The notes under the pieces were generated by a model that saw only the letters and a list, made by a program, of their open reading frames with translations, was not told the origin of the DNA and did no database searches. A stretch of DNA of 64,000 bases, taken from NCBI GenBank assembly GCA_030295235.1, contig AP026179.1, positions 1-64,000 of the forward strand, in the 5' to 3' direction. The position numbers and the translations under genes are program-made. Numbering within the stretch: the stretch's first letter is position 1; the number at the start of each line of letters is the position of its first letter. This document shows positions 1-64,000 of the stretch, piece by piece. The stretch comes from Fistulifera solaris. Lineage: Eukaryota.

Positions 1-292
1 CCTAACTCCTAACTCCTAAACCCTAACCCTAACTCCCAAACCCTAACCCTAAACCCTAACTCCTAACTCCTAACTCCTAACTCCCTAACTCCTAACCCTA
101 ACTCCTAACTCCTAACTCCTAACTCCTAACTCTAACTCCTAACTCCTAACTCCTAACTCCTAACCCTAACTCCTAACCCTAACTCCTAACTCCTAACCCT
201 AACCCTAACCCTAACCCTAACCCTAACCCTAACCCTAACCCTAACCCTAACCCTAACCCTAACCCTAACCCTAACCCTAACCCTAACCCTAA
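1..292. repeat. Telomeric repeat tract (C-rich strand): mixed CTCCTAA/CCCTAA at 1-196, pure (CCCTAA)16 at 197-292
   Basis: Read directly at the window start; CCCTAA is the complement of canonical TTAGGG. Confidence 0.95.
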
Positions 293-357
293 CGGAAGTG
301 TGCAATAGTTGGAAGTGTGCAATAGTCGGAAGTGTGCAATAGTCGGAAGTGTGCAAT
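293..357. repeat. Telomere-adjacent 17-bp tandem repeat CGGAAGTGTGCAATAGT, about 3.8 copies
   Basis: Copies start at 293, 310 (T variant), 327 and 344. Confidence 0.9.
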
Positions 358-454
358 CTCACTTCTCAGTTCTCATATCTCACATCTCACTTCTCACATT
401 ACACTTTTCACATCTCACTTCTCACATCTCACTTCTCACTTCTCACTTCTCACA
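358..454. repeat. Degenerate 7-bp repeat (TCTCAC[T/A])n
   Basis: ctcacttctcagttctcatatctcacatctcacttctcacatt... read directly. Confidence 0.85.
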
Positions 455-3090
455 TTGCACTTGCACTAATTGCACAACTAGCACTTGCACTTTGCACTAC
501 TTGCACAACTTGCACTTCAACTACTTGCACTTGCACTTGAACAACGCACTTGCACTTGAAGAATGCACTTGCACTTGAACAGCGACTTGCACTTGAAGAA
601 TGTACTTGCACAACTTGCACTTGCACAACACACAACTTGCACATCGCGACTTGCACAACCTGCACAATGCACTTGCATTCTTGCACTTGCACAACCTGCA
701 CAATGCATTTGCACTTCTTGCAAAACGCGACTTGCACAACTTGCACTTGCACTTGAACTTGCACTTGAACAACACTTGTACTTGCACAACGACTTGCACA
801 ACTTGCACTTGCACAACTTGCACTTCAACTACTTGCACTTGCACTTGAACAACGACTTGCACTTGAAGAATGCACTTGCACAACTTGCACTTGCACTCCC
901 ACAACTTGCACATCGCGACTTGAAGAATGCACTTGCACAACTTGCACTTGCACTCCCACAACTTGCACAACGACTTGCACAACTTAAAGGATGCACTTGC
1001 ACAACTTGCACAACTTGCACTTGAACTACTTGCACTTGCACAACGCAGACTTGCACTTGCACAATGCACTTGCACAATGCACTTGCACAACTTGCACTTG
1101 CACTCGCGACAACGCGACTTGCACAACCTGCAAAATGCACTTGCACAACGACTTGCAAAACTTGTACTTGCACAACCCTGACAATGCACTTGCACTACTT
1201 GCACTTGCAGAACCTGCACAACGACTTGCACTTGCACAATGCACTTGCACAACTTGCACAACGACTTGCACAACTTGAAGAATGCACTTGCACAACTTGC
1301 ACTTGCACTACTTGCACTACTTGCACTTGCACAACTTGCACTTCAACTACTTGCACTTGCACTTGAACAACGACTTGCACTTGCACTTGCACAACACACA
1401 ACTTGCACATCGCGACTTGCACAACCTGCACAATGCACTTGCACTTGCACTTGCACAACCTGTACAATGCATTTGCACTTCTTGCAAAACGACTTGCACA
1501 ACTTGCACTTGCACTTGAACTTGCACTTGAACAACACTTGTACTTGCACAACGACTTGCACAACTTGCACTTGCACAACTTGCACTTTAACTACTTGCAC
1601 TTGCACTTGAACAACGACTTGCACTTGAAGAATGCACTTGCACAACTTGCACTTGCACTCCCACAACTTGCACATCGCGACTTGCACAACCTGCACAATG
1701 CACTTGCACTTGCACTTGCACAACCTGCACAATGCATTTGGCGCTTCTTGCAAAACGCGACTTGCACAACTTGCACTTGCACTTGAACTTGCTCTTGAAC
1801 AACACTTGCACTTGCACTTGAACAACGACTTGCACTTGCACTTACACTTGAACAACGACTTGCACTTGAAGAATGCACTTGCACAACTTGCACTTGCACT
1901 TGCACTTGCACTCCCACAACTTGCACAACGCACTTGCCTAACTTGCACTTGCACTTCACTTGCACAACTTGCACTTGCACAACTTAACTTGCACAATGCA
2001 CTTTCACAACTTGCACTTGCACTCGCGACGACGACTTGCACAACCTGCAAAATGCACTTGCACAACGCAGACTTGCAAAACTTGTACTTGCACAACCCTG
2101 ACAATGCACTTGCACTACTTGCACTTGCAGAACCTGCACAACTTGCACAACGACTTGCACAACTTGAAGAATGCACTTGCACTACTTGAAGAATGCACTT
2201 GCACTACTTGCACTTGCACAACTTGCACTTCAACTACTTGCACTTGCAGAACCTGCAAAATGCACTTGCACTTGCACAATTTGCCCATAACTTGCACAAC
2301 CTGCACAATGCACTTGCACTTGCACTCGCGACAACTTGCACTTGCACAACATGCACAACGACTTGCACAACTTGCACTTGCACTTGCACTACTTGCACAA
2401 CTTGCACTTGCACAACTTGCACTTCAACTACTTGCACTTGCACTTGAACAATGCTCTTGCACTTGAACAACGACTTGCACTTGAACAACACACTTGCATT
2501 TGAAGAATGCACTTGCACAACTTGCACATCGCGACTTGCACAACCTGCACAATGCACTTGCACTTGCACTTGCACAACCTGCACAATGCATTTGCACTTC
2601 TTGCAAAACGACTTGCACAACTTGCACTTGCACAACATGCACAACGACTTGCACAACTTGCACTTGAACAACACTTGCACTTGCACAACGCGACTTGCAC
2701 AACTTGCACAACGCGACTTGCACAACTTGCACTTAAACTACTTGCACTTGCACTTGAACAACGACTTGCACTTGCACTTGAAGAACGACTTGCACTTGAA
2801 CAATGCTCTTGCACTTGCACAACTTGGACTTGTTTTGCACAACGACTTGCACAACTTGCACTTGCACAATGCACTTGCACATTGCACTTGCACAACCTGC
2901 ACAATGCACTTGCACTTGCACTTGCACAACCTGCACAATGCATTTGCACTTCTTGCAAAACGACTTGCACAACTTGCACTTGAACTACTTGCACTTGCAC
3001 TTGAACAATGCACTTGCTTTTGCACTTGCACTTGAACAACGACTTGCACTTGAACAACGCGACTTGCACTTGCACAACTTGCACTAGCAC
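455..3090. repeat. Subtelomeric complex satellite built from ACTTGC / ACAACTTGC / ACAATGC modules with recurring higher-order blocks
   Basis: About 2.6 kb of (ACTTGC)-based units. The block AACCTG(C/T)ACAATGCATTTG(C/G)..CTTCTTGCAAAACG recurs near 692, 1457, 1722, 2577 and 2929. Confidence 0.95.
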
Positions 3091-3105
3091 CGGGTTGTTA
3101 TAGCT

Positions 3106-3679
3106 ATGTCTCTGGCCCCCAAATCAAGTATGAATTCACCAACCACATACGCCTCCCTTGCCTGCAAGATTTCTGGAAGACCAAGACCCCAGTATCGCAG
3201 CTATGCAACAACAACAAAAGCAAAGGGCAGAGTCAAGTTGTACAGTCCAAGTACAGGGAACCAGAAATCCTTTCGTGATGCATTCAGACAAGCATTGAAT
3301 CATGCACCAAAGGGACTCTTCCCGATGCAATGGCAATCCATGCTCAATCACCGTGAAAGTTCTACTTTCCAAGACCCAAGACCCATTTCTTTCTTGGTCC
3401 AGCATCACAAGAATGGCTGTTGAAACCAACAGCTCCCAAATTTGTCACAAATGCTCCTGACATCGACAACTGCTGAAACTGGTTTTGGATGCCTTGCAGG
3501 GGATTGCATACAAGAATGACTCATGCATTGTAAACATTGCAACAACAAAGCTATATGACCACACACAGACAACTTATAGGGATGGTGTCAACTATGATGG
3601 CACAACTCTTATTAAGGTTGTGGAAATTGACCCAAACGTGAAGGATTGTGACTGCAAATGTTTTCATTGTGCCAAGTAG
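3106..3679 (+). CDS. rusA: RusA-family endodeoxyribonuclease (Holliday junction resolvase-like), interrupted by about 3 frameshifts (assembly error or pseudogene)
   Basis: Joining frames (shifts near 3322, 3357, 3473) gives ISGRPRPQYRSYA...LYSPS...KSFRDAFRQA...NGNPCSITVKFYFPRPKTHF...PKFVTNAPDIDNC(L)KLVLDALQGIAYKNDSCIVNIATTKLYD. This matches the RusA signature PDxDNxxKxxxDALxGxxxxDDxxI...KxY. Confidence 0.75.
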
Positions 3680-3776
3680 ATAAGAGAGGTAATAAAACAA
3701 CAGTTTTACAATGTTTTCATTGTGGCAAGTAGATAAGAGAGGTACTAACACAACAGTTTCACAAAAAATTTTCATG
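3657..3776. repeat. 53-bp tandem duplication overlapping the RusA-like stop codon
   Basis: TTTTCATTGTG(C/G)CAAGTAGATAAGAGAGGTA.TAA.ACAACAGTTT.ACAA starts at 3661 and again at 3714. Confidence 0.8.
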
Positions 3777-4478
3777 ACGCAATCCGAGCAAAAATCACGA
3801 AGCAAGAGGGTCCAAATGTGCAAATGTATTTTTACAGGAGCAAAACATTGATAGATACAACAGTTTTTGCAAGTGCTCATTGTTCCTCATTCCTCTAAAT
3901 TCCCTATCCCCTCTTGCCTCCCTTTCCTTCTTATTCTTCCCCTTATTCCCCCTTTTTTCCTAGCTTCACTTCTTCCTCAATTCCTCCTTCTTTGATAATG
4001 CTACCACTACTCAAATTCCTACTTCCTACTTCTAAGTTACCGCTTTCTCTAATTCCTCCTTCCTACTTCTACGCTTTCCTTGTTCCAAGTTCCATGTTCC
4101 ATATCCCAATTCACAAATTCCTAACCCTAAAGAAATGTACCAAGCAGAGGTGGGTTCCCGTGTCTCCCAAAGAGATAGCATCCGGTATCAAAAACCCTAA
4201 AAAAGATCCGACTGAAATCGTACCGTTACTTCCGTCATTGTCGACGCAATATTTTAACGCCGTGCTTAAAGCAACAATTTCTTGGTTAAACGTCACGGTC
4301 AACCGGTTCTTGACTGTCGCTTAAAAAGTTAAAAACACGGGCGAGGTCAACGCCACGCGGAGTTTGCACTTTGCACCGCCTCGAAATTGCCTCGAAACAC
4401 ATTTCTATTATTCGCATCCATTCATCTGCAATAGCAATTATACGCGGTTTATACGACTAAATCAAGCAAACCAAGACC

Positions 4479-5223
4479 ATGGATCTCGCAGTTCGATTCT
4501 TAGCCCTCAGTTCCTGCTACGCCAACGGTAACTGGGAGAGATGCACTCAGTCTTCGCCTTCGGTTCCCACTCCTATCGCGGCGCCCATTGTGAGCCCTGT
4601 TGCTTCTCCAGTGCGAGCTCCGCATACTCCTACAGTGCACCCTCCTTCGTCTCCGGCTCATCCTGCAGCACCACATTTTGCTCCATCAAATCCAGCGGCG
4701 CCTGTGCATACTCCTACCTTGCATACGCCTTCGTCTCCGCTTCATCCGTCGGCTCCTCACTTTGCCCCTTCGAATCCGGGCGCACCGGCGCATCTTCCCA
4801 CTGTATTCAATCCTGCGACCCCATCTGCTCCCGTGCATCCTCCAAGTCACCCGGCCGCGCCGCACAATGCGCTCTTCGAATCCGGCCGCCCCCGTGCATA
4901 CGCCTGTCGCTCGCCCCGTTGTGGCAGCTCCGTCGCCCGTGTGGACGTATCCGGTTGCGTCTCCCAATCATCCAAGCTTTAGTGTTCCCAACATTGAACG
5001 AGAATTCGAAAAGGAACTCGAAGAAGACAGTCTTGCGGCCGGTGCTGTTTTTGGTATTGTAATCGGTGTTCTTTTGACGTCTTGCATCTTCATTACGGTA
5101 ATTTGTATGATGCGCAAGAGAGGAGGGTCGTCAAGTCCCAGCCCGCAACGGTCGTCACGAACGAAATTCATTCTGCGACCGATTCGGAAGCGGGAGATGC
5201 CGCTTTTATTTAAGGACATTTGA
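4479..5223 (+). CDS. Pro/His-rich repeat single-pass membrane protein (mucin/extensin-like), one frameshift near 4873
   Basis: HPAAPHFAPSNPAAPVHTP-type repeats continue in the 4600 frame (SNPAAPVHTPVA) into a TM segment GAVFGIVIGVLLTSCIFITVICMM followed by a basic tail RKR. Confidence 0.65.
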
Positions 5224-5528
5224 GCTGCACAATCGAGAAGGAGGTGATTAAATTTATCCCTCCGATAAAAATATATATTGAAAAGGAGTGCATTAGTTGG
5301 ATTCTGATGCGAGAGTGGCGATGCATTTTGTAGGACTATTAATGTAGCCTATAAAGACCAAAACGCGAGCTTTTCAATGTTTGTGCTTTGAAAGTAGTCT
5401 CGAGTTCACGGATAAATGTGCGAATTGCTGTGTGGTTGACACTTTTAATGGTAAGGAGAACACAAGCCGATATCTTAAACAACAACATGCTACGTATCGT
5501 TTAGCATGCTCACAATCCCTAACTGTAG

Positions 5529-6702
5529 TTAACACTTTTCTAAGAGCACTGCAATGCCCTGTCCACCTCCAATACAGGCAGCACCGATGTAGTACTTGTC
5601 AGTTCCACTCCATGTGTTGACTAAATGCGCCATGATTCTGCTACCCGAAGCACCCAATGGATGTCCCAGACTGATTGCTCCTCCATGAATGTTGAACTTG
5701 TCCATGTCTAGATCAAGCTCTTTAGCGCAAGCCAACACCTGGGCCGCAAAGGCCTCATTGATTTCAACTCGATCCATATCACCCAGAGTCAAGCCCGCCT
5801 TTCCCAACGCCTGCTGAATCGCCGTCACGGGTCCGATTCCCATAATCGTCGGCTCACATCCAGTGACGCCGTAGCTCACAATGCGAGCGATAGGTGTCAA
5901 GTTGTGTTGCTTGACGGCTTGTTCGCTGGCAACAATGACACTTCCAGCCCCGTCACAAATTCCAGAAGCATTCGCCGCCGACACGACACCATCCTTCTGA
6001 AAGACGGAAGGCAACTTGCTGATTTTCTCAAAGTTGAATCCGGTCGAGGGTGCTCGTCCGTGTCGACAAAAGCTTCCTTTTTCTTGTTCTTGACCGACAC
6101 GGGTGCCATTTCTGCCTTAAAGACACCGTTGTCGCTTGCTTTCTTCCATAGCTGCTGCGAGCGAATCGCGTACTCGTCACATTCCGCTCTCGTGATCTCA
6201 TATTTTTTACCAGGTTCTCTGCAGTCACACCCATCGGTGTGCCCGCATGAGCATCCGTCAATCCATTCCATAGGGAGTCGGTCAAAGAAATGCCTTGACC
6301 CAACGATGTCCCCCAACGAACCGTTCCAGAAGCATTCAAAGGCGCCAGACTCATACTTTCGACTCCGCCCGCTAAACTGACGTGACTTTCGCCAAGCTGG
6401 ATGCTTTTGTAAGACTGCACGACGGATTCAAAGCCACTGCCGCACAAGCGGTTGAGCGTCAAAGCGGGTGTCGCAATCGGAATGCCGCTTTTCAAGCCTA
6501 TGTGACGACTCAAATAAGCCGCATCGTCTCCTGTTTGAATAACGTTTCCAAAATAAATCGAATCAACGATAGTAGGATCGATGTTTTGCAAAGCAGCTTG
6601 CGTCGCGACGACGCCCAACTGCACGGCGGACGTTTGTTTGAAGCTTCCTCCGAAGGCACCGAACGGAGTGCGCTTTGCGGCAACCACGAAGATCCCCGAC
6701 AT
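5529..6702 (-). CDS. Acetyl-CoA acyltransferase (3-ketoacyl-CoA thiolase), two frameshifts (~6205, ~6028)
   Basis: Thiolase motifs KRTPFG, NRLCGSG (catalytic Cys), EINEAFA, GGAISLGHPLGASG and CIGGGQG are spread over three overlapping ORFs; ATG at 6702. Confidence 0.92.
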
Positions 6703-7335
6703 ATTATGTTGAGCTGGAAGAGACAAAGGAGATGGAAAGGTCTTGTTAAATGCTTAACGACGACGTGAAGGATGCTCCTCGATGAAAGCGAAGAAAAAAG
6801 TGCTCCTTTGGTGTTCTTCATAAAAACGAATGCGCAGGATACGAAAAGAGGTGTCAAAAAAGTGGTTGATGTTGGAACGGGACTCGTGACGATGCTCTTT
6901 CATTCATCGTACCGGTACTTACATCATGACAACGTCGTGCATCCTCGTGAAAAAGAGACAAAGGAAAAAGAATGTTGTGAGCACTACACAGCACCGACCT
7001 GCATTACCTACAATGATGTTTTGCAGATTAAGTGATAATTATGAGAAGAGATTACGTTTAGAAACTTTTCGAAAGGAAACAGACCAAGATGATATGTGAC
7101 GGAATCAATCTTGGGTGAATGCTCTAATCCAATAGGAACGCTGAGATCCGTAGGGATGTTGAAGGAAATCGGCTGGGAAAGCTGATTAACTTCCTTAATC
7201 AATAAGGATTGATGTAGGTCAAGCAGAATGAATCCGATTGGAGTTCACGAACTGTGTTCCGAAAAGGATGAAAGGAAACCATTCGTCACCTAGTAAGGTT
7301 CAGGTTTATCCTCGGCATTGCACGACCAGTAAAAG

Positions 7336-7425
7336 CCGGGAAACGGCGTTAAAATTCTGCCCTCCCTGTCATGGGCGCTACGTCGAATCTTGTACTGGGA
7401 GGCAGAATTTTAACGTCCTTCCCGG
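7336..7425. repeat. ~90-bp imperfect palindromic (hairpin) element, copy 1 (MITE-like)
   Basis: Arm CCGGGAAACGGCGTTAAAATTCTGCCCTCCC pairs with GGGAGGCAGAATTTTAACGTCCTTCCCGG; a related copy lies at 61854-61930. Confidence 0.75.
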
Positions 7426-8569
7426 GTGTTAAAAGGTTGGTACTAGATAGTATAGCCAGCGGCGGAGTCCCTTGACATTCCAGATAACTAGTTGTAGATA
7501 GTATGCGGCTAGTTGTAGATAATAGCGCAAATAGGAAAAGAATAAAGTGAATGTTGAAGTGAGAAGATGATCTTTCTGCAGCCCGCAGCCCGCACTATCG
7601 TAGTTGCATTAGAAATCGTTTAATGAATTATTCACTTGTATCCTACGACGTTTTAGGCCTCAACGTTAGATGTCGTGTCAAAAGTCACGGTCTCCCACAA
7701 GGGTACAGAACAGTATGCCTACTTTTATCGAATGTCGCGTTTCGCGCACCCGTATATTCGACATCTCGTGTCGTGCACGCGAGGTCGCGAGGTAAACAAT
7801 ACTACGGCCTACACTTTCTACAAAGTATTGACCTACGTAAAAACAGAAACTAATTTTCAGTACTTTCGAAAATCACTGTATTGCGGATTGCGGATGGCGG
7901 CGATCTGTGAGCGGAGATATCATGTAGGGACGTAGGGCCTGATTAATATTAGCTCACAGCTCAGAGCTCAGAGCGACGAATGTAACGAACACGGTTCACG
8001 ATTCCCACTTGTTCCTACGTCTGTTCTGAATCAAATCAAGACTAAAGGCCCAAAGTCAATTGCCTTCTTTAGTAAAGTCTCAACGAAAAATGGCGCCATA
8101 GTTTAACTATCTTAAATACAATCCTAATTGCACTCAGCTGAATGGTGTTCTAGTCTTGGACCGTTCTTAATGTTACATTGGGTGATTCCTTTTACCAACG
8201 GCGATCTTTTAGCTCCTCGAAGCGTGACGGTGACGACTGACGATAGTTGTAAATCATCAACAATCCGTGACACAATAAAGTATACTTTAGACGGTACGCG
8301 CGATATTCTGATTCGGTCTTTGGCCTTCGGAAATGCGGTATTGATCCGCGCGTGGGCGCAATTTGTGTGGCCTTGATTGTTCGGCTCAGCGACCAGCGAG
8401 ACATCCTCTGTCTTTCGTTCTCGAATAACCACCTCGCCGACGAGAGCTTCAAATGTAGAGACCTCCAGGACCGTTTATCGGAGTTTTCATCGTTTTTGTC
8501 ATCATTATTGAGCCTCTTCAATAGCTGTGCCGCGAGACAATCATTATTTTCTCTTTTTTACTCTACATC

Positions 8570-9238
8570 ATGGATCGCAATCGACAAGCAATGAGCGCCA
8601 ACACGCCGGCTATGATTGAAGAATCGAATGAAATTTACTACAGGGAACTCGCGCACAATGCGCTCCTTCGGTATCAAAATCAACTCGAGAGGCAGCGCTT
8701 GCAGTGCCAAGAAAAGCATCGACTTTCTATCGTAAGTCAGTCTTCATCGTTGATTCCAGATAAAGCGATGAAAGAAGATGAAGACGAAGACGACTCTCTC
8801 GATTGCTTCGATGAGCAAGACAACTCTCCTGATGCCATCCGTCCTCTCAAGTCTGACGTCCTCTTTGGGCGTCGCCGATCGTACCGATTGCATCCAGGAA
8901 ATGTTCATTTACGATGCCTCTGCGATGATCACCTGAGTCTCTTCGAGTCGCTCGCCAAGGGCGGCAAAAACGAACTCACCAAGGTCATTCTTGATCGCAT
9001 CCTTCGTGAAGGAGGCCGGTTCATCAAGTACGACTCGAAGTCGAAGCGCTGGCTCAATGTAACAACGGAAGAAGCCCGCGTGAAAATCGCCCATCGCTTT
9101 CGCGACGCGCGCACCAGCCGTGATGTGGCTAAGAAGCCAAAGAAAGAGAATTTGAAGGCCATGGGGAGCAAAAGATCGCACTCCCTTCGTATCATGTTTC
9201 GAACGTGCCGAGATTCTCTCATCCGCCGCATGCCCTAG
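8570..9238 (+). CDS. DUF6824-domain protein (diatom-expanded family)
   Basis: DVLFGR...HPGN..LR...K..L...I...I...GGRFIK...W..V....AR.KIAHRFRD pattern. Confidence 0.8.
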   Translation: MDRNRQAMSANTPAMIEESNEIYYRELAHNALLRYQNQLERQRLQCQEKHRLSIVSQSSSLIPDKAMKEDEDEDDSLDCFDEQDNSPDAIRPLKSDVLFGRRRSYRLHPGNVHLRCLCDDHLSLFESLAKGGKNELTKVILDRILREGGRFIKYDSKSKRWLNVTTEEARVKIAHRFRDARTSRDVAKKPKKENLKAMGSKRSHSLRIMFRTCRDSLIRRMP

Positions 9239-10625
9239 AGGCTTTGCAAACATTGATGTACAGAAGGTAACAATGAATATACTTTATTATCGAAATCAAG
9301 TAATTTCATGTTTTAAAAAGGCTAGATAACATTGCTGCACTACCTCCTCACTCCTATACTAGGTACGACGACTAAATAGAGGCTTGGGTGTGACTATAGA
9401 GCGAGCTTAAGCTAACCACTTTAACTCACTTATGCGGTAAACCTTTTTGAATTCTTGATGCTGGATGCTGGTTAACCTAGTTCGCTAAAAAGATGAATAA
9501 TGGTGGGTTGATGGTGTCTTTTGTAACAAGTACCGTTACCGGTACGGTACCTGGTATCTCGCCCGTAAAAGGCTGGCTGTGGGCTGTGGTTGTGGGTTAC
9601 CGTCCAAGGTCCAAGCGTCGAAAACTAAGACCTGTCCGCTCATTACTCTAACGTAAAAAGTGAATCGATGACACCATTCGTCCGGAAGTTTGTCCAATCA
9701 GAATTACAGAATTATGGGGCTCAGAACTCGCGTCAGTTTACAAAGTAGTGTCAAACCATCTCGCGCATGATGAGTCATGAGGATTCAGTCACGAGAGAGC
9801 AACGGTGAACACATATCCGAATGTGTTTTATAATACGTTGTAATGGCTGTTGCGCTGTTCTAATTAATGAAAATTTGTAGTGGAGATATAACGAAACTAT
9901 GAATTCCAACGCTTACCATGCTCTTCGCAAAAGTTAACGTAGAGAACCCTTTTCAAAACATTTTCATTTGTTTTTCTAAGTACAAAAATGTACTGACATT
10001 CAGTCATGAATCACGATCATTTTGACCAAAGAGTAACCTAATCTCCGTTCAATCTGGAACCTTTATAAACTACATTTTCAGTAATTACAATTCAGCTACC
10101 AACCAACAGTTATTTTATTTTATCTTGCAAGATTTTACGTCGATAATTTTCTCGGATTGTTTTCTTGTGCAAGTAGAACCAAAGACCCAAGTGTAGGCGA
10201 CCTTGTTTCGGGATTTTGACTCAAGTCAAAGGTGACCTAACCATTCATTTGTTTTCCCAGCTTCAAAGGATCATCTTTTTTCTTCGCACTATCACTCATC
10301 ATAACATCATTATTTGTATGCACTCTGCAAGACTAAGTTGTTTTTCCCGCAACTGAACTTTAGTATGAAGCATACGTTGACCGTTGAACACGTTTCTTGT
10401 GACTAACTCAACGGACAAGATCGCACATTGTCAGACTTCTCAGTTCTCAGCTACACGTTTTCAAGAGGAGTCGAGGAGGTCGTCGGAGGTCGGAGTCAGT
10501 CGTTTCGTTTGTTACTACTGTATGTTTTCACGTCACCACCAGCATTTCGTTCGCGAAAAAACTTAGTGCATTCTCAAAACTCTAGGACTTTGCACAATCC
10601 TATATGAACATCAGCAACAATAAAG

Positions 10626-11959
10626 ATGCCAAATCCATTCTCGAAAGCCCTATCAAATCCTTTTTCGCAGAACAAAATACCAACCGAACCCCCGAAAAAG
10701 TACGTGAAAGTCAATGGCGTCATGAAATTGAACCCCGAATACAAAAAGTGGAAGGAAGCGCAAGACGGGGAAAGCCCGCCACGACGGTATCGAATCCTTC
10801 GCAAGCACTTCCGGTCGTCACCAATATGGAAGACCACGAGGCTTTGAACGATGCTTCGCTCGCGGCCGGAGGCACCGAAATTCCGCTTTCGGAATCCTCC
10901 AACGAGACCATCCTCATGATGCAAGAGCCAGAAATATCCGTCGAAGCCGGCATGCAGCCCGATACAATGGTTGATGAACTCGGTAGTATTCTCAACAAGT
11001 ACGAAGTTCCGATGGGTCTGATGAACAAACTTATGATGTTGAGCGAGTTTGATGAATTGGAGTTTATGATTGATGATAGCGGCTCGATGCGATGCAGTAC
11101 CGATTCGAAAGATAGCCGTGGGCAAATTCAAACACGCTGGCAAGAGGCGCAGACGCGTCTCAAGGAAATGATGGAGATTTTGGGTTACTTGCCCTTTCAG
11201 GAAATATCTATTTGCTTTTTGAATCGTCCGCTTCGCATTTCGTTGAAGCGGAACGGTCGTGATCCTCGGTCCTTTTTATCGGACGCCTATCAACAGATCG
11301 ATCAAGCCTTCCAAAACGGACCGAGTGGTACGACACCGTTTTTTGAGCGCTTACAAGAATCGTTTGCTCGAAGCAATGGCCGCAGTGTGTCCCGTTATTT
11401 TTTCGGTGACGGCACCCCGAACGGCGGCATTCAAGCCACAAAAGGCATTACCAACTTGCTCAAGAACCGTCGAGATCCCGCGCAGAACCCCATGACGTTT
11501 TTGAGCTGTACGAATGAGGACGATCAAGTGGAATGGATGAAAGGGGCCGAAGAGGTAGCTCCCTATTGCTCCGAGTGTGATGACTTTGCCGACGAAGCGG
11601 CCGAAGTGTTGTTGGATCAAGGTGAAGCATTGCCCTACACCAAAGGGTTCTATCTCGTGTGTGCATTAGTTGCAGCTATGAATCCGGAAGACTTGGATGC
11701 CATGGACGAGAGTGTGCCTTTCACCAAACCGACGTTGGACAATTTGTTAGGCATTGCAAACAGCGAAGAGAATTACAAGCACTATTTTGATTGTTTCTTG
11801 AAAGCCCAGCAGGCCCGTCCTGTTGTGAGCAAAGCAGATGAAGTCAAGAAGCACCAGAAGTGGAGGTTGCACTATGCCGAATTTGTGCGGGCGCCCGTGG
11901 CGAATCAACTTCCGGCGGTTCAAGCCTTCAAACAGCAATTGTTGCAGCTGGGTCAATGA
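10626..11959 (+). CDS. vWA-domain protein; the true N-terminus is probably the 10626 frame, joined at a G-run near 10770
   Basis: MIDAS-like FMIDDSGSM, GTTP and FFGDGTP. The N-terminal frame MPNPFSK...KKYVKVNGVMKLNPEYKKWKEAQDG joins GKPATTV with one extra G. Confidence 0.75.
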
Positions 11960-12776
11960 AAGGTGTGTTAACAGCGATTGTGCAACATTTGTTTGAGTTA
12001 CGTGTATATACATTCTGAGGAATTTGATGGACATAACAAGAAGCGATAGGTTGTTTTATTACGGGAATGCTTCTCCTGGACATAGTTTTTCAGACATTAC
12101 TAAGGTGAAAGTTCGTTGCACCGGGTCATAATCGAAAGGTCATTCGGGGTCATTGGTCATTGGTCATTGGTACCCTTTACACTTTCCATTGGACAGACTT
12201 TGAGAGTATGAATCCGTCTTACTTAAGCCTGTCAGAGTGGTTTTGATAGACTCAACGCAAATCCAGTTTGCCTTAAAGAGAGGTATGTATGTGCGGAGCA
12301 TGCAGCGCGTTAAAATGAAAGTGAAACCCATTAACAGCGTAGTGAAGCTTCGATTTTTGTTTCCTTCTTCTTATCATTACTACTTTCATTTGCTTGCAAA
12401 CTGAATTGATAATATTATACTTTTAGTTCCTTTTCAGTCGTCGGGAAAGGTAGAAAAGAAGAGGCAAATTTGATTCCTTCATTTTGTTTGCTTCCGCGAA
12501 AAGTGTCAATTCAGTTCGAGGTGTTCTCTGTCCCGTGACTTTTGAGACAGATCTCTGTTGCAAACGTAAGTCTATTGACTCAAACGACTTGAGCAAAGGC
12601 TAGTTTATATTTTTCTTTTGCTATCTGGTTACGACGTTGAGCACAGCTGCATTTGAGAAGAAATACAAAGCAGGCAGTGTCGTGTTGACTCGATAATCTA
12701 CACTATCCTTTGGAGCTACCAGCGCATTGTCGATAGCCAACCCCTTTTCCAAGGCTTCTTCTTTTGTAGCGAAAAG

Positions 12777-12937
12777 ATGACACGCTTACAAGTACACTTG
12801 TCCGCCAGGGACTTGAAAAACCTAGGAGGAATGATGGGAAAATCCGATCCGTTTGCGGTTGTGACGATGCGAGGTGACAATGCGAATAACAAGCCAGTGG
12901 TTGTAGGGCAGACGGATGTGTGAGTTTATTATTTAAG

Positions 12938-12999
<62 letters not shown>

Positions 13000-14863
13000 A
13001 ATGATCGAGCGGAAGCTTTTTTTTACAATGATGACTCACAATCGCTCTTTTTTGTCGTTCTCTTCACTTCAATCACCAAATCACTCTATATGCTCTCTTT
13101 CAACTATACAGAGTATTCAATAACCTCCATCCCACCTGGTCGCGTGTCATATTCTTAGAAGGATTCAAATTCGGAGTCCCGTTCTTCATTGAAGTCGGCA
13201 TCTTTGACTTTGATGCCAGTCAAACGGGGAAATCGGAACAGGAATTGTCGCGTATGGATGCTCATTCGCAGACTTTGATTACAACGAGTGCCGCGAGTCG
13301 AGCGCTCATGCGGGATGGGAAGTTTCCGCACAAAGTCATGGGAACCGCCTTGTTTGAAGTTGGACAAATCTTGGGGGCCCGAGGCAATGTCGCGAGCAAA
13401 TCACTGCAATCGGGTGGTGTCGTGTTTGTTCATATTGAACGATGCAGCACGGATTCCGTGGATGTCGGTCGGTGTCTTTTGCAATTGCGAGGTCTTAAAC
13501 TGCACAACACACAAACGTTGGGGAGAACCAGTAGTCCCTTCTATGAATTGTATCGCAAAGTTGAACGTCCTACGGGTGCGACATGGATCAGTGTGTATCG
13601 CTCGAATACGGTACGATCCGACTTGAATCCGTTATGGACCAGTGCGTCGTTGGATTTGGAAGCTACTTGCAACGGAGATTTGCATCGTGCACTGAAACTC
13701 ATTGTGTGGGATCATCGTCGAACGGGGAAACATAAGGTCATGGGAGAATGTGAAACGACCATGCGCGGACTTTTAGAGGCCAAGGTAGAACCGGGCGAAC
13801 CGAACGAGTTTGGGCTAGAACTAATGAAGCACGACAAAGTCACAGGACAAGTACAAGTTGTGGAAGCGACGCTTTCGGGGATGGTACCACAGGATAGCGG
13901 AAGTCAAGACGGTAGTTTGACGAGTCGAGAGAAACGACGTCCATCGAATACGAAAAAGGAACGTTCTTCGAGGCCTGAGTTTATTGATTATCTATCGGGA
14001 GGTTGCCAAATCAGTCTGGCTGTGGCGATTGATTTCACCGCGAGCAATGGAGATCCTCGCAAGCCCGGTACGCCCCATTACTTTCACCCTCCCGAATCGA
14101 AAGAATGGAATGACTATGAGAAAGCCATCTTTGCCGTAGGATCCATCTTGGCCAAGTATGATTCTGACCAGCAATTTCCAGTTTGGGGATTCGGAGCGAA
14201 ATACAATGATGTAGTACGGCATTGCTTCCAATGTGGTCTCGAAGTAGAGGTGGACGGTGTGCAAGGAATTATGGATGCCTATCGTGGAGTGTTTCGAACA
14301 CCACTCACCATGAGCTATCCGACTAAGTTCACCGAGGTCATTCAAACCGCAGCAGCGTATGCACGGCATGAACAGGTACGTCTTTGAATCACGCTTGCTC
14401 AATAAGCACAAATGATACGAGTCTCATTGTATTAGCGTCTTCATGACTACAGGAAATGGCACAAGAAGAGGGAAAGCAGTCGTATACGATACTTCTCATC
14501 TTGACGGCGGGAAATCTCGAAAATGCCGAAGAAACAAAACGACAGCTGATTGAAGCCAGCGATGATCCCCTTTCTGTTGTCATTGTCGGTATTGGCGATG
14601 CTGATTTCGGGCCCATGGAATTTTTAGACGAGCACGATCCCAACACTGAAGAAGGTCGTGATATCACAAAGTTTGTTCGATTCAGTGACTACAAGAGCTT
14701 TAATGCGCTAACCGAGGCCGTGTTGGACGAAATTCCTGAGCAGTTAGTCCAATATTTCACTGATCGTAAGATCATGCCAGGTTTGCTGGAAGATTACGAT
14801 GCTGATAAAATTGAAGTCGCCCCGGCCGACGACGATGAGCGAACTTTTACCTTTTTGGGCTAA
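12777..14863 (+). CDS. Copine (two C2 domains plus vWA/copine domain); exons 12777-12919, 13112-14375, 14453-14863
   Basis: C2 motifs LSARDLKN...KSDPFAVV and VFNNLHPTW; copine motifs VAIDFTASNGDP, YDSDQQFPVWGFGA and LSVVIVGIGDADF. The GT-AG introns keep the frame. Confidence 0.92.
12939..12996. repeat. (TG)29 microsatellite in copine intron 1
   Basis: Read directly. Confidence 0.95.
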
Positions 14864-15084
14864 ATCGAATAAAAAACGTAGTGATGGCAGAGTTGCGCCC
14901 ACGGATGCATGTGATTCTGTAAAACTGGCTGTTAGTGAATGTCTATGTTACTGTATTTTTGCTTGTACTCTGTTTCTTGTCATGATGCTACAAAAATGGA
15001 ATCCATGCTAGTTTGTTCCTTGACAACAACAATGTCATATTATAAAGATCCACACCACACCGATACCTCCCTGCACCAACACTG

Positions 15085-16293
15085 CTATCTTATTTCGGGT
15101 AATTCAAACGAGGAAGAGTCACGTAGCTGCAGATCATCATAAATATCATCTTGACTGGAAGGTACGGGTTGCCGACCCGCGTAATTGGCCAATTGTCGTT
15201 TTTGCTGGAACCACATCCACATGTTCATCGCCACAAACACCACCCCGACAACAGGAAGAACTACTGTCAAGATTCGTTTCGGCGAGTTCGATGTCGTCGA
15301 CGGGGGTCGAGTCGATGACGACGCCGGTGCCGTGTCTTCTTTTTCATTATTCGGAGACTCTTCACCGGGTTGATATGGCTTTTTATGCGCCGCGCGTTTC
15401 ATTTCGACGTAATCTCGATTGATGGAGTTTTGTTGATTGTACTGCAAGACCACCGCTTGTGCCGCTTCTTGCAATCGATGTTGGACGCCCGTCTTCATAC
15501 CCGGCGGAGCGTACCGCAAATGCGTGACGGCTGGATACCCGACCGGTGTCAAGGTCGCATAGATGGTACACGCCACGAGAAAACTCCCCAACACACTGGG
15601 ATGGATCGTATCTGGATCATACAGCGCGACAAAATCGGTCCCATTTGCTACCGGATCTTGTCCATTGGGACAACAATGATCGTGAATGTACTGAAAGGCC
15701 AGTCCCGCCGGTACGATGGGAACCGGTCGTTCCGGTGTACTAATCGATTGTTGCATTCGTTCGTAACCTTCTTGTACCTTGTGTTGCATTTGTTCAAAAT
15801 TCGGAAACAAATCGGGATAATACGGATCCATTCCGACACGTGCCCAAGTCATTAGGAGGACAGTCTCGGAATGTGCTTCCCGAATCCACGCATCGAGTGT
15901 TTCGAGACTTTGGAGACTCAAATCAAGGGTGGGTTCGTAGAAGGTTCCTCCAAAGGCGGGAATTTCCGACTGTTCTTGCAAGAGCACCCAATCCCACGTC
16001 CGTTCCAAGATCATTTGTTGTAACGCCGACTCTTTGACATGCTCCGCAAACCGACTGGATCCTTGATCAAAGCGCATCGCGTAGATTTGTTTGTGGGGAT
16101 CGCCTTCTTGTACCATTTGTTCGACCATAAATTCCAATTGATTCATATCAATGAACGAATTTCCTACCATGAGTAAACTCGTCGTTGTTTCCGATTCAGC
16201 AGTCGTCGGTGTTGTTGATTGTGAGAATACTAAAAGTAGGAAGAGGAGGACTTGCGAGGAAGGAAGTAGCGACATAGTTGATAATAATGGCAT
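15085..16293 (-). CDS. Secretory-pathway SGNH/GDSL-like hydrolase with C-terminal TM anchor
   Basis: Hydrophobic N-terminus, LMVGNSF (block I), WDWVLLQEQS, DTIHPS (DxxH), and TM ILTVVLPVVGVVFVAMNMWMW. Confidence 0.75.
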   Translation of the reverse strand: MPLLSTMSLLPSSQVLLFLLLVFSQSTTPTTAESETTTSLLMVGNSFIDMNQLEFMVEQMVQEGDPHKQIYAMRFDQGSSRFAEHVKESALQQMILERTWDWVLLQEQSEIPAFGGTFYEPTLDLSLQSLETLDAWIREAHSETVLLMTWARVGMDPYYPDLFPNFEQMQHKVQEGYERMQQSISTPERPVPIVPAGLAFQYIHDHCCPNGQDPVANGTDFVALYDPDTIHPSVLGSFLVACTIYATLTPVGYPAVTHLRYAPPGMKTGVQHRLQEAAQAVVLQYNQQNSINRDYVEMKRAAHKKPYQPGEESPNNEKEDTAPASSSTRPPSTTSNSPKRILTVVLPVVGVVFVAMNMWMWFQQKRQLANYAGRQPVPSSQDDIYDDLQLRDSSSFELPEIR

Positions 16294-16556
16294 TCAAAGA
16301 ATATTGTGCGAAAGAAACAACTGCGTTTTTCCGCTGAATAAAAGACTTCTGGAAAGTACGAGCTTCGACGGTGACTCCTGATTGTTGTACTCCGTATAAC
16401 GTTAATGCCTCTCCTTTTACCGAAGAAAAGAAAATAAGGGATGAACCTTTGTGCTCATTGGATGAACCAAAGACTCTTATGCTCGACAACAACAAAACTA
16501 GTAAACGATCTTTTGTCCTTAAAAAATAATTCTGCGCGTGCGTGCAGTTTCTCGTA

Positions 16557-16950
16557 CCCAGAAAATCTGGGGCATGAAGCGGGTCCGGTGTTTTCACATT
16601 GCCGCATACCCAGAAAATCTGGTGGTGTTGTGTTTTGACCTTACCAGAACATCTGGGCAGGTTGCTGTCATTTACCCAGAAAATCTGGGAGTCGAGTCTG
16701 GTGTCTTCGGTGCATTGCATGAATTGTTTTGAAGATACAAGTACTAGAGTCTGGTGTCTTTACTTGTACGTGCATTGCATGAATTGTTTTGAAGATTTTT
16801 TTGTTTTATCAAGAACAAACACTAAAAAATTTATTCCTAATTCCTAAAGTCAGAATGTAATTTTGACATTCGATTGTTCAAAATACAAGGTACTTGTACA
16901 CGGAAAATTCGGGGCGGGAAGCGTCGTCGTGCATCACCAGAAAATCTGGG
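16557..16950. promoter_or_regulatory. Cluster of five CCCAGA-AAA-TCTGGG-type inverted-repeat motifs in the divergent intergenic region
   Basis: Copies at 16557-16571, 16609-16622, 16644-16657, 16675-16689 and 16937-16950. The regulatory role is inferred. Confidence 0.55.
16829..16872 (-). repeat. Dispersed hairpin-containing repeat, copy 1 (reverse orientation)
   Basis: The reverse complement reads GAATGTCAAAATTACATTCTGACTTTAGGAATTAGGAATAAAT, shared with 40907-40989 and 58286-58373. Confidence 0.75.
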
Positions 16951-17118
16951 AGTTCATTTTCAGACACGAAAGACGGTGCAGTCGTTCCAAACGGGCAACC
17001 AACCAACCTTGCCGCAAGCTGTCCGCACCGTCACAGTTGTGTGAAAAGTACAATCCTTGTGTGGTCTGATGAAAAGAGTAAATGACACTCTGGCTTCGTT
17101 CCGTCGAACGATGCGTCA

Positions 17119-17224
17119 GAGATTCATACCTATTCATTCTGCGGAACGAAGGATGGACTGTGGCGCCGTTTTCGGCCACCATTGAACCAAACCTTCACCA
17201 TGACCATGAATCTGCATGAATCTT
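17119..17224. promoter_or_regulatory. Three TGAATCT cores (candidate PSR phosphate-starvation elements) upstream of the Na+/Pi transporter
   Basis: AGATTCA at 17120-17126, TGAATCT at 17207-17213 and 17217-17223. They resemble the YGAATCTH motif I recall for diatom PSR, which should be verified. Confidence 0.45.
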
Positions 17225-17380
17225 TGTCAGATAGCGTATCTTGTTCGTCGGCACGTTAAAACTCTACGTCGTTTCGTAGGAACGACAACCTGGGGATGAC
17301 AAAAACGATTTTTGCAACCTTCGCACAATTTTGCTTGTGGATTGTATTGAACTTCAGTTGTTGCTAAAAACTCTTTTATC

Positions 17381-19347
17381 ATGGTACGTTTCGTTCAAAG
17401 AGAGTGATGGAGAAACAGGAGAAACGGTTGTTGGTTTTATTATGTCGATTGTCAGTCAGATGTGAAAAAGAACAAATCGCAGTGAAGATGCGCGATGTAT
17501 AACTCTGTTTGTGACACCTTTTTTATTCATAATGCAAAAGCGATCTTTTCTTCCAATCTTTTTCTTGTAATCGTTTTTTTTCTTTCTCTCACACTTGCAC
17601 AAACTCGAACAGACCGACAACGACAACAAGCAAGCCAGTAAGCAAGCCACGTCTCGCAAAGACCGCCCGACGGGCTCGATTCATTTCGGCGATGAGGATT
17701 TCGAACTCGAAGAAAATATGGCCGACGCCACTTGGCGAGAAGTCTTTGAAGCCTGCTGTGTTCATTCTGCCGCCGAATGGGGATGGATTGCCGTCGGTGT
17801 CTTGACGGCCTTCTTTTTCCTTTATTTCTTTCTCTTTGCTTTGGAATTGATGGGTTCCGGTGCCAAGGTCATGACCGGTTGCAAAGCGGGTGCTCTCTTT
17901 GGGGATGATACCAACCCTGTTGCTGGTCTCATGGTGGGCATTCTTGCGACGGTATTGTTGCAGTCTTCGTCCACCACGACTTCGATAGTCATTTCACTCA
18001 TTGGAAGTGCCATTTCCGTCAGTCAAGGCATTTACATGATCATGGGAGCCAATATCGGAACTACCGTAACCAACACGATCGTTTCCATGGGACAAATGGC
18101 GGATGCTAATCAGTTGGAACGCGCTTTTGCGGGTGCTACCGTACACGATATGTTCAACTACATGACTGTCGCCATCCTCTTCCCCCCTCGAAATTATTAC
18201 CGGTTACCTTCGTCACTTGACCAAGGCCATGGTCAAGAACGCCACCGTCAAGGATGGTGAATCCTGGGAAGGACCTGTCAAAAAGTTTGTTTCGCCCCTC
18301 GGTGACAAGATTATCAAGTCCAACAGCAAGCTCATTACGGCAGTTGCCAAGGGAACGGGTTCTTGCGATGAAGGAGATGGCTTTTATCCCATTCTTTGTG
18401 AACCGGGTGAACCCACGGCTTCGAGATGCAAGCAAGTCGGTCTCATTTCCTGCAACAGTGATGATGATACTTGTCCTTCGTTCTTTCAGCCCGATGCAAC
18501 CGCCAAGGACGATAAGGTGTCCGGTGGTGTCGTGTTCTTCCTTTCCATTGTCATTCTCTTCATCTGTCTGTTGGGATTGGTCACGGTCTTGCAAAAGATG
18601 CTCTTGGGAATGTCGACCCGTGTGGTTTATAAGGCCACAGATGTCAATGGTTACCTGGCAATGCTCATTGGTTGCGGTATGACTCTTCTCGTGCAGTCTT
18701 CTTCTATTACCACTTCGACGTTGACGCCACTCGTCGGTATGGGGGCGATTAGACTTGAACAGATGTATCCTTTGACACTCGGAGCTAACATTGGTACGAC
18801 GGTCACGGGTTTGTTGGCTTCCTTAGTCTCGGACAGTACCGGCTCGCTGCAAGTCGCGTTGGCGCACTTGATGTTCAACGTTACCGGTATTGTCATCTTT
18901 TACCCCATTCCCTACATGCGCACCTTTCCTCTGAATGCCGCTCGTCAGCTCGGTAAGGCGACGCGCATGTGGCGTGGATTCCCCGTGATGTACATTGCCG
19001 TCATGTTTGTGTTGGTTCCGATGTTGTTCCTTGGTGTCTCCTTCTTCTTTACGAAAGACAGCAAGGGCATGACCGTTTTGGGTTCCTTGGTGGTCGTTCT
19101 CTTGTTTTTGGGAGCCGTGTACGCGACCTACTGGTGGCGTTTCAAGGACGGCAAGCAAGAGTGCATTGATTGCTTTGAAAAGCGTGAGCGTGTCCGTGTC
19201 ACCATGAAGGATCTCCCGGAGGATATGGAATTCTTGAAGGCCAAGGTTGCGGCATTGATGGAACACACGGGTCTTCCGGAAGAGGAAGATGAGGAAAAGC
19301 AAGCCGACAAGGTGACGGATGATGAGGACGATGAAGTCGCGGCCTAA
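17381..19347 (+). CDS. SLC34 (NptA/NaPi-II) sodium-phosphate cotransporter; ATG-only first coding exon, intron 17384-17612, frameshift at the C-run near 18185
   Basis: The two inverted-repeat signatures QSSSTTTS...GANIGTTVT and QSSSITTS...GANIGTTVT, plus GATVHDMFN and QVALAHLMFN. Confidence 0.92.
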
Positions 19348-20242
19348 GTTCGGTGGTGAATTTGTTGTATGTTGATTTCAATGGCAGTTTCTACATATCC
19401 TCTGCCTTTCTTTCTCTCATTGGAATGGTCTTAGTTTGGAGATCTATACAGTAATTGGTTTTAGAGAGAATTTCGTGTTTATTACTACTCCGTATCAGCT
19501 CCGTATTAAATAAAGAAAAATTGGTGCTGCCGCTAGTTTCGGGACCGAAAGTCGCTTCGGTCGGACCAAGCCTACTGTTACATCACAGTCAATAAGGGAA
19601 TACCTTTAAATGACTTCGACGTCATGAATAACAATCACAGATATAATCGTCATAAGCCATCAAAAACTTATCGTAATTAGTGACAAGTTGAGAGAAGGAA
19701 CGATGATTATGCCATTACCAGGTACTGGTACACTCGAACTCAAACAAAGCGTGGAACACGAACTTTCTCAATCAAATAATTAGCTTTACTTATCAAATTG
19801 CGTTACCACCAAAACGGTTTGTGTTGCTGAATGTTGATACAATGAATTGGCCGCTCATTTCGCCTTCGCTTCGGTAGGAAAGCTTCTCTGTTATGTCCTC
19901 TGCAAAAGTCACTATGGTAACAAAATGTTGTCCGTTTTTCTTCACGACAAGCTTTCGTGTGCCTCCTATCCGTCGTTTGCTAATGATTTAATCGTCAAGT
20001 ATAGAGTTCAATGGAAGCTTTGAGTTGTTGGTTGATGAGCCCACCTAATATAAAGTCTCAGCGATCCTTTCCGTTGCCATCATGATCTACGCAATAAATG
20101 ACTATCTCGCCAAGTGTAGACAACCTTTTTCAGGACTGGCCCTTTGTCGTGAGTCACGAGACACAACTACTCCGTAATATTCCAAGTAAATTTCCACATC
20201 GCATTCGCACTCTTCTCTTCCTGCTTTTTCTACCCTCAGACG

Positions 20243-21001
20243 ATGAAAGTCAACAACCTGCCATCTCTTTTCACTAGCAGTCGTTTGTTTGGAACGGGCG
20301 CTCTCTTAGGCCCATTGGTTGATGGATTGCACAATCAATGCTTATTAGAATATCACAGGGCTCCTATAACCGTAGCTTGGAATGATGATCCTATCTTTTG
20401 TACGAGTCTGTGGGTTCCTCCCTTGCTTGGTATCGCTTACGTGGTGTTGGGAGGTGTCTTGCCGCGTGCATTGAGTCAAATCGTCCCAACCAATGTAACC
20501 GATCGATTCCTGACGACACAATATCCGAATCAAAGCATCACAGTTCAAGAACGAACAATGTTTTTACGCAACAAGGCGCTCTGGGCAGTATTTACGACAG
20601 CTCTCATTATCAAGCTTTCGGAACTACTGGAAACACAGTCCTTCTTTGCCGCTAATTTTAATGTCATTCTCTTGTTGTGTTGTGCCGTACTGCAATGGGT
20701 GTGTTTGGATGGCACGCTCGTGGCTTTACTACTCGCGTCGATCACCAGTATCGGAGGCCCTCTGTCCGAATTGCCCTTTGTCGCTGCCAATGTTTGGCAG
20801 TACACTTCTCCCGACCAATTTCCTTTGCTTCCGTTTCAGTTTGTGCCGGACGATCTCCAACAGTTGGGTTTGAATCGCATCACGGGTCCTTGTTACTTTG
20901 CCGTGACGATGGATGCGATTGCGTTGGGACGATGGTACGATGCGCTGTGGGAAAACAAGACGAGCTTTCAAAACAGCAACAACAAGATACGGCAATCGTA
21001 G
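20243..21001 (+). CDS. Conserved multi-pass membrane protein (INSIG/DUF2878-like algal-plant family)
   Basis: 252-aa ORF with several hydrophobic helices; GALLGPLVDGLH...WVPPLLG and GGPLSELP...WQY motifs. The family name is tentative. Confidence 0.6.
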   Translation: MKVNNLPSLFTSSRLFGTGALLGPLVDGLHNQCLLEYHRAPITVAWNDDPIFCTSLWVPPLLGIAYVVLGGVLPRALSQIVPTNVTDRFLTTQYPNQSITVQERTMFLRNKALWAVFTTALIIKLSELLETQSFFAANFNVILLLCCAVLQWVCLDGTLVALLLASITSIGGPLSELPFVAANVWQYTSPDQFPLLPFQFVPDDLQQLGLNRITGPCYFAVTMDAIALGRWYDALWENKTSFQNSNNKIRQS

Positions 21002-21268
21002 TAGTAATTCAATCAAAGAATTGAAAAAAGGAATGAATACGATACAGATGAGAGATGCGTTATCATCCGATAGGAAGACTCCACCAGCCCCGGTGTGTAA
21101 ATCTCTCTTTTCGTCAACGGGGACGAACAGTAAATTGGGCTTTTGAACAGAAATTTCTGATTTTGAATCATCATACGCATACAGTAATGTCTTGTCGAGA
21201 AAAAGAAAGGTTCAAAACAGCTTAAAGTGTTCATTATCTTCCGTCTACATCAATTCAAGCCACCGCTT

Positions 21269-21556
21269 CTACACTTTGGGCAAATAATCTCTCCAATTAA
21301 ACGGTAATCGATGCAATCGGGTCACTTCTCCCGTCCGAGGATCCGTGACAATGTCTTGTCGTAAGGGCAAACGTTTTTGTGTTGTCGTTTTCAATCGTTT
21401 CTTGTGTCGTGTGACCCTACTTTTCGGAACCGCGAACCACACGGCAGTGTCGGGAAACCATGCTGTAGCTGTTGTTGTAATTGCTGTAGGAGCGACGCGG
21501 ACATTCGCAAAAGCCGTCCAGCGCAATAGAACGTGTTCCAAAAAGTGTGGCAACAT
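21269..21556 (-). CDS. rpmF: Mitochondrial ribosomal protein bL32m
   Basis: Presequence-like N-terminus followed by FAVPKSRVTRHKKRLK...DPRTGEVTRLHRL. Confidence 0.8.
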   Translation of the reverse strand: MLPHFLEHVLLRWTAFANVRVAPTAITTTATAWFPDTAVWFAVPKSRVTRHKKRLKTTTQKRLPLRQDIVTDPRTGEVTRLHRLPFNWRDYLPKV

Positions 21557-22320
21557 GGAAAGGATGAATTGTTTTCTAATCTCGCTGATCGTGAAGCTTG
21601 TGCGTCAAGGAGTATTTAAAAGAGAGTGGGTTTCGAGACGATCTCAGTAATACTGAAAACTGAAAAGAGAGAAGACTACAAGAAGGATGAATGAATGAAG
21701 GAAGGAATGTTCATCATACTCTAGTATCTTGGTTGATTGGTTTCATCGCGCATCCATCCTCCTATCGTCTATCGCCATCGTCGCGTCGTTTTTCCTGCCT
21801 TCCATCCCAGTGCTACGGAGTGATAGACAGACGTCCTCTCAACATTTTACCCAATAGTTGTAGTTACGGGAGGGAACGAAAGAGGCGACTTAATTTATTT
21901 TATTCTATTCTATACCATTCATCATCATCGGCATCAGCATCAACAACAGCAACTTGATTCATCCTTAAAGCATCATACAACTTTGTATATATTATGTCAA
22001 CTCGACTGGGTCGTCAGTCGTAGCCTATAACGACCGGGACTGAAGTTGAAATGAGTCACCGCATGTCCCGGCTACAATATAGACCATACAAAGTAAAGAG
22101 CTCTCGTTGCCGCCGCACAAGAAGAAACAAGCGCGCAACCATGGAGGACGAGAAAAAGATAGAAGGAGCGCAAGAAAATAAAATAGTTAAAAGTAATTAG
22201 CCTTCTGACGCTCCTTGTATTGTTATTATTAATTACTACTCCGTATTCGAGTCATTCCTTTTCTTACTAAAAAAGAAGACGACTGACTCATCAAAAACAA
22301 CACGGTTAATCGACCTACAA

Positions 22321-25300
22321 ATGAGACGGAAACGTCCTGCTCTATTATTATTATTATTTCTTCTTTTTCGGCTGCTGCTGCTTTTGTTGTTGACAACAAC
22401 ATCCCGAAGCCAGTCTATGAGAGACATTGCTTCAAATACTACAACAACAATCAACGTAAAAGATATTTTATGGCAATTCTATCAAGCCACCAACGGACCG
22501 CAATGGAAACATCAAGAAGGATGGTCGCAGTTGTTGTTAATATTAGAGGAAGAACCATCGGTGTGCGATTGTTACGGTATTTTGTGTAACACGGCACAAC
22601 AAATTCAAGTGATTGGATTGGCAGGAAATCAATTGCTGGGCACTGTTCCTCCTGTGCTGTGGACCTTGCCTTATTTACAAGCGGTCGATTTGAGTTATAA
22701 TTCCATTCAAATCCAAGAATGGGCTCCGTCGTCTGCGTTACGACGATTGCGGTTGAGTGCAACTTCTTTACAAACGATGCCTGAACACTTTTCCCATTTA
22801 GAAGAATTGTTTTTGGATCAATGTGAGATCGGAATCAATCAAACACTGGAAACACTCGTGACCGTTTTGCCCACAACCCTGCAATCGTTGCATGTGTCGA
22901 GCAGTCAATGGCAAGGCACGATTCCTCCGGCCCTCGGAAGACGTTTGACGAGTTTGCGGCATTTGTATTTGCAAGAAAATGAATTGTCGGGGACGTTACC
23001 GGCAACGTTGGGGGAATTGATGTCGTTGCAATCGCTCGATGTGTCAGATAACCCGAAAATGATGTCCAGTACGTTGCCCACCGAATGGAATCAATTGCGA
23101 TCATTGCAAACCTTGCTATTGAATCGCTTACAATTGCAAGGAACATTACCCGCATGGCCAGATTTGACGCAATTGGAAGTCTTTGAAGCCATGGGGAATG
23201 CTTTGAATGGTTCCCTGCCCGTCTCGTTTTTGGAACATAGACCACATCGACCCTTGACGCTACGATTGTCGTCGAATCAATTGACGGGTTCCATTCCCTT
23301 GTCATTCCTAAATATTCCGCAATTACATATTGAGCTAATGGACAATCGTATCACGTCGATCAATGAAGCGTTTTGTACGCAAAGAGAATGGATGAGTGGT
23401 CAAGTCGGTGCCTGGCTCGAGGAACAAGGTCCCACCGCCAATGGATGTGATGCGCTCTTGTGTCCCATCGGAACCTTTAATAGACAAGGTCGCGTGACGG
23501 AGGGTCGTCAACCGTGTTTGCCGTGTCCTGACAACAACCAGTACATGGGACAAAATGAATGTGCTTCCAACATTACCCTGAACGAAGAAGTCTTGATATT
23601 GAATGAATTGTTTGTGGCAACGGGAGGCCATTATCATTGGAATGCAAGTCTCACACAGAATTGGACGAGATCGGGTGTTCCATTGTGTGATCGAGAAGGC
23701 GTCGTGTGTGGATGGCCGACTCCCGAACGGAATTCGGGAGTGACCGAATTGCGTTTGAAAGGCTATGGTTTGACGGGTACGATTCCCAGTCGTTTGTATC
23801 AACTACCCAAATTGCGCGAATTGGATGTATCGTTTAATCCAGTGGAAGTGGATTTTCGTGGCATCGAACAAGCGGAAATTTTGGAAATTGTGAAACTCAC
23901 CCAAACGCGAGTGAATTCACTGGCCGGAATCGAACGTGCGGGGTCGTTATTGCACGAATTGCACTGGGATCAGAATGCGGCGGGAGGTCCTTTACCCGTA
24001 GAAGAGCTCAAGCAACTGACTTCTTTGCGGAAACTCTATTTGGGCCAGAATCGTTTTAGTGGAACGCTTCCTTCCGAACTTTTTACATCGCTGACTCAAC
24101 TCGTCACTCTTTCGATCCATGACAATCCCCGACTTGCCGGTTCATTGCCAACGACGTTGGGCTTGCTGAAAGATTTGCAGATATTCGATGCTCACAAATG
24201 CAGCTGGAGTGGTAATATACCAACACAACTGGAACAGTTGACGAACTTGCGAAGACTCGCATTGTCGCAAGGGTCGCTGGGTGGGCCACTATTGTCGTTT
24301 TCTCAATCGACACACTTATCGGAACTCTATCTGAGTCGTAATCATTTTACCGGAAGCATCCCTGCGAGTTTATTGGAAAGCGTCGAAGCTTCCGTGTCGC
24401 TGCGAGTGGATGTTTCCTTTAACCAATTGACGGGAAGCATTCCAAGCCAGTTGTTGGGTTTTCAAAAGCTGAATCTGGATGTGGTGGGAAATGAGATGAC
24501 ATCGCTACTGGATGTCTGTGTTAATGACTCTTCTTCTTTACCAAGTGATTGGATGAATGGTGCAGTTACTGCAACCTCGCCATCTTGTGATGCTATAGCG
24601 TGTCGCCCGGGATACGCTTCCCTTTATGGCCGCTTTATCCAAGGGAGTGCGAATTCGACATGTCAGCCTTGTGTTGAATCCGACGAAGCTCCATTCTACG
24701 GCAGTATTCATTGTTTAAACTTGTTTGCCCAAAGAGAACGACGAACCCTTCTGTCTTTTTTATGAGGTTACACAGGGAAGCAATGGCTGGATTGCGGATA
24801 CCGATTGGTTGTCTGACGACGTTCCCATGTGTAATTGGCTTGGAGTCATTTGTGATGAGCGTCAACAACAAGTAAAACAACTCAACCTTGAATACAATGG
24901 TTTGAGTATAGACGACCCTTCCACTGATGTCATGCAAATCCTTTCGCATGGTCTACCCATGTTGGAGCAACTGGATCTCAAAGGAAATACCGCGTTGAAT
25001 TTGCGATTTGAAAATATTTCGAAAAATTGGAAGCTGCATGTTTTGGCAGTATCGGCCACAAATTTGACTAGTTTGAATGGTATAGAGGCTTTGGCTGGTA
25101 GTTTGTCGACTCTATTGGCTGCGGACAATGCTTTACAGGGGGAGATCCCCTCGGAGGTTTACGCCCTGACTAACTTGAAGCAGTTGTTTTTGAGCTACAA
25201 CGAACTGAATGGATCACTTTCTTCGAAAGTTGGCATGCTGTCGTCTTTGGAGTCTCTGTATTGGTCAAACAATATTCTTTCAGGGGCACTACCGACTGAG

Positions 25301-28044
25301 CTGGCAAAATTGACAAATTTGCGACAGTTGATTATGAATGAAAACGCATTGCAAGGACCGTTGCCCACCGAACTGAGCGAAATGTCCAAACTAGAGCAAC
25401 TTTGGCTACAGCAACAGAATGGGGACTATCCTCTCGGTGGACGATTGCCGTCATTTGCGAATGCAGCTCAGTTATGGTACATGGATCTATCGAACAACGG
25501 GTTAAGCGGCTCAATACCGACGAATTTTCTAAAGCATTCCAAGCGTCTCGCTGATAGCATCACAATTTTGTTGCAAAGCAACGACTTAACCGGTACTGTT
25601 CCGACGTCTCTCAGTCGATTCTCATCTTTGTATATAGACTTGGGAGATAACAAAATCACTGACCTTCCGCCAGTGTTATGCGATAACACAAATTGGATGA
25701 ATGGAGAGTTGTTACCTGGTTCGTGTGAATATGTAATGTGTCCGCCTGCGACATATAATCCAGCCAGACGACAAACTTCATCGGAGGAACCGTGCATCCC
25801 ATGTCCAGCTGAGCTTTCGGATACCAATGTGTTCTGGGGACGTTCGTTTTGCATGGAGATTGAATCCGAACAAGCGGTTTTGGAAAAATTGTTTCTTTCG
25901 ACTGATGGTAATTCCTGGGTCAGTAACACTCATTGGTTGTCGGATCGGCCGATTTGCTCCTGGTCTGGCATTGTTTGCGCCGGCGACCAGAACGATAACA
26001 AAGGTGTGACCGGTATAAAGTTAGCCGGAAATTTATTACGCGGGGCGTTACCGAATCAGGTCTGGGCATTACCCTTGTTAACGAGCTTGCAAGTGGAAAA
26101 CAACCCCGAACTGATTGTCGACTTTCGAGGAGCAAGTATGCTGACAAGCGTCTCGTTGTTGCAACTACTTAATATCGCCAATACTTCACTTACGTTTGGA
26201 TTGGAAGGTTTGACCCATTTCAAACGATTGCGTACTTTTACAGCGACACACATCACAGGCCGATTTCCCTTTGAATTGGTTGCGTTAGGTCAACTACAAT
26301 ATGTTGATGTGTCCAATTGTCATCTCATTGGAACACTTCCTACATTTGAATTTCCGCGGATACCACAGTGGAAGCAGTTTTACGCTCAGAATAATGACTT
26401 TCACGGGTCAATTCCTGAATCATGGGGACAACTGTCGCTGCTGGAAAAATTGGGTACGTTTCTAGTCTTGTTTGTCTTCCACCAATTCGTGTCCACTCAT
26501 CAACATTGCTCCCAGATGTAAGTGAAAATCTTTTAAGCGGATCGGTACCATCGTCCATTGCCAATCTACCGCACCTTAAGGTTTTTTCGTTGAAACGGAA
26601 AGAGAAACCCGGGCAGAAACTGTCGGGGTTTATTCCCAACTTTGCTGAAGCGTCAGAGCTGGAGAGCTTAGATTTGGCTTTCAATGAATTGTCAAGTTCA
26701 CTCCCAGACGACTTTTTACAAACAGCTTTCCGAGTTCATTCCGTTGACATTAGTCATAACGCAATTCAGGGAACGCTCCCGTCCAGTTTGGATTTCTTGC
26801 CGCCGAACTTGAACATTTTGATGGAAGAAAATCAAATCTCCGGCGTTCCCTTGGAACTTTGCGACAACAAGGAGTGGATGCTAGGACGGGTGGGTGAAGT
26901 AGGAAGCTGCCAAGCAATTTTGTGCCCACCGAAAACGTGGGCTCCAACAGGACGCAGTATTGATGACGAACCATGTCTGCCCTGCGAGGAAGCTTACAGC
27001 GCAACCCAGTACTACGGCAGTACACAGTGTCTACCTGCGGTTGATGATCGGTCTATTTTGGTGGAACTGTATCAAGCCACACGAGGACCTGATTGGGTTC
27101 GGCACGACTTTTGGAATACTCGGACGGATGTCTGTGAATGGTTCGGTGTCGGGTGCGATCCACGACGTAATGTTATTTTGCTGAATCTGGAACACAACGG
27201 TCTTTTGGGTACGATTCCGACCTCACTTTGGCGCTTACCGAAACTGCAATATTTGAATTTGGGTTTCAATCAACTTTCAATAGCATTGGAGTCGTCTTAT
27301 CGAGCGAAGAACTTACTCGTCTTGAGCTTGAATGCAGCAGGCCGTGTCGACCTGACTGGATTGGATCGACTATCAACATTGAGTGTCCTGGAATTAAGCT
27401 CCAACGGACTCCGTGGATCATTTCCAACTCAAATTCTTGACGTATCGAACCTACGCGTTCTACGACTACAAGACAATCAATTGACGGGGACGATCCCATC
27501 TTCCTTCGCATCGCTGAACTATCTCCGAGTCCTTCATTTACAGCAGAATCGTCTCGTAGGCCCTGTGCCGGCACTGACTCAATCCGTTTCACTCGAACAT
27601 GTTGATTTATCCAACAATGGTTTCCACGGCAGTATTCCAGCCAATTTCCTTTCTCATGTTCCAATCTTTTCGAATAAATCCATTCATATCAACATGTCTC
27701 ACAACCAATTGACCGGTGAGATTCCGGAATCACTGACTCGATTCGAATATTTCAATTTGACATTGGGTGGCAACCAAATCACTTCGCTCTCTTCTGAATT
27801 TTGTAAGAAACGGAATTGGAACGAAGTGACTGGTTGCAATGGCATTCTGTGTCCACCCCGCACATGGAGCTCCACAGGATATCAGTCTCGCACCGAATCC
27901 TGTCGGCCGTGTCGGTCGGTGGATGCTCCTGTGGCCAATTGGTACGGTCAAACGACGTGTCTCGATGCTTCCGTGGCATCGCATCTGTTTACCGTTCTCC
28001 CTTGGGGACTTGTGTTATTCTCCCTGTATCTCCTACTTATTTAA
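22321..28044 (+). CDS. Large secreted/surface LRR protein with five LRRNT-LRR-Cys-rich modules; frameshift at the T-run near 24760, intron 26454-26515
   Basis: Signal peptide; plant-type LxLxxNxLxGxIP repeats; five LxxxYxATxGxxW-type caps and five C..LCP.G....GR....C.PC-type ends; hydrophobic C-terminal tail with no cytosolic domain. Confidence 0.88.
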
Positions 28045-28195
28045 TAACATACTAACTATAATAACGACTTGAGTCCTTTCCGGGTGCTGTTGACAAATGA
28101 GATCCTAGCATTACTCGTTCTACAAACAACCTACACTCCAAGAGAAGTAGATCCATGTTTACTCTTTTTAGTAGTAATAATAGAACTAATGTCTC

Positions 28196-29143
28196 TTAGA
28201 TCGAAGAAACAAAGGCCGCCAAAGCCGCCACGGATTCTTTTGCGAAGCCGCACAGGCCTCTTGGTTCTTGCGTCGGGCATTGATATCGGTGGATTCAATG
28301 GCCTTGAAGAACGCCGTCGCCTTTTTCTTTTGCTCGGGCGTCTGGGCCAAGTATCGTACAGCCGCACGCGTTTCTCCCATGTAACGATCCAACTCGGTGG
28401 TGACTTCGAACCAAGCCTTCTTCTCAATGAATTTGGGCAACTTATCGAGGCGTTTCTTGGTTTCGGCCAAGACGGCCTTCTTTTTCCAGCAATGGAAGGA
28501 TCGGCAGGGTTGAAAAGAGAGCCATCACCAGCTTCACCGTAAACCGAGTAGGGCGAGTAGAGCTTGGAGGATTGATCCGTTCCGTAGGCGGCTCCTTCCG
28601 AGTAAGACGATCCGTCACCAATCAAACCAAAAACCGAGAATCGGGGGGATTCACCGACGGCCGCATTTGCCGCGGCGGGAAGAAAAGGCCGCACCGATGG
28701 CAGCGGCTCCCGCGGAAACAACTTCACGGCGGGATGCTTCCTGTAAATGAAAGAACGAGTTAGATATAAGAGAGAGAAAAAGAGGGGAAAGGTAAGGGAA
28801 ATGAAAGGAAACAAGTCATTTCAGGATGAAATGAGAAAGATTGACGAGAGAGAAAGGGGAAAGAGTCGTATGGCGTTCGCCGGTAATCTGATAACAGTGA
28901 TTCAAGAAAGAGCGAGAGTAAACAGTTCATTTTCGGCTCAAAAAGTCGCTTCCAATTACTCGCGGCGCTTGATGGCTCTTGTGTAACTATACGAAAGCGT
29001 CTCTTTCAACTCCGTTCTCCTCCTTTCGTTCTTTCTTTCTTTCTCTCTCTCTCTCTCTCTCTCTTCTTCCTCCTCATTCTTTTGCTTACCTGCGAGAAAG
29101 CAGCAGCAGAAACAACAAGAGAAGCAGCAATAGCGATCTTCAT
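28196..29143 (-). CDS. psbQ: Photosystem II extrinsic protein PsbQ' (OEE3); exon 1 29143-29090, intron 28741-29089, about 3 homopolymer frameshifts
   Basis: MKIAIAASLVVSAAAF presequence, twin-Arg SRRE lumen signal, and mature AVGESPRFSVFGLIGDGSSYSEGAAYGTDQ...LAETKKRL...WFEVTTELDRYMGETR matching diatom PsbQ'. Confidence 0.88.
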
Positions 29144-29774
29144 GGTGACTTTTTTTTGTTGGGTGTAGCAGTGATATTGGTTGTTATTGTTGCGGTTGAA
29201 ACGCTCTTGTCAAAATCTTGCGACTGTGGGACGTGCGTATCTTGATGAGTTCAACTCAACTCGTTGTTGTATGACGTCGAGAGAATAAAAACCGAGGTTC
29301 CGGAATGTAAATCTTGAGCAAAAGGGATCCAGATTCCTTCCAGTCGGATTCCATACCGCTACGACATTGGAAAATGTTCGCTTTCTGCGTGACGAAGGAC
29401 GGAACGAGGTACGCTGGCGCGTTTTGTGTTCATAGCATTTAGATATCCTAGTACCGTATTGGGATATAGGACGTTTTATTTTATCACATTATCTTGATGA
29501 GTACCAGCAACGGACAGTCCTTGTGAGGCGAACGTTGATCGCCCAACGTCGCTTGCGTAAAACGGCAGCAGCCCCGAGCAAAACCTTCGTTGTTGTGTTG
29601 CTGTTGTTGCGTTTCTTAATCTCAATAAACAAAGTGTTCTTTGCAACTCAAACGTTCTATTTCTCTCAATTAATCTAATCTGCATGAACGAAGTGATCGG
29701 TCGCTAAAAACATCGTTTTCTATTTATTATTATTCCTTTCGGCAATTCACAGACTCCTTCACGACTAATACAAA

Positions 29775-30659
29775 ATGAAATCGCACATTCTGGTGTACTT
29801 GTTGTCGTGCCTCTTCGCGACAACCACAGCAGCTCCGGCTCTGGTGTGGAAGAATGGTACATCGCAAACACCGACAATGCATCATTCGGAAGATATTTCC
29901 ATTCAATCGTTACTGCCGCAACAACAAGGAGTTGTGTTTGTCTTGCAACGTCGTTCGGACGGGGAAGAAGCTTTATCAGCCATGGCATCGCAATTGACAC
30001 AAACGGCCACTGTCCCGGCGCACTGTCAACATCATTCCGTTACAGGTGTCACCAGTGCACATTTGTTGGCTCGTTCTGTTACCAGTAGTGCCGAAGTGAC
30101 CCTGGAAGAATACGTGCAGTTGCCGCAAGTCATTCAACAATTGAAAACAGCTTCCAAGGCTAATAATAAAGTTTCGATGAAATCGAAACAACGAGCCCAA
30201 GCGTTGGAAACAGCGACAGTGTTGTTTGTAACGGTCGATACGGAACAGGATAATCTTCAACAATTGGATCAAGCTGTGGTGCAAGCCATTCATAAAGAAC
30301 CGCACGTGGTCCTCACGGCGGTACGTTCGTTGCAAGAAATCAATCAAGAAAAGGAACAGGCCATGCAATATACGATGCAAATGCATCGAGAAGCCGGTCG
30401 AGTTCAAGCCGCACAACGCCGTCGTTTGGAAGAAGATGCCGACCAACAGGGACAAGACAATGCGCAAGAGAATATGCAAATCAACAACAATCAATACGAG
30501 TACATGGTCTTGGTGCACATGACACCTAATATCTTGTCGGGAATCTTGTTTACTATCTTGTTTGCGACCATTACTTTGATTGGCATTACTTGTATGGGGT
30601 CCATTCAAGGACAAGATGTTTATGTCAAGAAGATGCCTTCCATTGGGCGTGAAGCGTAA
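29775..30659 (+). CDS. V-ATPase accessory subunit S1/VOA1 (Ac45)-like type I membrane protein
   Basis: Signal peptide ending APALVW; C-terminal MTPNILSGILFTILFATITLIGITCMGSIQ resembles the Ac45/VOA1 TM domain; RRRL upstream. Confidence 0.6.
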   Translation: MKSHILVYLLSCLFATTTAAPALVWKNGTSQTPTMHHSEDISIQSLLPQQQGVVFVLQRRSDGEEALSAMASQLTQTATVPAHCQHHSVTGVTSAHLLARSVTSSAEVTLEEYVQLPQVIQQLKTASKANNKVSMKSKQRAQALETATVLFVTVDTEQDNLQQLDQAVVQAIHKEPHVVLTAVRSLQEINQEKEQAMQYTMQMHREAGRVQAAQRRRLEEDADQQGQDNAQENMQINNNQYEYMVLVHMTPNILSGILFTILFATITLIGITCMGSIQGQDVYVKKMPSIGREA

Positions 30660-30953
30660 GGAAATGAAAATTAGTGGTGGTAAATAACAAATAAAAAAAT
30701 AGTGTCAATCCAATAACAGTCTTTTGAAGTTCCTTCAGCTGTAGATCGAGCTTGCGTGCTCCTATAATATGATCGTAGCCAGCGGGTGTTCCGAGGCCAG
30801 CACATACAATGCGCCTCGCCGTCCAAGCACCAATACATACATCGAGTTTATCCAAACACAATGTTATTGACTCGAAACGTAATATTGAGTTTCTATAGTT
30901 ACGAGAAGGAGGCAATTCCCTGCTGCACTAGCAAAAGAAACAAACTACGCTGT

Positions 30954-32287
30954 TTACTCAATCTTGGCGTAAAAGATACCCTTGGTCAAGACCTTCTTGG
31001 GGATCTTGGATCCCATGTCGGTATCACCCAATTGCGTGGCAACAAAGACTCCACCGATTTCGCTTTCCTCCGCGTTCACCTTGTTGACTTCCATTTCGAT
31101 ACGTCCGGTCGTGACGTCGAATGTCTTGTTGTTCTCCTTGAACAATTCGTCGTCACCCTCTTCTCCAGATTGCAGAGCGGGAAGAGCCACGGCCATGTCG
31201 TAACCAGTGGTACCACCACGTCCCTTGGGGTCCAAGAAGAGACCCGTACGGTAGGAAGGAGTGTTGAAGTTACCTCCCATTTGGAAACCCGGCTTGAAGG
31301 CCGGTCCGTCACCCTTGGCCACGAGTTCCTTGACCGTAAAGAGGAAGGGAACACGTTCACCTCCGGGCAACTGCACCGTGGTGGGAGCGTAATCAATACC
31401 TTCTTCCTCACGGAAGACAATCTTGCCACCATCGTTGGAAAGGGATCCTTCAATGCCCTCCAACGTGTAGGTCTGACGGGTCATGACCTTGGAGTTGACG
31501 AATTTCTTTTCCGTCTTTCCGGCACGGCCGATTTCTTCCTCAACGGCCCAGGCCTTGGGCTCAATGCACATGTCTACCAAGCGGGCACCGGGCTTGGGAG
31601 TGATAGTGTCCTCACCGACGACTTCGGCACAACGGTTCGCGAGACCGGTTCCCTTGACTTGCAAGTACGAAAGGGAGTTGATTTCGGACTTGGTCAAAGC
31701 ATGAGCGGGGGCCGTGGCCATACCAAAGGCCAGAGCACCGACCAAAGCGGCCTTTCCGGCGTTGGCAAGGTCCTCTTTCAAGGACATTTGCAAAGCCGAG
31801 TTGCGCTGTGTTTTTATGAAAACAGTAGAGAGGAAAAGAGAGAGAGTGAGTACGTGAACTTGTAAATGATTTTTTGTGTAATGATAATAATAAAAACAAA
31901 CAACAAGGAAATAACGAAATGATAGGGATCAAACGAAACGATCATCAAGGTAGCCACAATTCAATTCATCGCTGATAGCGGATCATTAGCTGTGCTCTTG
32001 CTCGCTGCTCCTTCCGTTCATCGCTTTTAATCCTTTGCCTATCAAGCAAACTGCAACCCATTCACATGCGAGTCATTACGGATAGATTATCGATCGAAAG
32101 GGTACTAACTCCTTTCAATACACGAAAAAGGAGCGGCGCCTCTTCTCTCTTTCTTGCGATCGCTTCCCTCACTTCTTGCTATTCATCACAAGGACTGATC
32201 GATAATACTCACACTCGCCAAAGGAGCCGGGGCAAATGCCGAGGCCGAAGCCACGAAAGCAAGAGAGCAAGCAGCAGAGAACTTCAT
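30954..32287 (-). CDS. psbO: Photosystem II oxygen-evolving enhancer protein 1 PsbO; exon 1 32287-32213, intron 31806-32212
   Basis: MKFSAACSLAFVASASAFAP bipartite presequence; YLQVKGTGLANRC, GIDYAPTTVQLPGGERVPFLFTVK and FLDPKGRGGTTGYD. Confidence 0.97.
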
Positions 32288-33160
32288 GGTCGTTATTGGA
32301 TATGTACCAGTATTGGAATCAAATAGCGATGTGAGAAAGCGAAAGGCAAACAACAACACACACCAGCAGCAACGAAGATATTTTGTTACGGCTTCGCCAA
32401 AGGAGACATCAAGTTGAGGATGTATCTTTGTCACTGTTCGACCCGATTCCGTCCTTCACAAGTTATGGCAGTGTCAAAAGGCACGTCATGGTTCCGGAAC
32501 CGCGTTCGTTGAAAACCACTCACGAACAATGGATTGGCAGAATTCCCTACCGAAACGGTTACGTCAGTCGATATAGCGCGGAGGAACCGCGAGGTGCCGG
32601 AAGATGTCGGTGTGGTACACAATCAAGCTAAGTAAAGTAGTTTTTGAGGCTGCGTTCATGATCATCATGATCTTCTCATCCGAGCGACGTTTGATAATAT
32701 AAAGTCTGTAAATAGCACTAGCTTCTAGCTTCTAAACGTTAATCTACCAACATAATCTTGTATTTGTAAGCTTAAAAGGGTATCAGATTAGTGAGCTCAA
32801 GTGAACGGATGGTGCTCTCCTTGTTTGCAGGACTGACAATAATCCAGTCACGTATCCATGAATCTACAATTTGGGTCGAGAGTCACAATTCACCATCGCA
32901 CTGTAACTCGAATGAATAAGATGACGTCACGTGACCGAGTCCTGAAGGATCGTCCGTCCTTCGATTGCAAATGTCTCGTTTTTGCGGCATTTTATTATTA
33001 TTTTTCGTCACGCTCGTTCTATTTTATGTATTACGGAGTATTATTTCTTCGTTTTCGCCCTCTTGTCGTTCTATGCTTTGTACTTGTAATTGCTCATTAC
33101 CAGCCATCCTACTTCACCCTTAACACTCGGCTTTCAATAGAAAATTAGAAGCAGTTATAA

Positions 33161-34457
33161 ATGTCCTCAGCAGACGATTTAATAGACAACAACAATCAAG
33201 AAGAGACCCCTTCGTCGTCATCTTCCAAACGACCCCGATTATCGGAGGAGGAAGAAGAAGAAAGAGGAGGAGATGATGATGATGATGAAAGCGTATCGAT
33301 TGATTTAGATTCACTCGATCGGGAATCCCTCATGGCGTTGTTGACGCAAATATCGGCGTCGCAAAACATTCCTCTTTCCGTCTTGTTACAATCGTTAAAT
33401 CAGCAGCCGTTTGATGATGACGATGATGATGATGAAGACATTGAATATCCTTTCGGAACAGTACCCACCAATTTACAACAAGTTGCAGAGTTTATACAGA
33501 GTGACCAATGTCAACGTATTCTTGTGTTGGCGGGGGCGGGCATGAGTGTTGCGGCCGGCATTCCCGATTATCGCAGTGAGAATGGCTTTTATGCTACTTT
33601 ATCCGCCCATCAACTCACGGCGACGCCACAACAACAAGCCGCGATACAACAAGACAAGACGTTTGCCTTAGATCAACACTTGTTTTTGGAGAATCCATTG
33701 CCGTGTTTGGAATTGAAACGTGATTTCATTTTGGGTGTCCACGAACAACGTTGGAAGCCGACCTTGGCGCATCGGTTTTGTGCCCTTCTCGCGCAACAAC
33801 ATTCTCACAAACTCGTCCGATGGTATACACAAAACATTGATGGCTTGGAAGATTTGTCAACGTTGGGAGAAAAAGTAGTACATGTCCATGGGACCATGTC
33901 CCAAGCGGATTGTGCTCATTGTGGGGCAAGGCAAGACACGGCCGCCTTTCATCAACACGTCAAAACACACATTAAAGATGTCACCGGACACGATCCCACG
34001 GCACCGACCACATCGCAGCCGATGCGGTGTAGTCACTGTCACCAACCGGGCGTGAAACCAGCCATTGTCTTGTTTCGCAGTAGTTTGCCCAAAGTCTTTT
34101 TTTGAACGATTGCCACAAGACCTACCAGACATTGATTTGTTGTTGATTTTGGGGACCTCATTGCGGGTCGCCCCCGCCAATTCCATTGTCTGGCGCGTTC
34201 CTTCCACATGCTTGCGGGTCGTCATCAATCGGGAACCTGTCGGACAGCATTTGGGGATTCGACACTCTAACAGTCGAAGAGACTTTCATGCGGCCGGTGA
34301 TTGTGAACACGTTGTATTGGAATTGATGGAACATTTGGGATGGTTGTCCTTGTTGGAAGATTGTGTTGATGATTTGCCACCCAGTAGCGCACAACTGTTG
34401 CGGGATAAGTTAAACGAAAAGAAGCAGCAGCAGTCGCAGGAGTGTGGCAAGCAATGA
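33161..34457 (+). CDS. NAD-dependent deacetylase, Sir2 family (SIRT2-like); frameshift at the T-run near 34100
   Basis: GAGMSVAAGIPDYRS, YTQNIDGLE, HVHGT, CAHC...CSHC zinc ribbon, KPAIVLF and LGTSLRVAPA. Confidence 0.92.
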
Positions 34458-35171
34458 GATTCGGTGAAAAGTGACCAAGTGGATGATACATTGTCATGAG
34501 AGTGCTAATGTAGGACCCGAAGATTCAAAGAAAGGCTTTTGATGACGGACTTTCATGTTGACACCCAACATTCGCGTCAAGGGCCCAATGTACATGTTTC
34601 AGCCTGGATGAGACTTGGACGATGATGAACGTCGACTACAGTTGGGCAACATTGCGGCTGCACTATTTCGCTAGGCCAGATTTCGCAAATGCCGTCAACA
34701 TATAGAAGTGTGGATTCATGAATGCCGATGCCGAATAATGGTATGCGACAAAACGCTACGCAATACTACTCATATTCTCTTTTTTTTCGTGTCGCATTTT
34801 TCTTATGTATGATTCCTATGGATTCAACACCTGCGTTACCGTCAAAAAATGAATTTTTTGAATACAAATTCAGCTATCCTTCCAGAACCCACTCTCTTAC
34901 GTTTCAGTCATAGACTCGTCGATGACACCCCGTAGCTGACGTAACTCGTCCATGGTTTTCGGATTGTTATGTGCCAGAATACTCATAGCCGTTCGATCGC
35001 AAATATTTTCCCAAGTGACATTCTCGGATATACTCCAATAGATCACCTTGGAATATAAATTAGTTTCTCGCGCATCCGCACGATATGCGTCTTCTACATC
35101 ATCGTCGTCACTGGAATCACTATTCGTATGGTCATTATTGTGCTCCAGTCGGGGTCGATGAGGTCTCGTTG

Positions 35172-35686
35172 TCAAAGTAGTCCACTATTCCGGATGAAAC
35201 ACGGCATCCTCGATCTTTTTACCACACGCGACGGAGAATCCTTACACAGACGAGCCAAACACTGCCACCCAGCAGCCGAACAATCCAAGAGAAAGTGTAT
35301 GGCATTGAATCGAAAAGGCCCGTTTCCTTTGCCAGCTCTTCCAGATTCATAAAGAAGGCAGCCGTTTGGCAATGGCATCGTATGTCGCCCACAATAAACA
35401 ATTTTGGAGTTGTTTTGCCAAAACTCAAGGACAGAAGATTCCTCCCTTTCTTGGGTGAGTCGTAAATATCATCAGGAAAGACCCAACTAAGCGTGCCGTT
35501 TTCCCGCCAAATGGCCATTCGTTGTTGTTTAGAATGAAACATCTCTTGTAGATTGTTAGGACTGCGAAGAAACTTGCACATTGGAACTTCACCGGCTGTG
35601 CTCCAGCAATCGACCTGCTCGGGCTGGAGAAGGGGAGAAGGAATCATTGCCAACAACAAGCTAGGGTCTTCGTTCCTGTATTCCAT
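35172..35686 (-). pseudogene. Truncated member of the lineage-specific 'PEQ...IWRENGT' family
   Basis: LLLAMIPSPLLQPEQ...KFLRSPNNLQE...AIWRENGT, then a frameshift into TAAFFMNL and loss of the rest. Confidence 0.6.
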
Positions 35687-36014
35687 TTCGTGCGAGGTGT
35701 TAATTTAAGCAAATGAAATAGTGAGAATCGACTCGATGCAGTTTGGTAGTAGATTCGAGAACGGAGAAATGGAAGCAAAAATGACAGCAGCACAATAATG
35801 AAGCTTGAGCATGATTGTCGCGACGCTGATGCGCGTCTCATGACTCATGACGGAGATCCAGCAGTGAGGAGACACGGCCATATATTCGTCAGGTTAAGGA
35901 AACTTGCGAAGAAGTAGAAATCGGTGCCGAACGCTGCTTCTTCATCGGTCACACTCAATCTCAGGGTATGAAGTGACTTGTGATGGGACGCTACATCAGA
36001 ACTCATAGAGAACG

Positions 36015-37658
36015 TTACAATGCCTCGTTCTTTTGTGGCTCCGATAAAGAAAAAGCCTCCGATGGCGACTCCCCTGCTATGGGTTGTGAACTATTAAAGG
36101 TATCAACATTGTCTTGAAGCATCTCGCAAAGTATGTCGGTATGGTTGAACAGCAACGTTGCAGCACGCTGGTAGTGTTCCAACGCGGTTTCGATCAACGC
36201 TGTTATGACTAATGAAGTTCGCACGGAAGGGGGCGCTTTTCCCAGCTCCGTCGATGTATGATAGAAGCGGTCACGATAGATTTTGCCAATGTTTTGGGTA
36301 AAGCATCGTTTTCCTGTTTGATCATACACGCTGATATTCTGATTGCGGGAAAGCAGCTGCACCAGTGAGGAATCAACATCGTCTGACCAGCAGCGTTTCG
36401 TTCGAAATGACAGCAGCGACTCGTGTGTTTCCATTGCCCGGTACAAGATCTGCAGGAAGAAAGTCCATTCTAATGATGAACATGAATTATCGAAGAGACT
36501 TAATCGCTTCAACCTGGGGTTTGTATGTATTACGCCAATGAGTGCTTGAACAATACGGTTCAGCATGTCCCTGTAATAATCCCATGAAGATCGTCCAAGT
36601 GAAAGATCGAGTCGCTCCAAGTGACCCAACTCAGACAGTCGATTCAGAAAAGCGATCACATATCGGTGCCAGTCGTCCCTGTGTAGCCCATCCAGATTAA
36701 GGGTAATACTGAGTTCTCTCGGGACGATCCGTAGCGACGCAAAATGAGACGACTCAAAAGTTTTTGCGCTGATCTCATAGTGAAGAGCATCTGTTGTCAT
36801 GACGAACGGGAGAAGTGCGCATTCCTTATCGAGAATAGGGCCGACAGCAAACGATTCAAATATGTCAAGTTTTAAAATGCGTTCCAAGTATTCGTGAGCA
36901 ACAGGCATCTCGCCTTTGTCGCATGCATTGCGGTCGTAAGTAATGAAAAGTGACCCGAAGGAAGATTGTCGCTGCTCTAGAGCCTCGACAAATGCTCTTC
37001 CACCATCTTTGAAAGCACAAACCCTTCGTCCGTCGGCCAAGGCAACTTTCCTACTTCCATGTAACGTGACAAATTTCAAGTGAATAGGATACGGTCGTGT
37101 CACCAAAGTTTCAGCCTGTTCCGTACTCCAGATTCCATTGTGTATCTCAATTACACGCTTCGGATTGGCATCCATGATAGAAACAAGTTGCTCCGGTTGA
37201 AGGGCCGAAAAGTCAAACACGTGTTCGGGGTTATAACTTTGAAAGGTACCGACCGCGAGCCGCGGATCGCGGTCTCTTTTATCAGGAAGTGACCAGAAAA
37301 ATGTTGCCGTTTCAGCAATGGTAGCGTCCGTTTTGCCGTAAATGGCGCACTTGAGCGTCGTCTGTAGTATGTCACTACTCCGAATCATCTCAAAGCAAAC
37401 GTTACGTTCTTCGTATAACAAATGCGCAGAAGGCCCTACACTGATGAGCGTCCCATTATTATCACGCCAAATCGTAATATTCTTACGGCGATAGAGTTCC
37501 CAGTCAATATCGTGCAAGTATCGTGGTTCTTTCAGCATTCGAAAAACGAACAAACTGTCTGGCCTTACAAAGGACATTGGACGAAAGGACGCTTGCTCGG
37601 GCGACAGTTCATCGACTAAGATGATTTCCAGCATATCATTCTTCTTCCATTTCTCCAT
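36015..37658 (-). CDS. Intact member (547 aa) of the lineage-specific family with degenerate RNI-like LRR C-terminus
   Basis: LSPEQ...IWRDNNGT...IAETATFFWSL...FKDGGRAFVEALEQRQSSFGSL...LSELGHLERLDL...NPRLKRLSL; shares blocks with its neighbours. Confidence 0.75.
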   Translation of the reverse strand: MEKWKKNDMLEIILVDELSPEQASFRPMSFVRPDSLFVFRMLKEPRYLHDIDWELYRRKNITIWRDNNGTLISVGPSAHLLYEERNVCFEMIRSSDILQTTLKCAIYGKTDATIAETATFFWSLPDKRDRDPRLAVGTFQSYNPEHVFDFSALQPEQLVSIMDANPKRVIEIHNGIWSTEQAETLVTRPYPIHLKFVTLHGSRKVALADGRRVCAFKDGGRAFVEALEQRQSSFGSLFITYDRNACDKGEMPVAHEYLERILKLDIFESFAVGPILDKECALLPFVMTTDALHYEISAKTFESSHFASLRIVPRELSITLNLDGLHRDDWHRYVIAFLNRLSELGHLERLDLSLGRSSWDYYRDMLNRIVQALIGVIHTNPRLKRLSLFDNSCSSLEWTFFLQILYRAMETHESLLSFRTKRCWSDDVDSSLVQLLSRNQNISVYDQTGKRCFTQNIGKIYRDRFYHTSTELGKAPPSVRTSLVITALIETALEHYQRAATLLFNHTDILCEMLQDNVDTFNSSQPIAGESPSEAFSLSEPQKNEAL

Positions 37659-38119
37659 CGCAACACTCTAGCGGTCAATTAAGGAACGATTGTGTTTGAA
37701 ATGTGAAAGATAATACTGAGATGATGGGATACCTGCCGCAGCGTAATCACGAAGATACGAAACCGTCGGTTCGCAAACGGTCCCCCGTTAAGGACGCAAA
37801 CTTCTTTGTATAGGGCACAGCTATGACGCCACTTTGACGACTGTTTTAGTCTTGACGAAAGTCATACTCATGAATGATAGGGTGCGCGGCTATAGTACCT
37901 AGTAATTCGTTTCCATGTTCAATCAACGAGCTGCGCATTGGTAACCACGCTAGAAATACTAAATAATAATGGAAGCTCACGAAAGGAAAAAATGGGTTCA
38001 AGGGAAGAAAAACGAATAATTGTCACGGACGTGAACAACCACAAAATCAAACACTTAGTCAACCACGTCTCGTGACAGAAATTGGTCTTGGATAAAGAAG
38101 GCACGAGAGATATCTCTCT

Positions 38120-38922
38120 AGCTCACTCATCCTCACCAATTGTTATCAACTTTCGCAAACCGTGCTTCTCGAGTCATCCCGCTAAAAGCGCAATCAAGGT
38201 GGTCATATCAGCAGCGGCGACCACGTGGAATGTGGCTTGACGACTTGAGCCGCCAAGCCGTGATAGAACGGATGGAACGGAAAAACATGTATTCATAACC
38301 AAACGCATTCCATTTATCGTTGACGTTTACTTTGAGGATCCCGAAGATCTTTTTGATCCTACAGGCCGAAAAGAAGTTTTATCAAGTGACGATCCCGATT
38401 GAAATAACCCTTGGACGTAAAGTGCTCCAGGACCTCCATGGTATCGTTCGCATCCACAGCGCGCATGAGAGCTTCCATAACGCCTTCGGTTATGTCTCGA
38501 TTTGAGTAAAAGGATTTGAACCCAATTTTGAATTCGCCCAAATGACTTAAAATCCGCCAAATAAAAAGAGGAAGGCCACCGAGGCTGTTCGGGAAGGATT
38601 GCGACGCCACTGTCGATGATGAGAGAGAGAGAGCTTGCGGGCCACAACATTTCATGACTGCATATCCGCTCCCGTCAAGACATTTGATTTAATCTTGTAG
38701 TCGAGAGAATCCACCTTGGTCGGCAAAGGAAGTAGATCAAGCTCCTCATTTACGATAAAAGACGATTTCAAATCGTTGCTTGGCTATAATTTTGTTATTT
38801 GGTTCATATTCTCGTTCGATTGGTATAAGGGTGCATATTTCTCCAGCTGCGCCATGACCGCATCTTTCTCATCTACTGTAAGTTTACGAAGCCAGTCAAT
38901 GAGTTGTAGGACCTTTCACCAT
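38120..38922 (-). pseudogene. Degenerate, internally deleted family member
   Basis: Fragments LQLIDWLRKLT...PLYQ, LLPLPTKVDSLDYKI and EALMRAVDANDT parallel the 36015-37658 protein; boundaries are approximate. Confidence 0.45.
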
Positions 38923-39184
38923 AGAAGAGAGCCGATTACATAATTCTTCTTCGTATCTTCTTTATCAATTAGCGAAAGAATGAATGATAGAATGAACTGC
39001 GATACGGACAATACCTTGACTTTTTAATTTATTATCTTCTTCAACGAGATTATGGTCGATTTGATCGTTTGAGTATGTTTCATTGTTCATTGAGGGAGTT
39101 GTGAGTTGTGAGCCTCGTGCGTTTGCTTCAACATCGGTTGGTTGGTTAACGGGCTCCGGGGGCTAGGAGGCTCTGATGATGAAT

Positions 39185-40769
39185 TCAGCATGAAAGCTGA
39201 CGCCTTTGACAACACAAAGAGAGCCCATTATATCCTTCTTCTTCGTTTCTTCTTCCGATTTGGCTGAAAAAAGGCACATCGTGATCCAGCTGCACCGACT
39301 GGACTAGTTCATGCAATACCTCGAGATGATCTGCCAGTAACAGGGATGAGCGCTGAAAGCTTTGAGCAGTACTTTTTAAAAGAGCGGTCGTCACGAGTGA
39401 GAATCGATCCGGTGTTGGCGGTCCGACGAGACGCGCCGAACCTCGATACAGACGGTTAAGGGAGTAGAGCGCACAGATCAGCTTATTGTCTGTAAATATA
39501 TCCCCTTCACAATTTTTCACTGTTATATCTCTTTTCTGCCATAGTAGATTGCGAAGATGGCACATGCCAGGTCCGAAGTCTTGCGATTCATCATCGACCT
39601 GCAATCTCAAAATCCGGAGCTCTTTGTGATCTTTCAATGAGTTGAAAAGAGCCTCCATATGCGGTCTCCATTCGAGATCTCTGTTGTAAGTAGACAAGTC
39701 AAGAATCTGCAGATTACGATTGGCCATTATTGCGCGAATCATTTCTTTCATAAGGGGAGCAGCTATCGGTATCGGTGTTTTTCCACATCTTCACTGAACA
39801 ATATGATTGCAACTCTTAGCTCCACAAAATGGCCCAGCTCCGATAAGCGCCGCCAAAACGAAATCATTAGTTCTGTCGGAAAAGCTTCCTCAAAGAACTG
39901 TTTGATGTTAAGGGTGAGATATTTGGTTTTAATGCTAAGCGTTGAAAAATCTTCAACCGACATAGACCTGAGAGAAATGCGCGTTACGAGAGACTCCGCG
40001 TGAGCCGAAAAGGATTGAAGAGCTAAATCATCCCTTAAGTAGGGTAAAACCAAGTGATTGAATACGTTGAGCTTGAAAAGGCGTCTCAGATTAACTTCGT
40101 CAAAAAACAATTCACCATCCAACTTGAGCCCGATCGGCGACTGTCGTTTCTCGAGCTCATCCACAAAAGCTTTGCCTTCGTCTTCGAACTTACAACAGGA
40201 AATTCTCATTCGCATACAATTCGGTTGAGAAGCGAGAGCCCTAGATTGCTCAACACTCAGTGCCAAATCTTTAACTATCAACGAAGGCACACAACCTCTC
40301 TGTAGCAGTGTGAAACACTTGGGTCCAGCCCCACAAAAATCAAAAAAAGCAGCTCCAAGGCTCGACGATTCCTTTCAGGTAAAAGACATCACTTCTTTGT
40401 TCTGCTAAATTCATGAAAAATGCAGCCGTTTCGGAAATTGCATTGTCCGAGTAACCGCAGATGAATAATGCCGTGCCTTCGCTACCAAAAAAGCATCGAT
40501 AACGAAAATCTTGACAGGGAACTCCTCGAACGATCCGGAAAGTCATCCGAACCAGGAGGCGTGACGTAAGTTAGCGTCTTATTCTCACGCCAGATTGCTA
40601 AACCGTGCTTACAATCATCAGTCAGCTCTTCTAAATTCTTCGGCTGGCGCAGAAGCTTGTATGTCGGCGATGCGCCCGCTTTCTCCCACTGCGCTACTTG
40701 CTCGGGCTTGCGAAGGGAATAGGGAATCATTCCCAGCAGCAAACTTGTATCCTCGTATTCGTTTGACAT
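39185..40769 (-). pseudogene. Near full-length family member broken into four ORFs
   Basis: MSNEYEDTSLLLGMIP...PEQ...AIWRENKT / ISETAAFFMNL / FEDEGKAFVDELEKRQS...LSELGHF / LYSLNRLYRGS...FQRSSLLLADH. Confidence 0.7.
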
Positions 40770-40906
40770 GGTTGCAAGAGATGATGGAAGGAATGGCTCT
40801 AATAATAAGACTGCTGTGTCTACTTGTAAATGTTTGTTATTGTCATTGCGCTTTTGTACCTATACTTCGTAAATGGTATAAAAAGCTGCGGGCAAAAAAC
40901 ATTGAT

Positions 40907-40989
40907 ATGTGACAAAATGAAACGAAAAAGGAAAATTCAGTGGAATGTCAAAATTACATTCTGACTTTAGAAAATTAGGAATAAATAAA
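40907..40989 (+). repeat. Dispersed hairpin-containing repeat, copy 2
   Basis: TGAAACGAAAAAGGAAAATTCAGTGGAATGTCAAAATTACATTCTGACTTTAGAAAATTAGGAATAAATAAA, shared with 58286-58373 and 16829-16872. Confidence 0.75.
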
Positions 40990-41061
40990 TATCTATTGCA
41001 GTGTTTTAATAATTCCGGTGAGACGTGACATCATTATTATTTTATGCTAGATGTTTTGAGT

Positions 41062-44000
41062 GGGAGACTTCCGTTAGGTCTCCAACCAGGGTGAACCTCT
41101 TCCGATAGCTCTCCCGTTAGGAGAGACGTTAACTGACTACATTCAACTTTACAGTAGAGTACGCGCCATTGGATGTGGTACTAATTACTTAAAGGCCTTC
41201 CATCCATCATTAGTTCTACTTAGGTCACGCACAATAACCGCACAATCGTTCGCGTTGTGCGTTTGTTCCGTTCCGACTGCCGACAAGATGATCAGAACGC
41301 TGCATTCCTTATTGTCATAGTTGCCCTTCCGTTCCTACTGTTGCTCTTTTACAACATTAACATGTCGATCATTGAAACGAAGGAGGCGACGATCATTCGT
41401 CACGATTATGCAAAAATATGGGGCACTTCCTCCAACCGGTCCGTATGATTTTGAAAAGTTTCTCTATGGTGCACACTCGGGTCATCTGTCGACAATTCTA
41501 GAGGATGAAGATGTGGAACCAAGCACCGCACATAATGCTTTTGCCTCAAGTCCCGCAACAACAGAATATTCAGTAAATGAAATGCCAACAACTAGAACAA
41601 AGAGGAGATCCAAACAAGTAACGAATTTAAAAGCGCAGAAGGCAAGTCCATCTACCGCAAAGTCATCGATATTGAAGACAGCGACCGCATCCAGACCGAA
41701 TTTGAAACCACCGCCGACCACAACAGCTTGTGCTTCCAGTCCAGCAACAACAGATTTTTCATTAGTCAAAATGGCAACGAGAAAGAGGAAAACGGCCGGA
41801 AACAGCCACCAAATCAAAAAGCTGAAGGAACAAGTCCCGCCACAACTGATTCGTCAATCTTTGAGAGGCCGACCATGAAGAGTCAAAATCTGAAGCCACC
41901 ACCTGATATCAGAGCTCATGCCTTGACTATCGAAGTCTTCAATGAATGAGAATACAACACAAAAAAGGAAAAGATCGAAACTGACAGCAAATTCCAGAGC
42001 CAAAGGCCCGACTCATGCCCGTAAAAAGAAGTTGAAACCGCCACCGATTGCAGAAGCAAAAGCAGGAAGTCCCGCCACAGCAGTTTCTTCCATAGTTGAG
42101 ATGCCAACTATGAAGAGGGGTAATCTGAGAGCACTGCCAAGATCTCATTCAAACAGTCCAACAACCGAAGTATCACGATTCCTGAAGATATGATTATAAA
42201 GATACCGAAGACAGAACCCACTAATGCAAGTCCCGCCCACGTCTGCTAGTGACGATTCATCACATGTATTTAAAAGGCGATTAGACATCCAAAAGAAGAA
42301 TGCAAGTCCCGCCAAATCCGGTAATCTCAGTGACGATTCGTCGCATTTCCTGAAAATGCCGGCTAGATCTGCGAAGAAAGAACTTGGCACAAAATGAAGC
42401 GCTCTCAAGTTCATTTTCAGTGGGTATTCCGAAAACCAGAAGAACTTCGTGAGAGCTATAACAAGTCCCGCTACTGCCACTAGTGGGACCTCATCACAAT
42501 TCTTGAGAACACCCTTCGACCTGAGACGTAAGATTGTAGATCCCAGAAATGAAAATCAATTTTCATTACGCCGACAACAAGTAAGGCAAATTGGAGTAGC
42601 CCCTTTGCAACCCCCCAGTCATTACTGATGAACCATCAAAGATCGTATCCTATTTTTACGACACAGCTTATCCATTTGTGGGAACCATTGAGCAATTAAA
42701 TTGTTTGGTTCAAGAACACGAGTTTGATATTCCAGAATCATTTCACGGAAACGGAAACAAATGATTTAACGATGAAAAGAAGGGCTTCAACCCGAAAACG
42801 CAAGGGAAGCAAACCAGCGAGGACTTGTGAGTGAGAACAATATTGCAATCCACGTGCAGCGGAATACTCTTGCAGAGACAGCAAAAGGAAAGAAGTGGAA
42901 TAGAATCATTTATCACTGTAGGGACAAGAAAGAATGGAAACGATCTGATTTACAACAAAGAAGATGCCAGGGGATCTCTTCGGTCACTCCTTTTTGCAAT
43001 CCAGTGCAAAGGGGGCGTTGATAAAGGTCGCGAGTCGTCCACGACCTGAAGAGGGAAAGAAGCATCATATCAAGGTGCTAAGTGGTGCCACGGCATCCAT
43101 AACCAGTGAATGCCTTGAAATTATGAACTCGCAATGTTATTTCAATGACGATTGTGAACAGTTTCCTTGAAAGCATAACAAGCAAGACCGTGAACGGATG
43201 AGGGAGTTATTGCACACCCGTCGTATGTCATGAGTAATCTGTGGGATTCCGCCAACCAAAATATTAAGAGAGAGGGTAGACTGCAGCTTAGTTCAGCGTT
43301 TGTGGCATTGAATTCTATGACAAAATCGAACAATTTGGGCATTCATTTATTCCCTATGTGCAAGGAGAGGCACTGGTGGTTGATGGTGGTTGATGCCGAT
43401 AATCGAGTTATTTATTCGCTCGACTCCCTCGAAGATCCGGACGATCACTACTCTAATGCTGTCTGGCTTTCAGGTTTATTTAAATTCGCGTGCGGTGAGG
43501 CAGCAATTAGAATGCGCGTCAACAAGCGAGCAGCAGGAATCAACATTACCCGATTTAGCTCCGTGGGAATACCAAGAAATGCGTCTTCCCAATAAACTAT
43601 TGCAACATGATGGCCATAGTTGCGGACCATATGTATGTTTTTATGCGGCGACAATTCTGAAACATGGTCGACGTGCCCTCAATGAGAGGACATGGTTCCT
43701 TGACTCTATTTCGGAGATTGGAGTCGGAGATGATCTCCGACCTTTTGTATTTGATGTTATGTTTCAATTGGCTGAATGACACGTATAGAGTAATGTGTGA
43801 TATTAATCAACCAAGTCTAGTTTGAAACTGAAATTGTGTAGATTGGGTTTTGATTATTTACACGAAGTAGTTTTCGACGAAAGCCTTGATCGGTGGAAGG
43901 TCACGTAGGCTGGGTTTTTCTTTATTGGAAGGTCGCTCGCTGCATCAGGGTCACGTAGGCTGGTTTTTCTTTATTGACAATTGAGAGCGGTCGCGCTCGC

Positions 44001-44271
44001 TGACTTTTCTTTATCAAGAGCGGTCGCTTCGCTGACTATTGTTTATTGAGGATTTGGTTATCTTAGAGGGGTGATTCATGAATCATCCGGGACTGTCATT
44101 CATAAGGCTTTGTTACTTTATCGAGCAACCTAAGTAGATTCTAAGTAATTAGTACCACATCCAATGGCGCGTACTCTACTGTAAAGTTGAATGTAGTCAG
44201 TTAACGTCTCTCCTAACGGGAGAGCTATCGGAAGAGGTTCACCCTGGTTGGAGACCTAACGGAAGTCTCCC
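41062..44271. mobile_element. Non-autonomous Mutator-like (MULE) DNA transposon, 3,210 bp
   Basis: Identical 130-bp TIRs (41062-41191 and 44142-44271, starting GGGAGACTTCC) and a 9-bp TSD GTTTTGAGT (41053-41061 and 44272-44280); no DDE transposase recognisable. Confidence 0.92.
41362..43779 (+). pseudogene. Degenerate Ulp1/SENP-like (peptidase C48) gene carried inside the MULE; catalytic domain about 43130-43779
   Basis: YFNDD, LFPMCKERHWWLMVVD (His), YSLDSL (Asp) and LQHDGHSCGPYVC (Gln/Cys). It is preceded by S/T/K-rich ASPAT repeats and has multiple stops and frameshifts. Confidence 0.75.
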
Positions 44272-44291
44272 GTTTTGAGTCACGTATGGCT

Positions 44292-45687
44292 TTACCTGGG
44301 ACCGCGAAGAAACCTGTTCAGCGAATACAATTTATCGATCAAGCATCCATCAGTGTATATCTTCCCTGACCTATTGACCACCCAGATATCTCTGTTACAA
44401 GCGAGCAACTCTCGAAGATGGATAAAATTAACACCGAACGCAATGGGCCCATCGAATACCTTCAGTCCATGGGTACGAATGCGTTTGTGATAATTCAAAG
44501 CGAGAAGTAGTGTCGCAATATGCGCATCCCAGTCCAGCGTTCCGAACAAATCAAGTGTCTGGAGACCAGAGTTGGAAAGAATGAAGCGTGCAAGCTCAGA
44601 TAAAACGCACGAGGGGATTGCTATATCATCATCCTCAGGACCCTCGATGTGAAGTCTAAGTACCTCAAAGTGGTTGAAGTCAGCGAAACGGCGCAAAAGA
44701 GAGAGAATGGGTTCTGTTGGAAATCTATTGCAAATAGGAATATTCCATTCGAGCGTAAGCTTCTTTGCGGTGATGTTCACAGATGTCACGTCAATTTGCA
44801 TCGATGGCGTGACAATAAGGCTGTAAAATTGTCAAGTCATTAACTTTCGCGGAAAATGCCTGTAAAGACATTTGGTTGCCATCCGTGTAAGGCAAATGTA
44901 AAATGATCAATTACTTCAAGATCGAAAAGACGCTTCAAATTTTCGTCGCTGAATGGTAAAATCCCCATCCATCCGTAACTTATCGAACGATATGAGTTTC
45001 GGTTCTCCAGCATACCGATGAAGGCACTGCCTTTGTCTTCAAAAAGCAACAGGATTACGAGTCTTAAAGCTCGTCGCACATGTGGCAAGAAGAACCGATT
45101 GCGTCGCACTGAATGTCAGGTACTGAAACTCCAAGTCAATGCCACGGAGCCAATTCCTGCGTTCTCTCGGCACTGAATGTCATGAGCTCAAAATCCAAGT
45201 CAATGCCGTGGATCCATTTCCAGCATTCTTTGGAAACACGGCGAGGACATTGCACGGAGACAAAAATTCCTGCTGCTATTATTGATAAGAAAGTTTAGAC
45301 GTTTTCCTCGGTGGAAAAATTATCGAGCGATAGAAAATATTCCGCTGTTTCGACAACAGCAGCATCTGTCTTGCCGACAAAATGTTGAATGCAAACGTCG
45401 GATCACAAGTAACGAGCTCCCAGTAACGTCGCGTACCAATAACCGGAAACTTGTATCTATCTTCCGGCGAAATATACGTGAGGGTGTCGTTTTCATGCCA
45501 AATGACAACTTTTTTGATTATTGTATTGTGTGAATTCTTCGAGATTGACTAGATCTCGTTGTAGTAGCTTATATACGTCGCCGCTTCGCCCTCTTTTCCC
45601 CCGGTGAGCCACTTGCTCGGGCGTGCGAGCAAAGGAAGGAATTACTCCTAATAACAAGATTTCGTTCTGCGTTTCGCTTGACATCAT
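44292..45687 (-). pseudogene. Multiply frameshifted, 3'-truncated family member
   Basis: LLLGVIPSFARTPEQ...VYKLL, FEDKGSAFIGMLENR, LRRFADFNHFEVLRL and IYTDGCLIDKLYSLNRF. Confidence 0.65.
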
Positions 45688-46121
45688 AACGTTCTGGCGT
45701 GTAGCAAAAGAACGTTTTGTTGGATAGAAAACGAATGAACAATGATTTATTTATTCAACGGCGGACGAGACGCGAGAAAAGGCTGCCATTGCAAGGAATA
45801 CCGTATGGTGGTTTTCAGTATAGCACAGAATCACGTATGCGACAGTACGACGGATTTTGGAGACTATGTACGCATGGGACCACTCCCATCTTTTATTTTA
45901 ACATCAGAATAGAAATGGGCAACAATCCACATGCCGGCGCGAAAATCATCGCACATTATTTATTGTCTTTTATTTTGTATTCCGTAACTTTTACGAGTTC
46001 AGCGTTCAAATCGGTGCAAGACATTTTATTCAATGGTTCGTTGCGATTTCTAATTAGCTCTTTTAAATGCCCCATCTTCGTCAAGCAACTCATCAAAGAC
46101 CTCGTTGTAACTGTCGGAAAA

Positions 46122-46289
46122 TCATATCGCTGTTCCTCTACAGTGAAAAAGAGATTCGCGGCCGTGATGTTGAAAGGTTTGGCTTCCTTGAGCAGCGACG
46201 GTTTCTTCGTAGAGAGACACTTGCTCGGGTCGGCGAACGGAGGACGGATTAAGTCCCAGCAATGTGCTAGGTTCTTCTTCGTTCGACAT
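46122..46289 (-). pseudogene. N-terminal fragment of the same family
   Basis: ATG at 46289 gives MSNEEEPSTLLGLNPSSVRRPEQVSLY, similar to MSNEYEDTSLLLGMIPYSLRKPEQ at 40769. Confidence 0.5.
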
Positions 46290-46528
46290 GCCTTAAAAGA
46301 AGATAAAATGGATAAGAAAGGAAACAAAAAGGTTCCGCAAGAGGAAGCAGCAAGAGAAGTGAAGTTTTGAACTTCCACTTGGATTGTCGTTTGATCGGAA
46401 AACCGTACAAATACTTCTGCGTCTAAAAAAATGGTCAAACGTAAATAAAAAGCTCCGATGAGAGTTCAAGATCACCTTCTCCCTCGAAAGAAATATTGCT
46501 AGCTTTGCAAAACTATGCTTCTGCAAAA

Positions 46529-48148
46529 TCAATCCGAATCCCACAAGTACTCCTTGATCTCGTTCATCAACTGCACCGATGCCACCGAATCAGATGAGAA
46601 TTTCCGTGCAAACAAATACCCTCGTTGTCGTGCCAGGACTAGTTCATCCCACAATTCATCGCCCTGAACGTAATGCGGTTGTTGTGACGTTGTTTGAAAG
46701 TATGGATCTTCCATTCGATAACAAAGACTCTCGTTGCGTTCCAGGACGGCATTCTTCATAGATCCTTGACACGTCGTTTCACCACCCCACAATTGAAACA
46801 TACTTCCGGGCACTTGTAGGGCTTGTTCTTGATACCCAATCATAGTCAAAGCCGCAATCCAATTCCGTTCTTCCACACAACAACAACACGAATATTTCGA
46901 ATACGCCAACAATTCCATGACTTTTGCGGAATGCAACAACTTGTGAATGACGTGATGACTGTAGATACCCACATTCCCCGAATGCGTCTTGTGTTGCATC
47001 GCTTCTTCGATGAATTCGGGGATTTCCACGTGCGCCGCCCACGCCCGCGGCAAGCGTACGTGATACGGTGGATTGTTGGAAGTCAACAAGACGCGGCGTC
47101 GTTTCAAAAATCCCGTTTGATCACTTTGGACGGTCTTTCCTCGATGCGTCATGGCCCCCAACCACACTTGTTGATACGGACTGACGTGTTCGGCTGTTGC
47201 TGTATCTTTGGGCCGCTCCAATAAACGCTCCAACAATTCCGTGGCACTCACGAGCGGCATGGCGGCACCATCCAACAGTACGACAAAATCGTACGGCAAT
47301 TCCCATTCGATGGTCATCCATCGCAAAATTTGCAGATTGATGCGTGTGATTGTATCTGTCTGATACAAGATGGTCCCAAATTGCAAAACGTGCACATACG
47401 GTGCGTAGGTTTCGGCCAATTGTTGGACTTGTTGTTGAAATTGTGGAGTGACATGCCGATCCAAGTGAATGATGCAATAGACGTGTTCCGGTAAATAGAG
47501 AGCATCGACCAATTCGGTCAATTGTTGTATATCTTTATAAGCCACAATGACGACGGCCAATTGTCCGCGCAGATTTTTCGGCTGAATCATCGTCGGTGCC
47601 GTCCGTTCGTAATATTGCATGTTGTAATAATCACACCACCGTTGATCCATGGCGTACATTTCCAATATTTGTCCAACCAACTCTTCTTTTGCCGAGTAAG
47701 TCACATTCAAAGATGACCAACTGGTGACAAGGGGCACAAAGTAGGCATCTTGAAAATGCGACAATTGAAAGGAAGTAAAATCACAATGCTTCAATTCAAT
47801 AATATCACCAGGCCACGGATATGCCGCAGGATTGGTAATATTTTGCAAAAATTGCAGCATAGGATGAACGCTACTATTAGTGATTGTTGTTGTTGGAGGA
47901 GTTGTCGACAATAAGACAGTCAATAAGGTCGATTGCTTGAATTGATATCGAACGTAAAATAGTAAAGGAATGACGGACGATACACTCATCATTTGCAGCA
48001 TGAGCCATAAATAATTGCGTCGTGGCAATCCAGAGAATCGCTTGGTAGGTATCATCCGGGTCGTTGTAAAAGAAGAAGAATTATCATCGGAGTGATTTCG
48101 CAAGGAACGTCGACCTCGCCATCGTTGCGATGACAATGGTTCCTTCAT
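46529..48148 (-). CDS. Glycosyltransferase family 14 (core-2/I-branching, xylosyltransferase-like) type II membrane protein
   Basis: N-terminal TM, LAVVIVAYKD, YCIIHLD, YDFVVLLDGAAMPL and C-terminal LFARKF; likely ATG at 48148. Confidence 0.78.
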   Translation of the reverse strand: MKEPLSSQRWRGRRSLRNHSDDNSSSFTTTRMIPTKRFSGLPRRNYLWLMLQMMSVSSVIPLLFYVRYQFKQSTLLTVLLSTTPPTTTITNSSVHPMLQFLQNITNPAAYPWPGDIIELKHCDFTSFQLSHFQDAYFVPLVTSWSSLNVTYSAKEELVGQILEMYAMDQRWCDYYNMQYYERTAPTMIQPKNLRGQLAVVIVAYKDIQQLTELVDALYLPEHVYCIIHLDRHVTPQFQQQVQQLAETYAPYVHVLQFGTILYQTDTITRINLQILRWMTIEWELPYDFVVLLDGAAMPLVSATELLERLLERPKDTATAEHVSPYQQVWLGAMTHRGKTVQSDQTGFLKRRRVLLTSNNPPYHVRLPRAWAAHVEIPEFIEEAMQHKTHSGNVGIYSHHVIHKLLHSAKVMELLAYSKYSCCCCVEERNWIAALTMIGYQEQALQVPGSMFQLWGGETTCQGSMKNAVLERNESLCYRMEDPYFQTTSQQPHYVQGDELWDELVLARQRGYLFARKFSSDSVASVQLMNEIKEYLWDSD

Positions 48149-48153
48149 CTTAT

Positions 48154-48192
<39 letters not shown>

Positions 48193-48919
48193 CTCTCTGT
48201 GTGTGTGCGTGTTGAGTGTGATTGTGGAAAATTGCGAAAATGGAGTGAAGGGAAAAAGGGAGTGACACTACTGTAACAAAAGTAAGTGAAATAATAATAG
48301 AATACTCGTATTAAACGAACGACGAGCTGTTTTTGGGCGACCATCGTCATCCTCATGGTCGTGCGCTGTTGTTTCTTGAATTAGGTTTGCGTGCGGTGAA
48401 ACCATGCTATCGGACTACTCTAGAGTACTTGTATCAGTTGAAAAGGAGTCAGTCGTGTCCGTGCCGTTCGCGACCGAAAAGCGTTCAATCCCGACCATGA
48501 TGGATCTAGAGAGAGGATTTATTTATTATTATTATTATTTCACCTCGAAATAATAAGAATTACATTATTTGAAGCTGACGCAAAATAGCCATTCCATATT
48601 AATATTTTTGTCTCTTGATGCAAACAATCGTTCACAGTGTTCCCAAATAAATGACTTTATTGGCATGAAATAATAATAATAAAGGTCAATCATGTTCGAA
48701 AACGGACACGATGTACTCATGACTGAAATCCAGTCGGGGTCCGCTGACACCCGAGGACGACTCGTGAAACACACCCGGAGATTACCGATCGCGACGACGA
48801 CGACGACGACGATATATTACCTGGTATTATGGCGTTTTGCACCACCGAAAAAAAAAAAGAAGAAACGCCTCCTATAATACGATTCTTTCTTTCCTTATTA
48901 TTATTATTATTTGTGAATA

Positions 48920-50017
48920 ATGAAGCGTGTCTTGTCAATTCAATCGCACGTCGTGTCGGGATGTAAGTACCTCTCCTCTAGAGAGAGAGAGGGTCATGGC
49001 GGTGGTTGTAAAAGAAAGAGCCGATCGGAGATGAAAAAGTCGTTTTTCTCTATAGTAGTGAGATGAGATAGATGTAAAATGCTTTTGAGAATGTGTGTTG
49101 TTATAAAGAATACGTAAATGTATGCGAAGTCGAGTCAACATTCTCACCTTCTTTTGCAAATAAATTAAATAGATGTCGGCAACAAAGCGGCCGTCTTTCC
49201 GATGCAATTGCACGGATGGGATGTCGATGTTTTGAATTCGGTGCAATTTAGTAATCATACAGGCTATACTTCGTTTGAGGGAGAACGATTGTCGGGACAG
49301 CAATTACTACTATTGTTCAAGGGATTACAAGACAATGCCTTGTTGTCGTCTGTACAGTATTTATTGACGGGATATGTCGGATCGGAAACATTTTTATCGT
49401 CGATATTACACGTGTGGCAACAATTGCGACACTATAATCCGCAGGCGCGTTATGTGTGCGATCCCGTGTTAGGAGATCAAGGACGATTCTATGTCCCCGA
49501 GTCACTCGTACAAGTCTATCGAGAACAAGTGATACCGCAAGCCACGATTGTGACACCCAATGCGTTTGAATTGGAACAATTGACGGGCGGTGAGAAGATT
49601 ACGACGTTGGAAATGGCCCAACGACAGTGTCAAGTCTTGCACAATATGGGACCATCGATTGTCTTTTTGACGAGTTTTCAACCGCTAGGAGAGAATGTCA
49701 TGATGATATTGGCGTCGCAGCGTACCAGCGAATCATCATCGACACAGTGTTGGAAATTGGAATGCCCCGTTTTACCGGGTTCGTTTACCGGAACCGGTGA
49801 TTTGTGTGCGGCGTTGATTTTGGTCCATTCCGCGAATCATCCGAATGATGTGGCCACTGTCTTGGAAAAAGTCGTCAATACGGTGTATGTTGTACTGGAA
49901 CAGACGTTAGCGTATGCGGACAATGACTCGACCGTAAAAGCGAGAGAATTGCGTTTGATTCAAAGTAAGCATTTCATTGAACATCCTCCACAGCGATTTC
50001 GGGCCGTGCTATTGTAA
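48920..50017 (+). CDS. pdxK: Pyridoxal kinase; exon 1 48920-48962, intron 48963-49172
   Basis: MKRVLSIQSHVVSGY|VGNKAAVFPMQL, VQFSNHTGY, CDPVLGD, TPNAFE and FTGTGDL. Confidence 0.95.
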
Positions 50018-51687
50018 GACCTTTGGTTTTGTGATGAAAGCCATGGATCAAAGGAATAGTAGTATTTTCATGCAAATTCGCATTCCACACTTGACTTGTT
50101 GATACGAGGGGGTAATGCTTGGGATAATGTTTGGAGTTCAGGCAACTGTTGAATAGACAAACGCTACAACAAAGTCATAAAATGAAATGAAGTCTCTGCA
50201 ACACGTGCCGAGCTCGAGGAAACGTTGTCGAGGTAGAGTAGCGCCGTGGGAACGCAAGATAACCATTGCCATCCTTGTGTGGAACAGGAGGTAGACTTAC
50301 TGACCTGAGCAACATCTCGCAAAAGGTCAAGGATCAGCACGTACCGTGCATTATCATTCACTCTCTGTCATTGCCATGTCATAAGCAGTTGTATTCTTCT
50401 TGTAGCATTGTCGACTCAAGGACAACAAGATAGTCGATTAGTGAGCCGAAAGGATTTATTGATCACCTCCGAAAGAGTTGGAGAGGACGTACTTGTAGAA
50501 AGAAGGCGAACTGGTGTCGATTCCGGATTTTACTCAGTTTTATTGGCGGGTTAAAGCCTTCGATGTTGCAGTTTGAACAAAGGATAGAAAAGCTTCGCCG
50601 CCATAGCTGGGCGAGAGCCATGAATGGATGTCGATAAGTGCCGTAAATGACAGTGGACCTAGTCTACTGATCGAAAACACAGACGGCAAAAGGTAAACAT
50701 CTGGCTGTTATTGGGTTAGGAAATTTTTCGCTTCGAGCTTTTTGGAAGCCTTTTTCATAAAGAAACTTGGATCCCGAATGACGAGTGGTACCTGGGTTCT
50801 TCCTGTAACGTTGTCCTCGTTACATATAATCCGATCCATGTCGCTTCTAGACTATTTCCCTACTTTTTTGCTTTTCGCCTTTTGCCATCTTGCTAACTTC
50901 TCCATCGTCTTGGTCAGAAGGGTGCCAATAGATCTGAAGGTGGTTGACTGTTTCACTGGGATTTGCACCAAACAAAGGCATAAAAAAAGCTTTGGGGACT
51001 CGACCAGACTTTTTACCAGTCCGCAGTACTTTTCCATGCAATGACGTGTAATGTGGCATTAACGCATAGTAGCAAACGAACGAACATTAAGTCTAGAGTG
51101 GCTACACATTATTATCGACTATCGACACTACCATTCTAGTTTTCGTTGTTTGCTTGTTTGCTACACAGTACATCATACAGGTAACAAGCGAGCTCAGAGC
51201 TCAAAGCTCGATGTCCACTATGAAAGGGGTATTGGGGATTGATAAGCGTTTCCATTCCTATTATATACCAAATTGAAAAGCAAAAGTGTAAGGAGAAGAT
51301 ATCTAGTACAGACTACGGGTAAAGAGTACAACATGGTTGCACTTCAAAACGCTAGCTCGAGCAAGCGTTATGAATGTGTGACTCTCGGCGTCTTGTTTTT
51401 TCTACTCTCTTTCCAGAGTAAAAAATATCAACGAAGCCTTTGGGATCATTTGATAGGAGCCTCTCTCCGTCACTGCGGAAGAATTGGTAGAACAACGCCG
51501 ATGCCTCCCTCAGATTTATGGTGCACCAGGCGCTACGTTTGCACGGGACGTGTGACCCATAAAAAGTGCGTAATTCGGAAAGGAAGAGGAAAGAAAGGAT
51601 ACGCCAATTGTTCGCCCTTGCGCTCACAATACCAACCTCCATCCAATCTCCTGAGGACGACCCGATCCATCTATAGCAAAACAACTA

Positions 51688-52180
51688 TGAACGTGAGCCC
51701 CAATTCGAATTACCCGCTGGCACCTTGTCTACGAGTCGCTCCTTTGACGCCCGGCAAAAGCGACGAGAGTCGCCGACCATCTCGATGCAGCCAGAACTCG
51801 AGGATGAACCAGACGATGCACCGGTAAGGATACGCCACATCCTCCGCAAGTCCCATTCGTACGATGGTGCTCCTCAAATACCGTCAAGGAACGGCAGTTC
51901 TTCCGCGTCACCACCGCGACCCAACACCAACCGCAAAAATTCGCTTTGTAGCATGACCGAGTCGCGATGGTCGGATTCCTACCACGTCATGATGGACGAA
52001 AGTCCACAACGAATGTTCACGGTGCTGTCACGCGAAAGCAGCACTCCGGTGACTCCAGGAACCTTCCGAAGATCGTTTACGAAACCGATCCGCCGGCCGT
52101 CATCGTCATTACCGGAAGTTGTGCATGTTCCAGTCCTAATCAGTGATGAGGATGACTTGTCGGACATTGAACAGCCTTGA
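51688..52180 (+). CDS. Hypothetical Ser/Pro/Arg-rich protein; start uncertain, possible frameshift
   Basis: 151-codon open frame with low-complexity disordered composition; no domain recognised. Confidence 0.4.
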
Positions 52181-52829
52181 TATACGTCATATCAAGACCT
52201 ACGTGAACCCCATTTGTATATTAACTATATTGTAGCCGATATATTGCACATGAGAAATTTTAGATCTTCGCTCCAGTGGTGAACATGGCTAATAAGACAC
52301 ATAGCTTACCACTTTTTTTTTATCCGGAGCTTCATTCGCTAAATGTATTTATGAATAAAAAAGGTGAACAGATGAAATTGGAAGACAAAATAGATTGAAA
52401 ACCAACAATTCTTTGAAAGATGATGATGAACAGATACCAGTATTTTGACTAAACGCAAAGAAATATCTATGCGGTTGTGCCAGCCAGCCCATCACACTCG
52501 ATCGATGATGCAGAAAAGATCACGTTCCTCCGCAACGAAGACATTTGTGTCACAGCGTTACCACTGGACTTGGATTTCCGACCGAAAATTCGGAGTCGTT
52601 CTATACATCCCATGACAGTCGAAATCCTACTATACTTTAGAGTGTAAAATGCTTTTTTTTGCGCACTTCCATAATATAGTCAACTCATCTTTTCAAATTT
52701 TTCGTAGGAAATTCGATCGTCCACAACGTGCCGTTCCTTTTTTTTTGATACGAAGGTCTCATTCCAAGACCAGCATCCTTTCTTTCAGCTGCTTCTATTC
52801 TTCTCAAACAAAATTAACTTAAAACTAAA

Positions 52830-52907
52830 ATGTACGGTTCCTACGAGGACGAATATCGGTATACGGAAGGGAGAGATTTAGAAGTCTCCGTCGACCGTGT
52901 TTTGAAG

Positions 52908-52939
<32 letters not shown>

Positions 52940-54025
52940 AAGGGACGTACGATGGTTCGGTGGGCGTCTCCTGGCGATCGGAGCTGTGATAGTCGTTTTG
53001 ATTGCAGCGACCACCGGAGTTGCTGTCTGGTTGCGTCAAAGTAAGAATCAAGAAACCAATCCTTCCGACATGATCAGTGCACCTATTTCCCTTTCGACGC
53101 TTCGTCAACGCAACACGGTTGACGATTGTTGGATGGCGTTGTACGGCAATGTCTATGATATGACCCAATACAATCATCCCGGGCCACAGGCTTTGGTTAT
53201 GACGCATTGTGGATCCGATGCGACGGCGGAATACGGGGCGGCTCATCCGGAAGTGTACATTCGCACCATTGAGCATCTGTATGTGGGTGTCTATGAAAGT
53301 ATACAAGACGGAAATCAACCCATCGGTGGTGAGTATGATTATTTGGATGTCTACCGTGCATTGTTTGCTTACTAACCGATGTTTATTCATCGCCAGCTTC
53401 GGATGAGAACGACGCAGCACCCACGGTTGCCCCGACGACCGACGTTAGTGAAAATGGAAATTCACCCAACAATGTTTCCGACACGACGGATAACGATAGT
53501 CTTTCCAATGGGGCTACCGATGAGCCACCGATCAGTATAGAGGACAATGAAAACTTGCTTTCCAACAGTAGTACTGTCGTCGACGACCCCACGGATGATG
53601 GTCCTTCCGATACGAATGGTGTTGAGGACCGAGACGATGCAGAAAACGATAATAATGACAATCCACCTGTCAATAACGGAGGGATTTTCGGGAACGGTGG
53701 CACGACTCAGGACGAAGACACTGCGCCGGGTAACAGCGATAACGCCAATGGCGATGGTGACGAGATGGACGACATGGCAGACAGTGGTCGCGAGGAGAAT
53801 GATGGCGATAACGACAACACTGACGAGGACGACAATGATGAGAATGATGAAGGTGATGATGATGAAGACGATGAGGATGACGTCAATGATGAAGGTGATG
53901 ATGACGAAGACGAGGATCGGGAGGAGCGAACGTCCAATGTCAGAGGAGAAGATGTGGACAATGATAAGGAAAAGAAGAAAAATAAGAAAAAGGACAAGGA
54001 CAAGAAAAAGAAGAAAGGTGATTAA
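52830..54025 (+). CDS. Membrane-anchored cytochrome b5-like heme-binding protein with long Asp/Glu-rich tail; intron 53329-53396
   Basis: N-terminal TM; DCWMALYGNVYDMTQYNHPG...CGSDATAEYGAAHP (both heme His); ACTAAC branch point; exon 2 is in frame with the acidic ORF. Confidence 0.85.
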
Positions 54026-55403
54026 GTCAATTCAGTTCCGAACCTTCAGCCGTGGGTGTCACATGCGGGAAGGCAACTGATTATCGCACATGGCTTACAC
54101 GAATGAATGCGAAAGCTCTCATGACAAGGTATCCAAGATATGGATTGAGCGGTTTACTTTAAGTGGAATGTCGTTTCCGACCATTCATATTTCGACTCGA
54201 AAGGAATGCCGGCGCAAAACAGGACTCTGCCTTGTAAGCTGTCAGTGTTGTCATTTATAAATGAGAGATAGACCAATTACAATAACAATTGGGCGTTACA
54301 AGCGGAAAAAATAACCATCTCACTTTCATGTATGAAGACAAAAGTCGCGTTCAATGTTCCATCTTACTATTCGGCTCATTGTCTGCAAATGAGTAATTAT
54401 TATTCGTTTGGGAAAATTCATACGTATCCGTGGTCATAGAGTGTCGTATATCTCTGAATCCATCGCTGAACTCGACATCGCTCCTCTCTTGGACGCCTTT
54501 CATTGCCCTTCCATCTCAAATAATCTCGTCGTCTTGTAAGCTTTCCAAGTCAGCCAGCATTGGATTGACGCCTTCCTCCAGTACTTCTTGGTACAAAACG
54601 CGCGCTCCTCGTTGAAACAGACCTTGACCCAGAATGAAAAAGGCGTGTAGGCCAAGTGTCGCCCAGTGTCATCATTTGAAGTCAAAATAGCGGATAAACG
54701 AGGGATGGGGTCGCTTGACGCGCATGCATGTCAGACAAGACCATTTTTTGGTTCCGCATTTACAAAAATCTTAAATCGGCATGTTTTCCAGCAACATGTT
54801 TGTGATCTATTTCATACGCTGACGACGCAGTTGGATCCGCCAACTTGCAGCATTGATTTTCCCTAGAATGGTCGCCGCCGCAGCCGTATTGAGCCAGGCC
54901 ACGATGCGACGTCTTCAAAAAGAGTGTTGACATAGCCGGTTGGTTCCAAATGATGCAACAATCCTTCTTGTAACAGATTATATGTTTGCAAAGCTATGCT
55001 AATGCAAAAATCATTCTAGCGCATCCGAAGGCGCACCCAATCCCACAGACGTCGGCGTTGGGTGATTCGTTGATTTACCCTTTTGGTTTGGTTGGTTTGT
55101 TCGAAGCTAAACGTCTCATTGGACATATATGTCTGATGAAACACATGAGTTGGTACCAGTACCACTTAAATAAAATAGGAGAGAAAACAAAGCAGTTCTT
55201 CCTAACCTTTGACGCACCGTTGCGACCAATAAAGGAACCGAGCCTCACGAGTCGTCGGCTTGAGTCGTGCGCGTTAAAAATCCACGACTGACGATTCGGA
55301 CGCGCCGACACTGTTTGCCAATAAAAGGAAAAGGACCATTATAATCGTCAACCTCGTCATTCTTTGTCGCTTTGCACCTTTAATTTGTAAGGGTTTTGAT
55401 CAA

Positions 55404-56078
55404 ATGTTCGTTTTGTACAAGGCTGCCACGGATGATTTGAGGGACTTAAATTTACCGGTGGATAAATCTTCCCGTAGCAATATCTTGACGAACAACCCGG
55501 CTTCGTTCCGACTCGTGCTACGCATTGTTGTGATGGGGCTTGGACTGATCTCTTTCGTTGCCGCGACTGTGGCTACGGTTGCCTGGTCGCGCATCCAAGA
55601 GGATGGTATACCGAACAGACCAAAGTCTTCAAACAATAAAAATTTCATCGGATCAGTGTCAATTTCAGCGTTGGAGCAACACAATACCACCAATAACTGT
55701 TGGGTTGCGTTGTATGGCAATGTTTACAATCTTTCAGCATACAATCACCCCGGCACGCAAGAGATGATTTCCAGGCAGTGTGGCATGGATATTACCACAG
55801 AATACGCATCGATTCACCCCGAAGTTTTTATACGAACTATTGATCCTTTGTACATAGGTGTGTACGAAGAAAACGCTGTCGATGCTTCTAGTGAGGAGCC
55901 AGTCGGAGCCCCACCTCTCGGTAAGTGTGCATCAATATCGTAGAGATGATTGGTGGTCGCCTTGCAGTGATTTCGCTAACCTTTGCCATTATTGCCAGAT
56001 GATACAACTGCTCAAATTTCATACAAATCCGAAAAAAATTCGTTGGATAGTAGCAAAAGTAAGGATTCCTATGATTGA
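55404..56078 (+). CDS. Paralogous membrane-anchored cytochrome b5-like protein; intron 55921-55998
   Basis: TM followed by NCWVALYGNVYNLSAYNHPG...CGMDITTEYASIHPEVFIRTI; intron at the equivalent position to the upstream paralog. Confidence 0.8.
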
Positions 56079-56309
56079 TGCGATGATGGCAAAGATTGCT
56101 GTCATTTCACCCAACAGGCATGTAAGAGCTCGATCTCCAACGAAAGGCCTGAGAAAGCATGACTTCATTCGGCCCATGATAGACCCCTCAATAGAACGAT
56201 CCGTGTGTTGTAGAAAGCTGACTGCCACACCTTATCATCGTTCAATCGATCGGCATACATACATGCCTAACTTATTCTTCTTTTATCGCGAGAGCTCCTC
56301 AGGCTGTTG

Positions 56310-57745
56310 TCAAAGTTCGTCGTCTGTGTATGAGTGATTATTCTTCCGTTGAGAAAGTTCCTCCGCATCCATTGTGATCACTTTTTCCGTATCTCTGACA
56401 AGGGTTTTAACAGTACCCGTCGTAGAAGTTCTCTTGGATGGCAACCAGCGTGTCTCTATTCTCGGATTATCGACTTCTCCCATGAGCAGCTCCTCGTCTT
56501 CGATTCCAGCCATCATGGGATTGACACCTTCTCCGACCGTTTCTTTGTAAAGATCACACGCCAGGGCTCGTTGCTCCGCACTTTCTAAATATTCGCCTTG
56601 TTGAAATAACAACTGCGCCAAATTGAAATGTACGTCGGCCAAGTATCGCCGATTCTCGTCGTCGGATATATACGAACGAATGGCTTGCCGCAAATGCATT
56701 TCGGCCAAGATCAGTTCATTGGTGGACAAGTAGAGGGACCCCAAGGTTGCATGCAAATCTCCAACGTATCCAAACTCCATTTCGTACACTGCCGACGATG
56801 CCGTGGGATCATTGGATTCGGACAAGAGCTCATTGTATTCATGCAAGGCATCTTGGTACATTTGAATGCTTTCTTGCCACTCGTCACCAAGGCCTGTCAA
56901 AGCTTGTTGTTGAAGTAGAGCCGTATCCACTTGATCTTGTTGCTGATAAAATTCCATGGCTTGTTGATACGATAGTTTGGCCGAGTTGTATTGTCCCAGT
57001 TGGAGGTACAAGTCCGCTTGACTGTACAAGGCCTGTGCGTAATAATACGACATTTCTTCCTCATCTTTCGTGTTGTCTTTCCTCTCATAATACGTCAACA
57101 CAGGCTGCAAGGCTTGCAACGCCACCTCGAATTGTCCCAAGAGTGTCGCGGCCGTCGCAACATTGTGCCACGCCGCCACACGTTGTTGTTGCAAGATCTG
57201 TAGCTCCTCTCTTGAGGTTTCTATTTTCGACAGAGAAGGCTCCAAATATTGGACCAATCCTTCTTGCAACAATTCATAGCCCTGCAACGGTTCCCCTTTT
57301 GCGTATAATAGACACCTTGTTGAATACACACCATGGCGTAACCAATGGAGATCCACGGATCATCATTGTTGTCTCCGAAGGCCGCCCGGTACAGTTGTTT
57401 CGACTGTTCCCATGCCTCGAGCATGGGCTGTTCGTACTCAGCCAGCTCTTGCTGTTGCCACATTAAGTAATACGTTTCTCCTAACTGAAAATACAGAGCC
57501 GCAACACGATCATCTTTAGTTGTTGACAATGGAATGGCTTGTTGAAAGGCCTGGACGGCTTGTGGCAACGAATCAGCTTGCTGTTGATACTGGAGGGCCC
57601 ATTCTGTGTATAAGTCGGCTTTTTCCTGCTTTAATTCTTGTTGCAATAAGAGTTCTTGTTGTGTGTCATCATCCGCGGACGAGCCGTAAGAAAGAGAATA
57701 TCCCATCATCAGCCCGACCCACCCAAGAAACCATAAGATCTTCAT
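56310..57745 (-). CDS. Secreted/ER TPR-repeat protein ending DDEL; frameshift near 57295
   Basis: Signal peptide MKILWFLGWVGLMMGYSLS; TPR-like helices AALYFQLGETY, AAWHNVA...LGQFEVAL and ADVHFNLAQLL; C-terminal DDEL resembles an ER-retention signal. Confidence 0.75.
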
Positions 57746-58285
57746 AATAATAATAATAATAATCTTCTTTCTTCGCTTTTCACACAAACACGCACACTTC
57801 CTACGACTATTTCAAAAAATACAGAAAAATAATAAAGAAAAACAAGCATCACAAGGAATCTCTCCCATTGAGAGTCATAGAAAATGCATGTCAGCGAAAT
57901 AAGCAAAGACACGGACACGCAACGTTTATTATTCTGTTTTGCTATCAATGATTTTCGTGCTTTTATGGTGACTACGATGGCGTGACCCGGATCGTCGGCG
58001 GGCTCGTTAGAGACACGGAACGACTTGACGCAACCTACTGTAAAACCCAACATTTTCTCTATTATCGATTACAAAGTAGGCGACTTTCTTTCGAAGGTGC
58101 AAAGCTTTTTTTATCCGAGTGACAATAACCATTAGAATTCTATTCTTCGCAAGGCTTCACCAAGGTAGAAGTAATATACTCGTAGTATTTCAAAAGGTAT
58201 TCTCGCAATTCAATCACGAGTCAAGAAAGGGTGGCGAAGCTAGCAAGATGAATGCAATGACAAACGTTTGCTGTGAAGCAAAAGA

Positions 58286-58373
58286 ATGTGAAAAAGTGAA
58301 ACGAAAAATGGAGAATTCAGTCGAATGTCAATCAAGATTACATTCTGACATTAGGAAATTAGGAATAAATAAA
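58286..58373 (+). repeat. Dispersed hairpin-containing repeat, copy 3
   Basis: TGAAACGAAAAATGGAGAATTCAGTCGAATGTCAATCAAGATTACATTCTGACATTAGGAAATTAGGAATAAATAAA. Confidence 0.75.
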
Positions 58374-58459
58374 AAAAAGAATCCGCCTCCCATGGTCTAT
58401 CTAGAGCGTCGTCCTTTTTTCTTCTTGGCTGTTTTACCAAATCCCAAGCTCCGCTTTTT

Positions 58460-59130
58460 CTGATAGAAGTGACACACGCCAAGGCCACCGATGTTCCGCA
58501 CTCTCGGCGCCCTGACCTTGTCGATTCAGCGTTATTGACAAATTCATGTGCGAATCGCCCAATTTGCGACGACTCCTCTCGTCGTCGATGGCTTGGTTCG
58601 ACAATCTTGGTAGGGCTTGACGCAAATGCGTTTCCGCCAACTCCAAATGGTTCGTAGTCACATACATATATCCCAATGCGGCATGTATTTTACCGATATT
58701 ATAGCCCGTCGCACTTTCATAGTAAGCAGTCGCCGTTTCCGGATCCTTTGACTTTTGCAACAACTCGTTGTATTTGTCCAATTCCTTCTAATGTAACTCT
58801 ATTTGTTCTCGCATCATTTTAGCATTTTCGACATCCGGTAGTGGAACATGTGCGTATCGTTCTCGCGCTACGTCGACGGCATCCGGCCGTTCCGCAAACA
58901 GGCGTTGATAGTACTACTCCCGGGCTTTTTTGAAAGGATTCTTCCGCTTCCACAAACTGATCAAAACTCCAGGTACAAATCACCTTGCGGGTACAGAGCC
59001 TGTACGTAATTGTGCAAGGAATCGTCCTGAGATGATGATAACTCGCCCTTGGCATCTTGGTCACGATAATACTCTAAGACGGGTTTCCAAAGCTCGCAAG
59101 GAATCCTCAAATCGTCTCAATGTCATGACG
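58460..59130 (-). pseudogene. Degenerate tandem paralog of the TPR gene
   Basis: IGKIHAALGYMYVTTNHLELAETHLRQAL...ESAEHR aligns with VGDLHATLGSLYLSTNELILAEMHLRQAI...ESAEQR; several frameshifts and stops; limits are approximate. Confidence 0.65.
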
Positions 59131-59773
59131 ACTGTGTGGATGCCTATATATGTCGGCAGCTGCTGTGGAGTTGCTAGGGATCTTCACATCATGGTCGATG
59201 CGCTTATTATTATTTGGAATCTTGTTACTACGTATTACGGAGTACTCCTATTATTTATTTTTCGTTTTCTCTCCATCATGGGGTTTCGCACGAGAAGGTC
59301 AAAACAAGATCGGATACGGTACGACTTTCTTCAGTATGCCTTATTAAGTAAAGTTTGTCAACAGTAAGATAGGAAGTAGATGGAACTGCCAAGGTTCCTT
59401 ATCATAGCATCATGGAACGAATCATCATCGATCCCTAAAATCACGATGCTGGCGAAACGATTCATTCATTCCTACCAGATACAAGTAATTTGGGTATTTT
59501 TTGTGTAAGGTTGAAGGAGAAGCTCCAGCAAACAGGATACTATTTCAAATAAATGAATAATCTGGCTAGTAAAAACATACGGAGTAATACGGAATACAAG
59601 GTACAAAATATTGTATTGTTGTGGCACAACCTTACGGTCCGTCCGCTGCACGCTTTTGTTCGCCTTGGGTCATTCATTTTAAAGTCGTCGTCATTTTTTT
59701 ATTGCTTACTCCGTATAATATTACTTACATTTATTTCTTCTCGTTTGAGTCGTCATTGAACATAATCGAAAAA

Positions 59774-60833
59774 ATGATGCCCATCATTCGCACGACATCA
59801 CTGATCCGTGGACGCGTCAATGCTGTGACCAATGATGTGTACGCATCGCCGACGAAACAGGGACGCCAGAACGCAAGCGATGTTGTCGTCGTCGTCAATA
59901 ATAATAATAAGCCCACGAGTCCTACTACTACGAGCAGCGTTCGTACATTCCGCACTCTCTCGTCTTCTCTATTATCCTCGTCAACACCGGAAGATGATGA
60001 TTTCTTGGGAAATGAAGCCAATTTGTTTCCACCGCAACAAGAATACCAGGCAGTTTTCGACATTTATCACCATCATCTCCATCCCGACGAACGAGATCAA
60101 TTATTGACCGACCCACAAATGATTGTACGGTTTTATCGTGCCTCCAAGGGTCACGTCACAACGACCTTACAACAATTGCGACTCGCGTTGCAATGGCGAC
60201 GAGAATTCCAAGTCGAGGCCTTGTGTCGGGCTTCTCCAAAGGATCCACTCGGACGTTTGTTACAGAGAGAAAATGCGACAGGCAAGATTTATGTAAGAGG
60301 TTATGATGCCCACGGTCGGGCTTTTAGTCTATATGCGTCCCGCTCGAGAAAACACGCACAACGAACACGATCAAATGCGGCATTTGGTCTATAATTTGGA
60401 AAAAGCCATTGCGTGTACGCGACGCGAGAGTGGGAAGCGAGGAAAACAGTTGGAAAAGGTCATTTTGTTGATTGATTACGAAGGATGGTCGTTAACGAAT
60501 GCTCCACCCATGTCCACCACGAAAGCCACTCTTCATATTTTGCAACACATGTACCCCGAACGCATGTATCGGGCCTTTTGTTTGCATCCACCCTTGATTT
60601 TTCGAGCGTTTTGGAATATGGTACGGCCCTTCATTGATCCGGTTACGAAAGAAAAGATTGTCTTTGTCAGTAGTGCGAAAACACAACAATTATTGTGGTC
60701 CTTAATGAACGACCCTGTCAACGATTTGGAGATGGGTGCGGGTGGGACCTTGTCACCACAAGATTTTGATTCCGCACAGTATTTGCAATTGCCGTTGGAT
60801 GAAGCGTATCCTACGACAACCAAACGAAAGTAA
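59774..60833 (+). CDS. CRAL-TRIO (Sec14-like) lipid-binding protein; frameshift near 60325
   Basis: IVRFYRASKG...LQWRREF, GKIYVRGYDAHGR, YMRP, LIDYEG and HMYPERM...FWNMVRPFIDPVTKEKIVF. Confidence 0.88.
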
Positions 60834-60898
60834 CGTAGACGAGTAACGAAACGTAACAAAAATGTGTGTGGATTGTAGTATCCTTCGTACGTTTCGTT

Positions 60899-61645
60899 TT
60901 ACAATTGCGCGGCCGCTTCGGCATCGACAATCCAAGTGACACTTTGTTGAGCTGTCACGGCACCACACGGGAACGGAGCAGGATCTCTCATTTGCACCGT
61001 CGCCCGTCGAACACTAATACTTTCTGAATCGGTTTCCTCCCATTGCACTTGCTGTTCAAACACTTGTCGCAAAACGGGTGCCTTGGCCGATCCAGCTCCG
61101 ACAAAGATGACATGTTGAGTTTCTGCCAGTGCTTTTAGTGTCAAAGTAATCCGGTGCGGTGGAGGTTTGGGTGAATCGAGGATGGCTGCCACATGATTCG
61201 GCGAATGAAGTAGAGAATGATGCGGAAATAAGGAACACGTGTGACCATCTTCTCCAAATCCCAAGACAGCCAAATCCAAACCACGCTGTTGCAGAAAGAG
61301 ATGTTGCTGTAGTAGTTGCTGGTAATCTTGAGCACACGCGTGTGGATCTTCGAGTAACTCTTCATTGATGCCGTGAATATGATCGGGAGGAATGTGTTGC
61401 AAACAATTCGCGGCAAAGAGAGCACCGAGATTCGAATCAGGACGAGTCGATGGTACACAGCGTTCATCGGCCAAATAGATATGCCATTGCCATTCCGGTT
61501 TCATTTGCAACAAAGATGGAAGAGAACCACCCGACAAGGCGACGTGTTCGATCGAACGATTTTGCAATTCGTTGGTGAGACATAACGCAATCTCTTCTTT
61601 CGTAGGAACGACCAAAAGTGTGGCGGTGCGGACGATGCGGCTCAT
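60899..61645 (-). CDS. pgl: 6-phosphogluconolactonase
   Basis: VALSGGSLP, LADERCVP...DSN, LGFGEDGHTCSLFP and DSPKPPPHRITLT. Confidence 0.93.
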   Translation of the reverse strand: MSRIVRTATLLVVPTKEEIALCLTNELQNRSIEHVALSGGSLPSLLQMKPEWQWHIYLADERCVPSTRPDSNLGALFAANCLQHIPPDHIHGINEELLEDPHACAQDYQQLLQQHLFLQQRGLDLAVLGFGEDGHTCSLFPHHSLLHSPNHVAAILDSPKPPPHRITLTLKALAETQHVIFVGAGSAKAPVLRQVFEQQVQWEETDSESISVRRATVQMRDPAPFPCGAVTAQQSVTWIVDAEAAAQL

Positions 61646-61853
61646 ATTTTCCTTCTGTGTGGGATGAATTGAGTTTATAGGATGGTGGTTGCATGCATAA
61701 TGAAGCGAAAGCAATAAAAAACGCAACTATGGCGGAAGTTCGATCGAATATATTATAGGGTGATTGCGCCGAAACTGCTTTTCAGTCTCAACCTTCAGTC
61801 GTGTATTTGGCGTCATCCTTGAGCCAAGGAATTATAAATAACGCAAGTACCTT

Positions 61854-61930
61854 GGAAAGGCGTTAAATCTGCATCGTCGTAGACGCTACGTAGAATCTTG
61901 TACTGGGGGCAGAATTTTAACGTCCTTCCC
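61854..61930. repeat. Palindromic element, copy 2 (degenerate left arm)
   Basis: GCTACGTAGAATCTTGTACTGGGGGCAGAATTTTAACGTCCTTCCC is nearly identical to 7377-7423. Confidence 0.75.
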
Positions 61931-62546
61931 TTGTACATTGTACGTAGTACTTTGAATTTGAATTCAGTGTTTTTCGGCTCGACGTTACCAGGTAGGGTGT
62001 AGGGTTAGTGTCGAACACGTATTTTCTTCTTGGCAAGATACAAAATTTCTGACTTGCTGCTGTACACTGCGAAAGGGTCTAAGTTGTGTCAGGCGAAAGG
62101 CTGGAGTTCCGAACTATGGAAGATTCGCAGAGCCGAATCTTGAGTCGACCATGACGTGTGACGTGGTCTTCCCAAGAAGATGACAACTTTATGGAGGAGA
62201 CCCATCGACTGATGCCAAATGCCAAATGCCAACCAAAGGAAATACTCCGCATCTTTTAAGCCCTTCCCAGCCATCCGTCCGTTCATTGTACTACGTATGA
62301 ATTTGAAACAAATGCTACACATTTCGTCATCCACGGCCACGGCAAACGGCAATCGATAATGTGTGACCGGACATGCCTAGGCAGTACGAAGTACAAGGGT
62401 ACGAAGGCGATCGGCCAACTAGCACGAACGAACCAAGAAAGGATTTGAACTCCTCGCCCTCGCCCAAGAAAATGAAATCCAATTGAGGTCACAAAATCGA
62501 TTCCTGCGCCAAACTAACACGCAAACTAGCAAAATAAGAAGCAAAC

Positions 62547-63005
62547 ATGACTTTCAACTCCAAAATCTTGTTCCTCGTTGGCTTGGCTATCTTGGCCATG
62601 TCTCAGGCCCGTATCGAAAGTGACTTTGAACGTTCGGCCGTGTCTCGTTTGATTGATAGTTGTGAATTCATTCGTCCTATCATCGGTGACGGGGATGACG
62701 ACAGCGAAGATGATAAGAATATCGAGGCAGACGATGGCGACGATGAAGACGATCAAGATGATGGAGATGACAAAGGTGACGACAATGGAGACGGTAATGG
62801 TGATGACAATGGAGACGATAATGGTGATGACAACGGAGACGATAATGGTGATGACAATGGAGACGATAACGGTGACGACAATGGCGATGATACCGGTGAC
62901 GACAATGGCGAGGATACCGGTGACGACATTGGCGACGATAACGGTGATGACAATGGCGACGATAATGGTGACGACAATGGAGATGATACAGGCGATGATA
63001 ATTAA
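62547..63005 (+). CDS. Small secreted, extremely acidic protein with (DDNG)n repeats
   Basis: Signal peptide MTFNSKILFLVGLAILAMSQA; 12-bp repeat with synonymous variation encoding GDDN; a paralog lies downstream. Confidence 0.8.
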   Translation: MTFNSKILFLVGLAILAMSQARIESDFERSAVSRLIDSCEFIRPIIGDGDDDSEDDKNIEADDGDDEDDQDDGDDKGDDNGDGNGDDNGDDNGDDNGDDNGDDNGDDNGDDNGDDTGDDNGEDTGDDIGDDNGDDNGDDNGDDNGDDTGDDN

Positions 63006-63884
63006 AACAACCGTTTCGCAATGTGAGATAATCTATAGAAGTAGAGTCTAGTTGACAATCCTAAATTGTTCGCATTTTCAACTTGATTTTTCGCTCGAAT
63101 TTTTCAGCGAATCAAAGAAACGATCTTCGCAAAACCTCGTATGAAATGGAACAAGGTTGCATTTTCATCTCTCGAGATCCCTCTCTAGCTATGGAGTCTC
63201 ACAAAAATAATAATGTACGTCGCTCTCGAGAAATCGGTCAGAACGTCAGACGTCGCACATCAGTACTGAGTACAGAGCAGTTTTACTGGTTAAACAAAAA
63301 CTCTTTTTCCTATCATGATGGTAATCCAGTAACTTTGTTGCCCGACAGACATCAAGACATGAAACAAAGACGTTTCCTACGTCCACAGTCGATAGTAAAT
63401 TAAGGATGGCAATTATTTATTACGGAGTATTTGCTTTAGATTAATGATGAATGAAAATCGTTTTATTCTCATAATATAGAAACAATTAAGCCTCTACTCA
63501 AAAAACTCAGTCAGTCCTTTTCCATTTTACATTGGCTTCCTTTCGCTTCATTGAGAATCGCTGGGATCGCTATTGGGTCCAGCCAGTTTACACCGGTATA
63601 AAAAATCAAAAGTTCAATTTGTTTTCTTATTTCCGAAACTTAAATGTCCTACGTCTATACTGTAGGCCCTTAGCGAAAGGAAAAGGCCAATCGATAATCG
63701 ATATCTTTCGACAGCTTCTCGATTTTTAAATAGAAACGAGTGACGCAAGAAATTGGAGCTTTGGAGCGACAAAGATTTCCTTGTCGGTGAGGTTCAGATC
63801 AAGGATAACGCCGCACGTTGTCACAAATTATTGCTTGCTGCAGGACGCTCACATTGTTCACGTCAAACCCAGACAAGTTTGATC

Positions 63885-64000
63885 ATGACTAGTTACTCGA
63901 AGCTTTCCATTCTAATCAGCTTTTTCATCCTTGCTCTGTCGCAAGCTCGTATTGAGGGGGACACTCAGCGTCCCTTGTCCCGCTGGATTCAAAACTGCGA
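63885..64000 (+). CDS. Partial tandem paralog of the DDNG protein (runs off the window)
   Basis: MTSYSKLSILISFFILALSQARIEGDTQRPLSRWIQNC matches ...LAMSQARIESDFERSAVSRLIDSC. Confidence 0.7.
   Translation, partial: MTSYSKLSILISFFILALSQARIEGDTQRPLSRWIQNC

Follow-up and report, generated by a model that had tools for sequence, protein, structure and literature searches.

Ulp1 domains recur in DNA transposons of the Mutator, CACTA, Ginger and Crypton groups, and in the sections of the reports that deal with them a role for these domains is at most proposed (PMC2836005, PMC13317346, PMC3212892, PMC2528002). According to the survey passages of PMC2836005, Mutators of hydra, lancelet, Arabidopsis, maize, rice and melon contain such a domain and the Ginger1 transposases carry a C-terminal Ulp1, a function in transposition or repair having been proposed for both Ginger and Mutator. 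Grapevine MULEs and CACTAs are described as carrying Ulp1 domains (PMC2528002), rice ULPs as fused to a MULE transposase domain (PMC12903978), and Arabidopsis Kaonashi/KIU as a VANC-Ulp1 of the VANDALs, where it forms a separate gene in non-TIR elements (PMC13317346). Among stramenopiles, a C48 peptidase is reported for CryptonF and CryptonS of oomycetes (PMC3212892).

As to diatoms, an active MULE of Phaeodactylum tricornutum carries a gene for a UBR-type E3 ligase, and the main text of that report contains neither the word 'protease' nor the word 'SUMO' (0 occurrences of each; 10.1101/2023.01.02.522487). No extra domain is listed for MULE-Diatoms group 37 in the part of PMC6446971 concerned with it, and PMC2725143 names two further diatom elements, MuDR1_TP and MuDR2_TP. 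A diatom MULE with a C48 domain was not found in the published literature, supplements and Repbase entries (e.g. MuDR1_TP) lying outside this search. The element analysed below, from Fistulifera solaris, arose by internal deletion from a young autonomous diatom MULE and is itself non-autonomous.

The window element and the parent transposase

The window (the whole stretch of 64,000 nucleotides that was analysed) starts at a telomere of contig C43, in an assembly of 51.7 Mb and 62 contigs. The silicon-transporter family PF03842, with 23 matches (the best at 742 bits), marks the host as a diatom. The element within it is flanked by a perfect 9-bp target-site duplication, GTTTTGAGT, read from the letters at 41053..41061 and 44272..44280, and ends in terminal inverted repeats of 130 bp at 41062..41191 (plus strand) and 44142..44271 (minus strand). 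The two TIR arms are 100% complementary over all 130 nt, and the left one matches both TIRs of all 22 other two-ended copies. On both the TIRs (130/130) and the TSD the sequence-only reading was thus accurate.

Between these ends, on the plus strand, comparison with an intact protein (P0002, see below) places the start of a transposase ORF, corresponding to P0002 residues 1-35, at 41362..41468; a second ATG, at 41408, coincides with the start position of a related protein, P0004. A blunt, in-frame deletion junction follows at 41468..41469, where ~2.65 kb encoding P0002 residues 36-920, i.e. the N-terminal Cys/His domain, the DDE core, the SWIM motif and the CCHC knuckle, are gone. Beyond the junction lie an S/T/P/K-rich linker (41469..42620; P0002 residues about 921-1300) with eight SP[AST][TK] units and stretches of basic residues, a pre-protease region that is weakly conserved with respect to P0004 (42620..43098), and a C48/Ulp1-family protease domain assigned by a Pfam match and by alignment to P0002 (43099..43779). 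The catalytic codons are found at 43371 (His), 43422 (Asp), 43603 (Gln) and 43621 (Cys), in agreement with the His-Asp-Cys triad plus Gln claimed earlier, and the stop codon at 43777-43779; the remaining interior (43780..44141) is a 3' non-coding region in which short subterminal direct repeats can be read. The window copy thus amounts to P0002 residues 1-35 fused in frame to residues 921-1685, a product of ~801 aa consisting of linker and protease.

A search for longer proteins with the protease part as query returned P0002 as the one match among 576 candidates, a protein of 1685 aa encoded on a JGI contig of 9217 nt. The intact ORF is recorded twice, on this contig and in an NCBI record of 5853 nt, and the overlap is identical. 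P0002 is organized as an N-terminal Cys/His domain, a DDE core (D244, D307, CxxH at 331-334, E474), a SWIM motif (577-591), a CCHC knuckle (758-771), a linker whose eight SP[AST][TK] repeats lie within 947-1250, and a C48 domain with H1551, D1568, Q1628 and C1634. The core residues D244, D307, C331-H334 and E474 are invariant in P0002, P0004 and P0005 and retained in P0024, and we take the CxxH following the second D to be the Mutator/MULE transposase motif. The Pfam MULE family (PF10551) is the sole transposase-family match of P0002, at 16.2 bits (E 0.014) and under the cut-off of 27.6, with 23.8 bits for P0005 against the same cut-off; the nearest Atlas clusters are MULE for the transposase part (0.94) and C48 for the protease part (0.96). 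Peptidase_C48 (PF02902) passes in P0002 (28 bits vs a cut-off of 20.7), whereas in the window copy it appears in two of the eight frames scanned with E-values of 0.001 and 0.021, both below the cut-off, so that the profile check proposed earlier succeeds for the intact protein and falls short for the window frames themselves.

Overall, the C48 domain is the C-terminal domain of the parent transposase ORF and not a separate cargo. No transposase or DDE domain was detected in the window copy, either by Pfam in the eight frames or by comparison with P0002, as the sequence-only reading had noted; its proposal of a Ulp1 cargo carried instead of a transposase has to be abandoned, since the protease is the transposase tail and the DDE part was lost by deletion. 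The classification as a Mutator-like, non-autonomous element stands, given the TIRs, the TSDs and the DDE/CxxH residues of the parent. With residues 36-920 deleted, the window copy lacks the transposase of its own that defines an autonomous MULE, and its entire interior aligns to the parent element, which sets it apart from Pack-MULEs with their captured host sequence.

Copies of the family, the deletion and the frame breaks

The window TIR used as a query gave at least 40 perfect matches (40 scored of 48 candidates), and the protease DNA gave 24 genomic places at 98-100% identity, the window included. Both TIRs were found in 22 of the 23 other places, all identical to those of the window; twenty of these two-ended copies measure 5846-5873 bp and two measure 3197 and 3207 bp, while the remaining place (L051) has a long interior and a garbled right end. 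With the window copy, the family therefore comprises 21 long (5.85 kb) and 3 short members. The autonomous copies for which a genome-wide TIR search had been suggested are represented by the 21 long members, which encode a MULE transposase with C48. Target-site duplications in the 23 two-ended elements are exact 9-bp repeats in 16 cases and 10-bp repeats in 2, with none in 1 (L033); the other 4, judged by eye, have a 9-bp duplication shifted by an additional G or C at the terminus.

All three short copies (the window copy, L040 and L049) lack consensus positions 406-3057, with identical breakpoints, and they occupy different sites, each with its own TSD. The ends of the removed piece read AC..CA and not GT..AG, which rules out a spliced intron. 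A MULE transposase binds the TIRs and moves the element by cut-and-paste with a 9-bp duplication. The common breakpoints and different TSDs point to a single deletion followed by movement in trans: one excision gap would have been faultily repaired with the loss of 2.65 kb, and the short form would then have moved at least twice with the help of the parent transposase. The recent trans-mobilisation by an autonomous partner that was postulated from the letters is in line with the 21 long copies bearing identical TIRs.

The family is very young and recently mobile. The latter follows from the insertion site of one long copy (L031), which is empty in the short-read run X2, where the target is present once; for the window locus, on the other hand, the best paralogous stretch (C42, at 72% identity) stops short of covering the insertion point, and the suggested search for an empty site was successful for L031 only. 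Contig depth, a rough measure, places the element at ~20x its flanks in run X1 and ~8x in X2; runs X3 and X4 gave small element pieces only. In X1, treated as DNA and with the flanks covered, the kept part of the element has a depth of 459.4-459.9, a contig made up mostly of the deleted part 396.9 and the flanks ~21. The step of ~63, three times the flank depth, would be accounted for by about 3 additional copies that carry the kept part, and for the X1 contig lying over the right breakpoint a depth of 422.8 was predicted and 421.5 seen. The deletion junction occurs in no listed X1 contig, and two X1 contigs cross the breakpoints unbroken; the short-read support for the deletion is one of depth only.

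Relative to intact P0002, small indels number 19 in the window copy and 25-40 in each of 20 long copies, P0002 being the reference because at some sites no genomic copy carries the right letters. A CG lies within 4 nt of 89 of the 103 variant clusters, compared with 41.0 +/- 4.7 on random placement (1000 draws); for the dinucleotide GC the excess is mild (57 vs 41.8), and there is none for any other dinucleotide. Variation affects 130 of the 245 interior CG sites and 0 of 18 in the terminal 190 bp. The three short copies, for which shared descent is expected, have no derived allele in common and differ from each other at 18, 22 and 24 of 53 clusters, comparable to the differences among long copies (mean 21.8 clusters), and the errors are unrelated to the orientation of the element in the contig (39.8 vs 39.2). 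Contigs from the short-read runs X1 and X2 were aligned to the full-length copy L031 rather than to the window copy; all 12 indel rows listed (of 39) match differences between L031 and P0002, as do 5 substitution rows, and across its aligned span an X2 contig of 5421 nt falls 5 nt short of L031, which is the net excess of L031 over P0002.

Being CG-linked, absent from the ends, unshared by descent and, in the rows listed for L031, contradicted by X1 and X2, which side with P0002, the frame breaks of the window copy behave, as far as the sequence comparisons go, as long-read consensus errors and not as biological decay. The 19 indels behind the 'heavily disrupted cargo' of the earlier reading are accounted for in this way, and its contrast between pristine ends and a ruined interior dissolves into a CG-linked assembly artefact that spares the ends. 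The errors are likely to be miscalled 5-methyl-CG, in which case the copies would be CG-methylated. Such miscalls would survive polishing inside near-identical repeats, and the ends would be corrected from the unique flanks. The genome has 11 DNA-methylase matches, one of them with DNMT5-like motifs. Silicon-transporter paralogs, at ~65% identity, are too far apart to inform as an unmethylated-repeat control. Nanopore consensus errors are described as concentrating at methylated motifs (PMC6591954), and DNMT5 as CG-methylating the transposable elements of diatoms (PMC9998398).

Two other accounts of the locus can be judged on these data. The window copy by itself, without a DDE domain and with many frame breaks, does look like a Pack-MULE-like element whose cargo, a captured host Ulp1 gene, has since decayed between pristine ends. 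The C48 domain is, however, the tail of the parent transposase ORF, it reaches no more than 26% identity with the nearest host ULP and groups apart from the host ULPs, and the breaks are CG-linked, unshared by descent and absent from the short-read contigs (in the rows listed), which makes captured cargo scarcely credible. Nor is the 3.2-kb form likely to be a mere assembly collapse of a full-length copy: the junction is in no X1 contig and the assembly is error-rich, as a collapse would have it, but the identical breakpoints lie on three contigs and the step in X1 depth agrees with the kept part being present in about 3 more copies, and we regard a collapse as very improbable. Taken as a whole, the best explanation, in which we place high confidence, is a deletion derivative of a transposase-C48 parent with frame breaks that are consensus errors.

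Age of the fusion and the possible role of the protease

The domain order of P0002 recurs in P0004 (1434 aa), which is 43% identical in the transposase and 35% in the tail, in P0005 (1337 aa) and, at about 22% identity, in P0024 (1894 aa), and the same transposase-C48 order is found in a second family of the genome (L086), a single-copy element with about 263-bp TIRs for which no TSD was seen. A profile search collected 44 proteins, 13 of them at E up to 1e-10. The set H-W-D-Q-C is complete in 13 of the 21 C48 rows (the piece from the window family and 20 relatives), the other 8 being fragments or poorly aligned at one end. No shorter transposase relative was found among 5141 candidates searched. 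In L084/L085, a host-domesticated pair derived from this clade, neither the second D and CxxH of the transposase nor the protease motifs are retained.

A tree of 31 C48 rows was built from 4 fusions, 4 host ULPs, the metagenome locus L093 and 22 other matches picked for coverage, with no labelled plant MULE ULP among them. The four terminal fusions cluster with 11 unlabelled rows (support 87/75, unstarred), apart from host genes that we take, on their motifs, to be ULP1-, ULP2- and SENP8-like, as would be expected of the transposon-borne C48 lineage suspected from the window alone. Over 111 aa, identity between the C48 domain of the family and the nearest host ULP amounts to 26% (E 2e-5). With relatives at 22-43% identity retaining the domain order and an intact triad, these sequence data indicate that the transposase-C48 fusion is old and its domain not a host ULP.

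One of three metagenome loci, L093, tells of a separate acquisition. Its more distant MULE transposase (26%) is followed by a different C48 domain and then by SWIM-like and knuckle-like motifs; the ends of this element lie beyond its own contig. The L093 C48 shares 37% identity (E 2e-53) with the host ULP2-like gene, is its sister in the tree (support 99/98) and contains a GT-AG intron whose position and phase coincide with those in that gene. A single clade for all five MULE-borne C48 domains is rejected (p-AU 1.6e-56), long branches being present. The L093 MULE thus appears to have independently taken up a ULP2-like host domain with its intron, and related MULEs would have acquired C48 at least twice, which suggests repeated selection for this domain.

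The best solved relatives of the P0002 protease are SENP2 (E 4e-6) and SENP1, and it carries aromatic residues at the positions of the SENP tunnel; the AlphaFold2 model of the C48 domain, computed from an input alignment of just 2 sequences, has a mean pLDDT of 36.7. The persistence of the catalytic residues at identities as low as 22% speaks for an active protease that benefits the mobile element. It is quite probably an active isopeptidase for ubiquitin-like proteins, and SUMO is the most likely modifier, a choice that we favour with some reservation. In the parent, the protease could be tethered to the TIR-bound transposase and strip the modifier from the transposase itself or from chromatin or repair proteins near the ends, the simplest model, akin to what PMC2836005 proposes for Ginger and Mutator, and one that we put forward tentatively. 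The loss of the protease motifs in L084/L085 fits such an element-serving role, as one event only. In the short copy the DNA anchor is gone and the product would be untethered, most likely a passenger.

A protease of this kind might instead process its own polyprotein in the manner of viral CE-clan enzymes, or be directed to ubiquitin or NEDD8 rather than to SUMO. The long unstructured linker between the domains, the distance of the C48 domain from all host ULPs and the weak viral C57/C5 profile scores of some clade members would agree with this; yet the best solved matches are SENP1/2, tunnel-position aromatics included, and one Gly-Gly pair of the P0002 linker, compared by eye, is not kept in P0004, and we consider it unlikely, though by no means negligible. 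A different proposal concerns the short form, which could be a selected helper whose free ~800-aa protease de-SUMOylates silencing factors and aids all copies in trans. Its in-frame deletion spares the four catalytic residues and the basic linker as well as the start codon with its upstream region, it has reached 3 sites, and C48 was gained at least twice by related MULEs; an anti-silencing precedent is described for plant KIU/VANC-Ulp1 (PMC13317346). Against this, one third of random deletions are in frame and there was a single event here, only 3 of the 24 copies are short, these show CG-linked errors like the long ones and thus look methylated, and the targeting part of VANC is a DNA-binding domain, absent from the short product. 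Such a helper is in our view improbable, and the untethered passenger is preferred. Anti-silencing is possible; should the CG-linked errors stem from 5mC, the copies would be heavily methylated despite the protease, and dense CG methylation of all copies, as we infer it, does not favour a strong effect. Equally doubtful is the joint proposition that diatom MULEs recruited SUMO-type proteases repeatedly (in the old fusion and in L093) and that a protease-only mini-element spreads as a trans helper; if it were true, the host would offer a simple, editable system for testing the function of transposon-borne Ulp1.

Comparison with known systems

A near-identical mobile family, an intact fusion, a protease-only derivative and an empty site together make the question of Ulp1 function testable in a diatom. 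Moreover, other frameshift-riddled young transposons of this assembly may be intact, and the error pattern may map CG methylation.

The oomycete Cryptons resemble the window family as stramenopile transposons bearing a Ulp1-related peptidase, and differ from it, according to their description, in being tyrosine-recombinase rather than DDE elements with no TIR/9-bp TSD structure (PMC3212892). With the diatom MULEs, as far as these are described, it shares the diatom host, long TIRs, the 9-bp TSD, the SWIM motif, recent mobility and deleted derivatives. Plant Ulp1-bearing MULEs (Arabidopsis, melon, rice, grapevine) are, in their published outlines, likewise members of the Mutator superfamily with a C48 domain; unlike KIU as it is described, the diatom element has long and perfect TIRs and a C48 domain inside the transposase ORF, and hence does not belong with Kaonashi/KIU. 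It is like the animal Mutator/MuDR elements of hydra and lancelet and Ginger1 in the fact that a DDE transposase bears Ulp1/C48 (as outlined in PMC2836005), and is unlike animal Mutator and Ginger1, going by their description, in its diatom host and in possessing SWIM and CCHC motifs and a long repeat linker, with no PHD seen. Overall, the family is a diatom case of a known design, the Ulp1-bearing Mutator, already known from plants, hydra and lancelet.

Long copies of the window family and assembly quality

Several irregularities were seen in individual long copies of the window family in the Fistulifera solaris assembly G000. The right end of one of them (L051:6102-6500, contig C16) resembles an unpolished, noisy reading of the element terminus, and is a sign of poor assembly quality locally. 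Several multi-copy silicon-transporter genes (contigs C23, C24 and C29; L105-L109) are broken across frames, and these splits may be assembly errors too. The full-length copy L033 (C18:848116-853966) has no TSD common to its two flanks, for which recombination between two insertions, a neighbouring deletion and a misjoin are alternative explanations. When contigs of the short-read runs X1 and X2 were aligned to the long copy L031, X2 differed from it by C>G at one position within the TIR (L031:591), and both runs showed identical loose ends at positions 916 and 970 (L031:916-970). These ends stem from a diverged relative, its similarity being confined to that short stretch.

Surroundings of the window element

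Window positions 1-3100 comprise a telomere, in which CCCTAA units are mixed with CTCCTAA units, and next to it an ACTTGC-based subtelomeric satellite that extends for about 2.6 kb. A short AT-rich dispersed repeat, which may be a regulatory motif or else a small mobile element, is present in both orientations (16841-16876, 40938-40973 and 58332-58357), with one copy about 80 bp to the left of the MULE element.

Domesticated genes and other MULE-like and C48 loci

The syntenic genes L084 (L084:3592-6288, contig C38) and L085 (L085:3357-5606, contig C39) are domesticated genes derived from the MULE clade of the window family. They have long open frames and retain SWIM, but the second D and CxxH have been lost; they have no C48, and no TIRs were found. 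A second MULE-C48 family of this genome is represented by one copy (L086:2092-6521, contig C2) with TIRs of about 263 bp, broken reading frames and no TSD seen; the nearest relative of its transposase is the fusion protein P0005. The remnant of a C48 domain of the clade type (L087:4053-4685, contig C18) has decayed and contains stop codons, and a search for TIRs found none. A further MULE-like element (L114:1607-6836, contig C17) has 33-bp inverted repeats and one frame with SWIM, and gave no tblastn match to the four transposase-C48 fusion proteins.

On a JGI contig, a distant MULE transposase is joined by a host-ULP2-like C48 (L093:62-5968). This C48 domain, which contains an intron, is located between the DDE core and SWIM-like/knuckle-like motifs, and is an independent capture.
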